From Mycobacteriales bacterium (GTDB lineage: Bacteria > Actinomycetota > Actinomycetes > JAFAQI01): DNA of 64,000 bases. The stretch covers positions 40,451 to 104,450 of the forward strand of contig DASZUS010000056.1 of assembly GCA_035547515.1 (NCBI GenBank), in the 5' to 3' direction. Positions 1-64,000 of this stretch are shown here, one piece after another (within the stretch, counting starts at the first letter, position 1; each line of letters opens with the position of its first letter). Made by a program: the position numbers and the translations under genes. The notes under the pieces are model-generated. The model ran no database searches. It saw only the letters and a program-made list of their open reading frames with translations, and was not told the DNA's origin.

Positions 1-188
1 CCGCCGACCACGGCAGAGGCGATCAGCGCGCCCTGCCACAGGTGCAGCGCGTCCCGGCCCTGCTTGGTCACGGGAGCTGGCCAACCACCGCGTTCCCACT
101 TTGCGGCCTCCCCCGTGCATCCCGTCGCCAGCAGCATCACGGCGGGGATCAGGGCAAGGCGGGCTACCCGGGCGGAGCGTCGGAGCAC
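1..188 (-). CDS. ctaC: cytochrome c oxidase subunit II, N-terminal part (gene runs off left edge)
   Basis: Own translation of the minus strand from GTG at 188 gives VLRRSARVARLALIPAVMLLATGCTGEAAKWERGGWPAPVTKQGRDALHLWQGALIASAVVGG. It has a lipobox-like LATGC followed by the GWP..VT......LW pattern I recall from actinobacterial CtaC N-termini. It is absent from the ORF track because it is truncated. Confidence 0.45.
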   Translation of the reverse strand, partial: MLRRSARVARLALIPAVMLLATGCTGEAAKWERGGWPAPVTKQGRDALHLWQGALIASAVVG

Positions 189-271
189 GGCCCAAACCTA
201 ACGCAGCGGCTTCGCGCTCCTGCGAGCAGGGGCGGCGTGTCCCGGCAGCGTTGCGCCGGAGCGGCTCTGCG

Positions 272-1231
272 TCACAGGTGGGCGCCGATCTCGGCTGCCG
301 CGTCCTCGCCGTACGCCGCGGCGAGCCTGGCGCGACCGGCGGCGGCGTCGAGGACGTACTCCTGCGGCCCGAGGCTCTCCAGGCACAGCGTTGCCATGAG
401 GGAGCCGAGCTGGGCGCTGCGCTCGAGCGAGAGCTCCCACGACCGCCCCGCCAGGAAGCCCGCGCGGAACGCGTCGCCCACGCCGGTCGGGTCGGCGACG
501 GTCTCGGCCGGTACGACGCCCACTCTCAGCTCGTCCTGGCCGTCCTGCTCGATGACGACGCCGTCGGCGCCGTGCGTGGTGACCCGGGTGCCGACCGCGG
601 CAAGGACCTGCTGTGCCGTCATGCCGGTCTTGGACTCGAGCAGGGCCGCCTCGTAGGCGTTGCAGAACAGGATCTGGGCGCCGTCGAGCAGCGTGGTGAT
701 CGCCGCGCTGTCGAGCGAGGCCAGCTGCTGGGAGGGGTCCGCGGCGAACGGGATGGCGTGGTCCCGGCAGTACGCCGCGTGGGCGACCATCGCGTCCGGC
801 GCGTTGGGGCTGACCAGGACGAGGTCGAGCTCGCCGAGGGCGCCGAGGTCGATCTGGGCCGACTCGGCCATGGCGCCCGGGTAGAACGACGCGATCTGGT
901 TCTGGTCGGTGTCCGTCGTACACACGAAGCGCGCGGTGTGGCGGGTCTGGGACACCCGGACACCGGAGGTGTCGACGCCGTGGCCTTCGAGCCACTCCCG
1001 GTAGTCGGCGAAATCCGGCCCGACGGCGCCGACCATCACCGGGGCCAAGCCGAGGTTGCCGAGCCCGAAGCAGATGTTCGCCGCGACCCCGCCGCGGCGT
1101 ACCTCGAGGTCGTCGACCAGGAACGACACCGAGATCGAGGCGAGCTGGTCGGGCAGGAGCTGCTCGGCGAACCTGCCGGGATAGGTCATCAGGTGGTCGG
1201 TGGCGATGGATCCGCTCACGGCGATGCGCAT
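272..1231 (-). CDS. adoK: adenosine kinase (PfkB/ribokinase family)
   Basis: 319 aa. The N-terminus MRIAVSGSIATDHLMTYPGRFAEQLLPDQL and the C-terminal DPTGVGDAFRAGFLAGRS..LERSAQLGSL closely resemble M. tuberculosis AdoK (Rv2202c) as I recall it. The PfkB DPTGAGD-type motif is present. Confidence 0.85.
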   Translation of the reverse strand: MRIAVSGSIATDHLMTYPGRFAEQLLPDQLASISVSFLVDDLEVRRGGVAANICFGLGNLGLAPVMVGAVGPDFADYREWLEGHGVDTSGVRVSQTRHTARFVCTTDTDQNQIASFYPGAMAESAQIDLGALGELDLVLVSPNAPDAMVAHAAYCRDHAIPFAADPSQQLASLDSAAITTLLDGAQILFCNAYEAALLESKTGMTAQQVLAAVGTRVTTHGADGVVIEQDGQDELRVGVVPAETVADPTGVGDAFRAGFLAGRSWELSLERSAQLGSLMATLCLESLGPQEYVLDAAAGRARLAAAYGEDAAAEIGAHL

Positions 1232-1293
1232 CTGGGCAAACTACCGACCGGTAAGGGTTTTGCTACTCACGGGTCACCCTTACGGTCCGAGCC

Positions 1294-1485
1294 ATGTCGC
1301 CTCGCCACCTGGCTCTCGAGCACGGCTCCGACACGCTGGCCGATCTCGTCGCGGACGCGCGGGCGATCCCGGCTGCGGCCTACGGCGCCGGCAAACGCGT
1401 CATCGACCTGGCCGAGCCGGCCCGCGCCATGGTGATCGCGATCCCCGAGGCCACCGCGGCGGCCTTCGCCGACTTCGCCGGCTAG
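1294..1485 (+). CDS. hypothetical small protein (63 aa)
   Basis: Open frame with strongly GC-biased third codon positions in an otherwise intergenic gap. No recognisable motif. Confidence 0.4.
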   Translation: MSPRHLALEHGSDTLADLVADARAIPAAAYGAGKRVIDLAEPARAMVIAIPEATAAAFADFAG

Positions 1486-1494
1486 CGCGAGGGT

Positions 1495-1851
1495 CTAGCT
1501 GAAGGAGTCGCCGCAGGCGCAGGAGCCGGTGGCGTTGGGGTTGTCGATCGTGAAGCCCTGCTTCTCGATCGTGTCCACGAAGTCGATGGTCGCGCCGGTG
1601 AGGTAGGGGACGCTCATCCGGTCCACGACGACCTTGACCCCGCCGAAGTCGGTGAAGGTGTCGCCCTCGAGGGTGCGCTCGTCGAAGAACAGCTGGTAGC
1701 GCAGGCCCGAGCAGCCGCCGGGCTGCACCGCGATGCGCAGCGCCAGGTCGTCGCGACCCTCCTGCTCGAGCAGGCTCTTGACCTTGACGGCGGCGCTGTC
1801 CGAGAGGATGACGGACTCGGTCGACGTGGCGGTGGTGTCCTGCACGGTCAT
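1495..1851 (-). CDS. erpA: iron-sulfur cluster insertion protein ErpA (HesB/IscA family)
   Basis: Internal ATG at 1851 of the 1495..2061 ORF gives MTVQDTTA...GCSGLRYQLFFD...NPNATGSCACGDSFS. The C-terminal CxCG signature of A-type carriers is present. The upstream part of the ORF is Arg/Pro-rich junk. Confidence 0.85.
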   Translation of the reverse strand: MTVQDTTATSTESVILSDSAAVKVKSLLEQEGRDDLALRIAVQPGGCSGLRYQLFFDERTLEGDTFTDFGGVKVVVDRMSVPYLTGATIDFVDTIEKQGFTIDNPNATGSCACGDSFS

Positions 1852-1924
1852 AGGGCAACGCTCCTCAGCTGAACTGGTTCTTTCCACTGTACGCAACCAG
1901 CGGCACGTCAGGGGTTGTTCCCGC

Positions 1925-2977
1925 TCAGCGAGTCCAGCTATGCGCGACCGCAGCCCCGAGTCGGCGTACGCCGCTCGCGCCGGCCGCGAGCGCGGCCTCG
2001 GCCGATCCGAGCTCGTCGGCGACCGACCAGACCTCGTCGATCCCGTGCGCGGCCGCGTCACGGCTGCCCACCTGCGCCTGTCCCGCCGCCACGATGCACG
2101 GCACGCCGCACGCCTGCGCGCGCTGCGCCACGCCCGACACGACCTTGCCCCGCAGGGAGGTCGCGTCGAAGCGGCCCTCCCCCGTCACCACGAGATCGGC
2201 GCCTTGGATCGAGCGCTCCAGCCCGACCGCGGCCATGACCACGTCGGCTCCCGGGCGGCGCTCGGCCCCGAGCGCCATCAGGCCGAACCCCAGCCCGCCG
2301 GCGGCACCCGCACCAGGCCGGTCATGGAGTCCGGGCATGCCGACCGCTGCCTCGACGGCATCCGCCCAGCGCTCGAGCTCCGCGTCCAGCGCCATGATCG
2401 CCGCCTGGTCGGCACCCTTCTGCGGGCCGTAGACGGCGCTCGCGCCGTAGAGGCCGAGCAACGGGTTGTCGACGTCGGTCGCGGCCACCAGCTGCACGCC
2501 GAGGTCCGGCACCTGGCCGGGCTGCGCGCCGAGCGCTTGCCAGAGCCCCTTGCCGCCGTCGTTGGTCCCCGACCCGCCCAGGCCCACGACCACGGTCCTC
2601 ACCTGCGGCGTCGCCGCGGCAGCCGCAACCAGCTGGCCCACGCCGTACGTCGTCGCGGTCCGCACGTCCCCGCCGAGCGCCCGCAGCTCCTCGAGCCCGC
2701 AGGCGACGGCGGATTCGACGTACGCGGTGTCGCCGGCGACCAGGAGCTCGCGCGTCCGGACCGCGCCGGTCGGGCCCTGCGCCGCGATCTCGACCGTCCG
2801 CGCCCCGGGAATGGCGGCGGCGAGGGCCGCGAGCATGCCCGGGCCGCCGTCCGACACGGGCGCGAGCACCAGCTCGTCGTTGGGCGCGACGTCGCGCCAG
2901 CCGGCGGCGAACGCGGCTGCGGCCTCGGCCGCGGTCAACGTGCCGCCGAAGGAGTCCGGCGCGACGACAACTCGCAT
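1925..2977 (-). CDS. glxK: glycerate kinase
   Basis: 350 aa. MRVVVAPDSFGGTLTAAEAA..., GGSGTNDGGKG and VVTGEGRFDATSLRGKV are typical glycerate kinase motifs. The position matches Rv2205c synteny. Confidence 0.8.
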   Translation of the reverse strand: MRVVVAPDSFGGTLTAAEAAAAFAAGWRDVAPNDELVLAPVSDGGPGMLAALAAAIPGARTVEIAAQGPTGAVRTRELLVAGDTAYVESAVACGLEELRALGGDVRTATTYGVGQLVAAAAATPQVRTVVVGLGGSGTNDGGKGLWQALGAQPGQVPDLGVQLVAATDVDNPLLGLYGASAVYGPQKGADQAAIMALDAELERWADAVEAAVGMPGLHDRPGAGAAGGLGFGLMALGAERRPGADVVMAAVGLERSIQGADLVVTGEGRFDATSLRGKVVSGVAQRAQACGVPCIVAAGQAQVGSRDAAAHGIDEVWSVADELGSAEAALAAGASGVRRLGAAVAHSWTR

Positions 2978-3010
2978 GACTCCATCTCACCTGACTGCTA
3001 GGCAGAACTC

Positions 3011-3889
3011 ATGTCCGAGGTGACCGTGCGGCCGGCGACGACCGACGATGCCGATGAGTGCTTCCGCGTGCAGCTCGCGGCGTTTGCCGACCTGGATCGC
3101 CGGCTGCACGAGCCCGCGCAGCCGGTGAGCGACGCCAAGCGGGTTCGGGGCCGAGACTGGATCGCCCATTTCGTCACTCACGACCCCGCCGGATCATGGG
3201 TAGCCGTCGTCGATGACCGTGTCGTCGGGTGCGGCCTGGCGCTGAGACGGGACCGCCTCTGGGGACTGTCACTGCTGGTCGTCGACCCCCGCGCCCAGTC
3301 CGCCGGCGCCGGGCGGCTGCTGATGGAGGCGACCCTGCGCTACGCCGAAGGATGTGACCGGGCGGTCATCCTGTCCAGCCGCGACGCCCGGGCGATCCGC
3401 ACCTATGCGACCAGTGGCTTCGGGCTCTACCCGCAGGTGACGGCGAAGGGGCGCCCGTCCCTCGACGCGGTGCCGCCGTCGGTGCGACGGGTGCGACCGG
3501 GCACGGCAGCCGACATCGACCTCGCGGACCAGATCGACCGCCGCGTCCGGGGCGCAGGGCGCGGCCCGGACCACGCCTGGATCGCCGGGTTCGCCCCGAT
3601 GTACGTCGTCGATGACGCGGACGGCAAGGGCTACGCGTACCTGCGGGACGGCGATGTCTACCTGCTTGCCGCGACGGACGACGACACCGCGAGCGACCTG
3701 CTGTGGCGGTGCCTGGTCCACGCGGGGGAGCACGACCTCGAGGCGGGCGTCTACCACATCACCGGCGAGCAGCAGTGGGCGGTCACTGCCGCTCTCGCCG
3801 CGCGCTTGGTGATCCAGCCCGATGGCCCGGTGTTCTGGCGCGGCATCACGCCACCGCGGGCGTACCTCCCGTCGGGGGCCTACCTCTAG
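3011..3889 (+). CDS. GNAT family N-acetyltransferase
   Basis: 292 aa. The acetyl-CoA binding-like segment LLVVDPRAQSAGAGRLLMEATL is typical of the GNAT fold. Confidence 0.7.
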   Translation: MSEVTVRPATTDDADECFRVQLAAFADLDRRLHEPAQPVSDAKRVRGRDWIAHFVTHDPAGSWVAVVDDRVVGCGLALRRDRLWGLSLLVVDPRAQSAGAGRLLMEATLRYAEGCDRAVILSSRDARAIRTYATSGFGLYPQVTAKGRPSLDAVPPSVRRVRPGTAADIDLADQIDRRVRGAGRGPDHAWIAGFAPMYVVDDADGKGYAYLRDGDVYLLAATDDDTASDLLWRCLVHAGEHDLEAGVYHITGEQQWAVTAALAARLVIQPDGPVFWRGITPPRAYLPSGAYL

Positions 3890-4905
3890 GCCCCGCCCAC
3901 CACCCAGGCGAACTCGGTGCCGGTCAAGCCCAGCGAATACATCGCCCCGCCGTTCGCCAGCACGGCGCTCGTGGTGGGGACCGCCGTGGGAACGTCGGAC
4001 GCGGTGTCTGGCAACGTCTTCCAGGTGCCGGGCTGGTAGACCACGTAGCCGTCGGCGTGACCCAGGGCCACGATCACGTTCGCAGCCACGCGCCGCCACC
4101 CGCCCGCCTCCCGCGCGATAAGTGCAGACTGCGTCGTGCCGTTGCTCCTTGTCCGCTCGACGGTTGTCCATACCTGTCGCCGTGGTCCGACGAACGTTGC
4201 GCGACCCATCTGCCAACCTTCGCTCGCTGTCCCGTAACGGCCTAACGGCCGCCCGGCATGGGGGTCGCTGAGGGAGAACTCGTCGTAACCGACACTGGAG
4301 CCCAGACCGGCGTCGGCCCGAGGGTTGCCGACCTGGATCAAGACGTAGTCGCCATTCGGGCTGGTCACGACCTCGGCTCCGGTCGGCTGCACGGTGGGCT
4401 TCGGGTAGACGTGGAGCACGCTGTGGCCCCCTGACAGGGCCGAGAGGCGCATGGTGCTGGCCGCAAGGACGCCACGTTTCTCCGTCGTGACGCGATCCAC
4501 GATTCCCTGGGGGTAGACCCCCTCGGGGTAGTTCGCGTGCGGCACCTCGACCAGATGCGGTGACGGACTGAGATCGACGGCGGCAGGCTTCGCGTTGCGG
4601 TCGAGGACCACGAGGGTGTCGCCGGCGAAGCCGATGAAGTCACCATCGGCCTTCGGGACGACTGTCGTCGCGCCGCTCGTCATGTCGTCGAGGACGACGG
4701 CGGTGAAGCCGGTGCGCGGCGAGAACTCCTGCCATGCCAGCCACTTGCCGTCCGAGGAGGCCGTCAGGTTGCTGATGGTCAGCCGCCCATGACCGGTGGA
4801 CACCGGGCCGATCTGCTGCGGCGTCGAGGTCGAGGCCGTCCGCGCCGACCTGCACGACGTCGACCTGACCTGCGGCGCCCTGACCTGCAGCGGCGACGTA
4901 GGCAA
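3886..4905 (-). CDS. beta-propeller-like (PD40/TolB-type repeat) protein, second tandem copy; lacks its own signal peptide and is probably the out-of-frame continuation of the upstream gene
   Basis: 339 aa ORF, paralogous along its length to 4640..6130. Examples are SSDGKWLAWQEF vs SADGSWLAWAEE and ...EFAWVVGGA vs ...QLAWVGGA. See the frameshift finding. Confidence 0.55.
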   Translation of the reverse strand: MPTSPLQVRAPQVRSTSCRSARTASTSTPQQIGPVSTGHGRLTISNLTASSDGKWLAWQEFSPRTGFTAVVLDDMTSGATTVVPKADGDFIGFAGDTLVVLDRNAKPAAVDLSPSPHLVEVPHANYPEGVYPQGIVDRVTTEKRGVLAASTMRLSALSGGHSVLHVYPKPTVQPTGAEVVTSPNGDYVLIQVGNPRADAGLGSSVGYDEFSLSDPHAGRPLGRYGTASEGWQMGRATFVGPRRQVWTTVERTRSNGTTQSALIAREAGGWRRVAANVIVALGHADGYVVYQPGTWKTLPDTASDVPTAVPTTSAVLANGGAMYSLGLTGTEFAWVVGGA

Positions 4906-6130
4906 GGCTGCCGACCACCCCCGCCACAGCCGCGTGGGCGCTCGGGGTTGCCGTCGGCAGCGCCCCGCCGACCCATGCGAGCTGGCTTCCCTCGACGGAA
5001 GTCAGGTCGTGCGTGCCACCTGGGCCGTCGAGGACGGCGGGCGCACTCGGCACGGCGTCGTACTCGCCGTCAGGCGCGTTCTTCACTTCTCGCCACGTGC
5101 CCGGCTGGACCACGACGTAGCCATCGGGGTTGCCGGCGACGGCGATCGCATCGCGTGCCTGCAGCTTCCACCTGCCGCCGGTGAAGCTGACCACGACGCC
5201 GCGTACGACAACGTCGTTGTTGGCGACCTTGGTGTAGCCACTGTGCAGCGCCATCCACGGCGTGTCCTGCGTGCCCACGAACGTTGCGTCGACGAGGCGC
5301 CACTTTGCGGCCTTCGTGCCGTATTCGCCGAGCTCGCGACGCTCGTGGCCCCCAGACATCGCGTACTCGTCGAACAGCGAGCTCGGACCAAGTCCGTCGA
5401 AGTCCTGGTGATTGCCGCGCTCGACCAGAAGCTCCTTGCCGTCCGGGCTCACCGCGTCGATGTTCGCCGTCACCGCGCGGTAGTCCAGACCGACCTGATA
5501 GGTATGCAGCACGGTGTGGTGGCCGCTGAAGCTCGTCAGCCTCAGTTGCTCCGTGTCTAGGTCGCCACGGCCTGTCGACTTCGATCGCACGTCGACGACA
5601 CCGCCGGCGTAGGTCGCGACCGGGAACGCGTTGCCCTCGTGCAGGGAGACGAAGTGCGGCGACGGATTCGTCACCAGCCGCGCTGTTCGGGCGCCCTCGA
5701 CGACCAGCTGGCTCCCCGAGAACCCGAGCGGTGCCGCGTCGCTGTTGATAGCGGTCGTCGCGCCGGTGGTCATGTTTCGTACCGCGATGCGCTGCCTCAC
5801 CTCGACCTTCCCGTACGTCGGGTCAGGCTTGAACACCTCCTCGGCCCAGGCCAGCCAGCTCCCGTCCGCCGACACGACTAGGTCGGTCACTACGACGTTC
5901 AGCGGCGCGGCCACCGTCGTCACCGGCGCGATCTGGACCGGATCAGTGGTGGTGCCGTCAGAAAGCACTGCGACAACATCGAGGGCCCCGCGAGGAGTGA
6001 TGAATGCGAGGTGGCCAGCCGGGACGGCCGTCGACGCCGCCCAGGCCGGGCCGAACGACAGGAACACGCTGCTCGTCGAGAACAGAAGACCGGGGACGAG
6101 GAGCCGCAGCGATCGCATACTGCTGATCAT
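4640..6130 (-). CDS. secreted beta-propeller-like (PD40/TolB-type repeat) protein, first tandem copy
   Basis: ATG at 6130 gives the signal peptide MISSMRSLRLLVPGLLFSTSSVFLSFGPAWAAS. SPDGKELLV and DGSWLAW repeats are present. After the domain end (AWVGGA) the frame stays open and reads into the N-terminus of the next copy. The 3' end as listed is the first stop in this frame. Confidence 0.6.
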   Translation of the reverse strand: MISSMRSLRLLVPGLLFSTSSVFLSFGPAWAASTAVPAGHLAFITPRGALDVVAVLSDGTTTDPVQIAPVTTVAAPLNVVVTDLVVSADGSWLAWAEEVFKPDPTYGKVEVRQRIAVRNMTTGATTAINSDAAPLGFSGSQLVVEGARTARLVTNPSPHFVSLHEGNAFPVATYAGGVVDVRSKSTGRGDLDTEQLRLTSFSGHHTVLHTYQVGLDYRAVTANIDAVSPDGKELLVERGNHQDFDGLGPSSLFDEYAMSGGHERRELGEYGTKAAKWRLVDATFVGTQDTPWMALHSGYTKVANNDVVVRGVVVSFTGGRWKLQARDAIAVAGNPDGYVVVQPGTWREVKNAPDGEYDAVPSAPAVLDGPGGTHDLTSVEGSQLAWVGGALPTATPSAHAAVAGVVGSLAYVAAAGQGAAGQVDVVQVGADGLDLDAAADRPGVHRSWAADHQQPDGLLGRQVAGMAGVLAAHRLHRRRPRRHDERRDDSRPEGRW

Positions 6131-6214
6131 GACCGACCGCGGTGGGCGAGGACGAGCCCAGCGGCCGACCTCACCCTCGGCGGCGAACGGGCTAGCGGAC
6201 CCGGTAGCGGACGT

Positions 6215-7408
6215 ATGACGTTCGCGACACTCGCGCTGATCGTCACGGTCGGCATCGCCGGACCGCTGCTCGCGCTCCCGCGTCAGTGGCACCTGCCGGT
6301 CGTCCTGGGTGAGCTCGTCGCCGGCATCCTGCTCGGCCCCACCGGGAGCGGCACCTTGCACGCCGCTGACCCGACCTTCACGGTGCTTGCGGACGTCGGT
6401 TTCGCCCTCGTGATGTTCGTCGCCGGCTCGCACGTCCCGGTCCGCGACCCGGCGATCATCGAGTCGCTGCGTACCGGAGGCCTGCGAGCCGTCGCCGTGG
6501 GAGTGGTCTCGGTCCCGCTGGCGCTCGCGACCTCTCACGGCTTCGGCACCGGTCACACCGCGCTCTACGCCGTACTGATGTCCTCCTCGTCCGCCGCGCT
6601 GATCCTGCCGATCGTCGACTCGCTGAGCCTCACCGGCGACGCGATCACGGCGGCGCTCCCCCAGGTCGCGCTTGCGGATGCCGCGTGCATCGTCGCGCTG
6701 CCACTCGCGATCGACCCGTCGCGTGCCGGCAAGGCCTCGCTCGGCGCACTGGCCGTGATCGGCTGCGCGGGAGCGCTGTTCGTCGTACTCCGGTACGTCG
6801 AAAACCGCGGCTGGCGGCGAAAGGTGCACGAGATGTCCGAGGAACGTTCGTTCGCCCTCGAGCTGCGGATCAGCCTCGCGGTCCTGTTCGGGTTGGCAGC
6901 TGTCGCGACCAAGACGCACGTCTCGATCATGCTGGCGGGCTTCAGCTTCGGCATCGCGGTCGCTGCGGTTGGCGAACCCCGTCGCCTGGCCAAGCAGCTG
7001 TTCGCGGTGACGGAGGGATTCCTCGGCCCGCTGTTCTTCGTGTGGCTCGGCGCCTCGCTGGACATCCGGGCGCTCGGCAGCCACCCGAAGCTCATCGCGC
7101 TCGGCGTCGTACTCGGTGCCGGCGCGGTCCTGACGCACGCCTCGATGTGCATCACGAGGCAACCGCTCGCCGTGGGCGGGTTGTGCGCGGCGCAGCTTGG
7201 CGTGCCCGTGGCTGCGGCGACCTTAGGGACCCAGGACGGCCTGCTCTCCCCCGGACAGCCGGCGGCGCTCATCCTTGGTGCGCTGCTGACGATTGCGATT
7301 GCGACGATCTCCGGCGGCGTGCTCGCACCACGAAGCGAACGATCAACACCACCAGCACCACGCCGACCGCGGCGGCAAGGTAGCCCGCGTACTTCACGAT
7401 CGTCGTGA
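6215..7408 (+). CDS. cation:proton antiporter (CPA2/Kef-like membrane domain)
   Basis: ATG at 6215 gives MTFATLALIVTVGIAGPLLALPRQWHLPVVLGELVAGILLGP..., a typical Na+/H+ exchanger family N-terminus with many TM segments. The 3' tail overlaps the convergent dedA gene. Confidence 0.75.
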   Translation: MTFATLALIVTVGIAGPLLALPRQWHLPVVLGELVAGILLGPTGSGTLHAADPTFTVLADVGFALVMFVAGSHVPVRDPAIIESLRTGGLRAVAVGVVSVPLALATSHGFGTGHTALYAVLMSSSSAALILPIVDSLSLTGDAITAALPQVALADAACIVALPLAIDPSRAGKASLGALAVIGCAGALFVVLRYVENRGWRRKVHEMSEERSFALELRISLAVLFGLAAVATKTHVSIMLAGFSFGIAVAAVGEPRRLAKQLFAVTEGFLGPLFFVWLGASLDIRALGSHPKLIALGVVLGAGAVLTHASMCITRQPLAVGGLCAAQLGVPVAAATLGTQDGLLSPGQPAALILGALLTIAIATISGGVLAPRSERSTPPAPRRPRRQGSPRTSRSS

Positions 7409-7955
7409 CGTGGCTGCCCGCCGTGTCGCTGAGGCCGGTCCAGAACCCCACCCAGATGACCGCGCCGGCGGTGCTGAAGACCATGAAGCGCCGGAAGGTC
7501 ATGTCGGAGATGCCGGCGATGATGCCCATCGCCTGGCGCACGCCGTCGATGAACCTCCCGAGCAGCAGGACCAGCCACCCGCGCCGGTTGAAGAAGGCCT
7601 CTGCCTTGTCCATCCGCTCGCTGGTCAGCAGGACGTACTTGCCGTAACGATCGACCAGCGGTCGACCGCCGTACACCCCGATCGCGTAGCCGGCGATGCT
7701 CCCGATGATCGAGGCGAGCACGCCCACGATCGCGACGGCGACGATGTTCAGGCTGCCGGTCCCGGCGTAGATCGCGGCCGCGATCAGCACGAGCTGGCCG
7801 GGCAGCGGAACGCCCATGTTCTCGACGAACAGCGCGCCGGCGACCGCGTAGTAGCCGTAGTGGTGCAGCGTCGGCTCGAAGTGCTGCAGCCCGCCGGGCA
7901 GCGGCGAGGGCGACGGTGAGGGACTCGCCGCCAGGAGCCTCGCAATGTCGATCAC
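7269..7955 (-). CDS. DedA family membrane protein
   Basis: 228 aa, GTG start. FVENMGVPLPGQLVLIAAAIYA...GRFIDGVRQ is characteristic of DedA/SNARE-associated proteins. Confidence 0.8.
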   Translation of the reverse strand: MIDIARLLAASPSPSPSPLPGGLQHFEPTLHHYGYYAVAGALFVENMGVPLPGQLVLIAAAIYAGTGSLNIVAVAIVGVLASIIGSIAGYAIGVYGGRPLVDRYGKYVLLTSERMDKAEAFFNRRGWLVLLLGRFIDGVRQAMGIIAGISDMTFRRFMVFSTAGAVIWVGFWTGLSDTAGSHVTTIVKYAGYLAAAVGVVLVVLIVRFVVRARRRRSSQSQSSAAHQG

Positions 7956-8005
7956 GTCAGCGCCGGCGGCAATCGCTCATCGCGCGATCCTGGCAGACGC
8001 CGTCG

Positions 8006-8584
8006 TCAGAGGCCAGGTGCTCCCCACACCGGGAACCACCGCGAGAGGTCCTGCTCGACTTTGAGGTCGTCGCCGAGCTGGTCCTTGATCTGCAGCTCGC
8101 GCATGTTGTTGCGCTTGTCCTTGCCGGTCGGCGCGAACGGGTACCACGCGCCGCGCTTGTACAGGTAGATCAGGCCGACCGTGGGCGCCTGGCCGTCGCT
8201 GAAGGCGACGAGGGTGCACAGCAGCGCCGGGCCGAAGCCCGCCGAGTCGAGGGTGGAGTTGATCGCGTGGAGATCGGTGATCAGCCCCGACACGTCATCG
8301 GGCGAGGTACGCCGGGTCAGCCAGGTGAACCCGTAGGAGTCGGTGGTCTGCTCGTACTTCGCTGAGCCGGCCTCGTCGTTCATCGTGAGCAGCTGCTGCA
8401 CCTCCGCCTGCAACCCGGCGAACGCACCGCCCTCGGCGGGCTTGACGCACACCGAGCCCACACCGGTCGGCTTGAGGTTCGCGGCAGCCTGCAACGTCAC
8501 TGCGGCGCTGGGCAGCGCGAACAGGTCGTCGAGGTCTGGCTTTACCGGCTTGCTGCGCCCGAAGACGGTGTCCAGAAGTCCCAC
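8006..8584 (-). CDS. PspA-associated protein PspAB-like (conserved actinobacterial)
   Basis: 192 aa. It is the last gene of the pspA-containing co-directional cluster, 16 nt after htpX. I recall this family name from NCBI annotation of PspA neighbourhoods; it needs verification. Confidence 0.6.
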   Translation of the reverse strand: MGLLDTVFGRSKPVKPDLDDLFALPSAAVTLQAAANLKPTGVGSVCVKPAEGGAFAGLQAEVQQLLTMNDEAGSAKYEQTTDSYGFTWLTRRTSPDDVSGLITDLHAINSTLDSAGFGPALLCTLVAFSDGQAPTVGLIYLYKRGAWYPFAPTGKDKRNNMRELQIKDQLGDDLKVEQDLSRWFPVWGAPGL

Positions 8585-8599
8585 GCGGATCCTCGGCGA

Positions 8600-9535
8600 T
8601 CAGACCGGCTGGCCGAGCTGCGCCGAGATCTCGGCGAGCTGCTGCAGTCGTCGCTCGAGTGAGGGGTGCGTGGCGAACAGCGAGGAGATCGAAAAGCCGT
8701 TGGCCAACGCCGGCGTGAAGAAGAAGGCGTTGAACGGCTCGGCGTGACGCAGGTCGTTGGTGGGGATCCGGGCCATGTCGCCGGTGACCTTCTGCAGCGC
8801 GGACGCGAGAGCGGACGGGCGGCCGGTGAGGATCGCGCCGGACCGGTCCGCGGCGAGCTCGCGGTAGCGCGAGAGCGCTCGGGTGAGCAGGAAGGAGATG
8901 GCGTAGACCACCATCGACACCAGCATCACCACGAACATCATCGCGGCGGTGTTGTCCTGCTGGTTGTTGTTGTTGCGGTTGCCATAGCCGCCGCCGAAGC
9001 CGCCGAACATCTCGCTGTAGAACATGAAGCGGGTCACCAGGCCGGCGGCGACGCCGAGGAACGACGCCACAGTCATCACGGCCACGTCGCGGTGGGCGAC
9101 GTGGGAGAGCTCGTGGGAGAGCACACCCTCGAGCTCGTCGTTGTCGAGCCGGCGCAGGATGCCGCTCGTCGCGCATACGACCGCGCGGTTCGGGCTGCGA
9201 CCGGTCGCGAACGCGTTAGGGATGTCGGTGTTCGCGATCGCGACCCGCGGCTTGGGCATGTCGGCGAGAGCGCACAGCCGGTCGACGACGCCGTGCAGCT
9301 CAGGCGCCTCCTCGGGCGTCACCTCGCGGCCGTGCATCGCGTAGAGCGCGATCCGGTCGGAGAACCAGTACTGGCAGAACAGCACGATCAGCGCGATGAC
9401 GATGACCGCGCCGGCGTTGATGCCCGACGCGATCAGGGCCGCCATGACCGCGACGTACAGCGCACCGATCAGGAAGATCGTGAACGTCATCCGGGCCGTC
9501 AGGTTGTGGTCCGGCTTGATGCGGGTTGTGGCCAT
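8600..9535 (-). CDS. htpX: zinc metalloprotease HtpX (peptidase M48)
   Basis: 311 aa. It has the HELSHV zinc-binding motif, TM helices, and an internal Gly/Asn-rich loop (GGFGGGYGNRNNNNQQD). Confidence 0.9.
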   Translation of the reverse strand: MATTRIKPDHNLTARMTFTIFLIGALYVAVMAALIASGINAGAVIVIALIVLFCQYWFSDRIALYAMHGREVTPEEAPELHGVVDRLCALADMPKPRVAIANTDIPNAFATGRSPNRAVVCATSGILRRLDNDELEGVLSHELSHVAHRDVAVMTVASFLGVAAGLVTRFMFYSEMFGGFGGGYGNRNNNNQQDNTAAMMFVVMLVSMVVYAISFLLTRALSRYRELAADRSGAILTGRPSALASALQKVTGDMARIPTNDLRHAEPFNAFFFTPALANGFSISSLFATHPSLERRLQQLAEISAQLGQPV

Positions 9536-9813
9536 CAGTCTGGAATCAGTCCTTCATCGGTAAGCAGCGCCTTGACCTCGGCCAGCGAGGCATCGGCCGA
9601 GGGCAGGATCAGCTCGGACGGCACGATCTGCTCGTCCGGCAGCGGCGTACCGACCTCACGCACCTTGGCGAGCAGCTCCCCGAGCGCCGCGTCGAACCGC
9701 TCGGCGTCGTCGGCGTCACACGCGTTCTGCAGGACGGTGTCGAGCTCGTTGAGGGCGTCGTGCGCCGAGTCGGGCACCTCGAGCTGACCCTCGCCGAGGA
9801 TCCGGACGATCAC
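9535..9813 (-). CDS. PspA-associated protein PspAA-like (small acidic protein)
   Basis: 92 aa, GTG start. It overlaps the pspA stop (GTGA) and shares one nucleotide with the htpX ATG. Confidence 0.6.
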   Translation of the reverse strand: MIVRILGEGQLEVPDSAHDALNELDTVLQNACDADDAERFDAALGELLAKVREVGTPLPDEQIVPSELILPSADASLAEVKALLTDEGLIPD

Positions 9814-10574
9814 GAGGCCCCCTCAGCCGATGCCGGAGCCGCGTCTCCGGTGATCGCCGCCGGCGCGGAGCCGGCCGGCAGCGCGCCCTTGAGCTTGGCG
9901 AGCTCGAGCTCCACGTCGCTGTTGGCGGCGCCGCGGTCCAGCTCGGCCTGGATGTCGTCCTTGCCGCCGGGGATCGTGGCGTCGTCGAGCGCACCCGAGG
10001 CGAGCAGCTCGTCGACCGCGCCGGCGCGAGCCTGCATCTCCGCGGTCTTGTCCTGGGCCCGCTGCATGGCCATGCCGATGTCGCCCATCTCCTCCGAGAT
10101 GCCCGACACCGCTTCGCCGATCTTGGTCTGCGCCTCGGCCGCCGTGTAGGTCGCCTTGATCGTCTCCTTCTGGGTGCGGAAGGCGTCGACCTTTGCCTGG
10201 AGCTTCTGCGAGGCCTGGACCAGCTTCTCTTCCTCAGCCTGCAGCTGCGCATGCTGCGTCTGCAGGTCGGCAAGCTGCTGGTTGGCGGTTGCCCGGCGGG
10301 TCAGCGCCTCGCGGGCGAGGTCGTCGCGGCCCTGGGCGACCGCCTGCTGCGCCTGCGCCTGGAGCTTGTCCGCGCTTGCCTGCACCTGCTGCATCTGCAG
10401 CTCGATGCGCTTGCGGCTGGTCGCGACGTCGGCCACGCCGCGCTTGACCTTCGTCAGCAGCTCGAGCTGCTTCTCGTAGGAGTAGTCCAGCGTCTCGCGA
10501 GGGTCCTCGTGCTTGTCGAGGATCTTGCTCGCCTTCGACTTGACGATCAGTGAGAACCGCTGACCCAAGCCCAT
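9810..10574 (-). CDS. pspA: PspA/IM30 family protein (phage shock protein A)
   Basis: ATG at 10574 gives MGLGQRFSLIVKSKASKILDKHEDPRETLDYSYEKQLELL..., the canonical PspA/Vipp1 N-terminus, followed by long coiled-coil Q/A/E-rich sequence. GAAGGG lies upstream as an RBS. Confidence 0.9.
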   Translation of the reverse strand: MGLGQRFSLIVKSKASKILDKHEDPRETLDYSYEKQLELLTKVKRGVADVATSRKRIELQMQQVQASADKLQAQAQQAVAQGRDDLAREALTRRATANQQLADLQTQHAQLQAEEEKLVQASQKLQAKVDAFRTQKETIKATYTAAEAQTKIGEAVSGISEEMGDIGMAMQRAQDKTAEMQARAGAVDELLASGALDDATIPGGKDDIQAELDRGAANSDVELELAKLKGALPAGSAPAAITGDAAPASAEGAS

Positions 10575-10594
10575 ACCGTCCGACCCTTCTACGC

Positions 10595-10610
10595 CGCGCC
10601 GTACGGCGCG
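10595..10610. promoter_or_regulatory. perfect 16-bp palindrome CGCGCCGTACGGCGCG in the pspA 5' region
   Basis: Counted base by base. It lies 21-36 nt upstream of the pspA ATG, in the divergent pspA/DUF3043 intergenic region. Confidence 0.35.
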
Positions 10611-10719
10611 CGTGGTGGCCCGCGCCTCACGGCGCAGCATAGGAATCAGCGTAGTCACGATGCTGAACACCGGCTGAGCACCAGGTGTGGACCGATGAGG
10701 GCATTCGTAGACTCGCGTC

Positions 10720-11316
10720 GTGCCGTTCGGACGCGCCAAGTCGCCCGCGCCTGTCGAGGTCGCCGATCCCGCTCCCGGGCCCGCGGCCGGGAAGGGCAGA
10801 GCGACCCCCAAGCGGTCCGAGGCGCGCAAGGCGCGGCGTACGGCGGGAGCCGCCGGTTCGGCTCGATCATCCGGGCGCGGCGGGTCGAGCACGGACGCGC
10901 GAGCGCGCGCCCGTGCGGAGCGGCAACGGCAGCGCGAGGCGTTGCTCACCGGCGACGAGCGCAACCTGCCGCCGCGCGACGCGGGACCGGAGAAGCGGCT
11001 CGCCCGCGACGTGGTCGACTCGCGCCTGACGATCGGGCAGATCTTCATCGCGATCGTCTTCGTCGAGTTCCTACTCAGCCTGGTCATCCAGCAAGGGCCG
11101 GCCGTGCTCGCGCTCGACGTCATCGGGCTTCTCACGCTGGCGATCATCGTCGCCGACAGCTACCGGCACGGCCGCGCGGCAAAGGACGCGGTTGCGCAGA
11201 AGTACGGCGAGCAGAGGACGCAGGGCATCGTGACCTACGCCTTCCTGCGCGCGATGCTGCCGCGGCGGTTCCGCCGGCCGCCGCCGAAGGTCGCCCGCGG
11301 CGGCGCCCCGCTGTAG
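10720..11316 (+). CDS. DUF3043 domain-containing membrane protein
   Basis: 198 aa, GTG start. A basic N-terminus (TPKRSEARKARR...RERARAERQRQREALLTGDERNLPPRD) is followed by two TM helices, as in Rv2206-like proteins. Confidence 0.7.
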   Translation: MPFGRAKSPAPVEVADPAPGPAAGKGRATPKRSEARKARRTAGAAGSARSSGRGGSSTDARARARAERQRQREALLTGDERNLPPRDAGPEKRLARDVVDSRLTIGQIFIAIVFVEFLLSLVIQQGPAVLALDVIGLLTLAIIVADSYRHGRAAKDAVAQKYGEQRTQGIVTYAFLRAMLPRRFRRPPPKVARGGAPL

Positions 11317-11332
11317 CGGTACTCCGTCCTAC

Positions 11333-11548
11333 CTAGTCGCTCAGCGACATCGGGCCGTAGACCTCGCGGCCGTCCTCGAATAGCGTCACCTGTGCGACGC
11401 CCGCCTCACGCATCTGACGCCAGGTCTCGCCGATCCAGGTCTCGGCGTCCGCCTGCGTCGGGAACGACTCGGCCGGCAGCTCCCCGCCGTCGGCCGAGCC
11501 CTCGACGGCTACGCCGTCCGCGTCCTCGTACCGCCAACCCCACGCCAT
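11333..11548 (-). CDS. hypothetical small acidic protein (71 aa)
   Basis: Clean ORF with GC-rich third codon positions between annotated genes. No motif recognised. Confidence 0.45.
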   Translation of the reverse strand: MAWGWRYEDADGVAVEGSADGGELPAESFPTQADAETWIGETWRQMREAGVAQVTLFEDGREVYGPMSLSD

Positions 11549-11581
11549 CCGGCAACCCTATTCACGCCCAGTAAAGGAGCG

Positions 11582-12103
11582 TTACTGGGCGAGGACGGCC
11601 CGGGCGATCTCGCGGGCGATGAGGTCCGGGGTGGTCTGGCCCTCGTCGATGATCATCGTGGTGCCGTCGGCGTACAGGGACTCGCGCCCGGCGTAGAGCC
11701 GGCGCATCGCGACAGCGGGCGAGCCGCCGAGCCAGGGCCGGTTGGTCCCGGTGACCCGCCGCGCGAGCACCTCGATGTCGGCACGCAGCCATACGACGAA
11801 GCCGCTGCGGTGCAGCCGGTCGAGGTCGAGCGGGTCGGTCACGACCCCGCCCGCCACACCGGCAATGAGCGGGCCGCCTTCGGTCAGCGCGACGTCGAGC
11901 GACGCCGACTCCGCTCGGCGAAGCGCGAGCACGCCGTCCTCTTCCTGCACCCGCCGGGTGTCCTTGCCCACCGCTCGCGCCAGCAGCTCGTCGTTGTCGT
12001 AGTACGGCCAGCCGAGGACCCGGGACAGCGCGCGGCCCACCGTCGTCTTGCCGGCGCCCATCATGCCGATCAGCAGGACCCGGTCGTACTTCACGTGACT
12101 CAT
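11582..12103 (-). CDS. shikimate kinase-like P-loop kinase
   Basis: 173 aa. It has the Walker A motif GMMGAGKTTVGRAL and a D.D acceptor-site segment (YYDNDELL). It is not located in an aro operon. Confidence 0.65.
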   Translation of the reverse strand: MSHVKYDRVLLIGMMGAGKTTVGRALSRVLGWPYYDNDELLARAVGKDTRRVQEEDGVLALRRAESASLDVALTEGGPLIAGVAGGVVTDPLDLDRLHRSGFVVWLRADIEVLARRVTGTNRPWLGGSPAVAMRRLYAGRESLYADGTTMIIDEGQTTPDLIAREIARAVLAQ

Positions 12104-12138
12104 TGCAGGCGCCCTGTCATCTCACGTGCGACGAGCTG

Positions 12139-13287
12139 TCACCGGACGTGAGACGGCACGAACGGCGGTTTGACTACCTGCATCATCAACGGCTTGCCGC
12201 GCACGTCAACCTTGACCTGGTCGCCCTCGCGGACCGCTCGCGACAGGTAGCAAAGCGCAATCCCGGTCTTGAGGGTCGGCGAGAACGTCCCGCTGGTGAT
12301 CTCACCGAGGTCGTCGTCGGCCAGCGACCGCACCGCCATGTGCGGGCGCGGGATCCCGCGGCCTTCGGCCTTCAGCCCCCACAGCAGCCGCGGGGCGCCG
12401 ACCTCCTGCTCGCGGCTGATCACGTCACGCCCCCAGAACGCCGGCTTGTGCGAGCCGACCGCCCACCCGAGCCGCGCCTGGATCGGAGTGGTCGCCTTCG
12501 TCAGGTCCTGGCCGTGCAGCGGGTAGCCCATCTCGGTACGCAGGGTGTCGCGGGCGCCGAGCCCGCACGGCATCCCACCCAGCGGGGCCGCCGCCGCCAT
12601 CACCGCGTCCCACAGGTCGCCAGCGATGTCGACGGTCGGCATCAGCTCGTAGCCGTGCTCGCCGGTGTAGCCGGTACGGCACACGACCACGGGCGCGCTC
12701 TTGCCATTGCCGCGCGACCAGTCGACCCGGGCGAACGCCATGTAGTCCATGTCCGCGGGCAGACCCACGGCCTCCAGAACCGCCGCGGACTTAGGGCCCT
12801 GGACCGCGATCGTCGCGAGGTGGCGGTGCACGTTGGCGATCGTCACGTCGGCGGGTGCCTCGTCCTCGAGCATCCGTACGACGGTGTCCGCATTGGCCGC
12901 GTTGGGGACGAGGAACAGGTCGCGGTTCTCCCGGTAGACGATCAGGTCGTCGATGATTCCGCCGGTCCCGTCGTCACAGCACAGCGTGTACTGCGCCTGA
13001 CCGGGTCCGATCCGGTCGAGGTCGTTGGTGAGACACGAGTTCACGAACTCGATAGCGCTCGGGCCGCTGACGCGCAGCTTGCCGAGATGGCTGACGTCGA
13101 ACACGCCCACCGCCGTACGGGTAGCGGTGTGCTCCTCCACGACCCCGGCGTACGACAGGGGCATCGACCAGCCGCCGAAGTCGGCGAACTTCGCGCCCAG
13201 CGCGGCATGCCGATCCGCCAACGGGCCCTCGATCGCCGGCGCCGAGATGGTGTCGCTCACGACGAGGGACGCTACCCGGTTGATCAT
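12139..13287 (-). CDS. gcvT: glycine cleavage system aminomethyltransferase GcvT
   Basis: LADRHAALGAKFADFGGWSMPLSY, VGVFDVSHLGKL, CRTGYTGEHGYEL and ARDTLRTEMGYPLHGQDL are present. I chose the internal ATG at 13287 as the start; the ORF opens at 13329. Confidence 0.9.
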   Translation of the reverse strand: MINRVASLVVSDTISAPAIEGPLADRHAALGAKFADFGGWSMPLSYAGVVEEHTATRTAVGVFDVSHLGKLRVSGPSAIEFVNSCLTNDLDRIGPGQAQYTLCCDDGTGGIIDDLIVYRENRDLFLVPNAANADTVVRMLEDEAPADVTIANVHRHLATIAVQGPKSAAVLEAVGLPADMDYMAFARVDWSRGNGKSAPVVVCRTGYTGEHGYELMPTVDIAGDLWDAVMAAAAPLGGMPCGLGARDTLRTEMGYPLHGQDLTKATTPIQARLGWAVGSHKPAFWGRDVISREQEVGAPRLLWGLKAEGRGIPRPHMAVRSLADDDLGEITSGTFSPTLKTGIALCYLSRAVREGDQVKVDVRGKPLMMQVVKPPFVPSHVR

Positions 13288-13343
13288 CGGGCGACACCCC
13301 GCCGAAGCCGGCCGGAGCCGGCGCAACATCTAGCATCGCGACC

Positions 13344-14879
13344 ATGACCCGGCTCTCGCTGTCCTCGACCCGGCTGTCCGACGTCGACGCCGACGCCCTG
13401 ATCATCGGCGTCGCGCGCAAGGGGCGCTCCCTCGTCGTCGCTCCAGGCGCCGCCGAGATCGACAAGGCGCTCAAGAAGCGCCTGACGGAGGCGCTGCAGG
13501 CGCTCGGCGCGACCGGCCGCGCGGGCGAGCTGACCAAGCTCGCGACCCTCGGCGCAACCAAGGCCGCCACGGTGGTCGCGGTCGGGCTGGGCGAAGCGCC
13601 GGACGGCAACGGAGGGTACGGCGCCGAGGCGATCCGGCGTGCCGCCGGCGTCGCCGCCCGCGCGCTCGCCGGGACCAAGAAGGTCGCTACCTCCCTAGCC
13701 CAGGTCAACGGCGAGGCTCCGTCGGCTGACGACCTGCGTGCGGTCGCCGAGGGCCTGGCGCTCGGCGGCTACACCTTCCGCAAGTACCGGCACTCCTCCG
13801 CCGCTGAGCATCGCGCCGGCGTCGCCAACGCGGTCATCACGGTGGCGGATGAGAAGGACAAGGCGGCGAAGGCCGTGCTCGCGCGCGCATCGGTGATCGC
13901 CGATGCCGTCGCGAGCTGCCGCGACCTGGTCAACACTCCGGCCGCCGACCTCCACCCGGCCGACCTCGCGGAGTTCGCGGTCGAGCTGTGCGGAGGCGCG
14001 GGATGTGCCGTCGAGGTGCTCGACGAGCAGGCGCTTACCGAAGGTGGCTTCGGCGGCATCCTCGGCGTCGGCCAGGGTGCGGCCAACCCGCCACGGCTGG
14101 TGCGGATCGAGCACGCCGGCGGCCCCTCGGGCGCCCCCGCGGTGCACCTGGTCGGCAAGGGCATCACCTTCGACACCGGGGGCCTGTCGCTCAAGCCCGC
14201 CCAGGCAATGGAGTGGATGAAGGCCGACATGGGCGGGGCCGCATCGGTCATCACGACGCTGTGGGCGCTGGCGAAGCTCGGCGTCCGGGTCAACGTCGTC
14301 GGGTGGGTGGCGACCGCGGAGAACATGCCCAGCGGTACGGCGATCCGGCCTTCCGACATCCTCACGATGCGCGGCGGCAAGACCGTCGAGGTGCTGAACA
14401 CCGACGCCGAGGGCCGGCTCGTCATGGCCGATGCGATCGTGCGCGCCGGCGAGGAGAAGCCCGCCGCGATCGTCGACGTCGCGACCCTGACCGGCGCGGC
14501 GCTGGTCGCGCTCGGGTCCCGGGTGTACGGCGTGATGGGCAACGACTCCGAGCTCAGCGACGCGATCCTTGCCGCGGCCGAGACGGCAGGCGAGCAGGCC
14601 TGGCCGATGCCGCTGCCCGAGGAGCTGCGCAAGTCGATCGACTCCGACATCGCGGATCTGCAGAACATCGGCGACCGGTTCGGCGGGATGCTCGTCGCTG
14701 GCCTGTTCCTGCAGGAGTTTGTCCCCGCCGGAGTGCCGTGGGCGCACCTGGACGTCGCCGGTCCGGCGTGGAACGAGGGCGAACCGTTCGGCTACACGCC
14801 GAAGGGCGGCACCGGCGTACCGGTCCGGACCCTCGTGGAATGGATCTCCGGTCGAGCCGCTTCACAGCGAATGAAATAG
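13344..14879 (+). CDS. pepA: leucyl aminopeptidase (peptidase M17)
   Basis: 511 aa. It has the M17 signature NTDAEGRLVMAD, plus VGKGITFDTGGLSLKP. Confidence 0.9.
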   Translation: MTRLSLSSTRLSDVDADALIIGVARKGRSLVVAPGAAEIDKALKKRLTEALQALGATGRAGELTKLATLGATKAATVVAVGLGEAPDGNGGYGAEAIRRAAGVAARALAGTKKVATSLAQVNGEAPSADDLRAVAEGLALGGYTFRKYRHSSAAEHRAGVANAVITVADEKDKAAKAVLARASVIADAVASCRDLVNTPAADLHPADLAEFAVELCGGAGCAVEVLDEQALTEGGFGGILGVGQGAANPPRLVRIEHAGGPSGAPAVHLVGKGITFDTGGLSLKPAQAMEWMKADMGGAASVITTLWALAKLGVRVNVVGWVATAENMPSGTAIRPSDILTMRGGKTVEVLNTDAEGRLVMADAIVRAGEEKPAAIVDVATLTGAALVALGSRVYGVMGNDSELSDAILAAAETAGEQAWPMPLPEELRKSIDSDIADLQNIGDRFGGMLVAGLFLQEFVPAGVPWAHLDVAGPAWNEGEPFGYTPKGGTGVPVRTLVEWISGRAASQRMK

Positions 14880-14951
14880 TGGGGACGACGCAGAACACCC
14901 ACCTGCTCGCAACGAGGTAGCGCGCAACCGCGCGACGCTAGGAGCCGCACA

Positions 14952-16331
14952 ATGGCCGACCCGCAGACCGCCGACATCGTCATCCTCGGCGGAGGGAGTG
15001 GGGGCTATGCGTGTGCGCTGCGAGCGGCCGAGCTCGGCCTGAGCGTCGTACTGATCGAGCGCGACAAGGTGGGCGGCACGTGCCTGCACCGCGGGTGCAT
15101 CCCGACCAAGGCGCTGCTGCATGCCGCCGAGGTCGCGGACGCCGCACGTGAGGGCGAGAAGGTCGGCGTACGAAGCTCGCTCGACGGCATCGACATGGCC
15201 GCGGTCAACGACTACAAGGACAGCGTCGTCTCGCGCCTGCACAAGGGGCTCACGGGCCTGATTGCCAGCCGCAAGATCACCACCGTCGAGGGCCACGGCC
15301 GGCTGACCTCCCCCACCACGGTGGAGGTCGACGGCACGACGTACACCGCGACGAAGGCGGTCGTCCTGGCGACCGGCTCGTACTCGCGCTCGCTGCCGGG
15401 CCTGGAGATCGACGGCACCCGGATCATCACCAGCGAGCACGCATTGGCGCTCGAGTCGGTGCCGGCGTCAGCGATCGTGCTCGGCGGCGGCGTGATCGGC
15501 GTCGAGTTCGCGAGCGTCTGGAAGTCGTTCGGGGCTGACGTCACGATCGTGGAGGCGCTGCCGCACCTGGTGCCGCTCGAGGACGAGAACAGCTCGAAGC
15601 TGCTCGAGCGCGCCTTCCGCCGTCGGGGCATCAACTTCTCCGTCGGCGTCCGCTTTGCCTCGGCCAAAGTCACCGATGCCGGCGTCACGGTCACCCTCGA
15701 GGACGGCAAGACGATCGACGGCGACGTGCTGCTGGTCGCGGTCGGCCGGGGTCCGGTGTCCGAGGGCCTCGGGTACGAGGAGGCCGGCATCGCGATGGAT
15801 CGTGGCTTCGTCACCGTCGATGCGCACTGCCGCACCAACGTCGCGGGGGTCTACGCGATCGGCGACCTGCGGCCGGGGCTGCATCTCGCTCACGTCGGCT
15901 TCGCCGAGGGGATCATGGTCGCCGAGGAGATCGCCGGGCTGAACCCGCCCACCGTCGACTACGACAACGTCCCGAAGGTCACCTACTGCGAGCCGGAGGT
16001 TGCCAGCGTCGGGCTGACCTCGGCGCAGGCGAAGGCGCGCGGCATCGAGATCGTCGAGACGACGTACGACCTCGCCGGCAACGGTCGCGCGCAGATCCTG
16101 CAGACCGGCGGCGCGGTCAAGGTCGTCGCCGCCAAGGACGGCGCGGTGCTCGGCGTGCACATGGTCGGCTCGCGGGTCGGAGACCTGATCGCCGAGGCGC
16201 AGCTGATCACCAACTGGGAGGCGCTGCCGATCGAGGTGGCGCAGCTCATCCACCCGCACCCGACGCTGTCCGAGGCGGTCGGCGAGGCTCACCTCGCGCT
16301 CGCCGGCAAGCCCCTGCACACCCACGGCTGA
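14952..16331 (+). CDS. lpdA: dihydrolipoyl dehydrogenase (E3)
   Basis: 459 aa. It has the FAD motif ILGGGSGGY, the redox disulfide [13 protein letters not shown], and the C-terminal HPHPTLSE motif. Confidence 0.92.
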
Positions 16332-16344
16332 GAGGCCCAACGCG

Positions 16345-17778
16345 ATGTCCGTCTCCGTCAAGATGCCGCAGCTCGGGGAGAGCGTGTCGGAAGGCACGGT
16401 CACTCGCTGGCTCAAGGCCGAAGGCGAGCAGGTCAGCGCCGACGAACCGCTGCTCGAAGTCTCGACCGACAAGGTAGACACCGAGATCCCCTCGCCCGCG
16501 TCAGGCGTGCTGACCGCCATCAAGGTTGCCGAGGACGAGACGGTCGACGTCGGCGTCGAGCTCGCGATCATCGATGAGGCGGGTACGGCGACGGCGGCTC
16601 CTGCCGCTGCCGAGCCCGCGCCGCCCGCCGAGGAGCCGGCCGCCCCGGCCGCCGCGGCTGCCCCACCTCCTCCGCCTGCACCGGCCCCGGCTGCGGAAGC
16701 GCCTGCACCGGCTCCGGCTGCGCCCGCTCCGGCGGCTCCCGCTGCCGTGGCTGACGACGAGGGTGAGGACGACGGGCAGGGCTCGTCGTACGTCACGCCT
16801 TTGGTACGCCGGCTGGCGAGCGAGCACAACATCGACCTGTCGACCGTGACCGGGACCGGGGTCGGCGGGCGGATCCGCAAGCAGGACGTGCTCGACGCCG
16901 CCGCTCGCGGCGGGTCGGCCGCAGCGACATCCCCCGCTCCCGCGCAGGCTCCTGCGCAGCCTGCCGCAGCCGCTGCGGCCGCGCCGGCGGTCACGCCGGC
17001 CCCGGTCGCGCCCGCCGCCGCCGCGCCACGGCCGGCAAAGGCGCCGGACAGCCCGATGCGCGGCAGCACCGAGAAGCTGTCTCGGCTGCGCACCGTCATT
17101 GCCGAGCGGATGACCGAGTCGCTGCGGATCAGCGCGCAGCTGACGACGGTGGTCGAGGTGGACCTCACGAAGATCGCCCGGCTGCGACAGCGGGCGAAGA
17201 GCGACTTCGAGGCACGCGAGGGCGTGAAGCTGACCTACCTGCCGTTCTTCGCGGTCGCCGTCTGCGAGGCGCTGCGCGAGCACCCGCAGGTCAATGCGTC
17301 GATCGACCTCGAGGCCGGGACGGTGACCTATCACGACACCGTCCATCTCGGCATTGCCGTGGACACCGACCGTGGGCTTCTCGTACCGGTGCTGAAGGAG
17401 GCCAGCGATCTCAACCTGGCCGGCATTGCGCGCAAGGTCGACGACCTCGCTCGGCGTACCCGAGACAGCCACATCACGCCGGACGAGCTCGGCGGCGGGA
17501 CGTTCACCCTCACGAACACGGGCTCGCGCGGGGCGCTGTTCGACACGCCGATCATCAACCAGCCACAGGTCGGGATCCTGGGCACGGGCGCGGTGGTGAA
17601 GCGGCCGGTGGTCATCGACGACCCGGTTGCCGGTGAGGTGATCGCGGTGCGCCACATCTGCTACCTGGCCCTGACCTACGACCACCGGATGGTCGACGGC
17701 GCCGACGCGGCCCGCTTCCTCGGCACCGTGAAGGCGCGCCTGGAAGCAGGTGAGTTCGAGTCCGAGCTTGGCCTATGA
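16345..17778 (+). CDS. sucB: 2-oxoacid dehydrogenase E2, dihydrolipoamide succinyl/acyl-transferase
   Basis: 477 aa. It has one lipoyl domain ([14 protein letters not shown]), Ala/Pro linkers, an E3-binding domain ([16 protein letters not shown]), and the catalytic motif [13 protein letters not shown]. Confidence 0.9.
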
Positions 17779-17851
17779 CGCTCAACCTCACCGCCCCGGA
17801 GCCGGTCACCAATCGCGACCCTCGGTTGGACGACGCGCTGGCGCGGATGCT

Positions 17852-19258
17852 CTACGTCGCCGCTGACAGGCTTTGCACGAGCCACCGGCGCGCGTCGTGG
17901 CGCAGCGTCAGCCGGAACCGCTGCACGCGGCCGGGGCGGCGAGCAACGACGCGGCCAGCGTGATCGACGACGGCGTACGCCGTGACCTGCGTGGTCACCA
18001 TCAGGTCAGCGGTGTTCGCCGTCTGGTCGTGCACGGCGACTGACACGAGGCGCTCCTTGAACCCGCGGGCGTGAAGGCGCTGGCTGCGCAGGACCCGGAT
18101 GGCCGCGGCGTCGACCTGCCACCCATCAGAGCCTTTGGCATAGATCGCGGCGAGCAACCGCAGCTGCGCCGTGTCGAAAGCCTGGTCGCGCAGTGCGAGC
18201 AGGTGCGCGACGACGCCGCGATAGCCGGGGCCGGGGACGGCGCGGTGGTTGGGCTGGGTGGATGCGGACACGGGTGCCGACGTCGCGGTGGCTATCGGCG
18301 CCGGTAGCGGCGCCGGCACCGCGGCAGCCGGGCGCTGGCCGAGCTTGACCCAGCCGGCGCCGGTCAGCGCGGCGAGGCCGATCGACCCTGCGACAACCAC
18401 CGTCAGGCCGCGCCGCGCCGAGCCGGCGTGCGCGGTGCGCGCCGCCGGCGGCACCGTCGTACGAGGCGGCTCGGTAAAGCGGATCGGATCCGCGCCGGAG
18501 GACCGCAGCACAGCCGCCGCGAACGCCGCCGCGTCGGGCCGCGCCTGCGGGTCGGAGGCCATCGCCGCCTCGACCGCCGACGCCAGCGCCGTTGGCACGT
18601 CCGGCGCCAGCTCGGTGATGGGGCGTACGCGCCCCATCACGTCGGCCGGTCGAGGCGGGACCCCGGTCAGCGCCGCATAACCGATCGCGGCCAGACCGAA
18701 GACATCCGAGGCGGCGGTGGGAGTGCCGCCCTGCAGCGCCGGGTCCCGGTAGACCGGGTCGTCGCTGCGCCGCTCCCCCGTAGCGATCGCCAGGCCGAAG
18801 TCGCTGAGCTTGGGCCGGCCATCGGCGGTGAAGACGACATTGCTCGGCGTGACGTCGCCGTGGACCAGCCCGGTGGCGTGGGCCGCCGCGAGGGCGCGCG
18901 CGAGGGGCCCGAGAATCGTGACGACCTCGGGTGCCCGCAGCTGCGGCCGGTTCGCGAGCAGGGTGGCGAGGCTGCCGGCCGCGGCGTACTCGAACACCAG
19001 CGCGACCTCGCCGCCCGCGAGCGGCTTGATGTCGTAGATCGCGACCGCGTGCTCGCCGGCGGTCTCGTCGAGGACTATCGCCTCGCTCTTGAGCCGCGCG
19101 ATGAGCTCCGGCCCGGCCGGCTCCCACAATCGCTTCAGCGCGACGGGCTGGCCCGTCGGCTCATGAATCGCGCGCCAGACCTCGCCCGTGCCGCCGAAGC
19201 CGAGCAGGCCGACGAGGCGGTAGCCGGGCACGGTGAAGGGCTGGTCCACGCCGGGCAT
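17852..19258 (-). CDS. Hanks-type Ser/Thr protein kinase-like membrane protein with extracytoplasmic NTF2-like C-terminal domain
   Basis: ATG at 19258. It has the Gly-loop [15 protein letters not shown], the catalytic loop HGDVTPSN (atypical), DFGLA, one TM helix ([20 protein letters not shown]), and a C-terminal domain. Confidence 0.8.
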
Positions 19259-19342
19259 CTCAACAGCGATCGGGCTTGTGGCGTCGCTCGCCGTCCACAG
19301 GACGCTGGGTTTGGACTGCGGGCATACCGTGATCGGGTGCAG

Positions 19343-19999
19343 ATGATCCGCGCGGGTGTCGTCGAGTACGACGCGGCGTGGGCGTGGCAGCGGGAGCTGC
19401 ATGCGGCACGGGTCGAAGGCTCGATCGAGGACACCTGCCTGCTGCTCGAGCATCCGAGCGTCTACACCGCCGGCCGGCGTACCGAGGACTGGGAGCGGCC
19501 GACCGACGGCACCCCTGTGATCGACGCCGACCGCGGCGGCAAGATCACCTGGCACGGCCCGGGACAGCTGACCGGCTACCCGATCGTCGCGCTGCCCGAT
19601 CCGTTGGACGTGGTCGGGCACGTGCGGCGGCTGGAGAGCGCGCTGATCTCGGTCTGCTCCTCGCTCGGCCTGCCCGTCATGCGGGTAGAGGGGCGCAGCG
19701 GCGTGTGGCTGCCCGCCTCGCCGTCGACCGGACGGCCGGAGCGGAAGGTGGCGGCGATCGGCGTACGGGTGGCGCGGGGTGTGACCATGCACGGCTTCGC
19801 GCTCAACTGCAACTGTGACCTGTCGGCGTACGACCGGATCGTGCCGTGCGGGATCCGCGACGCGGGAGTGACGTCGCTGTCGGCAGAGCTCGGCCGGGAC
19901 GTGACGGTGGCGTACGTGGTGCCGTTCGTCGAAGCCGCCCTCGAGAGCGAATGGGCCATGACTGTTGCTATAGGCACAGCGATGGGCCATTCGCTATGA
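19343..19999 (+). CDS. lipB: lipoyl(octanoyl) transferase LipB
   Basis: ATG at 19343 (an alternative GTG lies at 19337). [27 protein letters not shown] and [19 protein letters not shown] are present. The stop overlaps the lipA ATG (ATGA). Confidence 0.88.
19946..19995. repeat. 50-bp imperfect palindromic element, copy 1
   Basis: Sequence AGCGAATGGGCCATGACTGTTGCTATAGGCACAGCGATGGGCCATTCGCT. It is about 43/50 identical to copy 2 at 22039..22090 by my hand alignment, and it lies inside the last codons of lipB. Confidence 0.7.
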
Positions 20000-20928
20000 C
20001 GGTGGCGCCGGAGGGGCGGCGGCTGCTGCGGGTCGAGGCCCGTAACGCGCAGACGCCGATCGAGCGCAAGCCGCCGTGGATCAAGACAAAGGCGCGGATG
20101 GGGCCGGAGTACACCGAGCTGCGGGCGCTGGTGCAGCGAGAAGGCCTGCACACCGTCTGCCAGGAGGCGGGCTGTCCCAACATCTACGAGTGCTGGGAGG
20201 ACCGCGAGGCGACCTTCCTCATCGGCGGTGACGCCTGCACGCGGCGCTGCGACTTCTGCCAGATCGACACCGGCAAGCCTCAGCCGCTCGACCGCGACGA
20301 ACCGCGCCGCGTCGCCGAGTCGGTTCTGGCGATGGGGTTGCGCTACGCGACGGTGACCGGCGTCGCTCGCGACGACCTCGAGGACGAGGGCGCGTGGCTG
20401 TACGCCGAGACGATCCGCGAGATCCACCGGGTCTCCCCCGGCACCGGGGTGGAGATCCTGGTCCCGGACTTCTCCGGCAAGCCCGAGCTGCTGCAGCAGG
20501 TCTTCGACGCCGCGCCCGAGGTGTTCGCGCACAACGTCGAGACGGTCCCGCGGATCTTCAAGCAGATCCGGCCGGCGTTCCGGTACGACCGCTCGCTGGC
20601 GGTCATCACCGCGGCGCGCGACGCCGGGCTGGTCACCAAGTCCAACCTGATCCTGGGGCTCGGCGAGACCCGCGAGGAGGTCGAGGCCGCGCTCGCCGAC
20701 CTGCACGAGGCGGGATGCGACCTGGTCACGATCACGCAGTACCTGCGGCCCTCCCCGCGCCACCATGCCGTCGCGCGATGGGTGCCGCCCGAGGAGTTCG
20801 TGGAGCTGCGCGAGACGGCGGAGGCGATGGGGTTCGCCGGCGTGATGAGCGGGCCGCTGGTGCGTTCGTCGTACCGGGCGGGACGCCTCTACGCGCAGGC
20901 CATCGCCGCGCGAACCGGCACCCTATAG
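19996..20928 (+). CDS. lipA: lipoyl synthase LipA (radical SAM)
   Basis: ATG at 19996 gives [30 protein letters not shown]. Cys clusters [12 protein letters not shown] and CTRRCDFC are present. Confidence 0.92.
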
Positions 20929-20930
20929 AT

Positions 20931-20967
20931 AACTAACTTGACTTGGTTAGTTCAGAAGCAATAACGT
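20931..20967 (+). promoter_or_regulatory. AT-rich putative promoter (TTGACT-18nt-TAACGT) overlapped by 7-bp inverted repeat AACTAAC/GTTAGTT
   Basis: Read directly. The inverted-repeat arms are 20931..20937 and 20946..20952, the -35-like hexamer is 20938..20943, and the TANNNT -10-like hexamer is 20962..20967. The patch has locally low GC within a roughly 72% GC genome. Confidence 0.3.
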
Positions 20968-21016
20968 TCACTCGCAGGCAACACATGCGACACATCCAGC
21001 GAGGAGCATGGTGGTC

Positions 21017-21208
21017 ATGCGAGAGATGATTCGTAGCGTCATCGTGGCGCTGTGGCCCGACGGTGGTCAGGGCACCGCTCGCCGCAACGCCTGGTCGGCA
21101 ATGGTCAACGACAACCAGCGGGCTCGGGAACGTGAGGCTGCCGAAGCCAGCGTCCGCGCGGCCGCGGCTGTCGCGGCCAGCAGGACGAGCGTCGCGGTCA
21201 GCGGCTGA
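21017..21208 (+). CDS. hypothetical small protein (about 63 aa)
   Basis: GAGGAG lies 10 nt upstream of the ATG at 21017. The product starts MREMIRSVIVALWPDGGQGTARRNAWSAMVNDNQRAREREAAE... The codon bias is only moderately genome-like. Confidence 0.3.
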   Translation: MREMIRSVIVALWPDGGQGTARRNAWSAMVNDNQRAREREAAEASVRAAAAVAASRTSVAVSG

Positions 21209-21287
21209 TCGGACCGGGTCGGGGCCAGCGCCCACAGCGGCGCTGAGGGCTGCCGGTACGGCGATGGCGGTTTCCTAGACTCTCGCC

Positions 21288-22040
21288 ATGGCCCGCCAAC
21301 CGAAGAAGCCCGCCCAGCAGCGCGCCGGGCGCCGCACCACCACGCCCGCTGCGCCCGCCGCGCCCGCGGGAGGTGCTCCGGAGGGCCGCATCGCGCAGAT
21401 GCGCGCGGCGTGGACGATGACCCGCGAGGCCGACCCGAAGCTGCCGCTGAAGGTCCTCGGACCTGCGCTCGGCGTACTCGTCGTACTCGTGGTCGTGGGC
21501 GTCGTGCTCGGCGGCTCGTGGGTGATCCTGCTGCCGATCCTCGGCGTGGTCCTCGGCTTGCTGACCGGTACGTCGATCTTCGGGCGGCGCGTCACCAGCA
21601 CCGTCCACTCGACGCTGGAGGGCCAGGCCGGCGGCGCCGCGGGCGCGATCCAGATGATGCGCGGTGACTGGCGGCTGACGCCCGCGGTGGGGTTCACCCG
21701 CAACCAGGAGCTCGTCCACCGGGTGGTCGGCCGCGCGGGCATCGTCCTGGTGGGCGAGGGTCCCTCGACGGCGGCGATCCGCCAGCTGATCACCGACCAG
21801 AAGCGCCGCATCGGCCGCGTCGCGCCGGACACGCCGATCCACGACGTGATCGTCGGCGAGGGCGAGGGTCGCGTCTCGATCCGCAAGCTGCAGTCGCACC
21901 TGGTGAAGCTGCCCCGCAAGCTGCGGCAGAAGGACGTCAACGCCGTCGAGGCCCGGATGAAGGCGCTCGGCGGCCCGAACGTGCCGATCCCGAAGGGGCC
22001 GATGCCGACCAGGGTCCCCCGCCGCCAGATGCGCGGCTGA
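21288..22040 (+). CDS. DUF4191 domain-containing membrane protein (Rv2219-like)
   Basis: 250 aa. A basic N-terminus (GRIAQMRAAWTMTREADPKLP) is followed by two TM helices. It sits in the conserved position between lipA and glnA. Confidence 0.75.
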   Translation: MARQPKKPAQQRAGRRTTTPAAPAAPAGGAPEGRIAQMRAAWTMTREADPKLPLKVLGPALGVLVVLVVVGVVLGGSWVILLPILGVVLGLLTGTSIFGRRVTSTVHSTLEGQAGGAAGAIQMMRGDWRLTPAVGFTRNQELVHRVVGRAGIVLVGEGPSTAAIRQLITDQKRRIGRVAPDTPIHDVIVGEGEGRVSIRKLQSHLVKLPRKLRQKDVNAVEARMKALGGPNVPIPKGPMPTRVPRRQMRG

Positions 22041-22090
22041 GCGGATGGGCCATTGCTGTGGCTATAGCGACAGCAATGGCCCATTCGCTC
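22039..22090. repeat. 52-bp near-perfect palindromic element, copy 2; likely bidirectional terminator
   Basis: Sequence GAGCGGATGGGCCATTGCTGTGGCTATAGCGACAGCAATGGCCCATTCGCTC. The arms differ at 2 of 26 positions. It sits exactly between the convergent stops of the DUF4191 and DUF1801 genes. Confidence 0.7.
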
Positions 22091-22097
22091 TGCTGAG

Positions 22098-22499
22098 CTA
22101 CTCCCAGCCTGGGGTGCGGCCGGCTTCTTCTATCCATCCGCGAAGGTCGTCGCGGTCGAGCTCATCCACGCTGGTGACCTTCAGGTAGCGGGTGCGGTCG
22201 GTCTCGCCCAGCGGTGGCGGGGACGCGAAGTCGGCGCCGCCGTAGAACAGGATGTTCACGGACTTGAAGTACGGCGCGAGCTCGATGATCCAGCCGAGGT
22301 CAGGCAGCCCGTAGTGGGCGCGGTGGCGCTTGAGGGCGTAGTGAACGCCAGGGATCGCCGACCGGATGGCCTCGTCGAGGCCGCGGACGATCGGCTGCAT
22401 CGCCGGCATGATCTGGTCGAACCACTCGTCGATGGCGGTGTGGTCCGGCGACGGCTCAGGCGGCCGCTTCCCAGCGAGCCCTTTGACGATCTTCGGCAT
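22098..22499 (-). CDS. DUF1801 (YdhG-like) domain-containing protein
   Basis: 133 aa. The overall pattern (IDEWFDQI...[24 protein letters not shown]...) resembles the DUF1801 family as I recall it. Confidence 0.55.
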
Positions 22500-22510
22500 G
22501 CCGACCAGTT

Positions 22511-22954
22511 CTAGCGGGTCCGGAGCATGACCGTGCCAGCGGCGCGGTCGGACATCGCGCGCCCCTCGGTGTCGATCACCAGCGCGGGCGCCACGACGGC
22601 GATCAGCAGGGTGCGCAGCAGGATCCAGCCGATGAACGGCCGGGTCTTGTCGGACTCCTTCAGGACGGCGACGCCGGCCACCCGCATCCCCGGGGTCTGG
22701 CTGGCGAGGGTCACGAAGACGATCTCGATCAGCAGGAACGCGAGGTACGCCGACAGGTTCTGCCGGTCACTGGTGTGGTAGCCGCCGTTCACCACGATGG
22801 CGAGCACGTCCGCGAGCACGGCGTCGACGAGGAAGGCCAGCAGCCGAGCGCCGAAGGTAGCCACACTCCCCGGTCCACTGTCCGGATACTGCGGCTGCGG
22901 GGCGCGCTGCGGCGCAGGCTCCGGCTTGGCGGCGTACTCGGAGTCCTTGCTCAC
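22511..22954 (-). CDS. RDD family membrane protein
   Basis: GTG at 22954 gives [13 protein letters not shown]...[24 protein letters not shown]...MRVAGVAV...[10 protein letters not shown]. It occupies the conserved position upstream of glnA. The long upstream extension of the ORF is antisense to glnA and was rejected. Confidence 0.75.
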
Positions 22955-23074
22955 CCGGCAACGGTAGCCAGCGCCGGGATGCGCGAGAGCGCGGCGTACC
23001 GATACGTTCTGCAGGGTTGGTCCCAAACAGCTCAGACGATGCAGCGCGACGCCGCGCGGGGAGGCAGCAGCCGA

Positions 23075-24499
23075 ATGTTCAGCAGCGCCGACGAGGTCCT
23101 CGGCTACATCAAGAAGAACGACGTGCAGTTCGTCGACGTACGGTTCTGCGACCTGCCCGGGATCATGCAGCACTTCACCTTCCCGGCGTCGAACTTCGGC
23201 GAGTCGGTATTCACCGACGGGCTGATGTTCGACGGCTCGTCGATCCGCGGCTTCCAGCAGATCCACGAGTCGGACATGCTGCTGCTGCCCGACCCGTCGA
23301 CGGCGTACATGGACCCGTTCCGCCAGCACCCGACGCTGATCATGAACTTCTTCATCCACGACCCGCTCACCGGCGAGGCCTACAGCCGCGACCCGCGCAA
23401 CATCGCGAAGAAGGCCGAGGACTACCTCCGCGGCTCCGGGATCGCCGACACCAGCTACTTCGGGCCCGAGGCGGAGTTCTACATCTTCGACGACATCCGC
23501 TACGACCAGACGCCGCACTCCGCCTACCACTACATCGACTCGGTCGAGGCGGCGTGGAACAGCGGCAAGGAGGAGCCGGGCGGCAACAAGGGCTACAAGC
23601 CGCGATACAAGGGCGGCTACTTCCCGGTGCCGCCGACCGACCACTTCACCGACCTGCGCTCGGAGATGGTGCGGGTGCTCATCGAGATCGGCATCGACGT
23701 CGAGATGCAGCACCACGAGGTGGGTACGGCGGGGCAGGCTGAGATCGACTTCCGGTTCGGCACGCTGCTGAAGACCGCCGACAACCTGATGAACTTCAAG
23801 TACGTGATCCGCAACGTCGCGCGCCAGCACGGCCGGACGGTGACGTTCATGTCGAAGCCGATCTTCCAGGACAACGGCTCGGGCATGCACTGCCACCAGT
23901 CGCTGTGGAAGGACGGCGCGCCGCTGTTCTATGACGAGGTCGGGTACGCCGGGCTGTCGGACATGGCGCGGCACTACATCGGCGGGCTGCTCAAGCACGC
24001 ACCTTCGCTTTTGGCCTTCACGAACCCGACGACGAACTCGTACCGCCGGCTGGTGCCGGGGTATGAGGCGCCGGTCAACCTGGTGTACTCGCAGCGCAAC
24101 CGCTCCGCGTGCTGCCGGATCCCAATCACCGGCTCGAACCCGAAGGCGAAGCGGCTGGAGTTCCGGGTGCCGGACCCGTCGTGCAACCCCTACCTCGCGT
24201 TCTCCGCGATGCTGATGGCCGGCCTCGACGGTGTGGTCAACCGCATCGAGCCGCCGCAGCCGGTCGACAAGGACCTCTACGAGCTGCCGCCGGACGAGCT
24301 CGCCGCCGTACCGCAGGTGCCGGGCTCGCTCGAGGCCGTGCTCGACAACCTCGAGACCGACCACGACTACCTGCTGCAGGGTGGTGTCTTCACACCGGAC
24401 GTCATCGAGACCTGGGTCGAGTACAAGCGCGAGCACGAGGTCGACGCGATCCGCTTGCGCCCGCATCCGTACGAGTTCGCGCTCTATTACGACATCTAA
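23075..24499 (+). CDS. glnA: glutamine synthetase type I
   Basis: 474 aa from the ATG at 23075, with a [72 protein letters not shown] and the adenylylation-site context DKDLYELPP are present. Confidence 0.95.
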
Positions 24500-24534
24500 T
24501 CCGGGCAGGTCGCTGACCTGCTAGTTCAATGAGA

Positions 24535-24605
24535 AAACGGCCGCTGACCTGCGGAAACGCTTCCGAGCGCTACTCATGGTCAGCGGTCGTTTCTCGTCGT
24601 TTTGC
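24535..24605 (+). terminator. putative intrinsic terminator downstream of glnA
   Basis: A 15-bp stem (24535..24549 pairs with 24578..24592, one G-U) has a 28-nt loop and is followed by TTTCTCGTCGTTTT. A tighter 7-bp hairpin GCAGGTC-gct-GACCTGC lies at 24505..24521, just after the stop. Confidence 0.35.
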
Positions 24606-25010
24606 GCCCCTCGTGCGCCTAGTGCGCCCCTTGGTGCGCCGCCGCGCCGATGGTGAGTAGAGCGCAACGCCGGCTCGAACGACGACGCTAGATGCACGGC
24701 TAGAGATCCCGCGCACGTAAGGCCTCTCGGCTGACCTGCCGGTGCAGCAGCCCCCACGGGAGAGAGAGCGGCTATCCCGGTGCGCGCGCCGTGAGCCGGC
24801 TCAGGCCCTCTGTTGCCGTACGTGTGACTCCGTTGACCTGATTGGCAGCATCGGCTCTACCTCAACCCCTGCTTGGCCTCCGCGCCTGCCGCAACAACAT
24901 CGACGGACGAATCGACTTTCCAATGTGTCGCGACGACATCACGATTAAGTGCCTGAGCGGCATTCAGCTCAGCGAGATCACGGCGCAGAACACAGGGGTG
25001 AGGTCGGGCG

Positions 25011-25751
25011 TTGAGCGACATCCCGGATGACATACAACTTCGACTCAGTCATGCCAGTGACCACGCGGAAACCTTGAAGCACCAACTCGCCCGATTTCCT
25101 ACGAACGACTTCACGACGCTGACTGAGGTAGAGGCCGAAGGTCTGCGCCACGTGTACAAGATCTATAAGTTGAAGAAGACGCCCCGATACTGGCCTCTCG
25201 TCCTCGGCGACTTTCTTCACGACATGCGTTCTGCACTGGACAACATGGCGTACGCGTTTGCTGCTCAGACGCACGATCCCCTCCCCGATCAGATCGAGAG
25301 ACGCATCGCTTTCCCAATCACCGACAGCGTCGGCGAGTACAGGAACAAGGCACGTAACCTCGCTGCTGATGCGGGGCAGCCCTTCGCGGATTACGTCGAA
25401 AGCGTGCAGCCGTATGGCGGACTCACAAGCGTCCACGCGGCGCTCTGGCAGCTCCAACGGCTCAACAACGTCGACAAGCACCGCAAGGTGTCGGTTGTAC
25501 ACATCTCGATCCAGAGCCAGCAGATCATCAGGCCTGACTCCATACTGAAAGAGTCGAGCTACACCCTGATGGGTTCGGTCGAAGACGGAGCGGAGATCGC
25601 GCGATTCACGTTCCACCGACCACGCTCCCAGCCGTACTTCGAGCCTAGACCCACCCTCGCGATCGGCGTGCCGCTAGGCGGCGAGTTGACGATCCTTCTG
25701 GACGCGATTTCGACAAAGGTCACGCAGATCGTGCGGGGAGCGCCTTGGTGA
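25011..25751 (+). CDS. hypothetical protein with R-x6-H (HEPN-like) motif
   Basis: 246 aa, TTG start preceded by GGGGTGAGG. RLNNVDKH at aa 150-157 (nt 25458..25481) fits the HEPN Rx4-6H pattern. LHDMRSALDNMAY is also present. GC is lower here (35/60 at 25081..25140). Confidence 0.6.
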   Translation: MSDIPDDIQLRLSHASDHAETLKHQLARFPTNDFTTLTEVEAEGLRHVYKIYKLKKTPRYWPLVLGDFLHDMRSALDNMAYAFAAQTHDPLPDQIERRIAFPITDSVGEYRNKARNLAADAGQPFADYVESVQPYGGLTSVHAALWQLQRLNNVDKHRKVSVVHISIQSQQIIRPDSILKESSYTLMGSVEDGAEIARFTFHRPRSQPYFEPRPTLAIGVPLGGELTILLDAISTKVTQIVRGAPW

Positions 25752-25942
25752 GTGGGTCCTGTCGGTTCAGCCAGCCATCTATCCGGTTCGCCTGAGTCGA
25801 TCAGGCGAGGCTCCGACGTCACCACGCCGTTACTACTGCACCGACGGACACCGGGAACGACCAAGTAGCCAGCAGGGTGCTCAACTCGCCCCCAGCCGCG
25901 CCCCGCTGCCAGCAAATCGCGCTGAGAGCCAGGTCACTGCCG

Positions 25943-25977
25943 AATGTCGCGCTGATCGCGGCTATCAGCGCGACATT
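25943..25977. promoter_or_regulatory. perfect 14-bp-stem hairpin/palindrome AATGTCGCGCTGAT-cgcggct-ATCAGCGCGACATT
   Basis: Counted base by base. It lies in the 390-nt gap between the HEPN-like gene and the nuclease-like gene. It could be a terminator for the former or an operator for the latter. Confidence 0.5.
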
Positions 25978-26143
25978 TGTCCTCACCTCGACAAAGCCGC
26001 CGGCGGGCACGTCTGTCGAGGCATGGGGCGGCGCCGGAGCCCGTGTCAATCAAGCCTGGAGGGCGGCCGACCACGTAGGTTCGCAACTGCGTGATAGGAG
26101 GAGGCGACAGGTTGAACGGTCACCCTGTCGCGCGCCGCTGAGC

Positions 26144-27096
26144 ATGGAACCCCGGCTGCTGCCCGTCAACGCCGTGCTGGCATTGACGACTCCCGGTGAC
26201 ATGAACCCGTGTCCCCTGGCAGACGCGGGATTTCGGATCGCGGCCCTTGAGGTCCCGGTCGGCGTCGAGCCGGAGAAACTCGTCGTCGATGTCGTCCTTT
26301 GGCATCCGGAAGAGGCAGTCCTCGTGGCCGTCGAAGGAAAGTCGGGTGCCAACGTCGATGAGCCTCAGGCTCAGAAGTACGGGCGCTTGGACGCCCAATC
26401 GCTTGTCCACGCATCATCGGTCGACCTGCGAAGTGGCGGACGTCCGTCGACGGCCATCCTTTACGCGGTGCAGGAACACAACGTTGCCCGGATTCGGCAG
26501 GGCCTTGCCGCCGCGGGTGTCAGCGCTCCGATACTCGGCGTGACAACCGACCACGTTCAGCTGCACGAAGCGCAGGTAGCGCACCCCCTTATCGCCAGTG
26601 CGCTGGGCACCGCAGTCGTCGAGCTGCCGTGGAAAGTTCCTCGCATCCTGCCCTGTGATCACGACTCGCCTCTCGACATCGTCCGCCCACAGGTGATGGC
26701 TGTCGTGATCGGCCACCTTCCAGACGTACCGACGAGGTCAGCGCCTCGACCATCGCTGAGGAGACTCTGCGCCATCTACCCAAGTACGGACGAGGCGCGA
26801 AGAACCGTTTCGTTCACACTGTCGGCGATTGTCTCCGCCGAATCGCGGCAGATCAGCCAGATACGTTCGAGTTCAGGCCGGCGACCGCAAACCACGAAGC
26901 CGCGATGCGCTTCCTCAGAACGCCGGAAGACCACGACAACCGTGGTCGAACCCAGGCATATCAGGCGTTGGGCCGCGAAGGTCGTGCCCGGCGCAGGCGG
27001 CCGGTACAGGACCCTGATCAGCTCGATTTGTTGAGCGAGCTCGGGAGCGGCGAAACTGTCTCTGGTAGGGACGACGATCAGGCAGAGGAGGAGTGA
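26144..27096 (+). pseudogene. RecB-like PD-(D/E)xK nuclease-fold protein, apparently interrupted by a frameshift near 26720-26735
   Basis: ATG at 26144. The motifs are VVDVVLW (D49), LVAVEGK (E64-x-K66) and QAQKY (QxxxY, aa 75-79). After about 26725 the listed frame turns Arg/Ser-rich. The -1 frame reads protein-like (TDEVSASTIAEETLRHLPKYGRGAKNRFVHTVGDCLRRIAADQPDTFEFRPATANHEAAMRFLRTPEDHD...) and ends at 27096, overlapping the next start. Confidence 0.5.
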
Positions 27097-28166
27097 TGAG
27101 CGCACGCGGTGCTCTGGCAGACGAGCTCCATCTCGACGCCTCCGCCCCAACTAAGACGTTCGTTCTCGAAGTCCATACCGATGACCCGGATGCGTACCTC
27201 GAGGAGCTGTTCGGCCGAGGAGCTGTTCACTCTACCGACGACGGGTACCTCCATCGCGCCCTTATCGACGAGGGTGAGATGTGGGTGGACCGACTGGACT
27301 CGCGATTTTGGTCCTTCCACACCGACCTTCCCGCATATCCTGCCAGGCGTTTCCTCCACGAGCGGGTGCAGCGGCGTCGCGACCTGGATTGGCTCTGGCT
27401 ACCCACGCAGCACCTTCGAAGGGTTAGCCGTAACGGCCCGGCGCGAAGGCTGCGGACCGACTTCGCCGGGCAGAGCCTTCGGGGTGTTGACGCTCCTGGA
27501 ACTGGTCTCAAACTGCAAGCCACGGGTAAGCAGGCCGAAAAGCTCTTGGACTTCCTTTCCCAGAGCGATGAGTACAAAGCGGCCTTGTCACTCGACGCGA
27601 TCCAGGTCTCGGTCGACGACGGGGCCGGCGGAGTAATGAATGAGGCTGTACATCGCCAAGGACAGTTCGCCGCGTCGGGCGACAGCCTCGACACGCACCT
27701 GCAGTTTGTGCGATCGGTTGTCGCGACATATGCCTCGTTCATCGAGTTGCTCGAGGCGAAGGCTCTGGGGTGGGATCCGCTGACGGCAGGCGACGACAAC
27801 GAAGGGGCCAGCCTTATCGGAGCGCCCGTCGGCATCCATTTCAGTCAGCACATCGCTGATTTGAGCCTGTTTGTCGAAGAGCTCTTCGACAGCAAGGAAC
27901 CCTTCCGTCTTTGGGGCGTACCACGTGTCGAGGACGATGTCGTGGAGGTAGATGCGGTCGATCTTCACGTCGGCCAGCGTCTTCGGATGGACGTAGGCCA
28001 CGACTGGATGCGCGTCTACTTGGAGCGAGGCTCCTGCGGTAACACCGTGGCGCGTCTTGTCAGCAACCTCCAACACCGCTTCGACAGCGGCCTCGAACTC
28101 AGCGATCCAGCGCTCAACGCAGCGCTGATGGCAGGTGCCGCCGTCGCCGGCTCACTGGTGGCCTAG
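27096..28166 (+). CDS. hypothetical protein (about 356 aa), no recognisable domain
   Basis: AGAGGAGGAG lies immediately upstream. GTG 27093 and ATG 27096 overlap the upstream stop (GTGATGA). The product contains WVDRLDSRFWSFHTD and VDAVDLHVGQRLRMDVGHDWMRVYLERGSCGNTVARLVSNLQ. I cannot place it in a known family. Confidence 0.65.
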   Translation: MSARGALADELHLDASAPTKTFVLEVHTDDPDAYLEELFGRGAVHSTDDGYLHRALIDEGEMWVDRLDSRFWSFHTDLPAYPARRFLHERVQRRRDLDWLWLPTQHLRRVSRNGPARRLRTDFAGQSLRGVDAPGTGLKLQATGKQAEKLLDFLSQSDEYKAALSLDAIQVSVDDGAGGVMNEAVHRQGQFAASGDSLDTHLQFVRSVVATYASFIELLEAKALGWDPLTAGDDNEGASLIGAPVGIHFSQHIADLSLFVEELFDSKEPFRLWGVPRVEDDVVEVDAVDLHVGQRLRMDVGHDWMRVYLERGSCGNTVARLVSNLQHRFDSGLELSDPALNAALMAGAAVAGSLVA

Positions 28167-28471
28167 CGAGCCGGCGAACGCCATGCTCCGTCCGGATCGC
28201 GCAGGATGGTCCTGCCAACACCGAAGTTGTTGTCGTTGACGCGATAGACACTGGGCACGTGAGCGACGACGACGGCCGGCTGCAGTTCGTAGGCGCAGGC
28301 GTCGCGGCGAGTCTCGTCCGTGCTGCCGCCAGGTTCGAGCGGCTGGTCGAAGGCATATCCGTCCACGGAGGCGACTTTCTCGCCGCACGCATGTAAGCGC
28401 CGGTAGGGCCAGCAGATGCCCGCCCCGCCGTCTCGACGGCCCCGGGGGCGATGGCTCTCGCGGAAACGCAT
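28163..28471 (-). CDS. hypothetical protein (102 aa), possibly a truncated remnant
   Basis: ORF with reasonable GC3. It is convergent with the preceding gene and overlaps it by 4 nt. It abuts the IS256 fragment, so it may be the 3' part of a disrupted gene. Confidence 0.35.
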   Translation of the reverse strand: MRFRESHRPRGRRDGGAGICWPYRRLHACGEKVASVDGYAFDQPLEPGGSTDETRRDACAYELQPAVVVAHVPSVYRVNDNNFGVGRTILRDPDGAWRSPAR

Positions 28472-28488
28472 GGGCCCCGACCCGACGA

Positions 28489-28800
28489 GGGGTCTGTCAG
28501 CGTCTGGTTGGCCAGGCCAGGGCTGAGGGGGTGGAGCTGGTCGGCCCTGGCGGGCTGTTGACCGGGTTGACCAAGACGGTGTTGGAGACCGCGCTTGAGG
28601 AGGAGCTCACGGAGCGCCTCGGGTATGACAAGGACGATCCGGTCGGCCGCAACGGTGGCAACAACCGTAACGGCAGCCGTTCCAAGACGGTGCTCACCGA
28701 GGTCGGGCGGTCGAGCTGGACGTTCCGCGCGACCGGGACGGCACGTTCGAGCCGCTGATCGTTCGTAAGCGGCAGCGCCGTTTGGACGGGATCGAGAAGT
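28489..28800 (+). mobile_element. IS256-family transposase N-terminal fragment (frameshifted, truncated pseudogene)
   Basis: The frame reads QRLVGQARAEGVELVGPGGLLTGLTKTVLETALEEELTERLGYDKDDPVGRNGGNNRNGSRSKTVLTEVG. After a 1-nt shift it reads AVELDVPRDRDGTFEPLIVRKRQRRLDGIE. This matches the conserved N-terminal third of IS256-type transposases as I recall them. The homology stops at about 28795 and no DDE core follows. Confidence 0.7.
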
Positions 28801-28858
28801 GCCGTTCGGGGTTCACTCGGGAGACCGGGCACCAGACGCCACGGCAGTGCGCTCAGCA

Positions 28859-29290
28859 TCACGCCGAAGCGCGACCGCATGCGCCGCAGACCCCAGAGAA
28901 CGTGACAGCGGCGCGTCCGCAACTCGGGCAGACCTTTAGGTCGTGACGCTCGGCGCTCTTCGCGGTGTCCCCGTGAGGCTCCGATACCGGAACGTCTCGT
29001 CCGCAGTGCTTACAGATGATGGCGGCAGGCTGAATGACCTCGGCACACCAAGGGCAGTGTCGGAGTCGCTGCCCGGCAAGCACCTGTGTCGCGGCTGCGA
29101 CCTGAGCACTGCGTACTGCTTCTGCCTCTGGAGTCGCGGGAATCACTGCGACGATGATCAGCCCAATCGGGCCGAAAAGAAGCCCAAGCACGAAACCCGC
29201 GCCAGCATGGCCCTTATTTGAGCCAATTGCGCTGCCGATGATGGCGAAAGGCAGCCCGACGACAAGCAGCAGCGCCACGAATGCGCCCAC
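28859..29290 (-). CDS. membrane protein with C-terminal double zinc-ribbon
   Basis: The ORF opens at 29350 (GTG). A better start is the GTG at 29290, preceded by GGAAGGGGG. It has two Gly-rich TM helices, then CPWC...CKHC and CPSC...CGAC pairs. Confidence 0.55.
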   Translation of the reverse strand: MGAFVALLLVVGLPFAIIGSAIGSNKGHAGAGFVLGLLFGPIGLIIVAVIPATPEAEAVRSAQVAAATQVLAGQRLRHCPWCAEVIQPAAIICKHCGRDVPVSEPHGDTAKSAERHDLKVCPSCGRAAVTFSGVCGACGRASA

Positions 29291-29582
29291 AGATGTAGCC
29301 CCCTTCCGCGCGTCCGACAACGAAGGCGCGCACGGCGTATGACAGCACACTCACTTCCCGGCGGTGCCTGGTTCTGCGGCCCCGACGCGCCGTAAGGCGC
29401 GTGCGGCGCCTAACGACTGAGTACGGCGGGTCGCCGGGGCGGAATGGCTCAAAATGCCCATGGAAAAGCCCGATCTCGCGCTCAAGACTGGAGCGTGATG
29501 ATCACGGGATGACTTGCAGCACGCTCCACCAGCTGCTCATCTCTTGTCCAGGCGCAAGCTGCGGGAAGGACCGACTCGGACG

Positions 29583-29993
29583 ATGGCCGTGCTGGGCATG
29601 ATGGTGGTCATCGGCGCGCCCGTGCTCGCTATGCTCGCCGGCTTCGCGTTGACGAGATGGACGGGCGTGGGGGCGAACGAGCTGTTTCGACGTGGCCTTG
29701 TCTCGCCCAGGCACGTCATGGATTCTCCGCCCGTTGTCGAGAACTACCAGTGGATGTCGTTGGCTGATGCCGCGCAATATCTCGGGCTTGCAGAAAGGCG
29801 GCTCCGGCCAACGGTCTCGGCCGGAGTCCTCAAGCGAGCGACGAACTACGCGGGCGAGGTTGGCGTCACCCGCTCGTCCATCGAGCGGCAGTTGGAATGG
29901 CGCCGGAACTCGACGAAGAAGGACCGGGCACGTCGGGCGGCCCTGACCGTCCTTTCCGCCTTGTTCGGGCCTTATAGGGACTACCGCCCGTAG
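29583..29993 (+). CDS. membrane-anchored hypothetical protein with putative helix-turn-helix
   Basis: ATG at 29583 after GGGAAGGA. It has an N-terminal TM helix (MAVLGMMVVIGAPVLAMLAGFAL) and an excisionase/MerR-like segment (WMSLADAAQYLGLAERRLR). Confidence 0.45.
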   Translation: MAVLGMMVVIGAPVLAMLAGFALTRWTGVGANELFRRGLVSPRHVMDSPPVVENYQWMSLADAAQYLGLAERRLRPTVSAGVLKRATNYAGEVGVTRSSIERQLEWRRNSTKKDRARRAALTVLSALFGPYRDYRP

Positions 29994-30042
29994 CGCGCCG
30001 TTAGAACCGTTAGCCGGCCGAGTGCGCCGTGCGTAACGGCAC

Positions 30043-30294
30043 CTATTCCTCGACTGGACGCACCCAAGTCGCGCGATAGTCAAAGCTGTCTTGCTGAGCC
30101 TGCTCGAAGGTGAAGCGCACCTGCTGGCCAGTGACTAACTCTCTGTAGCCCTGCATGTCTATGACCGAGAAGCCGACCCAGGCATCGCGGCCGTGGGGAA
30201 GGTCGGGCGAACTGATCGCGCCCCAGCCTCTGTCCGGCTTGAAGAACTTCACAACGCCGCGACTCGCTCGTGGTCTGTCCGACACGCGACCCAT
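30043..30294 (-). CDS. cold-shock domain (CSD) containing protein, divergent type
   Basis: ATG at 30294 gives MGRVSDRPRASRGVVKFFKPDRGWGAISSPDLPHGRDAWVGFSVIDMQGYRELVTGQQVRFTFEQ. It has an RNP1-like KFF..DRGWGAI in place of the canonical KGFGFI. Confidence 0.65.
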   Translation of the reverse strand: MGRVSDRPRASRGVVKFFKPDRGWGAISSPDLPHGRDAWVGFSVIDMQGYRELVTGQQVRFTFEQAQQDSFDYRATWVRPVEE

Positions 30295-30357
30295 CTTGCC
30301 TCCGCACTTCGGCCACAAGTGCGTGACAACGGCAGGCGTCATCGCCGACGCCGTTGC

Positions 30358-30369
30358 GCAACTAGTTGC
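30358..30369. promoter_or_regulatory. 12-bp palindrome GCAACTAGTTGC, candidate MarR operator, next to a TATAGT -10 box
   Basis: It lies in the AT-rich divergent region between the CSD gene and marR. TATAGT at 30382..30387 ends 6 nt before the marR ATG, which suggests a leaderless mRNA. Confidence 0.35.
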
Positions 30370-30393
30370 ATAAGGTAATGATATAGTTGGCTC

Positions 30394-30855
30394 ATGGACG
30401 AGCCGTCGGTCGAGAGCCTCAGCGATGAGCTGGTCACATGCCTCGAGGACCTGATCAGCGTCCTGCGGCAGCTGCCTGCAGATCCTGACCTGAGCCTGAA
30501 CGCTGCACTCGTCGTCCGCCACTGCGTCGCCAACGGACCCACGCGGGTGTCGGTGCTCGCCGAACAGCTCGGAGTCAGCCAGCCCGCAGCAACCCAACTC
30601 GTCGACCGTCTGCAAGCCGAGGGCTGGGTACGGCGGACAGCCGACGCAGACGACCGCCGGGCCGTGCTGACCGTGGCGACTGCGACCGGCCGACGCCGGC
30701 TTGCCAAACGACACGCGACACGGGTGCGGTCCGTCGCCCAAGGCGTACGGGAGCTCGATGCGTCGCAGCAGCGCCTCCTGCAGGCCGCGGCACCTGCCCT
30801 GAAGGAGCTTGTCTCCACCCTGAAGTCCATCACGCGCAATGGAGATGCGGCATGA
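30394..30855 (+). CDS. MarR family transcriptional regulator
   Basis: 153 aa. It has a winged-HTH segment (PTRVSVLAEQLGVSQPAATQLVDRLQAEGWVRR..DADDRR). Its stop overlaps the MFS start (ATGA). Confidence 0.85.
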   Translation: MDEPSVESLSDELVTCLEDLISVLRQLPADPDLSLNAALVVRHCVANGPTRVSVLAEQLGVSQPAATQLVDRLQAEGWVRRTADADDRRAVLTVATATGRRRLAKRHATRVRSVAQGVRELDASQQRLLQAAAPALKELVSTLKSITRNGDAA

Positions 30856-32123
30856 CCGCTGAGTCGACACGCAGCAACGACGTGCAAGCCGTGAGCCCGT
30901 TCCGCCAGCCGCGCGCCGTCTGGGCCGTCGCGCTGGCGTGCGTCGTCTCGTTCATGGGCATCGGCTTGGTCGACCCGATCTTGCCCGCCCTGCGCTCCTC
31001 GTTGCACGCGAGCACCAGCCAGATCTCCCTGCTGTTCACCAGCTACCTGGTCGTGACGGCCGTGATGATGCTGATCACCAACGCGGTGAGCAGCCGGATC
31101 GGCGCGAAGCGCACCCTGGTCGGAGGGCTGGTCCTGATCGTCGCGTTCTCCCTGTTAGCCGGTACGTCGAACAGCGTGGGCCAGATCGTCGGCTACCGCG
31201 CCGGATGGGGCCTCGGCAACGCGCTGTTCATCGCCACCTCCCTCGCGGTGATCGTCGCGTCGGCATCCGGCGGCTTCACCGGCGCGATCGTGCTGTACGA
31301 GACGGCGCTCGGCGTCGGGATCGCGGTCGGCCCGCTGCTCGGCGGACTACTCGGCGGGGTCAGCTGGCGCGGGCCGTTCTTCGGCGTCTCCGCGCTCATG
31401 GCGGTCGCCCTGGTGCTCACCGTCACGCTGGTCGACCGCACTCCCCCGCCGCCGACTCGGACATCGGTGCTGGCTCCGATCAAGGCGCTCTCGCACCGCG
31501 GGCTGCTGACGCTGAGCCTGGTCGCCCTGCTCTACAACTGGGGCTTCTTCACCCTGCTGGGTTATTCGCCGTACCCGATGGGGCTCGACGCCCACCAACT
31601 CGGCCTGGTCTTCTGCGGCTGGGGCATCTTGGTCGCCATCTTCGCGGTCGAGGGCGCGCCGCGACTGCAGGCCCGCTTCGGTACGGCCCGCACGCTCTAC
31701 GCCAACCTCGCGATCTTCGCGATCGTGCTCGTCGCGACGGGCATCTGGGTGCACCACCTGGCGCCACTCGTCGTCATGGTGATCGTCGCCGGCGCGTGCA
31801 TCGGGCTGAACAACACGCTGATGACGCAGGCCGTCATGACCATCTCGGAAGCCGATCGCCCGGTCGCCTCTGCCGCGTACGGGTTCGTGCGATTCATCGG
31901 CGGTGGGCTTGCGCCGTACTTCGCCAGCAGGCTCGCGCAAGCACACGGCGACCACCTTCCGTTCTACATCGGGGCCGCAGCGGTCGCCCTCGCGGTCCCC
32001 GTGCTCGCCTCTGTGCACGGGCAGCTCGCCGTCGCCGAGCAGCGCCAGAGTGAGTCACACACCGAGCCACGCTTGGACGACCCCGATGTCGTCGAAGAAG
32101 CCGCGATCAACTCCGCCAGCTGA
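30852..32123 (+). CDS. MFS transporter (drug:H+ antiporter-like)
   Basis: 423 aa, about 12 TM helices. An MFS motif A-like segment LITNAVSSRIGAKRTL is present. Confidence 0.85.
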   Translation: MTAESTRSNDVQAVSPFRQPRAVWAVALACVVSFMGIGLVDPILPALRSSLHASTSQISLLFTSYLVVTAVMMLITNAVSSRIGAKRTLVGGLVLIVAFSLLAGTSNSVGQIVGYRAGWGLGNALFIATSLAVIVASASGGFTGAIVLYETALGVGIAVGPLLGGLLGGVSWRGPFFGVSALMAVALVLTVTLVDRTPPPPTRTSVLAPIKALSHRGLLTLSLVALLYNWGFFTLLGYSPYPMGLDAHQLGLVFCGWGILVAIFAVEGAPRLQARFGTARTLYANLAIFAIVLVATGIWVHHLAPLVVMVIVAGACIGLNNTLMTQAVMTISEADRPVASAAYGFVRFIGGGLAPYFASRLAQAHGDHLPFYIGAAAVALAVPVLASVHGQLAVAEQRQSESHTEPRLDDPDVVEEAAINSAS

Positions 32124-32575
32124 TGGCCCTTCCCACGCAGTTCGAGCTCGGCACCGACGGCGCCCGGACCATCGTCGCCGGCGTCGATGGCTCCGAGCAG
32201 TCGTTGCGCGCGGCGAGCTTCGCCGCAGGATGGGCCCGCCGCGATGGCTCTGCGTTGGTGTGCGTCTACGTCCAACGCTGGCATGCCGCTGCCAGCCAGG
32301 ACCCGCACGCCGCGATGATCTGCGAGCAGGGCGAGCGCGAAGTGGTCGCCAAGCTCAGGCGCGACTTGCTCGACGCCCAGACGCGCTGGGGTGTCCGCGC
32401 CGAACTCGTCGTACGCCGCGGCGACCCGACCTCGGAGCTCGCCAAGGTCGCCGACGAAGTCCGTGCCGACTCAGTCGTGGTCGGCCGATCTACGAAGGTC
32501 GGTCACGAAAGGCTCGGCTCAACCGGTGGGAAGCTGATCCGCGCCGGCCGCTGGCCGGTCACCGTCGTGCCATGA
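32123..32575 (+). CDS. universal stress protein (UspA family)
   Basis: 150 aa. IVAGVDGSEQSLRA...DSVVVGRS...GS.G are USP motifs. Its start overlaps the MFS stop. Confidence 0.8.
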   Translation: MALPTQFELGTDGARTIVAGVDGSEQSLRAASFAAGWARRDGSALVCVYVQRWHAAASQDPHAAMICEQGEREVVAKLRRDLLDAQTRWGVRAELVVRRGDPTSELAKVADEVRADSVVVGRSTKVGHERLGSTGGKLIRAGRWPVTVVP

Positions 32576-34750
32576 GTCCTGCTGCGACGCAGTGCCGGCG
32601 ACCGGGGCGTCGGAGCCCTCGACGTTGAGCTGCGGAATCAGCCGGTCGAGCCAGCGCGGCAGCCACCAGTTGGCCTCACCGAAGACGTGCATCAGGGCCG
32701 GCACCAGGACGGTTCGCACGATGAAGGCGTCGATGATGATCGCACCGGCAAGTCCGAGGCCGAACTGCTTGATGACCACGCTGGGACCGAGCGCGAACGA
32801 CGCGAAGACCAGGATCATGATCGCGGCAGCAGCGGTGATCACCCGCCCGGTAGCTGCCTGACCGACCGTCACTGCGGCACGGTTGTCGCGCCGGGCCACC
32901 CACTCCTCGTGCATCCGGCTGACCAGAAACACCTCGTAGTCCATCGAGAGCCCGAACAGGATGGACACCATCAACACCGGTACGAAGACTTCCACCGGCG
33001 CCTTTGCCGAGATCCCGAACAGCGACTTCCCCCAGCCCCACTCGAAGACTGCGTTCATCAGGCCGAGCGCGGCGCCCACGGAGAGCAGGTTCATCACCGA
33101 GGCGATCAGCGGGACCAGCAGGCTTCGGAAGACCGCCATCAGGAGCAGGAACCCCAGCACCACGACGACCGCGATGAACAGCGGCAGCTTGGCCGACAAG
33201 ATGTGGTTGAAGTCCGTCTGGATGGCGGTCTGACCACCGACGAGGACAGACAGCCCGGAGCCGGCCTCGGCGTGCGGCAAGACGGTGCCTCGCAACCGAT
33301 GAAGCAACGCGGTGGTCTGCTTCGACTGCGGGCTGGTGGTCGGATACAGCTGTGCGATCGCCACCGTCTTCTGCGGATTGAGCACCGGTGCGGTGACCCG
33401 CGCCACGCCCGGCTGTTGCGCCAGACCGGCAGTGATCGCGCCGAAGCGAGCCGCATCATCTGCTGACGGCAGCTGCGCAACCAGCTCGAACGGACCGCTG
33501 AAGCCAGGACCGAAACCCTCCGACAACAGCTCGTAGGCGCGGTGCGTGGTGGAGCTCGCCGGGTCACTGCCGGCGTCGTCGAGCCCCAGCCGGAGAGTGA
33601 AGATCGGAAGGGCGATCACGACGACGACGGCGAGAGCAACCAAAGCGGGGATGGTGGGGCGACGCTCGATAAACGCTGCCCAGCGCTGCCACCGCCCTCC
33701 TGCATGCTCGGGCACCGGGCCGCTCTCCCTCATGGCCGACCGTTGCCGACGACTGAAGACCTTCATGCCGAAGAACCCGAGCAGCGCTGGCAGCAAGGTC
33801 AGCGAAGCCAGCATCGTGAGCCCGACGGTGATCGCCGCAGAGACCGCGATGCCATAGAGAAAGGAGACGCCGAGCGCGAACTGCCCGAGCAGCGCGATGC
33901 AGACGGTCAAGCCCGCGAAGAACACTGCCCGCCCGGCGGTGTTCACCGCGCCGACCGCAGCGTCCTCGACGTTCAGCCCGGCTCGCACCTTGGCCCGATG
34001 CCGAGTCACGATGAGGAGGGCGTAGTCGATCCCGACACCCAAGCCGATGAGTACGCCGAGCAACGTCGCGAAGCTCGCGATCGAGAACACATGGCTGAGC
34101 AGGCCAGTGACGGAGTAGCCGACACCGATGGCGATGAGCGCGGTAATCAACGGAACGAAGGCTGCAAAGAGGGCGCCGAAGGCGATTCCGAGCACGATCA
34201 GCGCCAGCACGATGCCGGAGCCCGTGCTGCTCGAGCTGCCCTGCGACTGCACCTGCTCGATGTCCTGCCCGCCCAGCTCGACTTGGAGCTCAGGGGTGCG
34301 CGCCGCCTCGGCCGTCTTGACGACCTGCTTGATCGCGTCTTTCGGGAGGTTCTGAGTCTCCTCGTCGAAGACGACCGTCGCGAACGCGATCGTGCCGTCG
34401 CGACTGATCTGCGCCGAACCGCCTGCGTCGTACGGGCTCCGGACGCCCACCACGTGCGCCGACCGCGCGAGGGCCGCCAGCATGTCGGTCACTTGCTCGC
34501 GAACCGAGGGAGAGCGCACCGTTCCGGACAGGGTGTGGATGACGACCTGGTCGGAACTGCCGGACGCGGAAGCGAAGTCGGAGCGGAGCAGATCGAGCGC
34601 CTGGGAGGACTGCGTGTGCGGCAGCTGGAACTTCGTGGAGAAGTTGGTCCCGAGCCCCCGGCTCAGAGCAAATGACCCGATCAGCGCGAGGAGCCAGAGC
34701 GCCAGCACCGCCCGGCGCCGACGAAAACACCAGGCGGCGAGCGACTTCAC
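32519..34750 (-). CDS. MMPL family (RND superfamily) transporter
   Basis: 743 aa. MKSLAAWCFRRRRAVLALWLLAL..., two 6-TM bundles, and GVGIDYALLIV and GLSMDYEVFLVSRM motifs are typical of MMPL proteins. Confidence 0.9.
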   Translation of the reverse strand: MKSLAAWCFRRRRAVLALWLLALIGSFALSRGLGTNFSTKFQLPHTQSSQALDLLRSDFASASGSSDQVVIHTLSGTVRSPSVREQVTDMLAALARSAHVVGVRSPYDAGGSAQISRDGTIAFATVVFDEETQNLPKDAIKQVVKTAEAARTPELQVELGGQDIEQVQSQGSSSSTGSGIVLALIVLGIAFGALFAAFVPLITALIAIGVGYSVTGLLSHVFSIASFATLLGVLIGLGVGIDYALLIVTRHRAKVRAGLNVEDAAVGAVNTAGRAVFFAGLTVCIALLGQFALGVSFLYGIAVSAAITVGLTMLASLTLLPALLGFFGMKVFSRRQRSAMRESGPVPEHAGGRWQRWAAFIERRPTIPALVALAVVVVIALPIFTLRLGLDDAGSDPASSTTHRAYELLSEGFGPGFSGPFELVAQLPSADDAARFGAITAGLAQQPGVARVTAPVLNPQKTVAIAQLYPTTSPQSKQTTALLHRLRGTVLPHAEAGSGLSVLVGGQTAIQTDFNHILSAKLPLFIAVVVVLGFLLLMAVFRSLLVPLIASVMNLLSVGAALGLMNAVFEWGWGKSLFGISAKAPVEVFVPVLMVSILFGLSMDYEVFLVSRMHEEWVARRDNRAAVTVGQAATGRVITAAAAIMILVFASFALGPSVVIKQFGLGLAGAIIIDAFIVRTVLVPALMHVFGEANWWLPRWLDRLIPQLNVEGSDAPVAGTASQQDSWHDGDRPAAGADQLPTG

Positions 34751-34783
34751 TCGTCCTCCTGGTCGTCATTACTCAGAACTTGG

Positions 34784-35323
34784 TTGAGGCAAGCAAGTCT
34801 AGCCATTGGGCCGGTTAGCCCCCTGCCGCCGGGGGACATCACGCCCGTGAGGGCGTGGCGATGGGCGGCCGAGATCGGCGCCTGGGCAGCAGCGGCCCTC
34901 GGCGTCTGGCTGCTCACCCTCTCCTCGGTCACCTACGCGGACCTGAGCGTCGCCATCCCCGCGGCGTTGGCCTCCGGCGCAGGAGCGCGGGCGTCCCGCC
35001 GGGCGTTGTCGCTCCGGGCTGCCAACGGCGGCCGACTCCACTGGCTGACGGTCCTTCCGGCCGCGATCGTGCGGGACACCGCCGCGGTGCTTGCCCTGCC
35101 GTGGCGCCGGCTGCTCCGCGACGTCCCGGAGGGGCACTGGGAGCGGATCCCTGTACGCCCGGGAGCCGACACTGAGGCATCGGCGGCCAGAATCGTCGCG
35201 ACCGCGCTCGTTTCGGCCACACCGGGCAGCTTCGTCGTCCACGACGACCCGGACACCGGCGAGCTGCTCGTGCACGTCCTGGTGTCCGGCAGGCCCTCGG
35301 TCACAGCGGTGGTGCGCGGGTGA
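34784..35323 (+). CDS. mnhE: Na+/H+ antiporter subunit E (MrpE/MnhE, MbhA-like)
   Basis: 179 aa from TTG at 34784. GTG at 34847 would give a more typical 158 aa. It is the first gene of a translationally coupled seven-gene set, and its stop overlaps the next start (GTGA). Confidence 0.65.
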   Translation: MRQASLAIGPVSPLPPGDITPVRAWRWAAEIGAWAAAALGVWLLTLSSVTYADLSVAIPAALASGAGARASRRALSLRAANGGRLHWLTVLPAAIVRDTAAVLALPWRRLLRDVPEGHWERIPVRPGADTEASAARIVATALVSATPGSFVVHDDPDTGELLVHVLVSGRPSVTAVVRG

Positions 35324-35574
35324 ACGCGTGGATCGCCGCCTCGGCAGTGCTCCTGGTGGCCGGCCTAGGCCCGGCACTCGTTGTCGGCTCGCGGGGCGAC
35401 GGGATTGCGCGGCTTGTCGGCCTGCAACTGGCGTCGCCGGTCGCGGTCTTCGCTCTGATGGCCTTCTCGGTCGGGGTGAACCAGCCGAGCTATCTCATCG
35501 TGCCGCTCGTGCTGGCGGTGCTCAACGTGGTGGGCACGCTGGTCTACACGCGCCTGCTCGGGCCGCGAGCATGA
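35320..35574 (+). CDS. mnhF: monovalent cation/H+ antiporter subunit F (MrpF/MbhB-like)
   Basis: 84 aa, three TM helices, in the conserved position after subunit E. It has ATGA overlap with the next gene. Confidence 0.7.
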   Translation: MNAWIAASAVLLVAGLGPALVVGSRGDGIARLVGLQLASPVAVFALMAFSVGVNQPSYLIVPLVLAVLNVVGTLVYTRLLGPRA

Positions 35575-35876
35575 TCCGCACCGTCGTGTCCGACGCGCTG
35601 CTTTCGGCATCACTGCTCATCGTGGTGCTGTCGGCGGTCGGCGCGTTGACCATGCGTACGACGTTCGGGCGGCTGCACTATGTCGCGCCGGTGACCACCG
35701 TTGCGGGCCCGTTGTTCGGAGCCGCTGCCGCCGTCCGGACCGGGTGGGGGATCACCGCCGGCCTCGAGATCCTGATCGTCGTCATCATGGCCCTCTCAGG
35801 ACCAGTGCTGGAGATCGCGACCGGGCGAGCCGAAGCACAGCAGCAGGGCGTTCTCACGCCGGAGAGCCCGTCATGA
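35571..35876 (+). CDS. mnhG: monovalent cation/H+ antiporter subunit G (MrpG/MbhC-like)
   Basis: ATG at 35571 gives MIRTVVSDALLSASLLIVVLSAVGALTMRTTFGRLHYVAP... (the conserved RLH segment). It is about 101 aa. Confidence 0.7.
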   Translation: MIRTVVSDALLSASLLIVVLSAVGALTMRTTFGRLHYVAPVTTVAGPLFGAAAAVRTGWGITAGLEILIVVIMALSGPVLEIATGRAEAQQQGVLTPESPS

Positions 35877-36127
35877 CCGCGGGGCCCGCGACGACCGCCG
35901 TCGTGGCGATTGCGCTCACGCTGGTCTTGCTGGGAGCGATCGCGGTCGTGCGGAGCGAGGATCCCCAGCGTCAGGCGGTCACGCTGTCGGTCTTCGGGAT
36001 CTGCCTCACCGTCCTGTTCTTCGTGCTCGACGCTCCCGATGTGGCGCTCAGCCAAGTGGCCGTCGGCACGGTGATCGTGCCGCTGATGGTCCTGCTCGCC
36101 ATCAGCAAGATCCGCGGCGGCCGATGA
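35873..36127 (+). CDS. DUF4040/MbhD-like small membrane subunit (MrpA C-terminal-like)
   Basis: ATG at 35873, 84 aa. ...VFGICLTVLFFVLDAPDVALSQVAVGTVIVPLMVLLAI resembles the DUF4040 pattern. Confidence 0.6.
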   Translation: MTAGPATTAVVAIALTLVLLGAIAVVRSEDPQRQAVTLSVFGICLTVLFFVLDAPDVALSQVAVGTVIVPLMVLLAISKIRGGR

Positions 36128-36861
36128 ACCGGAGCGTCCGGTTGTGGGTCGTGACCATCGCCGGTCTCGCCGTGGCTGTGGCCTTCGGTCTCGCGTTCGT
36201 CGGGCTTCCCTCCTTCGGCGGCAGCAGCCACCCGTACCGAACTGCGGCTGTCCACGCCGCAGTGGCGCATCAGACGGCGAACGTCGTCAGCTCGGTCAAC
36301 TTCGACCAGCGCGGTCTCGACACCCTCGGTGAGGAGACCATCCTCTTTGCCTCAGTGATCGGCGTCTCCGCGCTGCTTCGGCCCTCGCAAGAGGAACAGG
36401 ACGCCGGGCCGTCCGACACGGGCCGCGTCCTCGGGCTCACCCAGATCTTCGGCTACGCCGTCATCCCGCTCGTCTGCATCATCGGCCTCGACGTCATCGC
36501 GCACGGTCAGCTCACCCCCGGCGGGGGGTTCCAGGGCGGGATCATCGTGGCGTCCGGGATCCATCTCCTCTACGTCGCGGGCTCCTATTCGACCCTCGAC
36601 AAGCTGCGGCCGGTCGCCCTCTTCGAGCATGGTGAGGCCGTCGGCGCCGCAGCGTTCGCGTGTCTGGGTGTCGCTGGTGCCGCGACGACCATGGGCTTCC
36701 TCGGCAACGTCTTGCCCCGCGGCACATTCGGGCAGCTGTACTCGGCGGGCAGCGTCCCGCTGCTGAACGGCGCCGTCGGAGTGGAGGTGGCGTCGGGAGC
36801 CATCGTGCTGGTGGCGAAGTTCCTCGACCAGGCGATCCTGCTCGGACCGAAACGCGGATGA
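36124..36861 (+). CDS. mnhB: Na+/H+ antiporter MnhB subunit-related protein (MbhE/F-like)
   Basis: 245 aa. ANVVSSVNFDQRGLDTLGEETILFASV and TPGGGFQGGII are MnhB-domain motifs. Confidence 0.75.
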   Translation: MNRSVRLWVVTIAGLAVAVAFGLAFVGLPSFGGSSHPYRTAAVHAAVAHQTANVVSSVNFDQRGLDTLGEETILFASVIGVSALLRPSQEEQDAGPSDTGRVLGLTQIFGYAVIPLVCIIGLDVIAHGQLTPGGGFQGGIIVASGIHLLYVAGSYSTLDKLRPVALFEHGEAVGAAAFACLGVAGAATTMGFLGNVLPRGTFGQLYSAGSVPLLNGAVGVEVASGAIVLVAKFLDQAILLGPKRG

Positions 36862-37205
36862 GCTACTACGGCTACTTCGTTGCCGGCGCCGTCCTGCTCG
36901 TCGGTGTGTTCGGCATGGCGCGCAGCCGCAACCTGGTGCACGCCGTCGTGTGCCTGTCGGTGAGCCAGGCCGGCACTTACGTGATGCTGCTGAGCATCGG
37001 CTATCAGCGGCACGCGACCGCCCCGGTGTTCGGCTCGACCCAGAAGCCTTCGGCCGACGTGGTCGATCCGGTCATGCAGGCCCTCTGCCTCACCGACATC
37101 GTGGTGTCCGCGACGGTCACGGCGCTGCTTCTCGCGCTCTCGCTGCAGATCGCCAAGCACCACGGGACGACTGACCCCGACGAGCTGACCGCGTTGAGGG
37201 GCTGA
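36858..37205 (+). CDS. mnhC: Na+/H+ antiporter subunit C (NuoK-like, MbhG-like)
   Basis: ATG at 36858, 115 aa. ...RSRNLVHAVVCLSVSQAGTYVMLLSIG is NuoK/MrpC-like. Confidence 0.75.
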   Translation: MSYYGYFVAGAVLLVGVFGMARSRNLVHAVVCLSVSQAGTYVMLLSIGYQRHATAPVFGSTQKPSADVVDPVMQALCLTDIVVSATVTALLLALSLQIAKHHGTTDPDELTALRG

Positions 37206-39037
37206 TGCACTTCGACGACGGGGTGTCCCAGCTCGCCCCGGTCAGCCTCGCCGTACCGATCGTGGCGTGCTGCCTGTTGCTCGCGATCGGCCGCCGCGCA
37301 TCACGCGGCGTCACCAACGGTGTCGCAATCAGCGGGGCGCTGGCGGTCGCCGGGACCGACGTGGCCCTGTACGCCGCAAGCGGCAGCCGCGTCATCAACT
37401 GGGTCGGCCACTGGTTGCCCGGCAGGGGGCATCCGGTCGGGATCGTCTTGGTGGTCGATCGCACGGGCGCAGGCATCGCGCTGCTCGCCGCCGTACTGAT
37501 GGTGCTGGCACTGGTCTACTCCGCGAAGTACTTCGACACGGCTGATGCGCACTACCAGTGCCTGATGCTGCTGTTCCTCGCCGGGATGAACGGCTTCGCC
37601 CTCACCGGCGACCTGTTCGACATGTTCGTCTTCTTCGAGCTGATGGGCGCCGCGGCGTACGCGCTCACGGGTTTCAAGGTTGAGGACCGGACGTCGTTGC
37701 AGGGCGCCCTCAACTTCGGCATCGTCAACTCCCTCGGCGCCTACCTCACGCTGATGGGCATCGGCCTGCTGTACGCCCGCACCAGCCAGCTCGGGCTGGC
37801 GCAGATCGGCACGGCGCTCGACCATCGGTCCCCCGACGCCCTGGTCGTCGTTGCGTTCGTGCTGGTGATGACCGGCTGGCTCGTCAAAGCCGCTGCGGTG
37901 CCGTTCCACTTCTGGCTCGACGACGCCCACGCCGCTGCCCCGGCCCCGGTGTGCATCCTGTTCTCGGGAGTGATGGTCGAGCTCGGGCTCTACGGCGTGC
38001 TCCGGGTCTACTGGACTTGCTTCGCCGGGACGATTCCGGCATCGGATGTACGCCGTACGTTGCTCGTCATTGGTGCCGTAACGGCGCTCGTCGGCGCGGC
38101 CATGTGTCTGGCCCAGCGCCATCTGAAGCGGCTGCTGGCCTTCTCGACGATCGCGCACATGGGGCTGTTCATGTGCGCGGCAGGGACCATGGACGGCACG
38201 GGGGTGACGGGTGCGGCGGTCTACGTGGTCGGCCACGCCGGCGCGAAGTGCGCGCTGTTCCTCCTCGCGGGGATCCTGCTCAACAGGTACGGCAGTGTCG
38301 ATGAGGTCACGCTGCACGGCAAGGCTCGTGATGCGCCGGTGCTCGGCGCGCTGTTCGGACTCGGCACGCTCGCGCTGGCCGGCATGCCGCCGTTCGGCAG
38401 CGGGCTGGGAAAGGCGGTGGGCGAGGACGCGCTGAGCTCCTCGGGGTACTGGTTCGGCCCGGTGCTGTTCGTCGCGGTGTCGGCCATCACGGGTGGCGCG
38501 GCGCTGCGCGCGGGCGGCCGGATGTTCCTCGGACTCGGGCCGAAACCCTTCGAGGACGAGGAGCAGACCACCGGCGACGAAGAGCAACCGGAGACGGCGG
38601 AGCGGATCACGCGCCTGCCGGCAAGCCTGGTCGGCCCGATCGTCGTGCTGCTCGCGGGTTGCGCAGCGCTGGGGCTCGTGCCTTCGGCGGCGCATGCCAT
38701 CGGCAGCGGCGTCGAGCGCTTGCTCGACCATGGCGGCTACGAGGCGCAGGTTCTGCGGCACGTCGCGCCCCAGCCGGCGCCCCCGCCGGAGGACATCGAC
38801 TGGTCGACTACCGGCGTCCTGCTGGGGCTCCTGTCAGCCGCACTCGCCGTGGTCACCGCGATCGCCGGCTGGTACGCCGAGCCGATCCAGCGCCGCGCAG
38901 GTGCCTTCCTGAAGCCGTTCCAGCGCTGCCTGGCCGGGCTGCGGGCGCTGCACTCGGGCCACGTCGGCGACTACGTGGCCTGGCTGATGGTCGGCGTCGT
39001 GGTCCTGACCGCAATCGTCGGGCTGCCGTTGCGCTGA
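37205..39037 (+). CDS. mnhD: proton-conducting membrane transporter, MrpD/NuoN/NuoL-like (MbhH-like)
   Basis: 610 aa, many TM helices. FFELMGAAAYALTGF, WLVKAAAVPFHFWLDDAHAAAPAPV and FSTIAHMG are antiporter-like subunit motifs. Confidence 0.85.
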   Translation: MHFDDGVSQLAPVSLAVPIVACCLLLAIGRRASRGVTNGVAISGALAVAGTDVALYAASGSRVINWVGHWLPGRGHPVGIVLVVDRTGAGIALLAAVLMVLALVYSAKYFDTADAHYQCLMLLFLAGMNGFALTGDLFDMFVFFELMGAAAYALTGFKVEDRTSLQGALNFGIVNSLGAYLTLMGIGLLYARTSQLGLAQIGTALDHRSPDALVVVAFVLVMTGWLVKAAAVPFHFWLDDAHAAAPAPVCILFSGVMVELGLYGVLRVYWTCFAGTIPASDVRRTLLVIGAVTALVGAAMCLAQRHLKRLLAFSTIAHMGLFMCAAGTMDGTGVTGAAVYVVGHAGAKCALFLLAGILLNRYGSVDEVTLHGKARDAPVLGALFGLGTLALAGMPPFGSGLGKAVGEDALSSSGYWFGPVLFVAVSAITGGAALRAGGRMFLGLGPKPFEDEEQTTGDEEQPETAERITRLPASLVGPIVVLLAGCAALGLVPSAAHAIGSGVERLLDHGGYEAQVLRHVAPQPAPPPEDIDWSTTGVLLGLLSAALAVVTAIAGWYAEPIQRRAGAFLKPFQRCLAGLRALHSGHVGDYVAWLMVGVVVLTAIVGLPLR

Positions 39038-39118
39038 CAGGTCGCGTCGAACCTGATGCCACGCAGTTTTCCTTGGGCAGGGAGGGGTAGCGCGAGGCTG
39101 AAAGGACGCGGTGACGGC

Positions 39119-39412
39119 ATGGTCGAGCAGCGGGACGTGGTCGAGCTCATCAGGCAGAACCACACGTACGAGGAGGCCGCGGACCGGCTCGGGATCCCGC
39201 CCGGACGGGCGTACCTGATCGCCACGGGGGTTCCTGCCGACAGCAGCGATGGCCTGTCCAGCGAAGACCTCCAGCGCCCCGGCCTGCTCCCCGCCGCACA
39301 GCAACTTGCGAATCCGCGTACGGAGCAGCCCGACCGGTCCGCCCACGTCCGCGAGTTCCTTGCGCAGCGAGCGAGGAGCGATTCGCAGATGCAAGCGGCG
39401 GCAAAGGGATGA
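39119..39412 (+). CDS. hypothetical small protein with HTH-like N-terminus, coupled to fdhA
   Basis: ATG at 39119 after AAAGGA gives MVEQRDVVELIRQNHTYEEAADRLGIPPGRAYLIATG... Its stop overlaps the fdhA ATG (ATGA). Confidence 0.5.
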   Translation: MVEQRDVVELIRQNHTYEEAADRLGIPPGRAYLIATGVPADSSDGLSSEDLQRPGLLPAAQQLANPRTEQPDRSAHVREFLAQRARSDSQMQAAAKG

Positions 39413-42400
39413 CCGATCTCGGTTGGCCGGTGCTGCGACAGCTCCTCGGCCCCGACCGCACCGCCCGCGGATCTGCGGCCGCGTCGGCGCGGTCCCGCAG
39501 CCTGCGGGCGCGAACCGCGACCGCCGACAAGGTCGTGAAGTCGGTCTGCCCCTACTGCGGCGTGGGCTGCGGCCAGAACGTGTACGTGAAGGACGGCCAG
39601 GTCGTCCAGATCGAGGGAGACCCGGACTCGGCGATCAGCCGCGGCCGCCTCTGCCCCAAGGGATCAGCCAGCCTGCAGCTGACCACAGGCGATGCCCGCC
39701 TTCACCAAGTCCTCTACCGCCGCCCCTACGCGGCGGACTGGGAGCCGCTCGACCTGGACACCGCGATGGACATGATCGCCGACCGGGTGATCGCGACTCG
39801 CCGGGAGACCTTCGAGTGGGAACACGAAGGCAAGCGCACCCGACGGACGATGGGCATCGCCCACCTGGGCGGAGCGACCCTGGACAACGAAGAGAACTAC
39901 CTGATCAAGAAGCTGTGGACGTCGCTGGGAATCGTTCAGATCGAGAACCAGGCGCGCGTCTGCCACTCCTCGACGGTCGCCGGGCTCGGTACGTCGTTCG
40001 GCCGCGGCGGAGCGACGACTTGCATGCAGGACCTGCAGAACTCCGACTGCATCATCATCGAGGGCTCCAACTTCGCCGAGGCACACCCAGTGGGCTTCCA
40101 GTGGGTGATGGAGGCCCGCGCGCGCGGCGCGAAGATGATCCACGTCGACCCGCACTTCAGCCGGACGAGCGCGCTCGCCGATCTGTTCGTGCCGATCCGC
40201 GCCGGCACCGACATCGCCTTCCTCGGCGGCGTCATCAACTACGTCCTCGACAACGACAAGTGGTTCCACGACTACGTGGTCCGCTACACCAACGCATCGA
40301 CGATCATCGACGACGAGTTCGCCGACACCGAGGACCTCGCCGGCATGTTCTCAGGATTCGACCGCGACGAGCGCAAGTACGACTTCCAGACGTGGCAGTA
40401 CCGCTCGGACGACAGCAACGACAGCAATGACAGCGGTGACAGCGACGACGCGGACAGCACCCGGCCCTTGAACCACCGCTCGAGCGGAGCGGTACGAAGC
40501 TCCGGTCGAGGCGAGTCGCACGGTTCCGGCGGAGCCGCGATCTCGACGAAGGAGCCGCCGCGCGACGAGACCCTGCAGCACCCGCAATGCGTCTTCCAGA
40601 TCCTGCGCCGCCACTACGCCCGCTACACGCCGGAGATGGTGGAACGGGTGTGCGGCACCCCGAAGGAGATCTTCGCCGAGGCCTGCCGGCTGATCACGGA
40701 CAACTCCGGACCGGACCGGACGACCGCCTTTGCCTATGCAGTGGGGTGGACGCAGCACACCGTCGGCGCGCAGTACATCCGGGCGGCATCGGTCCTCCAG
40801 CTCCTGCTCGGCAACATCGGGCGTCCCGGCGGCGGCATCCAGGCGCTGCGCGGTCACGCCAGCATCCAGGGTTCGAGCGACATCCCCACGCTGTTCAACC
40901 TGCTCCCGGGATATCTCGCGATGCCACATGCCGAGGAGCACCACAACCTCGACGACTTCGTGGAAGCCGACCGCCACGACAAGGGGTTCTGGGCCAACAT
41001 GCGCGAGTACGCGGTCAGCCTCCTCAAGGCCTGGTGGGGTCCGGCCGCGACGCCGGACAACGACTTCTGCTTCGACTACCTGCCGCGCCTGACCGGCGAC
41101 CACTCGACGTACCAGACCGTCCTGGAGCAGATCGAAGGCCGCTGCAAGGGCTACTTCCTGATGGGAGAGAACCCCGCCGTCGGATCGGCGAACACGCGCA
41201 TGCAGCGACTCGGCATGGCGAATCTCGACTGGCTGGTCGTGCGCGACTTCTCCCTCATCGAGAGCGCCACCTGGTGGAAGGACGGTCGGGAGATCCAGAC
41301 CGGCGAGCTCGTCACCGAGCAGATCGCCACCGAGGTGTTCTTCCTGCCCGCCGCGTCACACACGGAGAAGGACGGCAGCTTCACCAACACCAACCGGCTG
41401 CTGCAGTGGCATCACGCGGCGAAGGAGCCCGACGGCGACGCGCGCAGCGACCTGTGGTTCGTCTACCACCTGGGCCGGCGCATCCGGGAGAAGCTCGCGG
41501 GGTCGAGCGACCCGATGGACCGGCCCGTACTCGACCTGACCTGGGACTACCCGGTAGAAGGCTCGCACGACGAGCCCAGCGCCGACTGCGTGCTGGCAGA
41601 GATCAACGGCTTCGACGCGCAGGGCGAGCCGCTGACGGCGTACACCCAGCTCGAGGCGGATGGCTCGACCGCATGCGGCTGCTGGATCTACTGCGGTGTG
41701 TACGCCGACGGCGTCAACCAGGCGGCCCGCCGGGAGCCATGGCGCAACCAGAACTGGCTCGGCACGAAGTGGGGTTGGGCTTGGCCGGCCGACCGCCGAA
41801 TCCTCTACAACCGCGCCTCCGCGGACCCCGACGGCAAGCCGTGGAGCGACCGCAAGGCGCTGGTGTGGTGGGACGCGGAGGCCGGGAAGTGGGACGGGCA
41901 CGACGTACCCGACTTCGTGCCGGACAAGTCGCCCGCCTACGTGCCCGACGAGGACGCCGACGGCCCCGACGCTCTTGCCGGCGACGACCCGTTCATCATG
42001 CAGGCCGACGGGAAGGGCTGGTTGTACGTGCCGTCCGGCCTCGTCGACGGCCCGCTGCCCGCCCACTACGAGCCGCAGGAGTCGCCGGTCGACAACCCGC
42101 TCTACGCCCAGCAGGCCAGCCCGTCACGGAAGCTGATCCAGCACGTCGACAACCAGTTCAGCCCGTCCGGCACCCAGCCGGGGGCGGACGTCTACCCGTT
42201 CGTGCTCACGACCTACCGCCTCACCGAGCACTTCACCGCCGGCGGGATGAGCCGATGGCAGCCCTACCTCGCCGAGCTTCAGCCAGAGCTGTTCTGCGAG
42301 GTCTCCCCCGAGCTGGCCGAGTACCGGCAGCTGGAGCACAACGGCTGGGCGACGGTGATCAGCGCCCGGCACGCGATCGAGGCGCGGGTCCACGTCACCG

Positions 42401-42669
42401 ATCGGATGAGCCCGCTGGTCGTTGACGGCCGCGTTGTCCACCAGATCGGGATGCCCTTCCACTGGGGCCCCAACGGCTACGCCAAGGGGGACGCGGTCAA
42501 CGAGCTCGTCGCGATGGCGCTGGACCCCAACGTGCACATCCAGGAGGACAAGGCCTTGCAGGTGGACATCCGACCCGGTCGCCGCCCTCGCGGTCCCGCG
42601 CTCCTCGACCTGGTGGAGGAGCACCGCCGCCGGGCGGGCGTCACCGTCGACACCGGGCACGGCATCTGA
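39409..42669 (+). CDS. fdhA: formate dehydrogenase alpha subunit (molybdopterin oxidoreductase, Cys-type)
   Basis: 1086 aa. It has the N-terminal 4Fe-4S motif CPYCGVGC...C, the active-site context ENQARVCHSSTV (Cys where FdnG has Sec), and C-terminal MGD-binding regions. Confidence 0.9.
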   Translation: MTDLGWPVLRQLLGPDRTARGSAAASARSRSLRARTATADKVVKSVCPYCGVGCGQNVYVKDGQVVQIEGDPDSAISRGRLCPKGSASLQLTTGDARLHQVLYRRPYAADWEPLDLDTAMDMIADRVIATRRETFEWEHEGKRTRRTMGIAHLGGATLDNEENYLIKKLWTSLGIVQIENQARVCHSSTVAGLGTSFGRGGATTCMQDLQNSDCIIIEGSNFAEAHPVGFQWVMEARARGAKMIHVDPHFSRTSALADLFVPIRAGTDIAFLGGVINYVLDNDKWFHDYVVRYTNASTIIDDEFADTEDLAGMFSGFDRDERKYDFQTWQYRSDDSNDSNDSGDSDDADSTRPLNHRSSGAVRSSGRGESHGSGGAAISTKEPPRDETLQHPQCVFQILRRHYARYTPEMVERVCGTPKEIFAEACRLITDNSGPDRTTAFAYAVGWTQHTVGAQYIRAASVLQLLLGNIGRPGGGIQALRGHASIQGSSDIPTLFNLLPGYLAMPHAEEHHNLDDFVEADRHDKGFWANMREYAVSLLKAWWGPAATPDNDFCFDYLPRLTGDHSTYQTVLEQIEGRCKGYFLMGENPAVGSANTRMQRLGMANLDWLVVRDFSLIESATWWKDGREIQTGELVTEQIATEVFFLPAASHTEKDGSFTNTNRLLQWHHAAKEPDGDARSDLWFVYHLGRRIREKLAGSSDPMDRPVLDLTWDYPVEGSHDEPSADCVLAEINGFDAQGEPLTAYTQLEADGSTACGCWIYCGVYADGVNQAARREPWRNQNWLGTKWGWAWPADRRILYNRASADPDGKPWSDRKALVWWDAEAGKWDGHDVPDFVPDKSPAYVPDEDADGPDALAGDDPFIMQADGKGWLYVPSGLVDGPLPAHYEPQESPVDNPLYAQQASPSRKLIQHVDNQFSPSGTQPGADVYPFVLTTYRLTEHFTAGGMSRWQPYLAELQPELFCEVSPELAEYRQLEHNGWATVISARHAIEARVHVTDRMSPLVVDGRVVHQIGMPFHWGPNGYAKGDAVNELVAMALDPNVHIQEDKALQVDIRPGRRPRGPALLDLVEEHRRRAGVTVDTGHGI

Positions 42670-43505
42670 TGCCCGCGGGCCACGGTGTCGAGGCCGCCAC
42701 GCAGGACCCGGCTGGGATCTCCGGCTGGCTCGACCACCCGCCGCGGATGGGGTTCTTCACCGACACCTCGGTCTGCATCGGCTGCAAGGCCTGCGAGGTG
42801 GCGTGCAAGGAGTGGAACCAGGTCCCCGAGGACGGCCTGAACCTCACCGGGATGTCGTTCGACAACACCGCCGGCCTGGGAGCGGACACCTGGCGCCACG
42901 TCGCCTTCATCGAACGCGCTGAGACCGACAGCGACGCCGGCTTCCGGTGGCTGATGTCCTCGGACGTCTGCAAGCACTGCACCGAGGCGGCCTGTCTCGA
43001 CGTGTGTCCCACCGGAGCGATCTTCCGCACCGAGTTCGGCACGGTCGTCGTACAGGAAGACGTCTGCAATGGGTGCGGCTACTGCGTGCCGGCCTGCCCG
43101 TACGGCGTGCTGGACAAGCGAGAGGGCGACGGCCGGATCTTCAAGTGCACGCTCTGCTACGACCGGTTGAGCGACGGCCAGGAGCCGGCATGCGCGAAGG
43201 CCTGCCCCACCGACTCGATCCAGTTCGGCCCGCTCGACGAGCTGCGGGAGCGAGCCCAGGGCAAGCTGGACCAGCTCGTCGAGGCCGGCCACCCCGGCGC
43301 CCAGCTCTACGGCGCCGATCCCGGCGACGGCGTCGGCGGCGCCGGCGCCTTCTTCCTGCTCCTCGACGAGCCCGAGGTCTACGGGCTGCCGCCGGACCCG
43401 GTCGTCACGACCCGCCACCTCGGTGAGATGTGGCGCTCGGCCGGCCTCGCGGCCGCCGCCCTCGGCGCCGGAATCATCGGCGCGTTCGTGGGCAGCCGGC
43501 GATGA
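42669..43505 (+). CDS. fdhB: formate dehydrogenase beta subunit (4Fe-4S dicluster protein with C-terminal TM anchor)
   Basis: 278 aa. It has CIGCKACEVAC, CKHCTEAAC, CNGCGYCVPAC and CTLC ferredoxin motifs, and a C-terminal hydrophobic helix GLAAAALGAGIIGAFVG. Confidence 0.88.
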   Translation: MPAGHGVEAATQDPAGISGWLDHPPRMGFFTDTSVCIGCKACEVACKEWNQVPEDGLNLTGMSFDNTAGLGADTWRHVAFIERAETDSDAGFRWLMSSDVCKHCTEAACLDVCPTGAIFRTEFGTVVVQEDVCNGCGYCVPACPYGVLDKREGDGRIFKCTLCYDRLSDGQEPACAKACPTDSIQFGPLDELRERAQGKLDQLVEAGHPGAQLYGADPGDGVGGAGAFFLLLDEPEVYGLPPDPVVTTRHLGEMWRSAGLAAAALGAGIIGAFVGSRR

Positions 43506-44515
43506 ACCAGACCAGGATCACCACCGAGGGGCTGACGAACGCGCGGCCCGGCCGCGAGGCGCCTCCGGGCTCTGGGAGGCCGACCGGTTCGGCGGATCGA
43601 GAGCGACGGCGCGGTTCCCGTCGCCGCAGGCCAGCTGAGGCCTTTCGCTCCTATTACGGCCTACCCGTCCTCAACCCGCCGGTGTGGGAGGCCCGGGAGA
43701 TCGCCGGGTACTTCTTCCTCGGCGGGCTCGCTGGCGCCAGCTCCGTCGTTGCAGCCATCGCCCAGCGCACCGGCCAACGCAGCGTCGTCGCCCCGGCGAA
43801 GGTCGCTGCGGCAGGCGCGGTGACGCTCTCACTCGCGGCACTCGTCAAGGACCTCGGGCGTCCGACGCGGGCCCTGAACATGTTGCGAGTGCTGAAGCCG
43901 ACCTCCCCGATGAGCGTCGGGACCTGGGTCCTGTCGTGTTACGCGCCCGCAGCCATCGGGGCCGCCGGCAGCGAGCTCACCGGCCTGCTGCCTGCGGTCG
44001 GCGCGACAGCCACGGGAGTCGCCGCGGCGCTCGGCCCCGCCGTCGCGTCGTACACCGCCGTACTGATCTCTGACACGGCTGTGCCCGCCTGGCATGACGC
44101 GCGGCGCGAGATGCCCGCGGTGTTCGTGTCCTCCGCGGCGAGCGCGGCAGCCGGCGTCGGCCTGCTTGCGTGCCGCGACAGCGACGCGATTCCACTCCGC
44201 CGCCTCGCGATCGGGTCAGCGGCAGCGGAGATCGTGGCTGAGCAGGTCATGGAGCGCCGCCTCGACCCGGCAGTCGCGAAGGCCTACCACGAGCCGAAGC
44301 CGGAAAAGCTTCTGCGGGCCAGCCGGACGCTGTCTGCCTTCGGTGCCGCGGTGGCTCTCCTCGCCGGCCACCATCGAGTGGGCCGGCGTGTCGCCGGCAC
44401 CGCACTGATCGCAGCTTCGGCGCTCACCCGGTTCGGCATCTTCCACGCCGGGATGGCGTCAGCGCGCGATCCCGAGGCCACGATCGGCCCGCAGCGCGCG
44501 CGCCTGGCGAGCTGA
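43502..44515 (+). CDS. NrfD/PsrC-like polysulfide-reductase-type integral membrane subunit
   Basis: ATG at 43502 overlaps the fdhB stop. After a basic N-terminal tail there are about 8 TM helices (YYGLPVLNPPVWEAREIAGYFFLGGLAGAS...), typical of the NrfD family. Confidence 0.75.
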   Translation: MNQTRITTEGLTNARPGREAPPGSGRPTGSADRERRRGSRRRRPAEAFRSYYGLPVLNPPVWEAREIAGYFFLGGLAGASSVVAAIAQRTGQRSVVAPAKVAAAGAVTLSLAALVKDLGRPTRALNMLRVLKPTSPMSVGTWVLSCYAPAAIGAAGSELTGLLPAVGATATGVAAALGPAVASYTAVLISDTAVPAWHDARREMPAVFVSSAASAAAGVGLLACRDSDAIPLRRLAIGSAAAEIVAEQVMERRLDPAVAKAYHEPKPEKLLRASRTLSAFGAAVALLAGHHRVGRRVAGTALIAASALTRFGIFHAGMASARDPEATIGPQRARLAS

Positions 44516-44623
44516 CGGCCAAGCCTCATCCCCCACCCGAGGGCGGAGGCAGCATAGGTTTGCATCGGTGAGCCGGGAAGCCTGGTCGGCAAGTGAAGTT
44601 GTCGACGAGGCAGGAAGGTTCAC

Positions 44624-46090
44624 GTGAGGGACGCCGTCGGGTTCGGCTCGATCGTGGCGCTTGCCGGGCTCGTCGGCCTTGCCGCAGTGCTGTCCAGCCA
44701 CCTGAGCTCGCGTACCCGGATCCCTAGCCCGGCACTGTTCCTGGTTGGCGGCGCGATTGCCGCCAATGCGGTGAGCAACTTCCACGTGCCCTCCGAGCGA
44801 CTCGTCGAGCGGGTCGTGACGGTCGCGGTAGCGCTGATCCTGTTCGACGGTGGCCTGCATCTGGGCTGGAACCGGCTGCGCCGTACCGCAGGAACGGTCC
44901 TGACTGTCGGCCTCGTTGGCACCCTGCTGACCGGCGCCGCGCTCGCCGTCGCCGCGCACCTCCTGCTCGACGTCTCGTGGTACCTGTCGCTGCTGGTGGG
45001 CACGGCACTCGCGCCGACCGACCCGGCAGTCGTCTTCTCGGTCTTGGGCAAACGGGAGATCTCCGGGTTGAGCGGCGCCCTGCTGGAAGGCGAGTCAGGG
45101 GCAAACGACCCCGTCGGGATCGCGCTGACGTCCGCACTGCTCGGCGCAGGAAGCGTGCAGGGCGGCGCTCTGGGCCATGCCGCCCTCGAGTTCGGCGAGC
45201 AGATCGTGATCGGGGCCGCCTTCGCCGCGGTCGGCGCGATCGCCCTGTTGTGGATGATGCGACGGGTGCCGCTCCCGAGTGAGGGCTTGTACCCCCTGCG
45301 CGTACTGGTGAGCGTCCTTCTGCTGTTCGGCCTCACCACGCTGGCCCACGGCTCGGGCTTCCTGGCCGTCTTCGGCGCCGGCATCGCGATCGGCGATGCC
45401 GGCGCGCCGTACAAGCGCGAGATCGTCCGGTTCCATTCGGCCTTGGCAAGCCTCGGCGAGATCGTGGCGTTCGTCATGCTCGGCTTGACGGTCAACTTCG
45501 ACGAGATCAGTCGATCCGACGTGTGGCTGCCGGCGCTGGCGATCTGGGCGGTCCTCACGATCCTGATCCGGCCGGCCTTGGTCGGCCCGTGTCTGCTGCG
45601 CAGCCCGCTTCGCCCGGGGGAACGCGGCTTCGTCCTCTTTGCCGGGCTGAAGGGCGCCGTCCCCATCCTGCTGGGAAGCTTTCTGCTCTCAGAGCACGTC
45701 GCGCACGCGGGGCGTCTGTACGCGGTCATCCTCATCGTCGTCACGCTGTCGGTGCTGGTGCAGGGCGGCCTCGTGACCACCGTCGCACGTCTGGCTCACG
45801 TCCAGATGAGAGACGTCGAACCGGAACCGTGGAGCCTCGGCGTGCGCCTCCTCCACGAGCCGCAAGGCGCCCAGCTCCTGACCATCGCGCGAGGGTCTGC
45901 TGCGGATGGTCGGCGGATCGACGACTTCGACTCGATCGCCCCCGGTGTCTGGCTGAGCATGATCGTCCGTAACGGCCAGCTCCTGCCCATCGAAGACTCG
46001 ACGGTGCTCACCGCAGGCGACGAGATCCTGGTGCTGGCAAGCCCCGACCAGGAAGCCGCGTTACGAAAAGCCGTCAGCCGTTCCAGATAG
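44624..46090 (+). CDS. K+/H+ (cation:proton) antiporter, CPA1/NhaP2-like with C-terminal TrkA-C domain
   Basis: 488 aa, GTG start after AGGAAGG. A membrane domain is followed by a soluble C-terminal domain (LLTIARGSAADGRRIDDF...GDEILVLASPDQ). Confidence 0.8.
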   Translation: MRDAVGFGSIVALAGLVGLAAVLSSHLSSRTRIPSPALFLVGGAIAANAVSNFHVPSERLVERVVTVAVALILFDGGLHLGWNRLRRTAGTVLTVGLVGTLLTGAALAVAAHLLLDVSWYLSLLVGTALAPTDPAVVFSVLGKREISGLSGALLEGESGANDPVGIALTSALLGAGSVQGGALGHAALEFGEQIVIGAAFAAVGAIALLWMMRRVPLPSEGLYPLRVLVSVLLLFGLTTLAHGSGFLAVFGAGIAIGDAGAPYKREIVRFHSALASLGEIVAFVMLGLTVNFDEISRSDVWLPALAIWAVLTILIRPALVGPCLLRSPLRPGERGFVLFAGLKGAVPILLGSFLLSEHVAHAGRLYAVILIVVTLSVLVQGGLVTTVARLAHVQMRDVEPEPWSLGVRLLHEPQGAQLLTIARGSAADGRRIDDFDSIAPGVWLSMIVRNGQLLPIEDSTVLTAGDEILVLASPDQEAALRKAVSRSR

Positions 46091-46130
46091 GTGGTCGCGG
46101 CAGTACCGGATCAGGCGGCACCCAGCACCG

Positions 46131-46916
46131 TCATCGCGTGGGTGCGACGATGGGACGGTCCAGCAGCCAGCTGAACACGCTGAGCGCCTGGGAGGGTGTC
46201 CAATCCCGCCACGGACTGGGGTGGCGCAGCAGGGCGCGCCCCTGAGGGCTGAGATCGTCGCGCAGCGTGGGCGGAAGATGCTGACCGGCGGAGTCCGGGC
46301 TGCCGTCGATGACGAATCGTTCCTGCCCAGCGGCGTTGAGGAAGATGACATCGTCGGAGTGCGCGATGTCGTAGGTGAGTGGCTTGCCGGTGAGCCAGTC
46401 GCGGTCGGCCGGAGCGCCCTCAGGTACGCGGTGGACGTACACCCCGAAGTAGCGCCAGAGCTTCCGCGTGTTGGCGGCGCTGGTCCGCAGCAGGTACCAG
46501 TTCGGTGGCGTCGATCCGTACAGCCGTTGATATGCCCTAAGCCGCGCCGCGGTGTCGCGGTGCGGGTCGATGCTGATCTCGAGCAGGGCGGTCCGGCTGC
46601 CGGCTCCATCGCGACCGAGGGTTCGCGCCATCGAAGCGGTGTTCGCCGAGGTCATCGGGCAGATGTCGGTGCAGAGGGTCATGAAGTCGGCGACCATCAC
46701 GGCCTTGCCGCGGAACGCTGCAAGGTCGGTGCGGCTGCCGTCGACTTCGGTGAGGGGCATCGTCGAGATCGCGTGAGGTAGGTGGCGGTCGACGACTGCG
46801 CCGATCCTGGCGGGCGGCGTGATCCGGTTCGCATGCGACTGCGACGTACCGCAGGCCGCGGTCACGGCGAAGACGAGTACGCCTGCTCCTGCGGCACGGT
46901 GCCCGCGGCGCGTCAC
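46131..46916 (-). CDS. SCO1/SenC family thiol-disulfide/copper chaperone lipoprotein
   Basis: GTG at 46916 overlaps the ClC stop (GTGA). It has the lipobox LVFAVTAACG and a CxxxC-type motif (FMTLCTDICP). Confidence 0.7.
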   Translation of the reverse strand: MTRRGHRAAGAGVLVFAVTAACGTSQSHANRITPPARIGAVVDRHLPHAISTMPLTEVDGSRTDLAAFRGKAVMVADFMTLCTDICPMTSANTASMARTLGRDGAGSRTALLEISIDPHRDTAARLRAYQRLYGSTPPNWYLLRTSAANTRKLWRYFGVYVHRVPEGAPADRDWLTGKPLTYDIAHSDDVIFLNAAGQERFVIDGSPDSAGQHLPPTLRDDLSPQGRALLRHPSPWRDWTPSQALSVFSWLLDRPIVAPTR

Positions 46917-48781
46917 GAGGCGGTCGGACCGGGTGACGAGACAGCGCCGCTGCGTACCGGCCGGGAAAACATCGACGGCAGCGGCAGAGCCTCGTCGGCG
47001 CGGGCGGGGTGGGCTCGGTTCGTGTAGGCGCGCAGGACGTCGCGGTGCGTCAGCCATCCAGCGACGGCGTCGCCGTCGACGACGGGTACGCCGGAACGGT
47101 CGTTGCCGACCAGGACCCGCAGCGCGTCATCGAGGGTCTGTTCCACCAGGACCGGTTGCGCCGCTACTGCCAGCTCAGCGGCGGTGGCCTCGACCGCGTC
47201 GTCGCGAGCCCCCGCCTCCAGCTGGGGCGCGGTCACGGTGCCTCGGTAGCGGCCCGCTTCGTCGACGACAGGCAGCGCATCGACCTCCTCGCGGTCGAAC
47301 CGCTCCAGGATCTCCTCGAGGGTCGCCTCCAGGCGCAATGGGTCGGGAACGGCGCGCATCGCTTCGCGGACCCGGATCTGGGTCATCAGGTTGCCGGCAC
47401 GGCCGCGCTGCAAGTCGATGCCCCGACGGCGGAGCTTGAGGGTGTAGATCGTCTCCCTAGAAAGCACCGTGGATGCGATCGTGGCGAGCACGATCGCCGC
47501 CATCAGCGGCAGCACGATGCGGTAGTCCCCGGTCAGCTCGAAGATGATCAGTACGGCGGTGATCGGGGCGCGCGCAGCTCCGGCGAAGACCGCGCCCATC
47601 CCGATCAGCCCATAGGCACCGGCGGGACCGGCCGCGCCGGGGAACAGCAGGTGGGCGAGATCGCCGTAGGCGGTGCCGAGCATGGCACCCATGAACAGCG
47701 AGGGTGCGAACACACCACCTGATCCGCCGATGGCGATGGTGAGGCTGACCGCGATGAGCTTGCCGGCAAGCAGGAGCATGAGGAACCCACCGTGGTAATG
47801 CCCTTCGATGCCTCGCTCGAGGACCGGGTACCCGACGCCGTACATCTGCGGCAACGCGAGCAGCAGCCCGCCAAGCAGGAGCCCGCCGCTGGCGGGCCGC
47901 AGCCACATCGGGCCCGGCCACCAGCGGTCGAAGACGTCCTCGAGCCCGTAGAGCACCTTGATGAAGGCGACCCCGACGAATGCGGCGACCACGCCCAGCA
48001 GCGCGTAGAGCAGGTAGTCCCAGCCGGAGGTGATGGTGAACGCCGGGAGCGGAAGGAATGGCTGATTACCGAATGCCGCGCGCCCGATGACGTCGGCAGT
48101 GACCGAGGACAGTACAACGATCCCGAACGACTCCGTAGCGAAGTCCCGCAGGATCATCTCCAGCCCGAAGAACACCCCTGCGATCGGCGCGTTGAAGGTC
48201 GCGGAGATCCCGCCCGCCGCGCCGCACGCGACCATCAGGCGAAGCCGGCTTTCCGGCAACCGCAGTCGCTGGCCGATCGTCGAACCGAGCGCCGATCCGA
48301 TCTGCACGATCGGGCCCTCGCGGCCCACCGAACCGCCGGTGCCGATGCACAGCGCCGACGCCAGCGACTTCACCGCCGCGACCGCGGGTGGGATGCGTCC
48401 GCCGCGTTCCGCGACCGCGAGCATGACCTCCGGTACCCCGTGGCCGCGTGCCTCCTTGGCATACCTGTCGATCAGCGGCCCGTAGATCAAGCCGCCGACC
48501 ACCGGCACCACGAGCAGGAAGAACACGCCGAGCCCGGGCAGATGCGGGCTGCCCACCCGTCCCGCGTCGCTGTAGTCGTGGCGGCCGGTCGCGAGCTCGG
48601 TCACCCACAAGATCAGGTAACGGAACAGCACTGCGCCGGCACCCGCGCCGGCACCGACGATGATCCCCAACGGCACCAGGCCGGTCGCCGAGCCACGGAT
48701 CCAGTCGAACAGCGAGTCCCGCAGGTCCACGGGCAGCGGGAGAACCGCGCTCGGCCGCCAGGCCCAGCGCTGCTCGCTCAC
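46913..48781 (-). CDS. ClC family voltage-gated chloride channel/antiporter with C-terminal CBS pair
   Basis: 622 aa. The selectivity motifs GSVGREGP and GIFAP-like (GGVFAPSLFMG) are present, and the C-terminus has two CBS domains. Confidence 0.9.
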   Translation of the reverse strand: MSEQRWAWRPSAVLPLPVDLRDSLFDWIRGSATGLVPLGIIVGAGAGAGAVLFRYLILWVTELATGRHDYSDAGRVGSPHLPGLGVFFLLVVPVVGGLIYGPLIDRYAKEARGHGVPEVMLAVAERGGRIPPAVAAVKSLASALCIGTGGSVGREGPIVQIGSALGSTIGQRLRLPESRLRLMVACGAAGGISATFNAPIAGVFFGLEMILRDFATESFGIVVLSSVTADVIGRAAFGNQPFLPLPAFTITSGWDYLLYALLGVVAAFVGVAFIKVLYGLEDVFDRWWPGPMWLRPASGGLLLGGLLLALPQMYGVGYPVLERGIEGHYHGGFLMLLLAGKLIAVSLTIAIGGSGGVFAPSLFMGAMLGTAYGDLAHLLFPGAAGPAGAYGLIGMGAVFAGAARAPITAVLIIFELTGDYRIVLPLMAAIVLATIASTVLSRETIYTLKLRRRGIDLQRGRAGNLMTQIRVREAMRAVPDPLRLEATLEEILERFDREEVDALPVVDEAGRYRGTVTAPQLEAGARDDAVEATAAELAVAAQPVLVEQTLDDALRVLVGNDRSGVPVVDGDAVAGWLTHRDVLRAYTNRAHPARADEALPLPSMFSRPVRSGAVSSPGPTAS

Positions 48782-49263
48782 AGCGACATGCCGAGAGCAA
48801 GCACGCTCTCCGGTGCCTCCCCAGCGGCCGCGTTGAAGACTCGCAGTGCCTCGATCAGGCGCTCCTGGTCCTCAGCCGGAATCCGTGCGATCACCTTGCG
48901 CAGCTCCCTGCGCCGTCGCGCGGTCACCTCGGACACCAGCGCACGGCCGTCAGCCGAGAGGCGTAACACGACCTCCCTGCGGTCGCTGTCGCTATGAACT
49001 CGCTCCACCAGCTCCTTCGCGACGAGCCGGTCGCACATCCGAGTCGCTGTCGAGGGGCTCACGTCGAGTGAGTCGGCGAGGTCGACAGGCCGAAGCTGCG
49101 ACCTGCTGGCGAGGACGACGAGCGCCCGGTACTGCGGAAGCGTGACCTGCTCCTCGAGGCCGGCGAGTGACCGAGCCGCGATCGCCACCAGCGCCCGGCT
49201 CGCGGTCACGAGGGACTCGGTCGCCGACTCCGCCGGCTCGGCTGCAGCAGACACTCTCGGCAC
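48778..49263 (-). CDS. MarR family transcriptional regulator
   Basis: It has a winged-HTH segment (LPQYRALVVLASRSQLRPVDLADSLDVSPSTATRMCDRLVAKELVERVHSDSDRR). The ORF opens with TTG at 49287, but that codon lies inside a palindromic operator, so I prefer GTG at 49263. Its stop overlaps the ClC start. Confidence 0.8.
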   Translation of the reverse strand: MPRVSAAAEPAESATESLVTASRALVAIAARSLAGLEEQVTLPQYRALVVLASRSQLRPVDLADSLDVSPSTATRMCDRLVAKELVERVHSDSDRREVVLRLSADGRALVSEVTARRRRELRKVIARIPAEDQERLIEALRVFNAAAGEAPESVLALGMSL

Positions 49264-49271
49264 GTCTTCAG

Positions 49272-49289
49272 TATTGCATGAGTGCAATA
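49272..49289. promoter_or_regulatory. 18-bp palindrome TATTGCATGAGTGCAATA, candidate MarR operator
   Basis: It has 7-bp perfect arms with a 4-nt spacer. It lies in the AT-rich divergent region between marR and the DUF4396 gene. Confidence 0.45.
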
Positions 49290-49373
49290 GTTTCCTCGTT
49301 GGATAGCGGACGGATCGGGGAAGTAGTCCCTGACGAGGAAGCGCAGAGAGGGCCGGACCGGCATGACCCCGTC

Positions 49374-50069
49374 GTGATACCGAGCTGGCTGACCTGGCTC
49401 AGCACCGCAATGCTCGTCGTCGGACTGCTGTCTGCAGCGGAGATCGCGGTGGACATCTCAGTGCGCGGCTACCGGCAGCCCATGCGAATCATGGAAGCTG
49501 TCTGGCCGGTTACCGGGCTCTACTTCGGCCCGGCGGCGAGCTGGGCCTATCGGAGCTTCGGCCGGCCCAAGTCCCCGCAATGGCAGCATGAGCGCGGTCT
49601 CCGCGGCCCGCAGCCAGAGCCTGACTGGGCTCCGGTGGCACTCGGGGTGACCCACTGCGGTGCAGGCTGCACACTGGGCGACATCATCGCTGAGTTCGCA
49701 GTGTTCGGCGTCGGTGCGACAGTGGCCGGTGAGCCGCTGTACGCGGAGTACGCCGGCGACTACCTTGCAGCGCTCGGCTTGGGCATCGCCTTTCAGTACC
49801 TCGCTATCGCCTCCATGCGCAACCTCAGCGTTCGTGCCGGGCTGTCGACCGCCGCCAAGGCCGACGTCCTCTCACTCACGAGCTTTGAAGTCGGCCTGTT
49901 CGACTGGATGGGCTTGGTGTACTTCGTGCTCTGGCCGGCTCCGCACCACCTCACTCCCTCCGCACCCACCTACTGGTTCTTGATGCAGGTCGGGATGGTC
50001 ATCGGCTACTTCACCGCGTGGCCCACCAACGTCTGGCTCATCAGGCGAGGCATCAAGGAAGGGATGTAG
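49374..50069 (+). CDS. DUF4396 domain-containing membrane protein
   Basis: It contains ...VWPVTGLYFGPAASWAY...GVTHCGAGCTLGDIIAEF...WPTNVWLIRRGIKEGM. The start is uncertain: I chose GTG at 49374, and the upstream in-frame ATG at 49278 is followed by AT-rich atypical codons. Confidence 0.65.
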   Translation: MIPSWLTWLSTAMLVVGLLSAAEIAVDISVRGYRQPMRIMEAVWPVTGLYFGPAASWAYRSFGRPKSPQWQHERGLRGPQPEPDWAPVALGVTHCGAGCTLGDIIAEFAVFGVGATVAGEPLYAEYAGDYLAALGLGIAFQYLAIASMRNLSVRAGLSTAAKADVLSLTSFEVGLFDWMGLVYFVLWPAPHHLTPSAPTYWFLMQVGMVIGYFTAWPTNVWLIRRGIKEGM

Positions 50070-50159
50070 GTCTGGGCGTGTCTGCACCACAGATGCCTAT
50101 TATTGCGCGACTACAATAATCTACTGGCTGCTTCGGATGGACGACACGCAAGGACACCG

Positions 50160-50285
50160 ATGGTCGAACCCGCTACGGGCGGGCGCGGACTGCAGATCGT
50201 CGCGGCCGTGGCGGAGCAATGGGGAGTCGCGGAGTTCATCGGCGGGAAGGACGTGTGTTTCCGGATGCGCGGGCCGCCCTCCTGG
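50160..50285 (+). pseudogene. orphan C-terminal fragment of an HATPase_c (anti-sigma factor/RsbW-like kinase) domain
   Basis: MVEPATGGRGLQIVAAVAEQWGVAEFIGGKDVCFRM resembles the final G2-box and beta strands of RsbW-type ATP-binding proteins. No upstream N-box is present, and it lies next to an AT-rich patch. Confidence 0.3.
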
Positions 50286-50441
50286 ACGCCCCAGCACGTC
50301 TGTCGCTGCCTTGGCGGCCCGAGGACGAGCCCGGGAGGCCTGCCGTTGCGGAGGTCGCCCAGCTAATGGTTCGAACTGCCCTTTGAGGGTTATGTTGACC
50401 GACAGATGCCTCCGGGCCTTCGGGCCAGCAAGGACGGTTCG

Positions 50442-51641
50442 ATGGCGACGATGGTCCTCTCGCACGTCGGGAAGGTGTACGAGGACGGTACGCGCGCGGT
50501 CACCGACCTCAACCTCGAGATAGAGGACGGCGAGCTCGTCGTATTCGTCGGCCCCTCGGGGTGCGGCAAGACGACCGCGCTGCGCATGGTCGCCGGTCTC
50601 GAGACGGTCACCGAGGGCCAGATCCTGATCGGCGATCGGGTCGTCAATGACGTCCCCCCACGAGACCGCGACGTGGCGATGGTCTTCCAGTCCTACGCGC
50701 TCTACCCGCACATGACCGTGCGGGACAACATCGGTTTCGGGCTCAAACTGCGCAAGATGGCGAAGCCCGAGCTCGACAAGCGTGTCGAGCACGCCGCCGA
50801 GATGCTCGGCCTGACCGACCATCTCGACCGCAAGCCGCGCAACCTCTCCGGCGGCCAGCGCCAGCGCGTGGCGATGGGGCGCGCGATCGTCCGCCAGCCG
50901 CACGCCTTCCTGATGGACGAACCGCTGTCCAACCTCGACGCCAAGCTGCGCGTCCAGATGCGCGCGGAGATCGGCAAGCTCCAGCGTGACCTCGCGGTCA
51001 CCACCATCTACGTCACGCATGACCAGACCGAGGCGATGACGCTCGGCCATCGCGTCGCGGTCATGCGCAGCGGGGTGCTCCAGCAGGTCGCGCCGCCGCA
51101 AGTGCTCTACGACCGCCCGAAGAACCTCTTCGTCGCCGGCTTCATCGGCTCACCCGCGATGAACTTCCTGTCGGGCGCTCTCCGCCAGGAGGACTCCGGA
51201 CAGTGGTCGGTGGAGCTCGGTACGCACCGGCTGCAGCTTCCGGAATCGGTGCTTTCGGCGAGGCCGGCACTGAAGGCAATGCGCGACAAGCCACTCGTCG
51301 TCGGGATCCGTCCGGAGGACATCGAGGATGCCGCGACGGCCGGACCGCAGGCCGGGCAGACCTTCCCCGCGGTCGCCGAGCTCGTCGAGCCGCTCGGCGC
51401 GGACATCATCGTGTACCTGTCGATCGACGCACCGCCGCTGGCCGACGCCGAAGGTCTCGCCGACCTCACCAGCGAGCTGGAGAGCTCGCCGTTGATCGCC
51501 GCCGGGAGCAGGTCCACGGTGATCGCGAGGTTCAACCCGCGCAGCCACGTCGACGTCGGCGACAACGTCGTCGTAGTGATCAACACCGAACGCCTGCACT
51601 TCTTCGACGCCGAGACCGGCGAGGCGATATGGGACCTCTGA
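50442..51641 (+). CDS. sugar ABC transporter ATP-binding protein (MalK/MsiK/UgpC-like)
   Basis: ATG at 50442 after AAGGA. It has Walker A (GPSGCGKTT), the signature LSGGQRQRVAMGRA, Walker B (FLMDEPLSNLD), and a C-terminal TOBE-like regulatory domain. Confidence 0.9.
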   Translation: MATMVLSHVGKVYEDGTRAVTDLNLEIEDGELVVFVGPSGCGKTTALRMVAGLETVTEGQILIGDRVVNDVPPRDRDVAMVFQSYALYPHMTVRDNIGFGLKLRKMAKPELDKRVEHAAEMLGLTDHLDRKPRNLSGGQRQRVAMGRAIVRQPHAFLMDEPLSNLDAKLRVQMRAEIGKLQRDLAVTTIYVTHDQTEAMTLGHRVAVMRSGVLQQVAPPQVLYDRPKNLFVAGFIGSPAMNFLSGALRQEDSGQWSVELGTHRLQLPESVLSARPALKAMRDKPLVVGIRPEDIEDAATAGPQAGQTFPAVAELVEPLGADIIVYLSIDAPPLADAEGLADLTSELESSPLIAAGSRSTVIARFNPRSHVDVGDNVVVVINTERLHFFDAETGEAIWDL

Positions 51642-51652
51642 GAGGAGCACAC

Positions 51653-53017
51653 ATGCGAAAAGGTCGAGCGGTCTACCTGGGGATCGCGATGACCGCGACG
51701 CTGTCGGTCGTGGCAGCGTGCGGGTCGAGCAGCTCCGGCGGCAGTCCGAGCACCAGCGCCACCAGCTCGTCGTCGTCGAGCGGGCTCGGCAACTTCTCCG
51801 GGCAGTCCTTCACCGTCCTCGGACAGTGGACCGGTGAAGAGCAGGCCGCCTTCCAGAACGTGCTCAAGGGCTTCGACCAGGCCACCGGCGCGAAGGCGCA
51901 CTACACCGCGGCCGCCGGCGGCGATGAGGCCACCGTGCTCGGCGCCAAGGTCAACGGCGGCACTCCCCCGGACGTTGCCACCATCTCGCTGCCCGGAGCA
52001 CTCGCGCAGTACGCGAGCGCCGGCAAGCTGGTGCCGGTCTCGGCGGCAGGGCAGCAGGCGACCGCCGACAACTTCGCCACGGAGTGGGCCACCCTGGGCT
52101 CCTACAAGGGCACCCTCTACGGCGTACCGATCGACGCCGCGAACAAGTCGACCATCTGGTACAACACCACCGCATTCAGCAACGCCGGGATCTCCACACC
52201 GCCGACCACCTGGCCGGCGCTGATCCAGGACGCCAAGACGCTCAGCGACTCAGGCGTGAAGGTGCCGATCTCGGTCGGCGGAGGCGACGGGTGGACGCTG
52301 ACCGACTGGTTCGAGAACGTCTACATCCGCACAGCCGGGCTCGCTGACTACGACAAGCTGACGCACCACCAGATCCCGTGGACCGACCCGTCCGTCACGA
52401 AGGCACTGGACACCCTCAAGCAGATCTGGGGCGACCCCACCCTGATCGGGAGCGCGAGCGCGGCGCTCAAGGTGCCGTTCACCGGTTCGGTGGACAACGT
52501 GTTCAAGGCCAACCCGACATCGGCGATGGTCTACGAGGCGAGCTTCGTCGCGTCCACGATCACCGGCGACAAGGACCCGGCACAGGTGGGCACCACCGCG
52601 AAGTTCTTCGGGTTCCCCTCGATCGACGGGTCTGCCCCGGTGCTCGAGGCGTCGGGCGACTTCGCCGTGGCGTTTTCCAAGAAGCCGGTCGTCCAGGCCT
52701 TCCTTACCTACCTCGCGAGCCCGCAGGCGGCGCAGGAGCTGGTGTCGTTCTCAGGCAGCGGCTTCCTGTCGGCGAACAAGAACCTGTCGACGTCGGCGTA
52801 CCCCAACGCGACGTTGGGGCAGCTCGGTCAACAGCTCGTGTCGGTCGGGAACAACTTCCGGTTCGACATGTCCGACCAGGCACCGGCCGCGTTCGGTGGT
52901 ACGCCGAACAAGGGCGAATGGGCGGACCTGCAGAGCTTCCTCGCCAACGGCAACGTGCAACAGGCCGAGCAGGCTCTCGAGAGGGACGCCAAGAACGCGA
53001 CAGGCTGGAGCAGCTGA
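51653..53017 (+). CDS. sugar ABC transporter substrate-binding lipoprotein
   Basis: ATG at 51653 after GAGGAG. It has the lipobox LSVVAACGSSSS, followed by a family-1 extracellular solute-binding protein-like sequence. Confidence 0.85.
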   Translation: MRKGRAVYLGIAMTATLSVVAACGSSSSGGSPSTSATSSSSSSGLGNFSGQSFTVLGQWTGEEQAAFQNVLKGFDQATGAKAHYTAAAGGDEATVLGAKVNGGTPPDVATISLPGALAQYASAGKLVPVSAAGQQATADNFATEWATLGSYKGTLYGVPIDAANKSTIWYNTTAFSNAGISTPPTTWPALIQDAKTLSDSGVKVPISVGGGDGWTLTDWFENVYIRTAGLADYDKLTHHQIPWTDPSVTKALDTLKQIWGDPTLIGSASAALKVPFTGSVDNVFKANPTSAMVYEASFVASTITGDKDPAQVGTTAKFFGFPSIDGSAPVLEASGDFAVAFSKKPVVQAFLTYLASPQAAQELVSFSGSGFLSANKNLSTSAYPNATLGQLGQQLVSVGNNFRFDMSDQAPAAFGGTPNKGEWADLQSFLANGNVQQAEQALERDAKNATGWSS

Positions 53018-53049
53018 CCGCGTTCGCGCAGCCCTGACGGAACCTGAGG

Positions 53050-54393
53050 ATGTCGCAAGCGGAAGGGCGTAGCCGCGCCCGGCGCTCCCGGCGGGTCACG
53101 CCGCCGGGAGCCCGCCGCTGGCACGCCGGCGTCTTTCTCGCCCCGGCACTGATCCTTCTGCTCGCGATCGTCCTCTATCCGCTCGCCTACTCGATCGTCC
53201 GCAGCCTGTTCAACGACACACCGTCCGGCGGGGCCGGCTCCTGGGTCGGTCTCAGCAACTACAAGCACCTCTTCACCGACAGCACGACGCTGCGAGCGCT
53301 GAAGAACAACGTCATCTGGGTCCTCGTCGCTCCGACGGTGGTGACGATCCTCGGGCTGATCTTTGCCGTGCTCTCCGAGCGGATCCGCTGGGCGACGGTG
53401 TTCAAGACCGTGCTGTTCATGCCCATGGCCATCTCCGGCCTTGCCTCGGCGATCACCTTCAGCCTGATCTACGCCGACCAGCCAAGCCGTGGCCTGGCGA
53501 ACACGGTGACGGTCGGCATCCACGACATCTTCGAGGGATCCAGCCGCTACCCCGGCCTGCATCCCCGGGACGCCTCAGTGCTCGAGGGCAGCGACAAGAG
53601 CGGATTCACCACCAAGGCAGCGGTGACACCTGGCGCCGTCGTCATGCTGCCGCTCACCGGCCTCGATCTGACTTCACCGCCGTCGTCGACCGCACAGGCG
53701 GTGACACCAACCGCGGGCACCGGCGTGACCGGGGTGGTGTGGAACGACTTCGCGCTCGGCGGAGGTGGCACCACCGGCTCGGTCGACCATGGCGAGCGAG
53801 GTCTGGGCGGCATGACGATCCAGGCGCTCAGCCAAGGCAAGGTGGTCGCCACCACCAAAGCGGACGCCGACGGAGACTTCAGCTTCCCGTCACTGACGTC
53901 CGGGAGCTACGAGCTGCGGTTGCCTGCGAGCAACTTCGCCGCCGCCTTCAACGGCTTGTCGTGGCTCGGGCCCAACCTGATCACGCCGGCCATCATCCTC
54001 GCCTGGCTCTGGATCTACGCCGGCTTTGCGATGGTCTTGCTCGCTGCCGGCATGAGCGCGCTGCCTCGCGACGCGCTGGAAGCTGCGCGGGTCGACGGCG
54101 CGACCGAGTGGCAGGTGTTCCGGCGGGTCACCGCGCCGCTGCTCGCGCCGGTGCTGCTCGTCGTCTTCGTGACCCTCGTCATCAACGTGCTGAAGGTCTT
54201 CGACATCGTGTTCGTCATCGAGCAGTCGGCCGGGGCGAACGGAAAGTACGGCGACGTGCTCGCGGTGAGCCTCTACCAAGACTTCGGCGACCAGCAGTAC
54301 GGCCTGGCGAGCGCGATCGGCGTGTTCCTCGTGCTCCTCGTCATCCCGGCCGTGGTCAGCAACATCCGACGATTCCGCAGGGACCAGCAATGA
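53050..54393 (+). CDS. sugar ABC transporter permease with large inserted extracytoplasmic beta-sandwich domain
   Basis: 447 aa versus about 300 typical. The EAA-loop region (ALPRDALEAARVDGATEWQVFRRVTAP) is present. An insert at aa ~142-308 contains an SdrD-B/Cna-B-like pattern. Confidence 0.85.
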   Translation: MSQAEGRSRARRSRRVTPPGARRWHAGVFLAPALILLLAIVLYPLAYSIVRSLFNDTPSGGAGSWVGLSNYKHLFTDSTTLRALKNNVIWVLVAPTVVTILGLIFAVLSERIRWATVFKTVLFMPMAISGLASAITFSLIYADQPSRGLANTVTVGIHDIFEGSSRYPGLHPRDASVLEGSDKSGFTTKAAVTPGAVVMLPLTGLDLTSPPSSTAQAVTPTAGTGVTGVVWNDFALGGGGTTGSVDHGERGLGGMTIQALSQGKVVATTKADADGDFSFPSLTSGSYELRLPASNFAAAFNGLSWLGPNLITPAIILAWLWIYAGFAMVLLAAGMSALPRDALEAARVDGATEWQVFRRVTAPLLAPVLLVVFVTLVINVLKVFDIVFVIEQSAGANGKYGDVLAVSLYQDFGDQQYGLASAIGVFLVLLVIPAVVSNIRRFRRDQQ

Positions 54394-55283
54394 CGAGCCT
54401 TGCCAGCACCGACATCGTCACGGGCTCGATTCATCGCAGCCTGGCGGCGCGGATCGTCGCGCGCACCGGTGGCGGTGCGCTGCGCGTGCTGCTCGTGATC
54501 GTCGCGCTGATCTGGCTGGTGCCGACGTTCGGGCTGCTCGTGGAGTCCTTCCGCAACTCCGCTCAGTACACCAACGGCGGCTGGTGGGACGCGATCGCCC
54601 ATCCGGGACAGCTGACGGTCCAGAACTACTCCAACCTGGTCCACAACAGCTCGATCATGTCGTCGTTCGTCAACACCTTCGAGATCACCGTGCCGGCGAC
54701 GCTCCTCGTGATCGTCATCGGTGCGGCGGCGGGCTACGCGTTCGCCTGGATCGAGTTCCCGGGCCGCGACTGGCTGTTTCTCATCGTGGTCGGACTGCTG
54801 GTGATCCCCATCCAGATCGCACTGATCCCGGTACTCAGGCTGTACGGCTGGCTCGGGATCTCCGGCTCGATCGTGTCGGTGGTGCTCTTCCATGTGGCCT
54901 TCGGGCTGCCATTCGCGATCTTCCTGTTGCGCAACTACTTCGCGGGAATCCCACGCGACCTGCTCGAGGCAGCGAGGATGGACGGGGCGAGCGAGGCGCG
55001 GATATTCGTCCGGCTGATCCTTCCGCTCGGCCTGCCGGCGATCGCCTCGCTCGGCATCTTCCAGTTCCTGTGGGTGTGGAACGACCTACTGGTCGCGCTG
55101 GTGTTCACCAACTCGTCGAGCCAGCCGATCACCGTCGCCCTGGCGAGCCAGACCCGCCAGTTCGGCAGCAGCATCGACATCCTCGCGCCAGGTGCCTTCC
55201 TGTCCCTGGTCGTACCGTTGATCGTGTTCCTGGCCTTCCAGCGGTTCTTCGTGCAGGGCGTGATGGCGGGCTCGGTCAAGTAG
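54390..55283 (+). CDS. carbohydrate ABC transporter permease
   Basis: ATG at 54390 overlaps the upstream stop. It is 297 aa with the EAA loop IPRDLLEAARMDGASEARIFVRLILP. Confidence 0.9.
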   Translation: MTSLASTDIVTGSIHRSLAARIVARTGGGALRVLLVIVALIWLVPTFGLLVESFRNSAQYTNGGWWDAIAHPGQLTVQNYSNLVHNSSIMSSFVNTFEITVPATLLVIVIGAAAGYAFAWIEFPGRDWLFLIVVGLLVIPIQIALIPVLRLYGWLGISGSIVSVVLFHVAFGLPFAIFLLRNYFAGIPRDLLEAARMDGASEARIFVRLILPLGLPAIASLGIFQFLWVWNDLLVALVFTNSSSQPITVALASQTRQFGSSIDILAPGAFLSLVVPLIVFLAFQRFFVQGVMAGSVK

Positions 55284-55333
55284 CCGGGGCACGCAGGGTT
55301 TTGCGTCGATGGGCACCCGTAGGGTGACTTTTG

Positions 55334-58300
55334 ATGAGCGGCAGCGCGACTGCGGAGATCCCGGCGTGGGTCTTCGAGTGGACGGACCACGACCTCCGCG
55401 CATGGTTCGGCGACCCGACGTTCGAGAGGGGCCGGGCATACGCGCGCGAGGGCGCGGTCCGGATCGTCCCGACCGGCGCCGCCAGCAACATGGTGCTCGC
55501 CCAAGTCGCTGGCAACTCCCCTTCGCCGTACCAGACCCGGGTCAGCCGCCCTTCCTCGGCACGCCGCCAGATCACCAGCCGGTGCAGCTGCCCGATCGCG
55601 GTCGACTGCAAGCACGCGGTCGCGGTCATGCTCGCCGCCCGAGAGCAGTACGGCGACCAGTCCGGCGACCAGCGCAGCGCCAGGCAGGCCTCCGGACCGG
55701 CGTGGGCCGGCCTGCTCGACGACCTGGTGGCGCCGACCGCGAGCGAGCAGCCCGCCCCGATGGCGCTGCAGCTCGAGATCGTGCAACCGCGCAACGCACC
55801 TGGCTTGCGGGTGCGGCTGCGGCCGATGGCGCAAGGCAAGTCCGGCTGGATCAAAACCGGCGCGTCGTGGGGCGGGCTCGAGCACCACTACTACGGCTAC
55901 CGCGCCGCCACCCCGAGCCGCGCCCAGCAGGCGTGGGCCAGGGAGGTGCTGGCGATCGTCCGCAGCCGGCTGCCGTCGTACTACTCGTCCTACACCGAGC
56001 CCGTGGTCTATCTCGACGAGCTAGGCCCGGCCGCTTGGCGGCTGATGGCGGAAGCTCGCCGCGCCGGCTACACCCTGATCGGTGCGCACGGCGGCGAGGT
56101 CGAGGTGGAGGAGACACCGGCCCGAGTTGCCGTCGACCTCCGCCGTAGCGCCGAGGGCGACGTCACTATGACCACCGCGCTGCACCACCCGGCCGGGTGG
56201 GACGTGCCGTCGCATGCCCTGCTGATCGGTGATCCGGCGCACGGCGCGGTCATCTCCACCGCGGACCTGCTGCGACTCGTCCCACTCGACCCGCCCGTCG
56301 AGCCCGCCACACAGCGCCTGCTCGGGGCGAGTCCGGTCGTCATTCCCCAGCCCGAAGTCGCGCGGTTCCTCGCCGAGTACTACCCCACGCTGAGCCGTCG
56401 GCTGTCCATCACGTCGAGCGACGCCAGCGTCTCACTCCCCACGATCGAACCGCCTCGTCTCAGCGTCCAGGTGACCTTCCAGCCCGACCACGTGGCGACC
56501 GTCGATGCGTCGTTCCGCTATCGCGTCGGCGACCAGTCACGTGACGTGCCGCTCGACGGCGGCGCCCACGACGCCGGGCGCGACCTCACCGCGGAGAACG
56601 ACCTCGTCGCGCGGCTCGACGTCCTCGACCTGGTGCCTGGCCTCCGGCTCCGCACGCCGCAGGGATACCGGCTCGTGGCGAGCGCGACGGTTCGCCGGCT
56701 CGACACCGCAGACCTCGTCGAACGCGTCCTCCCGGCACTCGCTGCCGACGATGCGGTCGAGCTGAGCGTGGTCGGCGAGCCGGCGCCGTACGGCGAAGCC
56801 GACACCGCGCCTCTCGTCTCTGTCGCGATGCGCGACGACGAGGCGGATCCTGACTGGTTCGACCTCGACGTCACGGTGTCGGTGGACGGGGAGACGGTGC
56901 CGTTCACGCCGCTGTTCACCGCCATGTCGCTCGGCGAGGACCGCCTGCTGCTGGACAGCGGCACCTGGTTCCGCCTCGATCGTCCCGAGCTGCAACGGCT
57001 CAGGGGGCTGATCGAAGAGGCCAGGGCTCTCGAGGACCGGCCCGGTCGAGGCCTGCGACTGACCCCGGTCCAGGCCGGCCTGTGGGAGGAGCTGGTCAGC
57101 CTGGGCGTGGTGACCGAGCAAAGCGAACGTTGGTCGCGATCCGCTGGCGCGTTGCTGTCACTCACCGAGCTGCCCCGACCCGATCCGCCACACAAGCTGC
57201 AGGCCGAGCTGCGGCCCTACCAGGTCGACGGCTACCACTGGCTCAGCCTGCTCTGGGACCTGCAGCTCGGCGGGATCCTTGCCGACGACATGGGCCTCGG
57301 CAAGACCGTCCAGACCCTCGCGATGGCCGCCCGGGCCAAGGAGGCCGGAACCCTCGGGGCCGGAGCGGGCCCGCTGCTGATCGTGACCCCGACCAGCGTG
57401 ATGTCGACCTGGGCCGAGCAGGCGAAGGCGTTCTGCCCAGACCTCGACGTACGCGTGGTGGCCGAGACCGAGCGCCGGTCCGGATCGACGGTCGGCTCGC
57501 AGGCCGACGGCGCCGACTTGGTGATCACGTCGTTCACGCTGTTCCGCATCGACGAGGAGGCATACCGCTCGGTGCGCTGGTGCGGGCTCGTCCTCGACGA
57601 GGCGCAGTTCGTGAAGAACCATCAGGCCAAGACCTACCAGTGCGCGCGCCGGCTTCCCACGCCGTTCAAGCTGGCCATCACCGGGACGCCGATGGAGAAC
57701 TCCCTGATGGACCTGTGGTCCATGCTGTCCATCGTCGCGCCCGGCCTGTTCCCCAACCCGCAGCGGTTCAGCGAGTTCTTCCGGCGGCCGATCGAGAACG
57801 GCACCGCGCCGGAGCGCCTCGATGCGTTGCGGCGCAGGGTCCGGCCGCTGATGTTGCGGCGTACCAAGGAGCTGGTGGCCGCCGACCTGCCGCCGAAGAC
57901 CGAGCAGGTCCTCGACGTACCACTCAACCCGCAGCACCGGCGGGTCTACGACACCCATCTCAACCGCGAGCGTCAGCGCGTCCTGCGACTGGTCACCGAC
58001 CTGGACAAGAACCGGATCACGATCCTGCAGTCGCTCACCATGCTTCGGCAGCTCAGCCTCGACGCGGCGCTGATCGACGAGACGTACGCCGGCAAGGTCC
58101 GCTCCAGCAAGATCGACGTGCTGGTCGAACACCTCAGGGAGGTCGCGGCCGAAGGGCACCGGGCGCTGGTGTTCAGCCAGTTCGCCCGGTTCCTGGGATC
58201 GGTGCGCACCCGGCTCGGCGAAGAGGGCATCGGGTGCTGCTACCTCGACGGCAGGACCCGCGACCGAGACCGCCGGATCGCCGAGTTCACCGAAGGCGAC

Positions 58301-58612
58301 GACCCGGTGTTCTTGATCAGCCTCAAGGCCGGCGGCTTCGGCTTGAACCTCACCGCTGCCGACTACGTCTACGTCCTGGACCCCTGGTGGAACCCGGCGG
58401 CCGAGGAACAGGCGATCGACCGCGCCCACCGGATCGGGCAGGACAAGCCAGTGATGGTCTACCGGCTCGTCGCGACGGACACGATCGAGCAGAAGGTGCT
58501 CGCACTGCAGCAGCGCAAGCGCGACCTGTTCGCGCAGGTCGTCGACGGCGGTGCAGCATCGAGCGGCGCGCTCACAGCGGACGACATCAGGGAGCTGTTC
58601 GCGGCGGGGTGA
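55334..58612 (+). CDS. SNF2-family helicase with N-terminal SWIM zinc finger
   Basis: It has SWIM (CSCPIAVDCKHAVAV), SNF2 motif I (LADDMGLGKT), DEAQFVKN, and the helicase C motifs LISLKAGGFGLNLTAADYV...WWNPAAEEQAIDRAHRIGQ. Confidence 0.9.
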   Translation: MSGSATAEIPAWVFEWTDHDLRAWFGDPTFERGRAYAREGAVRIVPTGAASNMVLAQVAGNSPSPYQTRVSRPSSARRQITSRCSCPIAVDCKHAVAVMLAAREQYGDQSGDQRSARQASGPAWAGLLDDLVAPTASEQPAPMALQLEIVQPRNAPGLRVRLRPMAQGKSGWIKTGASWGGLEHHYYGYRAATPSRAQQAWAREVLAIVRSRLPSYYSSYTEPVVYLDELGPAAWRLMAEARRAGYTLIGAHGGEVEVEETPARVAVDLRRSAEGDVTMTTALHHPAGWDVPSHALLIGDPAHGAVISTADLLRLVPLDPPVEPATQRLLGASPVVIPQPEVARFLAEYYPTLSRRLSITSSDASVSLPTIEPPRLSVQVTFQPDHVATVDASFRYRVGDQSRDVPLDGGAHDAGRDLTAENDLVARLDVLDLVPGLRLRTPQGYRLVASATVRRLDTADLVERVLPALAADDAVELSVVGEPAPYGEADTAPLVSVAMRDDEADPDWFDLDVTVSVDGETVPFTPLFTAMSLGEDRLLLDSGTWFRLDRPELQRLRGLIEEARALEDRPGRGLRLTPVQAGLWEELVSLGVVTEQSERWSRSAGALLSLTELPRPDPPHKLQAELRPYQVDGYHWLSLLWDLQLGGILADDMGLGKTVQTLAMAARAKEAGTLGAGAGPLLIVTPTSVMSTWAEQAKAFCPDLDVRVVAETERRSGSTVGSQADGADLVITSFTLFRIDEEAYRSVRWCGLVLDEAQFVKNHQAKTYQCARRLPTPFKLAITGTPMENSLMDLWSMLSIVAPGLFPNPQRFSEFFRRPIENGTAPERLDALRRRVRPLMLRRTKELVAADLPPKTEQVLDVPLNPQHRRVYDTHLNRERQRVLRLVTDLDKNRITILQSLTMLRQLSLDAALIDETYAGKVRSSKIDVLVEHLREVAAEGHRALVFSQFARFLGSVRTRLGEEGIGCCYLDGRTRDRDRRIAEFTEGDDPVFLISLKAGGFGLNLTAADYVYVLDPWWNPAAEEQAIDRAHRIGQDKPVMVYRLVATDTIEQKVLALQQRKRDLFAQVVDGGAASSGALTADDIRELFAAG

Positions 58613-59678
58613 GGCGGACCGGCTCGCCGTCCCTGACCTGCACCATGCACCCGCTCAGCACCCCACCCGACCACAGCTGCAGCCCGAGCACCATCCCGGC
58701 CTCGAGCGGCTCGTTCGCGAAGCCGGTCAGGTCAGCGGGGCCGCCCGCGACCGGCGGCTCGACCCCCATCCCGAGCCCGACGACGACCGGTCCGGGCTGG
58801 GGCTGGTCGCCGGCGAACGCCGCGAGCTGAGACGGCAGGCAGCCGGGCCGGCAAGCCGCGACGAGCTCCGTCAGCGCTGCCGGCTCCTCGGCGGGCTGAC
58901 CAGGAACCCAGGTGCGCACGACCGCCGCTTCGTAGCCGGCGTACATGACGGCGGCGCTGATCACGAACGAGTCGCCATCGCTCACCACGCGGCCGGATGC
59001 GCCGGGCAGCGGCGGCAGGTCGCCGGCCACCCGGAAGATCCCGGCGAAGGCCGGGATAGTGACGGCGTACGACGAGGCCATCGCGTCCATGAACGCGGCC
59101 TGCACTTCACGCTCGCTCACCCCCGGCGCGATCCGCTCTACCGCTGCCGCGAGGCATCCCTCGGCGATCCCGATCCCGGTGCGCATCACCTCGATCTCTG
59201 CAGGCGTCTTGACCCGGCGTACCTCGCGCATCAGCGCTTCGCCGTCGACCAGCTCGACGCCGGGAGCGAGCATGTCGAGCAGGCCCGCGATTCCCGGGCT
59301 CATGCCGTCGGCGGCGATTCGGTTGCAGTCCGAGAGCCCTTCGGCGCGCACCAGCCCGGACACCGCCTCGCGGGGGTTCCAGGTCAGCCCGGTGAGGTTC
59401 TCGTGGGGGATCTCGGCAGGGATCCCGTCGTCCCAGGTGCTCGCGGCGAGATGGATCCCGCCGGTGCTTCGGACCAGCACCACCATGGGCCCGAAGCCGC
59501 CGAGGACTGCCCGCCACAGGTCACGGTGGCCGGCGACGTACTTGCCGTTGCCACTGCGACCGAGGATCAGCGCGTCGACGCCGTCGCGTTCCATCGCGGC
59601 GAGCACCCGCGCCTTGCGCTCGGCGCGCAGCTCCGCGAATGCCGGGCCGTACTCCGCGCCGACCAGGGTCGCCGTCAC
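58587..59678 (-). CDS. M24 family metallopeptidase-like protein (creatinase/Xaa-Pro peptidase fold)
   Basis: GTG at 59678 overlaps the upstream stop (GTGA). It has a creatinase_N-like N-terminus (RVLAAMERDGVDALIL) and a pita-bread domain (VKTPAEIEVMR...). Confidence 0.7.
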   Translation of the reverse strand: MTATLVGAEYGPAFAELRAERKARVLAAMERDGVDALILGRSGNGKYVAGHRDLWRAVLGGFGPMVVLVRSTGGIHLAASTWDDGIPAEIPHENLTGLTWNPREAVSGLVRAEGLSDCNRIAADGMSPGIAGLLDMLAPGVELVDGEALMREVRRVKTPAEIEVMRTGIGIAEGCLAAAVERIAPGVSEREVQAAFMDAMASSYAVTIPAFAGIFRVAGDLPPLPGASGRVVSDGDSFVISAAVMYAGYEAAVVRTWVPGQPAEEPAALTELVAACRPGCLPSQLAAFAGDQPQPGPVVVGLGMGVEPPVAGGPADLTGFANEPLEAGMVLGLQLWSGGVLSGCMVQVRDGEPVRLTPPRTAP

Positions 59679-60904
59679 AGGAACGGGGTGTCCGGGTAGG
59701 ACGAGACGCGCTCCGCGCCGTCGTCGGTGATGATGACGAGCTCCTCGCAGCGGTAGCCGCATTCGCCGTCGGCCCAGGTGATCGGCTCGATGACGACGGC
59801 CATGCCCGGCTCGAGGATCAGCTTCTCGTCGGCCTCCGGGCCGAGATCGGAGCCGAAGCGCTGCTGCTCGCCACCCTCGAGGCCGAGGGTATGCCCGAGG
59901 AAGTAGTGGTCCAGCCACGGTTTGCGACCGCCGTTGAGCTCGGTCGCCAGCGCGCACAGCTCCGCGCCGCTGACGCCCGGCTTCATCGCGTCGAGGACCG
60001 CCTGGGTGATGTCGCTCCACTGCTCGTACAACGACCGCTGTGTCGCGGTCGGCCGGTCGACGAACCAGGTACGGCCCACGTCGGAGGAGTAGCCCTCGTA
60101 CCCCATGACGGTGTCGGTCCAGATCACGTCACCGGCGCCGACGACTTGGTCCGTCGTGATCAGCGCGAACGGCACGTCGCCATTGGTGCTCCACGGCCCG
60201 TCCGCGATCCTCGACGGCATCACCTGGAAGACCGGGTCGAGGAAGTTGCAGGTCGCGCCGAGCTCGTAGAGGCGGCGGTAGTACGTCCCCACCAGCTCGG
60301 TCAGGCGGACACCGGGACGGACCAGCTCCTCGGCGGCGGCGTTCGCGGCCTCGTTGATCAGCCAGGCCCGCCACATGCACTCGACCTCGTCCTCGGTCTT
60401 GTGCAGCCGGGCTGCGACGAGCAGGGGTGTCGCGGACTTGAGCTGCCATCCCGGTGCGAGCCGCGGCAGCCCGACGTGCATGGCGAACGTGCTGTCGTCG
60501 ACGCCGACGACGGCGTCGGCGGGAACGAGGTCGCCGACCCGCCGCACCAGGTCGGCAACGCCCGCTTCGTTGTCCGGCCACAGCGGCGGGTGAACGTGGT
60601 CGGGCGGCAGCTCGCCGGGCGCCAGCTCCGGCCACGACGTGAAGATGTGCGGGTAGCGCTCCCCCGCCACGACGAGCACGGCGGTCCGCTGGTGCACCGC
60701 GCGCCCGCCGTCGACCGCGGGAAGGCGCATCCCGCTGGCGTAGAGGACGTTGCCGCTGGTGATCAGCAGGATCGCGTCGAGGTGTCGGTCGGCGAGCTGG
60801 GCCAGCAGCTTGGCATGCCGGTCGCGGCGCATCCGGACCAGGTCGAGCCGGCCGTTGGCCAGCCGCGCGTCGGCCTTCTCGGCGTACTCGATGGCGAGGC
60901 TCAT
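59675..60904 (-). CDS. M24 family metallopeptidase (creatinase/Xaa-Pro dipeptidase-like)
   Basis: ATG at 60904 overlaps the SDR stop (ATGA). LHKTEDEVECMW..., DTVMGYEGYSSDVGRTW, HTLGLEGGE and MAVVIEP are present. Confidence 0.75.
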   Translation of the reverse strand: MSLAIEYAEKADARLANGRLDLVRMRRDRHAKLLAQLADRHLDAILLITSGNVLYASGMRLPAVDGGRAVHQRTAVLVVAGERYPHIFTSWPELAPGELPPDHVHPPLWPDNEAGVADLVRRVGDLVPADAVVGVDDSTFAMHVGLPRLAPGWQLKSATPLLVAARLHKTEDEVECMWRAWLINEAANAAAEELVRPGVRLTELVGTYYRRLYELGATCNFLDPVFQVMPSRIADGPWSTNGDVPFALITTDQVVGAGDVIWTDTVMGYEGYSSDVGRTWFVDRPTATQRSLYEQWSDITQAVLDAMKPGVSGAELCALATELNGGRKPWLDHYFLGHTLGLEGGEQQRFGSDLGPEADEKLILEPGMAVVIEPITWADGECGYRCEELVIITDDGAERVSSYPDTPFL

Positions 60905-61734
60905 GCCGGCCATCCCGCAAGCAGCTGATGCTCCTTGCAGAACTTCTGCGCGGACAGGGTCTTGCCGTTCCATTCGGCGGCCTCGTCATGGGTGGCGAGC
61001 CAGGCGACGGCTGCGCCGACGACGTCCGGCGGCGCGCCGGCACTGGCGGCGAAGCCGAACGTCCCCATGTCGGCGGCCATCCGCTCGGTGGCGATGAACC
61101 CGGGCGAGACGTTGACGACCAGTACGCCGGTGCCGGCAACCTCGTGTGCCAGAACGCCGGCGGCTCGGTGCAGCGCGCCCTTGCTGATCGCGTAGCCAAG
61201 CCCCCAGCCGCCGTTGCCGGCCGCGGCGGGTGGGTCCGCCCAGGCGACGTGCGACGTCATGTTGACGATCAGCCCCTTGCCTGCGGCGATCATGCCCGGC
61301 AGCACCGCGCGGGTCAGCGTCAGCGGCGCCATCACGTTCGCCTCGAGATGGGCGTCGAGCAGCTCCACGGGAGTGTCCAGCAGCAGGTCCATGTGACCGG
61401 GCCCGATGTAGCGGCCGTTGTTCACCAAGACGTCGACGCGCCCGTGGCGCTCGAGGACGAGGTCGACGGCGGCCTGGACCGACGCGCGGTCGAGCAGGTC
61501 GGCCGGCACCGTCTCGGCGCGAGCGCCGGCAGCGCGCACCAGGTCCGCAGTGGTGTCCAGCGAGCCGGGCAGCGGCGTCGTGTCGGAGCGATGCACGGTC
61601 GAGCTGTGCTCGCGGGCCTCGCCTTCGCTGACCGTGCGGGCGAGCAGTGCGACGTCGTAGCCGGCCCGCGCCAGATGCAGCGCGCAGGCTTTGCCGATCC
61701 CGCGGCTCGCGCCGGTGACCAACGCGATGGCCAC
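60901..61734 (-). CDS. SDR family oxidoreductase
   Basis: GTG at 61734 gives VAIALVTGASRGIGKACALHLARAGYDV (TGxxxGxG). The catalytic Y..xK context is YAISKGAL. Confidence 0.85.
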   Translation of the reverse strand: MAIALVTGASRGIGKACALHLARAGYDVALLARTVSEGEAREHSSTVHRSDTTPLPGSLDTTADLVRAAGARAETVPADLLDRASVQAAVDLVLERHGRVDVLVNNGRYIGPGHMDLLLDTPVELLDAHLEANVMAPLTLTRAVLPGMIAAGKGLIVNMTSHVAWADPPAAAGNGGWGLGYAISKGALHRAAGVLAHEVAGTGVLVVNVSPGFIATERMAADMGTFGFAASAGAPPDVVGAAVAWLATHDEAAEWNGKTLSAQKFCKEHQLLAGWPA

Positions 61735-63449
61735 TAGATGCTCACGGTCTCGGTGTCGCGACCGGAGCGCAGGACCGTCCCGGGAGTCGCGCCGGTAAGC
61801 ACGTCGTCGGTGACGATCTCGACGCCGGCGACAAACACGTGCTTGATGCCGACGCCTTCGGCGAACAGCCGCATCCCGCCGCCGGGCAGGTCGTCGCGCG
61901 CTCGAGCCGGCGCACTGTCGACCGTGTCCGGGTCGAAGACGACCAGGTCGGCGTGCCAGCCCTCGGCGACCCTGCCGCGCCGGCTCAGTCCGTAGAGCCG
62001 CGCAGGCACGTCGGTGAGCTGGTGCACTGCCTCTTCCAGCGACATCAGCCCGCGACGGCGCACCGCCTCTGAGAGCACCCGGGTCGTGTAGTTGGCGTGG
62101 CACATCAGGTCCAGGTGGGCTCCGGCGTCCGATCCCCCGATCACCACCCGGGGGTCTCGCCACACCTCGACCCGGCGCTCCCATCCTTCGTCGCTGGCGC
62201 CGAGTGACGGCACGAGTGAGGGCAGCACCATCGTCAGCGGCAGCCGGTCGGGTAGGACCACGTCGAGCAAGACGTCGATGGCGTCGACACCCCGCTCGGC
62301 CGCGATGTCGGCGATGGTCCGCCCGACGTAGCGCTCCTGAGCGGCATGTGCGGCCTCGGCGACTTCGATCAGCTCCGGCGTCGCGGCGGCCGCGATCCCC
62401 GATGCGGCAGCTTTCGCCGCGCCGTCGCGCAGCCGCTGTCGAGTGGCCGGGTCGGCGAGGGCGGTACGGCGTTCATCGTCCGGCATCCGGACCACGGACT
62501 TCCATCCGGGCAAGGCGTCGAGCACTCGGTCGGCGCGCAGCCGCATCAGGTCCGGCAGCGTCAGGGCCACGACGTGAGCGCCCTTGCCGGCAGCACGGTC
62601 CGACGCGGTGAGCTGCTGCGCATAGACCTCGGTCGGCGACAGGCTGCCGAGCAGGTTCCAGTTGAGCGGCCGACCGGCGGCGAGCGACATGTCGGCCATC
62701 AGCTCCGCACGGTCCTCCGCAATCTCGCCGAGGCCGGGAATGAACTCCAGCGTCGTTCCGGGATGCTTCCCAACCGCGCTCGCGAGCGCGAGGAACTCGT
62801 CGCGGTCGGCGTAGCGGCTCGGGACCGGCTCGTCGTCACCGTCGGTGTGCGCCTCGCCGAGCGAGGAGGACAGCCCGATCGCCCCGTCGTTCATCGCTTG
62901 GTGTGCGAGCTCGACGATCCGGGCGCGTCCGGCCTCGTCGAGCTCGCCGCCGACGGCGTCCTCGCCGAGCACCATCCGGCGCAGGGTCGAGTGTCCGGCC
63001 AGGAAGCCGACGTTCGGCCCCACCCGGTTCTCCAGGGTGTCGAGGTAGTCACCGAACGAACGCCACGACCAGGACGCCGACTGCAGCGCCGCGAGCGGCA
63101 TCCCCTCGACCTTCGCCATCATCGCCGCGACATAGCCGGCGCCGTTGTCGTCGAGCGGCGCGATCGTGAAGCCGCAGTTGCCCCCGAAGACGGTGGTCAC
63201 TCCGTGCAGCGGCGACGGCGACGCGCTCGGGTCCCACAGCAGCTGCGCGTCGTAGTGGGTGTGGATGTCGACGAATCCCGGGGCCACCACCAGCCCGTCG
63301 ACGTCGATGCTGCGCCGTGCGAGCTCCTCCGTCGGGCCGATCGAGACGATCCGGCCGGCGCGGATCCCGACATCGGCGCACCGCCGCGGGGCACCGGTGC
63401 CGTCGACGACCTCGCCGCCGCGCAGGAGCAGGTCGAGCATCAGGACCAT
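61734..63449 (-). CDS. N-acyl-D-amino-acid deacylase family amidohydrolase
   Basis: MVLMLDLLLRGGEVVDGTGAP...GFVDIHTHYD...GSDAGAH... The alternative start ATG at 63440 shares one nucleotide with the upstream stop. Confidence 0.8.
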   Translation of the reverse strand: MVLMLDLLLRGGEVVDGTGAPRRCADVGIRAGRIVSIGPTEELARRSIDVDGLVVAPGFVDIHTHYDAQLLWDPSASPSPLHGVTTVFGGNCGFTIAPLDDNGAGYVAAMMAKVEGMPLAALQSASWSWRSFGDYLDTLENRVGPNVGFLAGHSTLRRMVLGEDAVGGELDEAGRARIVELAHQAMNDGAIGLSSSLGEAHTDGDDEPVPSRYADRDEFLALASAVGKHPGTTLEFIPGLGEIAEDRAELMADMSLAAGRPLNWNLLGSLSPTEVYAQQLTASDRAAGKGAHVVALTLPDLMRLRADRVLDALPGWKSVVRMPDDERRTALADPATRQRLRDGAAKAAASGIAAAATPELIEVAEAAHAAQERYVGRTIADIAAERGVDAIDVLLDVVLPDRLPLTMVLPSLVPSLGASDEGWERRVEVWRDPRVVIGGSDAGAHLDLMCHANYTTRVLSEAVRRRGLMSLEEAVHQLTDVPARLYGLSRRGRVAEGWHADLVVFDPDTVDSAPARARDDLPGGGMRLFAEGVGIKHVFVAGVEIVTDDVLTGATPGTVLRSGRDTETVSI

Positions 63450-64000
63450 GCCTCTGCACCGGTGAGCTCGCTCACCGAGGACTCGACGGTCGTCCCGGCG
63501 AAGAAGCTCGGGTTGGCACGGGTGAAGAACCGGACCGGATTGGCGAACACGAAGTCGCGGAACCCGGCCTCGTCGAGGATCTCGTGCTCGACCAGCTCCC
63601 ACGCCTCCTCGAGCACCTGGCGCATGTCCGGCACGTCCCAGTGCGACAGATCGGAGCCGAACATCGGCTTCAGCGTCGCGCCGTACGGGTTCGCCTTGGT
63701 GTTGAAAGCCGTCCCGGCCAGCGGGTCGTCGGCCTCGCAGCCGAAGAAGAAGTTGTCGGCGAACAGCGCCTTGATGTCCTCGCCGGCCGTGATCTCGCAG
63801 CGGGCGAACTCGTCGAGCATCGTCGGGTCGTCACCCGGCCGCACGGTGCGCGGCAGCGGTGGGCCGTCGTCGGTCTTGGTCTGCGACGCGTGCTTGCTCC
63901 ACAGATCCATCAGGAGCTGCCGATCGATCGTCTTGGGGTCGAGGTGCGCGAGGGCTTCGACGTTGCGCTTCTCCCAGTGGCCGACCAGGTCGGCGTACAA
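63440..64000 (-). CDS. amidohydrolase-family protein, C-terminal part (gene continues beyond right edge)
   Basis: 186 aa are visible, including ...FGSDLSHWDVPDM...FVFANPVRFF, which resembles amidohydrolase_2-type metal-dependent hydrolases. Confidence 0.6.
   Translation of the reverse strand: MYADLVGHWEKRNVEALAHLDPKTIDRQLLMDLWSKHASQTKTDDGPPLPRTVRPGDDPTMLDEFARCEITAGEDIKALFADNFFFGCEADDPLAGTAFNTKANPYGATLKPMFGSDLSHWDVPDMRQVLEEAWELVEHEILDEAGFRDFVFANPVRFFTRANPSFFAGTTVESSVSELTGAEAWS

Follow-up and report, generated by a model that had tools for sequence, protein, structure and literature searches.

Hachiman combines a PD-(D/E)xK nuclease (HamA) with a helicase (HamB) and, along with other nuclease-plus-sensor systems, follows the same logic as the gene pair considered here (B and C), namely a PD-(D/E)xK effector with an obligate larger partner located in defence islands. 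However, there is no sequence relation, with neither HamA nor HamB matched in PADLOC, and while the partner in Hachiman is a helicase, that of B is predicted to be a TBP-like multi-domain protein with no helicase/ATPase domain and no NTPase motifs. NucS/EndoMS, a clamp-activated mismatch endonuclease of Archaea and Actinobacteria, shares with B its PD-(D/E)xK type and, at the C-terminus, a short clamp-binding-type motif. B differs in having no NucS domain match and no N-terminal mismatch-binding domain, possessing instead a predicted winged helix and an obligate partner. Both are found in Archaea and Actinobacteria, NucS as a conserved single-copy housekeeping gene and the B-C pair sporadically and borne on islands.

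The motif order D ... E-x-K ... Q-x-x-x-Y is common to B, RecB-family nucleases and Cas4, but B lacks the four-cysteine Fe-S cluster of Cas4, shows no CRISPR association as a rule and has no Pfam match to Cas4 or PDDEXK_1. Identification of B as Cas4 was rejected, with no Cas4 match in Pfam, NCBIfam or PADLOC, and with the sole nearly conserved cysteine column (C109) occupied by valine in the window (the whole stretch of 64,000 nucleotides analysed). For C, part of the protein is aligned by Foldseek to the TBP-like domains of RnlA, although weakly (probability 0.72, TM 0.14). The RnlA/LsoA toxins possess TBP-like N-terminal domains and a HEPN RNase, RnlA being an anti-phage toxin, whereas C has no HEPN domain and the nuclease here would be a separate DNase-type protein, B.

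True homologues of B and C are MJECL32 and MJECL33, encoded on the large extrachromosomal element of Methanocaldococcus jannaschii. Both pairs are adjacent and overlapping, but gene order differs, C preceding B in Archaea, Bacillota and Chloroflexota and following it in Actinomycetota; the sequences share only 20-29% identity, and MJECL32 is longer at 438 aa.

Layout of the locus and its two linked genes

The four ORFs (A to D) of the original prediction were all found (Table 1), including the convergent ORF D with its 4-nt overlap with C. As had been described, the heptamer GTGATGA (27093-27099) holds both the stop of B and the start of C, behind the Shine-Dalgarno sequence AGAGGAGGAG, and GGAGG-type sites also occur upstream of C in other loci. 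The low-GC island beside IS debris is likewise present, GC being 60-65% over 25-28 kb versus approximately 70% in the flanks, and it begins exactly at the stop of glnA, where synteny with a relative ends. The IS256 remnant gave a PF00872 match (E = 2.7e-10) covering profile positions 21-75 only, with 71-76% blastn identity to IS256 transposases. Support for coding comes from codon-position GC for each of A, B and C. The ORFs are not all orphans as had been thought, as C has more than 489 relatives and the B family comprises 686 clusters at 50% identity, both belonging to recent Pfam families. Only B and C, which together occupy 26144-28166, belong with one another, A and D being unrelated neighbours.

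Table 1. Features of the B-C locus and its surroundings (positions in the window).
Feature	Position	Strand	Remarks
ORF A	25011-25751	+	TTG start, 246 aa; coding by codon-position GC
Near-perfect palindrome, 35 bp, between A and B	25943-25977	n/a	17-nt arms, 1-nt spacer
B 5' part, residues 1 to ~193	26144 to ~26721	+	RecB-type nuclease-like domain and start of predicted winged helix; frame 2
B frameshift site	~26713-26722	+	1-nt deletion versus intact homologues; exact base ambiguous within ~26713-26721
B 3' part, -1 frame (frame 1)	~26719-27096	+	Remainder of predicted winged helix, conserved helix, tail; stop 27094-27096
Shine-Dalgarno AGAGGAGGAG for C	27084-27093	+	Embedded in B tail codons
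C, MJECL33 family, intact	27093-28166	+	357 aa from GTG, 356 from ATG at 27096
ORF D	28163-28471	-	102 aa, 4-nt overlap with C; unsupported
IS256-family (Mutator) transposase gene remnant, ~300 bp	28498-28795	+	PF00872 and blastn

B is interrupted by a frameshift and, in line with the repair that had been called for, joining frames 2 and 1 gives a protein of approximately 320 aa, with which intact homologues of about the same size align over the whole length. A profile HMM built from 41 homologues matches the 5' part at positions 1-193 (E = 2e-79) and the 3' part at positions 193-316 (E = 1e-47). The RecB/Cas4-type PD-(D/E)xK signature recognised in the original prediction holds, as D49-x14-E64-x-K66 and Q75xxxY79 fall in invariant or nearly invariant columns of these 41 homologues, where E36, D49, E64, K66, G68, N70 and Q75 are invariant and Y79 is present in at least 90%. 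Together with E36, the catalytic motif D49 / E64-x-K66 aligns with D-V-(I/V)-L ... E-C-K-S in the relatives from Archaea and Bacillota. The AlphaFold2 model has a pLDDT of 88.8 overall and of about 95-98 in the 5' (nuclease-domain) region. Weak family and fold matches to PD-(D/E)xK proteins were obtained with SspB, MGME1, HSDR_N_2 and REase_II; with Foldseek, all PDB matches of the nuclease domain are weak (E > 1e-3), those to the PD-(D/E)xK proteins SspB, MGME1 and DrdV having E-values of 0.06 or worse. One UniRef entry of the family is named 'PD-(D/E)XK nuclease superfamily protein'. B is a member of Pfam PF27326 (MJECL32), an entry of unnamed function whose precomputed match is marked 'weak' for the frameshifted product and unmarked for many of its homologues. 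These features suggest a nuclease of the RecB-type PD-(D/E)xK kind.

Following the nuclease domain is a predicted winged helix (fold match with a target-normalised TM of 0.70 and rmsd of 2.6 Å), which is basic with a domain pI of 9.3. Then come, in order, a conserved helix (PEDxDxRGRTQAYQA, from 26923), a run of basic residues, the motif QLDLL (27019-27033) and an acidic tail. QLDLL sits in a predicted disordered region with a pLDDT of approximately 55-70, falling below 50 in the adjoining final segment (305-318). The beta-clamp-binding consensus is reportedly a QL[SD]LF-type pentapeptide or a QLxLxL hexapeptide (Dalrymple 2001; PMC6159515), and QLDLL agrees with it and lies in a disordered terminal region. 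The pattern Q-x-[DSEN]-L-[FLWYM] is found in 76 of 109 members of the family, with the variants QLSLF, QLSLSL and QLSLAF in other phyla; the C-terminus is EQLSLSLG or EQLSLAFE in Chloroflexota homologues and DQLSLFDYENY in that of Lysinibacillus. The QLDL[LF] of Actinobacteria is reduced at the archaeal C-terminus to Q-x-x-L-D (QTTLD), which is short of a full PIP box. Clamp tethering of a PD-(D/E)xK nuclease has an actinobacterial precedent in NucS, whose C-terminal motif of the clamp-binding type is [EK]-[LY]-[TR]-L-F (PMC6159515). The tail motif of B resembles a beta-clamp-binding motif and may bind the clamp; alternatively, it could serve in docking onto C or in autoinhibition.

C had been described as a large partner that could not be assigned to any family. 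It is indeed an unknown larger partner, but it has a family, being a member of PF25924 (MJECL33), another entry of unnamed function, with a precomputed match for C as well as for all 120 listed homologues. It matches MJECL33 by tblastn (E = 5e-25, 88% coverage) and phrog_22469 with an E-value of 5e-38. The AlphaFold2 model (pLDDT 91, pTM 0.90) predicts a fold of three TBP-like alpha/beta domains, and the DSSP order fits units of S1-H1-S2-S3-S4-S5-H2 in the first and third domains and partly in the second. Comparison with TBP in BFVD gave probabilities of 0.94-0.95 but a TM of 0.26 or less. In the PDB, Foldseek matches to TBP and RnlA are weak (probability 0.72 or less) with all matches at E > 1e-3, and no solved relative was found there, so the TBP-like assignment draws on secondary-structure order and low-TM matches. 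Twelve residues are invariant from Actinomycetota to Archaea, namely R70, D98, W101, H201, Y212, E220, D289, H291, C314, N316, R320 and N324, and the polar ones among them suggest that C may have an activity of its own.

Distribution, context and decay of the pair

Whether homologues of B and C co-occur, raised earlier as a check, was answered strongly in the affirmative in a survey of approximately 150 fetched loci. Given enough contig, B was always followed by C, as in every locus found through B with room downstream, and of 50 genome loci retrieved through C, about 40 have B directly upstream in the same orientation. Among 108 pairs, the stop and start overlap by 4 nt in 64 and by any length in 80. 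The reversed order (C then B) occurs in Archaea, Bacillota and Chloroflexota, with examples on plasmids of Methanocaldococcus jannaschii, Halobacterium, Lysinibacillus, Bacillus cereus and Metabacillus. The partner proteins in these reversed pairs, the MJECL32 group, are homologous to B (hhalign probability 97.5%, E = 7e-12). No third conserved gene was found beside the pair across the loci, no conserved operator palindrome was found upstream of it, and no match to it was obtained among 50,697 phage genomes or the viral contigs of IMG/VR. No paper in the literature was found to mention the B or C families or to match the pair.

The flanks of B-C are variable and often contain defence or mobile-element genes, DrmD-like helicases among them, in agreement with the earlier suggestion that homologues might sit in defence islands. 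One copy in B. cereus adjoins Hachiman, with a MazF-like gene among the neighbours; DUF499, DUF1156 and SNF2 genes surround another, and a conjugative element (FtsK/RepSA) lies beside a further one. Genes for GmrSD, an OLD-like protein and an SNF2+NOV_C helicase are also found nearby, as are those for an OLD nuclease, EVE, PIN and VapBC, and the 123 nearest neighbours include integrases, Cas1 and matches to Mrr_N, DrmD, BrxH and PbeA. In L148, the nearest relative, an HNH gene flanks the pair. The context is a mixed one, and many neighbours are ordinary metabolic or regulatory genes. In close relatives the pair is absent at the same locus.

The content of the cassette had not been recognised as that of any named system. 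Consistent with this, PADLOC 2023 (PADLOC-DB v2), covering Shedu, Hachiman, Gabija, Septu, Zorya, BREX, DISARM, PD-T4/Lambda, PDC candidates and others, gave no match at E <= 0.1 to A, B, C, D or four archaeal/Bacillota pairs other than noise-level REase_II. As there is no such match, a defence role is suggested by genomic context only.

The frame switch in B is visible both in the translations and in the DNA; the protein alignment shows an additional residue at the junction, and versus L148 there is a 1-nt gap. Both halves of B have a similar number of bits per position (about 1.3-1.4 in the HMM), and so the frameshift is either recent or a sequencing error. Given that the source appears to be a metagenome-assembled genome and that the indel is a single base, it could be an error of sequencing or assembly, with the module intact and active in the real organism. 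We consider this unlikely, as the same 385-aa frame-2 ORF of B recurs in a Logan assembly made independently from a sequencing run, and as B is broken far more often than C on the same contigs (8 versus 0 discordant pairs), which random errors would not give. A broken B with an intact C was seen in complete pairs at eight metagenome and two genome loci in addition to the window, and C was intact without any B at three further loci; the converse, an intact B with a broken C, was not seen at any locus in the same survey of pairs.

Possible roles of the pair and its neighbours

On balance, 26144-28166 is probably a decayed copy of a self-contained, horizontally mobile and undescribed two-gene conflict module, serving in defence or addiction. 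B would be the effector, with its RecB-type PD-(D/E)xK domain, a basic winged-helix DNA-binding domain, the conserved helix and a disordered tail made up of a basic patch, the Q-L-[DS]-L-[LF] motif and an acidic end. C, its obligate and translationally coupled partner, would be a DNA- or ligand-sensing regulator restraining the nuclease until an invader-associated signal appears, upon which B would cut DNA. The tail motif would possibly tether B to the sliding clamp and hence to replicating DNA. The linkage of the genes, the motifs, the frameshift, the distribution and the context were observed directly, whereas the nuclease activity of B, the regulatory role of C, the binding to the clamp and the defence phenotype are inferred.

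A different possibility is that B-C is an addiction module in the style of toxin-antitoxin systems, B being the toxin and C the antitoxin, which stabilises mobile elements and has no dedicated anti-phage role. Loss of the toxin first with the antidote staying is the decay pattern of type II systems, and B-C matches it (10 versus 0, plus the 3 loci with C only), so that C is intact with B broken or absent at 13 loci and in the window. Also in keeping are the tight translational coupling of the two genes, the location of pairs on plasmids, on an archaeal extrachromosomal element and beside a conjugative element, and the frequency of toxin-antitoxin genes among the neighbours. However, at 320 and 356 aa both proteins are large, C does not resemble the usual labile, DNA-binding antitoxin and its many invariant polar residues point to a function of its own, the DNA-binding winged helix is predicted on B and not on C, and there is no conserved operator upstream. 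Neither the small proteins nor the autoregulating DNA-binding antitoxin of type II systems are thus found in B-C. An addiction role in this strict sense seems improbable to us, and it also overlaps with the conflict module preferred above, many toxin-antitoxin systems being defensive as well.

B-C might also be an accessory factor for DNA repair or replication, comprising a clamp-directed, structure-specific nuclease resembling NucS/EndoMS and a DNA-binding partner, and serving the host, or the replication of a mobile element, and not conflict. TBP-like domains occur in repair enzymes, and the weak fold matches of C are compatible with this, as are the RecB-type motifs typical of repair nucleases, the actinobacterial precedent of NucS and a clamp-binding-like C-terminal motif kept across phyla. 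Such a role is quite improbable in view of the patchy and sporadic distribution, the variable flanks, the island-like GC, the frequent pseudogenisation, the absence from close relatives at the same locus and the co-localisation with restriction and defence genes; nor was a link to replication or repair operons seen.

As for the neighbours of the pair, ORF A is strongly coding by its codon-position GC. It has a single homologue among 5.8 billion proteins (P0163, 61% identity and equal in length), whose gene adjoins that for a tape-measure protein on a phage-like contig. No match to A was found in Pfam, NCBIfam or PADLOC, with only noise (E > 0.2) in PHROGs, and neither a HEPN profile nor anything else matched it at E <= 0.1 when PDB sequences were included with these collections. 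The R-x6-H motif ascribed to A is present (R150-H157), but the reading of A as a HEPN or RNase-type protein is not supported, as R-x4-6-H, which occurs three times in A, is found at least once in 89% of shuffled A sequences, placing the motif at chance level. The palindrome between A and B resembles a terminator and is probably where transcription of A stops; nothing comparable exists upstream of 92 other B genes. A is a real gene of the phage-moron type and a unit separate from B-C; with its sole homologue in a moron-like position on a phage-like contig, it may itself be a conflict gene. ORF D has no family match in Pfam, NCBIfam, PADLOC or PHROGs, its coding signal is ambiguous, no similar ORF is present in 150 B-C loci, and the homology shared with the nearest relative does not extend to it; D is unsupported as a gene and probably belongs to nothing described here.

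The original view of A-B-C-D as one four-gene defence cassette, with A as a HEPN-like RNase, B as a DNase, C as an unknown partner and D as a small convergent gene, has in its favour the adjacency of the genes in a low-GC stretch and the moron-like position of the A homologue, but it is highly implausible and already largely refuted, since A and D are missing from all of the approximately 150 other B-C loci, a close relative has a gene unrelated to A ahead of its B, homology with L148 is confined to 26145-28141 and hence to B-C, a strong hairpin separates A from B, R-x6-H is expected by chance and D is without support.

B-C is a widespread, uncharacterised nuclease-plus-partner pair. The copy in this genome is probably dead, the 1-nt deletion in B most likely leaving it inactive with only C intact, and from the asymmetry of its decay B looks like the costly component. 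As a conflict module, B-C would either defend against phages or plasmids or act in addiction.

The variable island and its four ORFs

Within the high-GC actinobacterial DNA of the window (about 70% GC), GC content drops to 60-65% at about 25-28 kb. The stop codon of glnA (24498) is exactly where synteny with a close relative breaks off, so that the flagged region opens a variable island; the glutamine synthetase itself groups with those of Frankiaceae and Mycobacteriales metagenome-assembled genomes. The original prediction grouped four ORFs of this island, A to D, as one nuclease-centred, defence-like cassette, and the ORFs, their motifs, the frameshift in B, the island and the IS debris that it described are all real. 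In codon-position GC, A, B and C each show a clear coding signature, that of B switching phase near 26650-26740, and the signal for D is ambiguous. A Shine-Dalgarno sequence and a GTGATGA stop/start junction are also present.

Features of the variable island and its surroundings (positions in the window)
Feature	Position	Strand	Description
651-aa ORF	22511-24466	-	antisense to glutamine synthetase gene
Glutamine synthetase gene	23075-24499	+
A	25011-25751	+	246 aa
Palindrome	25943-25977		35 bp, near-perfect, between A and B: AATGTCGCGCTGATCGC-G-GCTATCAGCGCGACATT; weak T-rich stretch behind
B	26144-27096	+	two overlapping frames: frame 2 (26144 to about 26721) and frame 1 (about 26719-27096)
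Homology to nearest relative of B-C	26145-28141		nucleotide level
Q-L-D-L-L of B tail	27019-27033
Shine-Dalgarno sequence	27084-27093		AGAGGAGGAG
C	27093-28166	+
D	28163-28471	-	102 aa
IS256-family transposase gene remnant	28498-28795		300 bp; N-terminal profile positions 21-75 only; directly past C/D
ORF past IS remnant	28859-29350	-
ORF past IS remnant	29514-29993	+
ORF past IS remnant	30043-30870	-

Long spurious ORFs are typical of high-GC DNA, and the 651-aa ORF is one of them. Beyond the IS remnant, the rest of the variable stretch holds three ORFs which may be leftovers of an integrated element: a double zinc ribbon (PF12773, E=5e-7) occurs in the membrane protein encoded by one, another matches HTH_17 or excisionase-like proteins weakly (E=0.06), and the third, of 275 aa, resembles a cold-shock-type domain at its C-terminal end when read by eye. 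No tRNA integration site or RNA component was found with tRNA and Rfam scans, nor was a sigma-70-like promoter found by a scan of a kind that is uninformative for actinomycetes. The palindrome may serve to terminate A, to bind a protein or as a site of recombination, and no comparable palindrome lies upstream of B in 92 other loci.

In a search of 5.8 billion proteins, ORF A had only one homologue (61% identity, L058:5648-6388), which stands alone on the opposite strand amid phage-type genes (tape measure PF10145, WhiB and an HTH_17 protein) with no B or C gene nearby. From this moron-like position, A may be a separate phage-borne conflict gene. Its proposed RNase character is not borne out, as there is no HEPN profile match and its R-x6-H motif is no evidence: A has three matches to R-x4-6-H, and at least one such match occurs in 89% of shuffled A sequences. 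A sequence search of the PDB with A returned nothing.

Linkage of B and C and the borders of the pair

B and C co-occur in other genomes, and it is this pair that retains the nuclease-centred, defence-like core of the original prediction. In about 40 of the 50 genome loci found through C, B lies directly upstream of C on the same strand; two Chloroflexota loci among the 50 have the reversed order (C then B), and a few have C alone or fragments only. C is the next gene in every one of the 80 metagenome loci found through B where the contig is long enough. The two genes share a 4-nt stop/start overlap in 64 of 108 pairs, with some overlap in 80. The C-then-B arrangement is also found on plasmids, in Methanocaldococcus jannaschii (MJECL33-MJECL32 itself, on the large extrachromosomal element), Halobacterium hubeiense, Lysinibacillus, B. 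cereus and Metabacillus, the second genes of these pairs being homologous to B (hhalign 97.5%, E=7e-12). In B. cereus (L062:4857-5594) and Metabacillus (L147:3796-4512), a PemK/MazF-family toxin gene of about 240 aa is situated directly upstream of the pair and may be a lineage-specific third component.

The four-gene cassette does not hold up. None of the other loci retrieved has a counterpart of A or D, in one of them (L004) the gene preceding B is unrelated to A, and the 35-bp hairpin, which is unique to the window, stands between A and B. Nucleotide homology to the nearest relative of the pair (L148) is confined to B-C, with an HNH-motif gene (1-310) and another unrelated gene (2412-2774) flanking the pair in that relative; as the similarity starts and stops at the B-C borders, these mark the extent of the mobile unit. 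All-against-all clustering of flanking ORFs gave no conserved third gene. With regard to an autoregulatory operator, the best palindromes upstream in 92 loci were no better than a coding-sequence control. One protein of 655 aa (P0210) was considered as a true B-C fusion; the linker replacing its B tail reads as out-of-frame high-GC sequence, so it was not counted as evidence of B-C interaction and is probably a frameshift read-through.

Predicted features of proteins B and C

When its two frames are joined as a repair, B can be aligned over its full length with 40 intact homologues of about 320 aa; a single extra residue appears at the junction, and there the window has a 1-nt gap in comparison to L148 (about 70% nucleotide identity). 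Both halves score alike against the family HMM (266 bits over 193 positions for the 5′ half, 161 bits over 124 positions for the 3′ half), indicating that the lesion is either recent or a sequencing error. The same broken ORF is present in an independent Logan assembly. It is most likely that the window copy of the module is inactive, a pseudogene-bearing relic.

The D-x14-E-x-K plus QxxxY signature claimed for B is correct, and its conservation across the family is what speaks for a RecB-type PD-(D/E)xK site. Family-invariant residues are E36, D49, E64, K66, G68, N70, Q75, R116, D172, P262, R268 and Q275, with Y79 nearly so. The AlphaFold2 model (pLDDT 88.8, pTM 0.81) has four parts, running from an N-terminal alpha/beta domain through a helix-strand-helix-helix-strand-strand domain and a short conserved helix (PEDxDxRGRTQAYQA) to a disordered tail. 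With Foldseek, the first part gave only weak PD-(D/E)xK matches (SspB and MGME1), while the second, a basic segment (pI 9.3), resembles the winged helix of the Scc1, ScpA and Cdt1 C-terminal domains (target-normalised TM 0.70, rmsd 2.6 Å). No convincing whole-protein fold match to B was found in the PDB with Foldseek, and PDB sequence searches gave nothing for the B or C profiles.

The tail of B runs from an RGRTQxYQ helix through a basic stretch to Q-L-D-L-L and acidic residues. The pattern Q-x-[DSEN]-L-[FLWYM] occurs in 76 of 109 family members and close variants in most of the others: Chloroflexota tails end in EQLSLSLG or EQLSLAFE, the Lysinibacillus homologue in DQLSLFDYENY, and the B. 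cereus and Metabacillus homologues have QLTI(E/D)EF. In Archaea the tails (terminal QTTLD, QSRLD) match a PIP-like motif only in part. The consensus for binding to the bacterial beta-clamp is QL[SD]LF or QLxLxL, and the motif resembles it. Clamp binding by B is possible on this resemblance, if somewhat doubtful; the motif could equally be a docking site for C instead. There is a precedent in actinobacterial NucS, a clamp-activated PD-(D/E)xK nuclease (PMC6159515).

The label of orphan does not suit these proteins, as C has more than 489 relatives and both families are already in Pfam. The precomputed match is PF25924 (MJECL33) on all listed matches of C and PF27326 (MJECL32) on relatives of B; the local Pfam scan was empty for both because these entries are newer than the local copy. 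Against Pfam, NCBIfam, PADLOC and PHROGs, the sole match for A to D was that of C to phrog_22469 (E=5e-38), for which function is unassigned. The model of C is confident (pLDDT 91, pTM 0.90), and the order of its elements is compatible with three S1-H1-S2-S5-H2 units of TBP-like type. Foldseek gave weak matches to TBP and RnlA in the PDB (probability ≤0.72) and to giant-virus TBPs in BFVD, with probability 0.94-0.95 but TM ≤0.26, and no convincing whole-protein match in either, so "TBP-like" is used tentatively. From Actinomycetota to Archaea, C has invariant R70, D98, W101, G189, H201, Y212, E220, F270, G274, D289, H291, C314, N316, R320 and N324, a set more suggestive of a site for binding or catalysis than of a core with a structural role alone.

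Genomic context, decay and proposed function

The flanks of B-C differ in almost every genome, with defence and mobile-element genes recurring. In B. cereus the neighbours include Hachiman and a MazF-like gene; on the M. jannaschii element, an OLD nuclease, an EVE protein, PIN and VapBC; in Thermostaphylospora, DUF499, DUF1156 and SNF2 genes; in Actinophytocola, an integrative conjugative element; and in Acidimicrobiia, GmrSD, an OLD-like protein and an SNF2+NOV_C helicase. The 123 nearest neighbours include integrases, GmrSD/PbeA, Cas1, Mrr_N, DrmD-like and BrxH-like helicases and transposases. Ordinary genes are also many, for which reason the association is real but moderate. As to a phage origin, C had no match by tblastn in 50,697 phage genomes, and there was none in an IMG/VR scan.

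Decay was counted only for pairs fully contained in contigs. Metagenome pairs (found via B) comprised 35 with both genes intact, eight with B broken and C intact, one with both broken and none with B intact and C broken; for genome pairs (found via C) the respective numbers were 32, two, none and none, with three having C intact and B absent. All discordant pairs, the window included, are thus of one direction (B broken, C intact). Random sequencing error would strike B and C about equally, so this one-way discordance argues that the nuclease is selectively lost, as would be expected of a B that does harm when deregulated and a C that is harmless or protective.

Loci with an intact C and no B (L001, L040, L041 and L042) adjoin large SNF2 helicases, OLD-like ATPase-TOPRIM proteins, GmrSD or AAA_16 ATPases, with a NOV_C domain on the SNF2 helicase of two Acidimicrobiia loci (L041, L037). 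C may be a partner to other effectors or act in its own right.

The best-supported reading is that B-C is a two-gene conflict system, serving defence and/or addiction, in which B would be the DNA-cleaving effector and C its regulator or sensor. Linkage, motifs, distribution and the pattern of decay are what was observed; cleavage by B, the part played by C and a phenotype of any kind are inferred. A bolder reading, which we consider unlikely, is an undescribed class of immune system in Bacteria and Archaea: the C-terminal motif of B would tie the RecB-type nuclease to the replication sliding clamp and a TBP-like, DNA-sensing C would gate it, foreign replicons being destroyed while replicating. 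C would then be a new enzymatic or sensor fold, suggested by its invariant D-x-H ... C-G-N ... R ... N site.

The original prediction recognised no named system, and likewise no PADLOC model matches A to D or the proteins of distant B-C pairs. Hachiman is closest in logic to the two-gene conflict system, being a two-gene nuclease-plus-partner system, toxin-antitoxin modules resemble it and NucS is alike in one feature, but B-C belongs to none of these. Literature searches with the gene names, Pfam ids, accessions and signature peptides of B and C gave no hits, and neither protein occurs in the six recently validated systems of Streptomyces that Mordret et al. (2025) describe, or among their failed candidates. 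As their families are already catalogued in Pfam without an assigned function, B and C are not novel as sequences. It is the module that appears undescribed, in its architecture, its conflict-system signature and the obligate pairing that spans domains of life.

For this genome the practical conclusion is modest, and it is the B-C family, not this locus, that holds interest. Should the pair serve defence or addiction, it would add a new effector-partner architecture to the prokaryotic immune repertoire: a three-domain TBP-like protein beside a RecB-type nuclease that bears a winged helix and a clamp-like tail. The pair is spread from Actinomycetota and Bacillota to methanogens and haloarchaea, and PADLOC models do not cover it. 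The clamp-motif idea offers a concrete and testable way for a nuclease to tell replicating invaders apart, and the recurrent loss of the nuclease with C kept points to a fitness cost that could be measured and possibly to a role of C independent of B.
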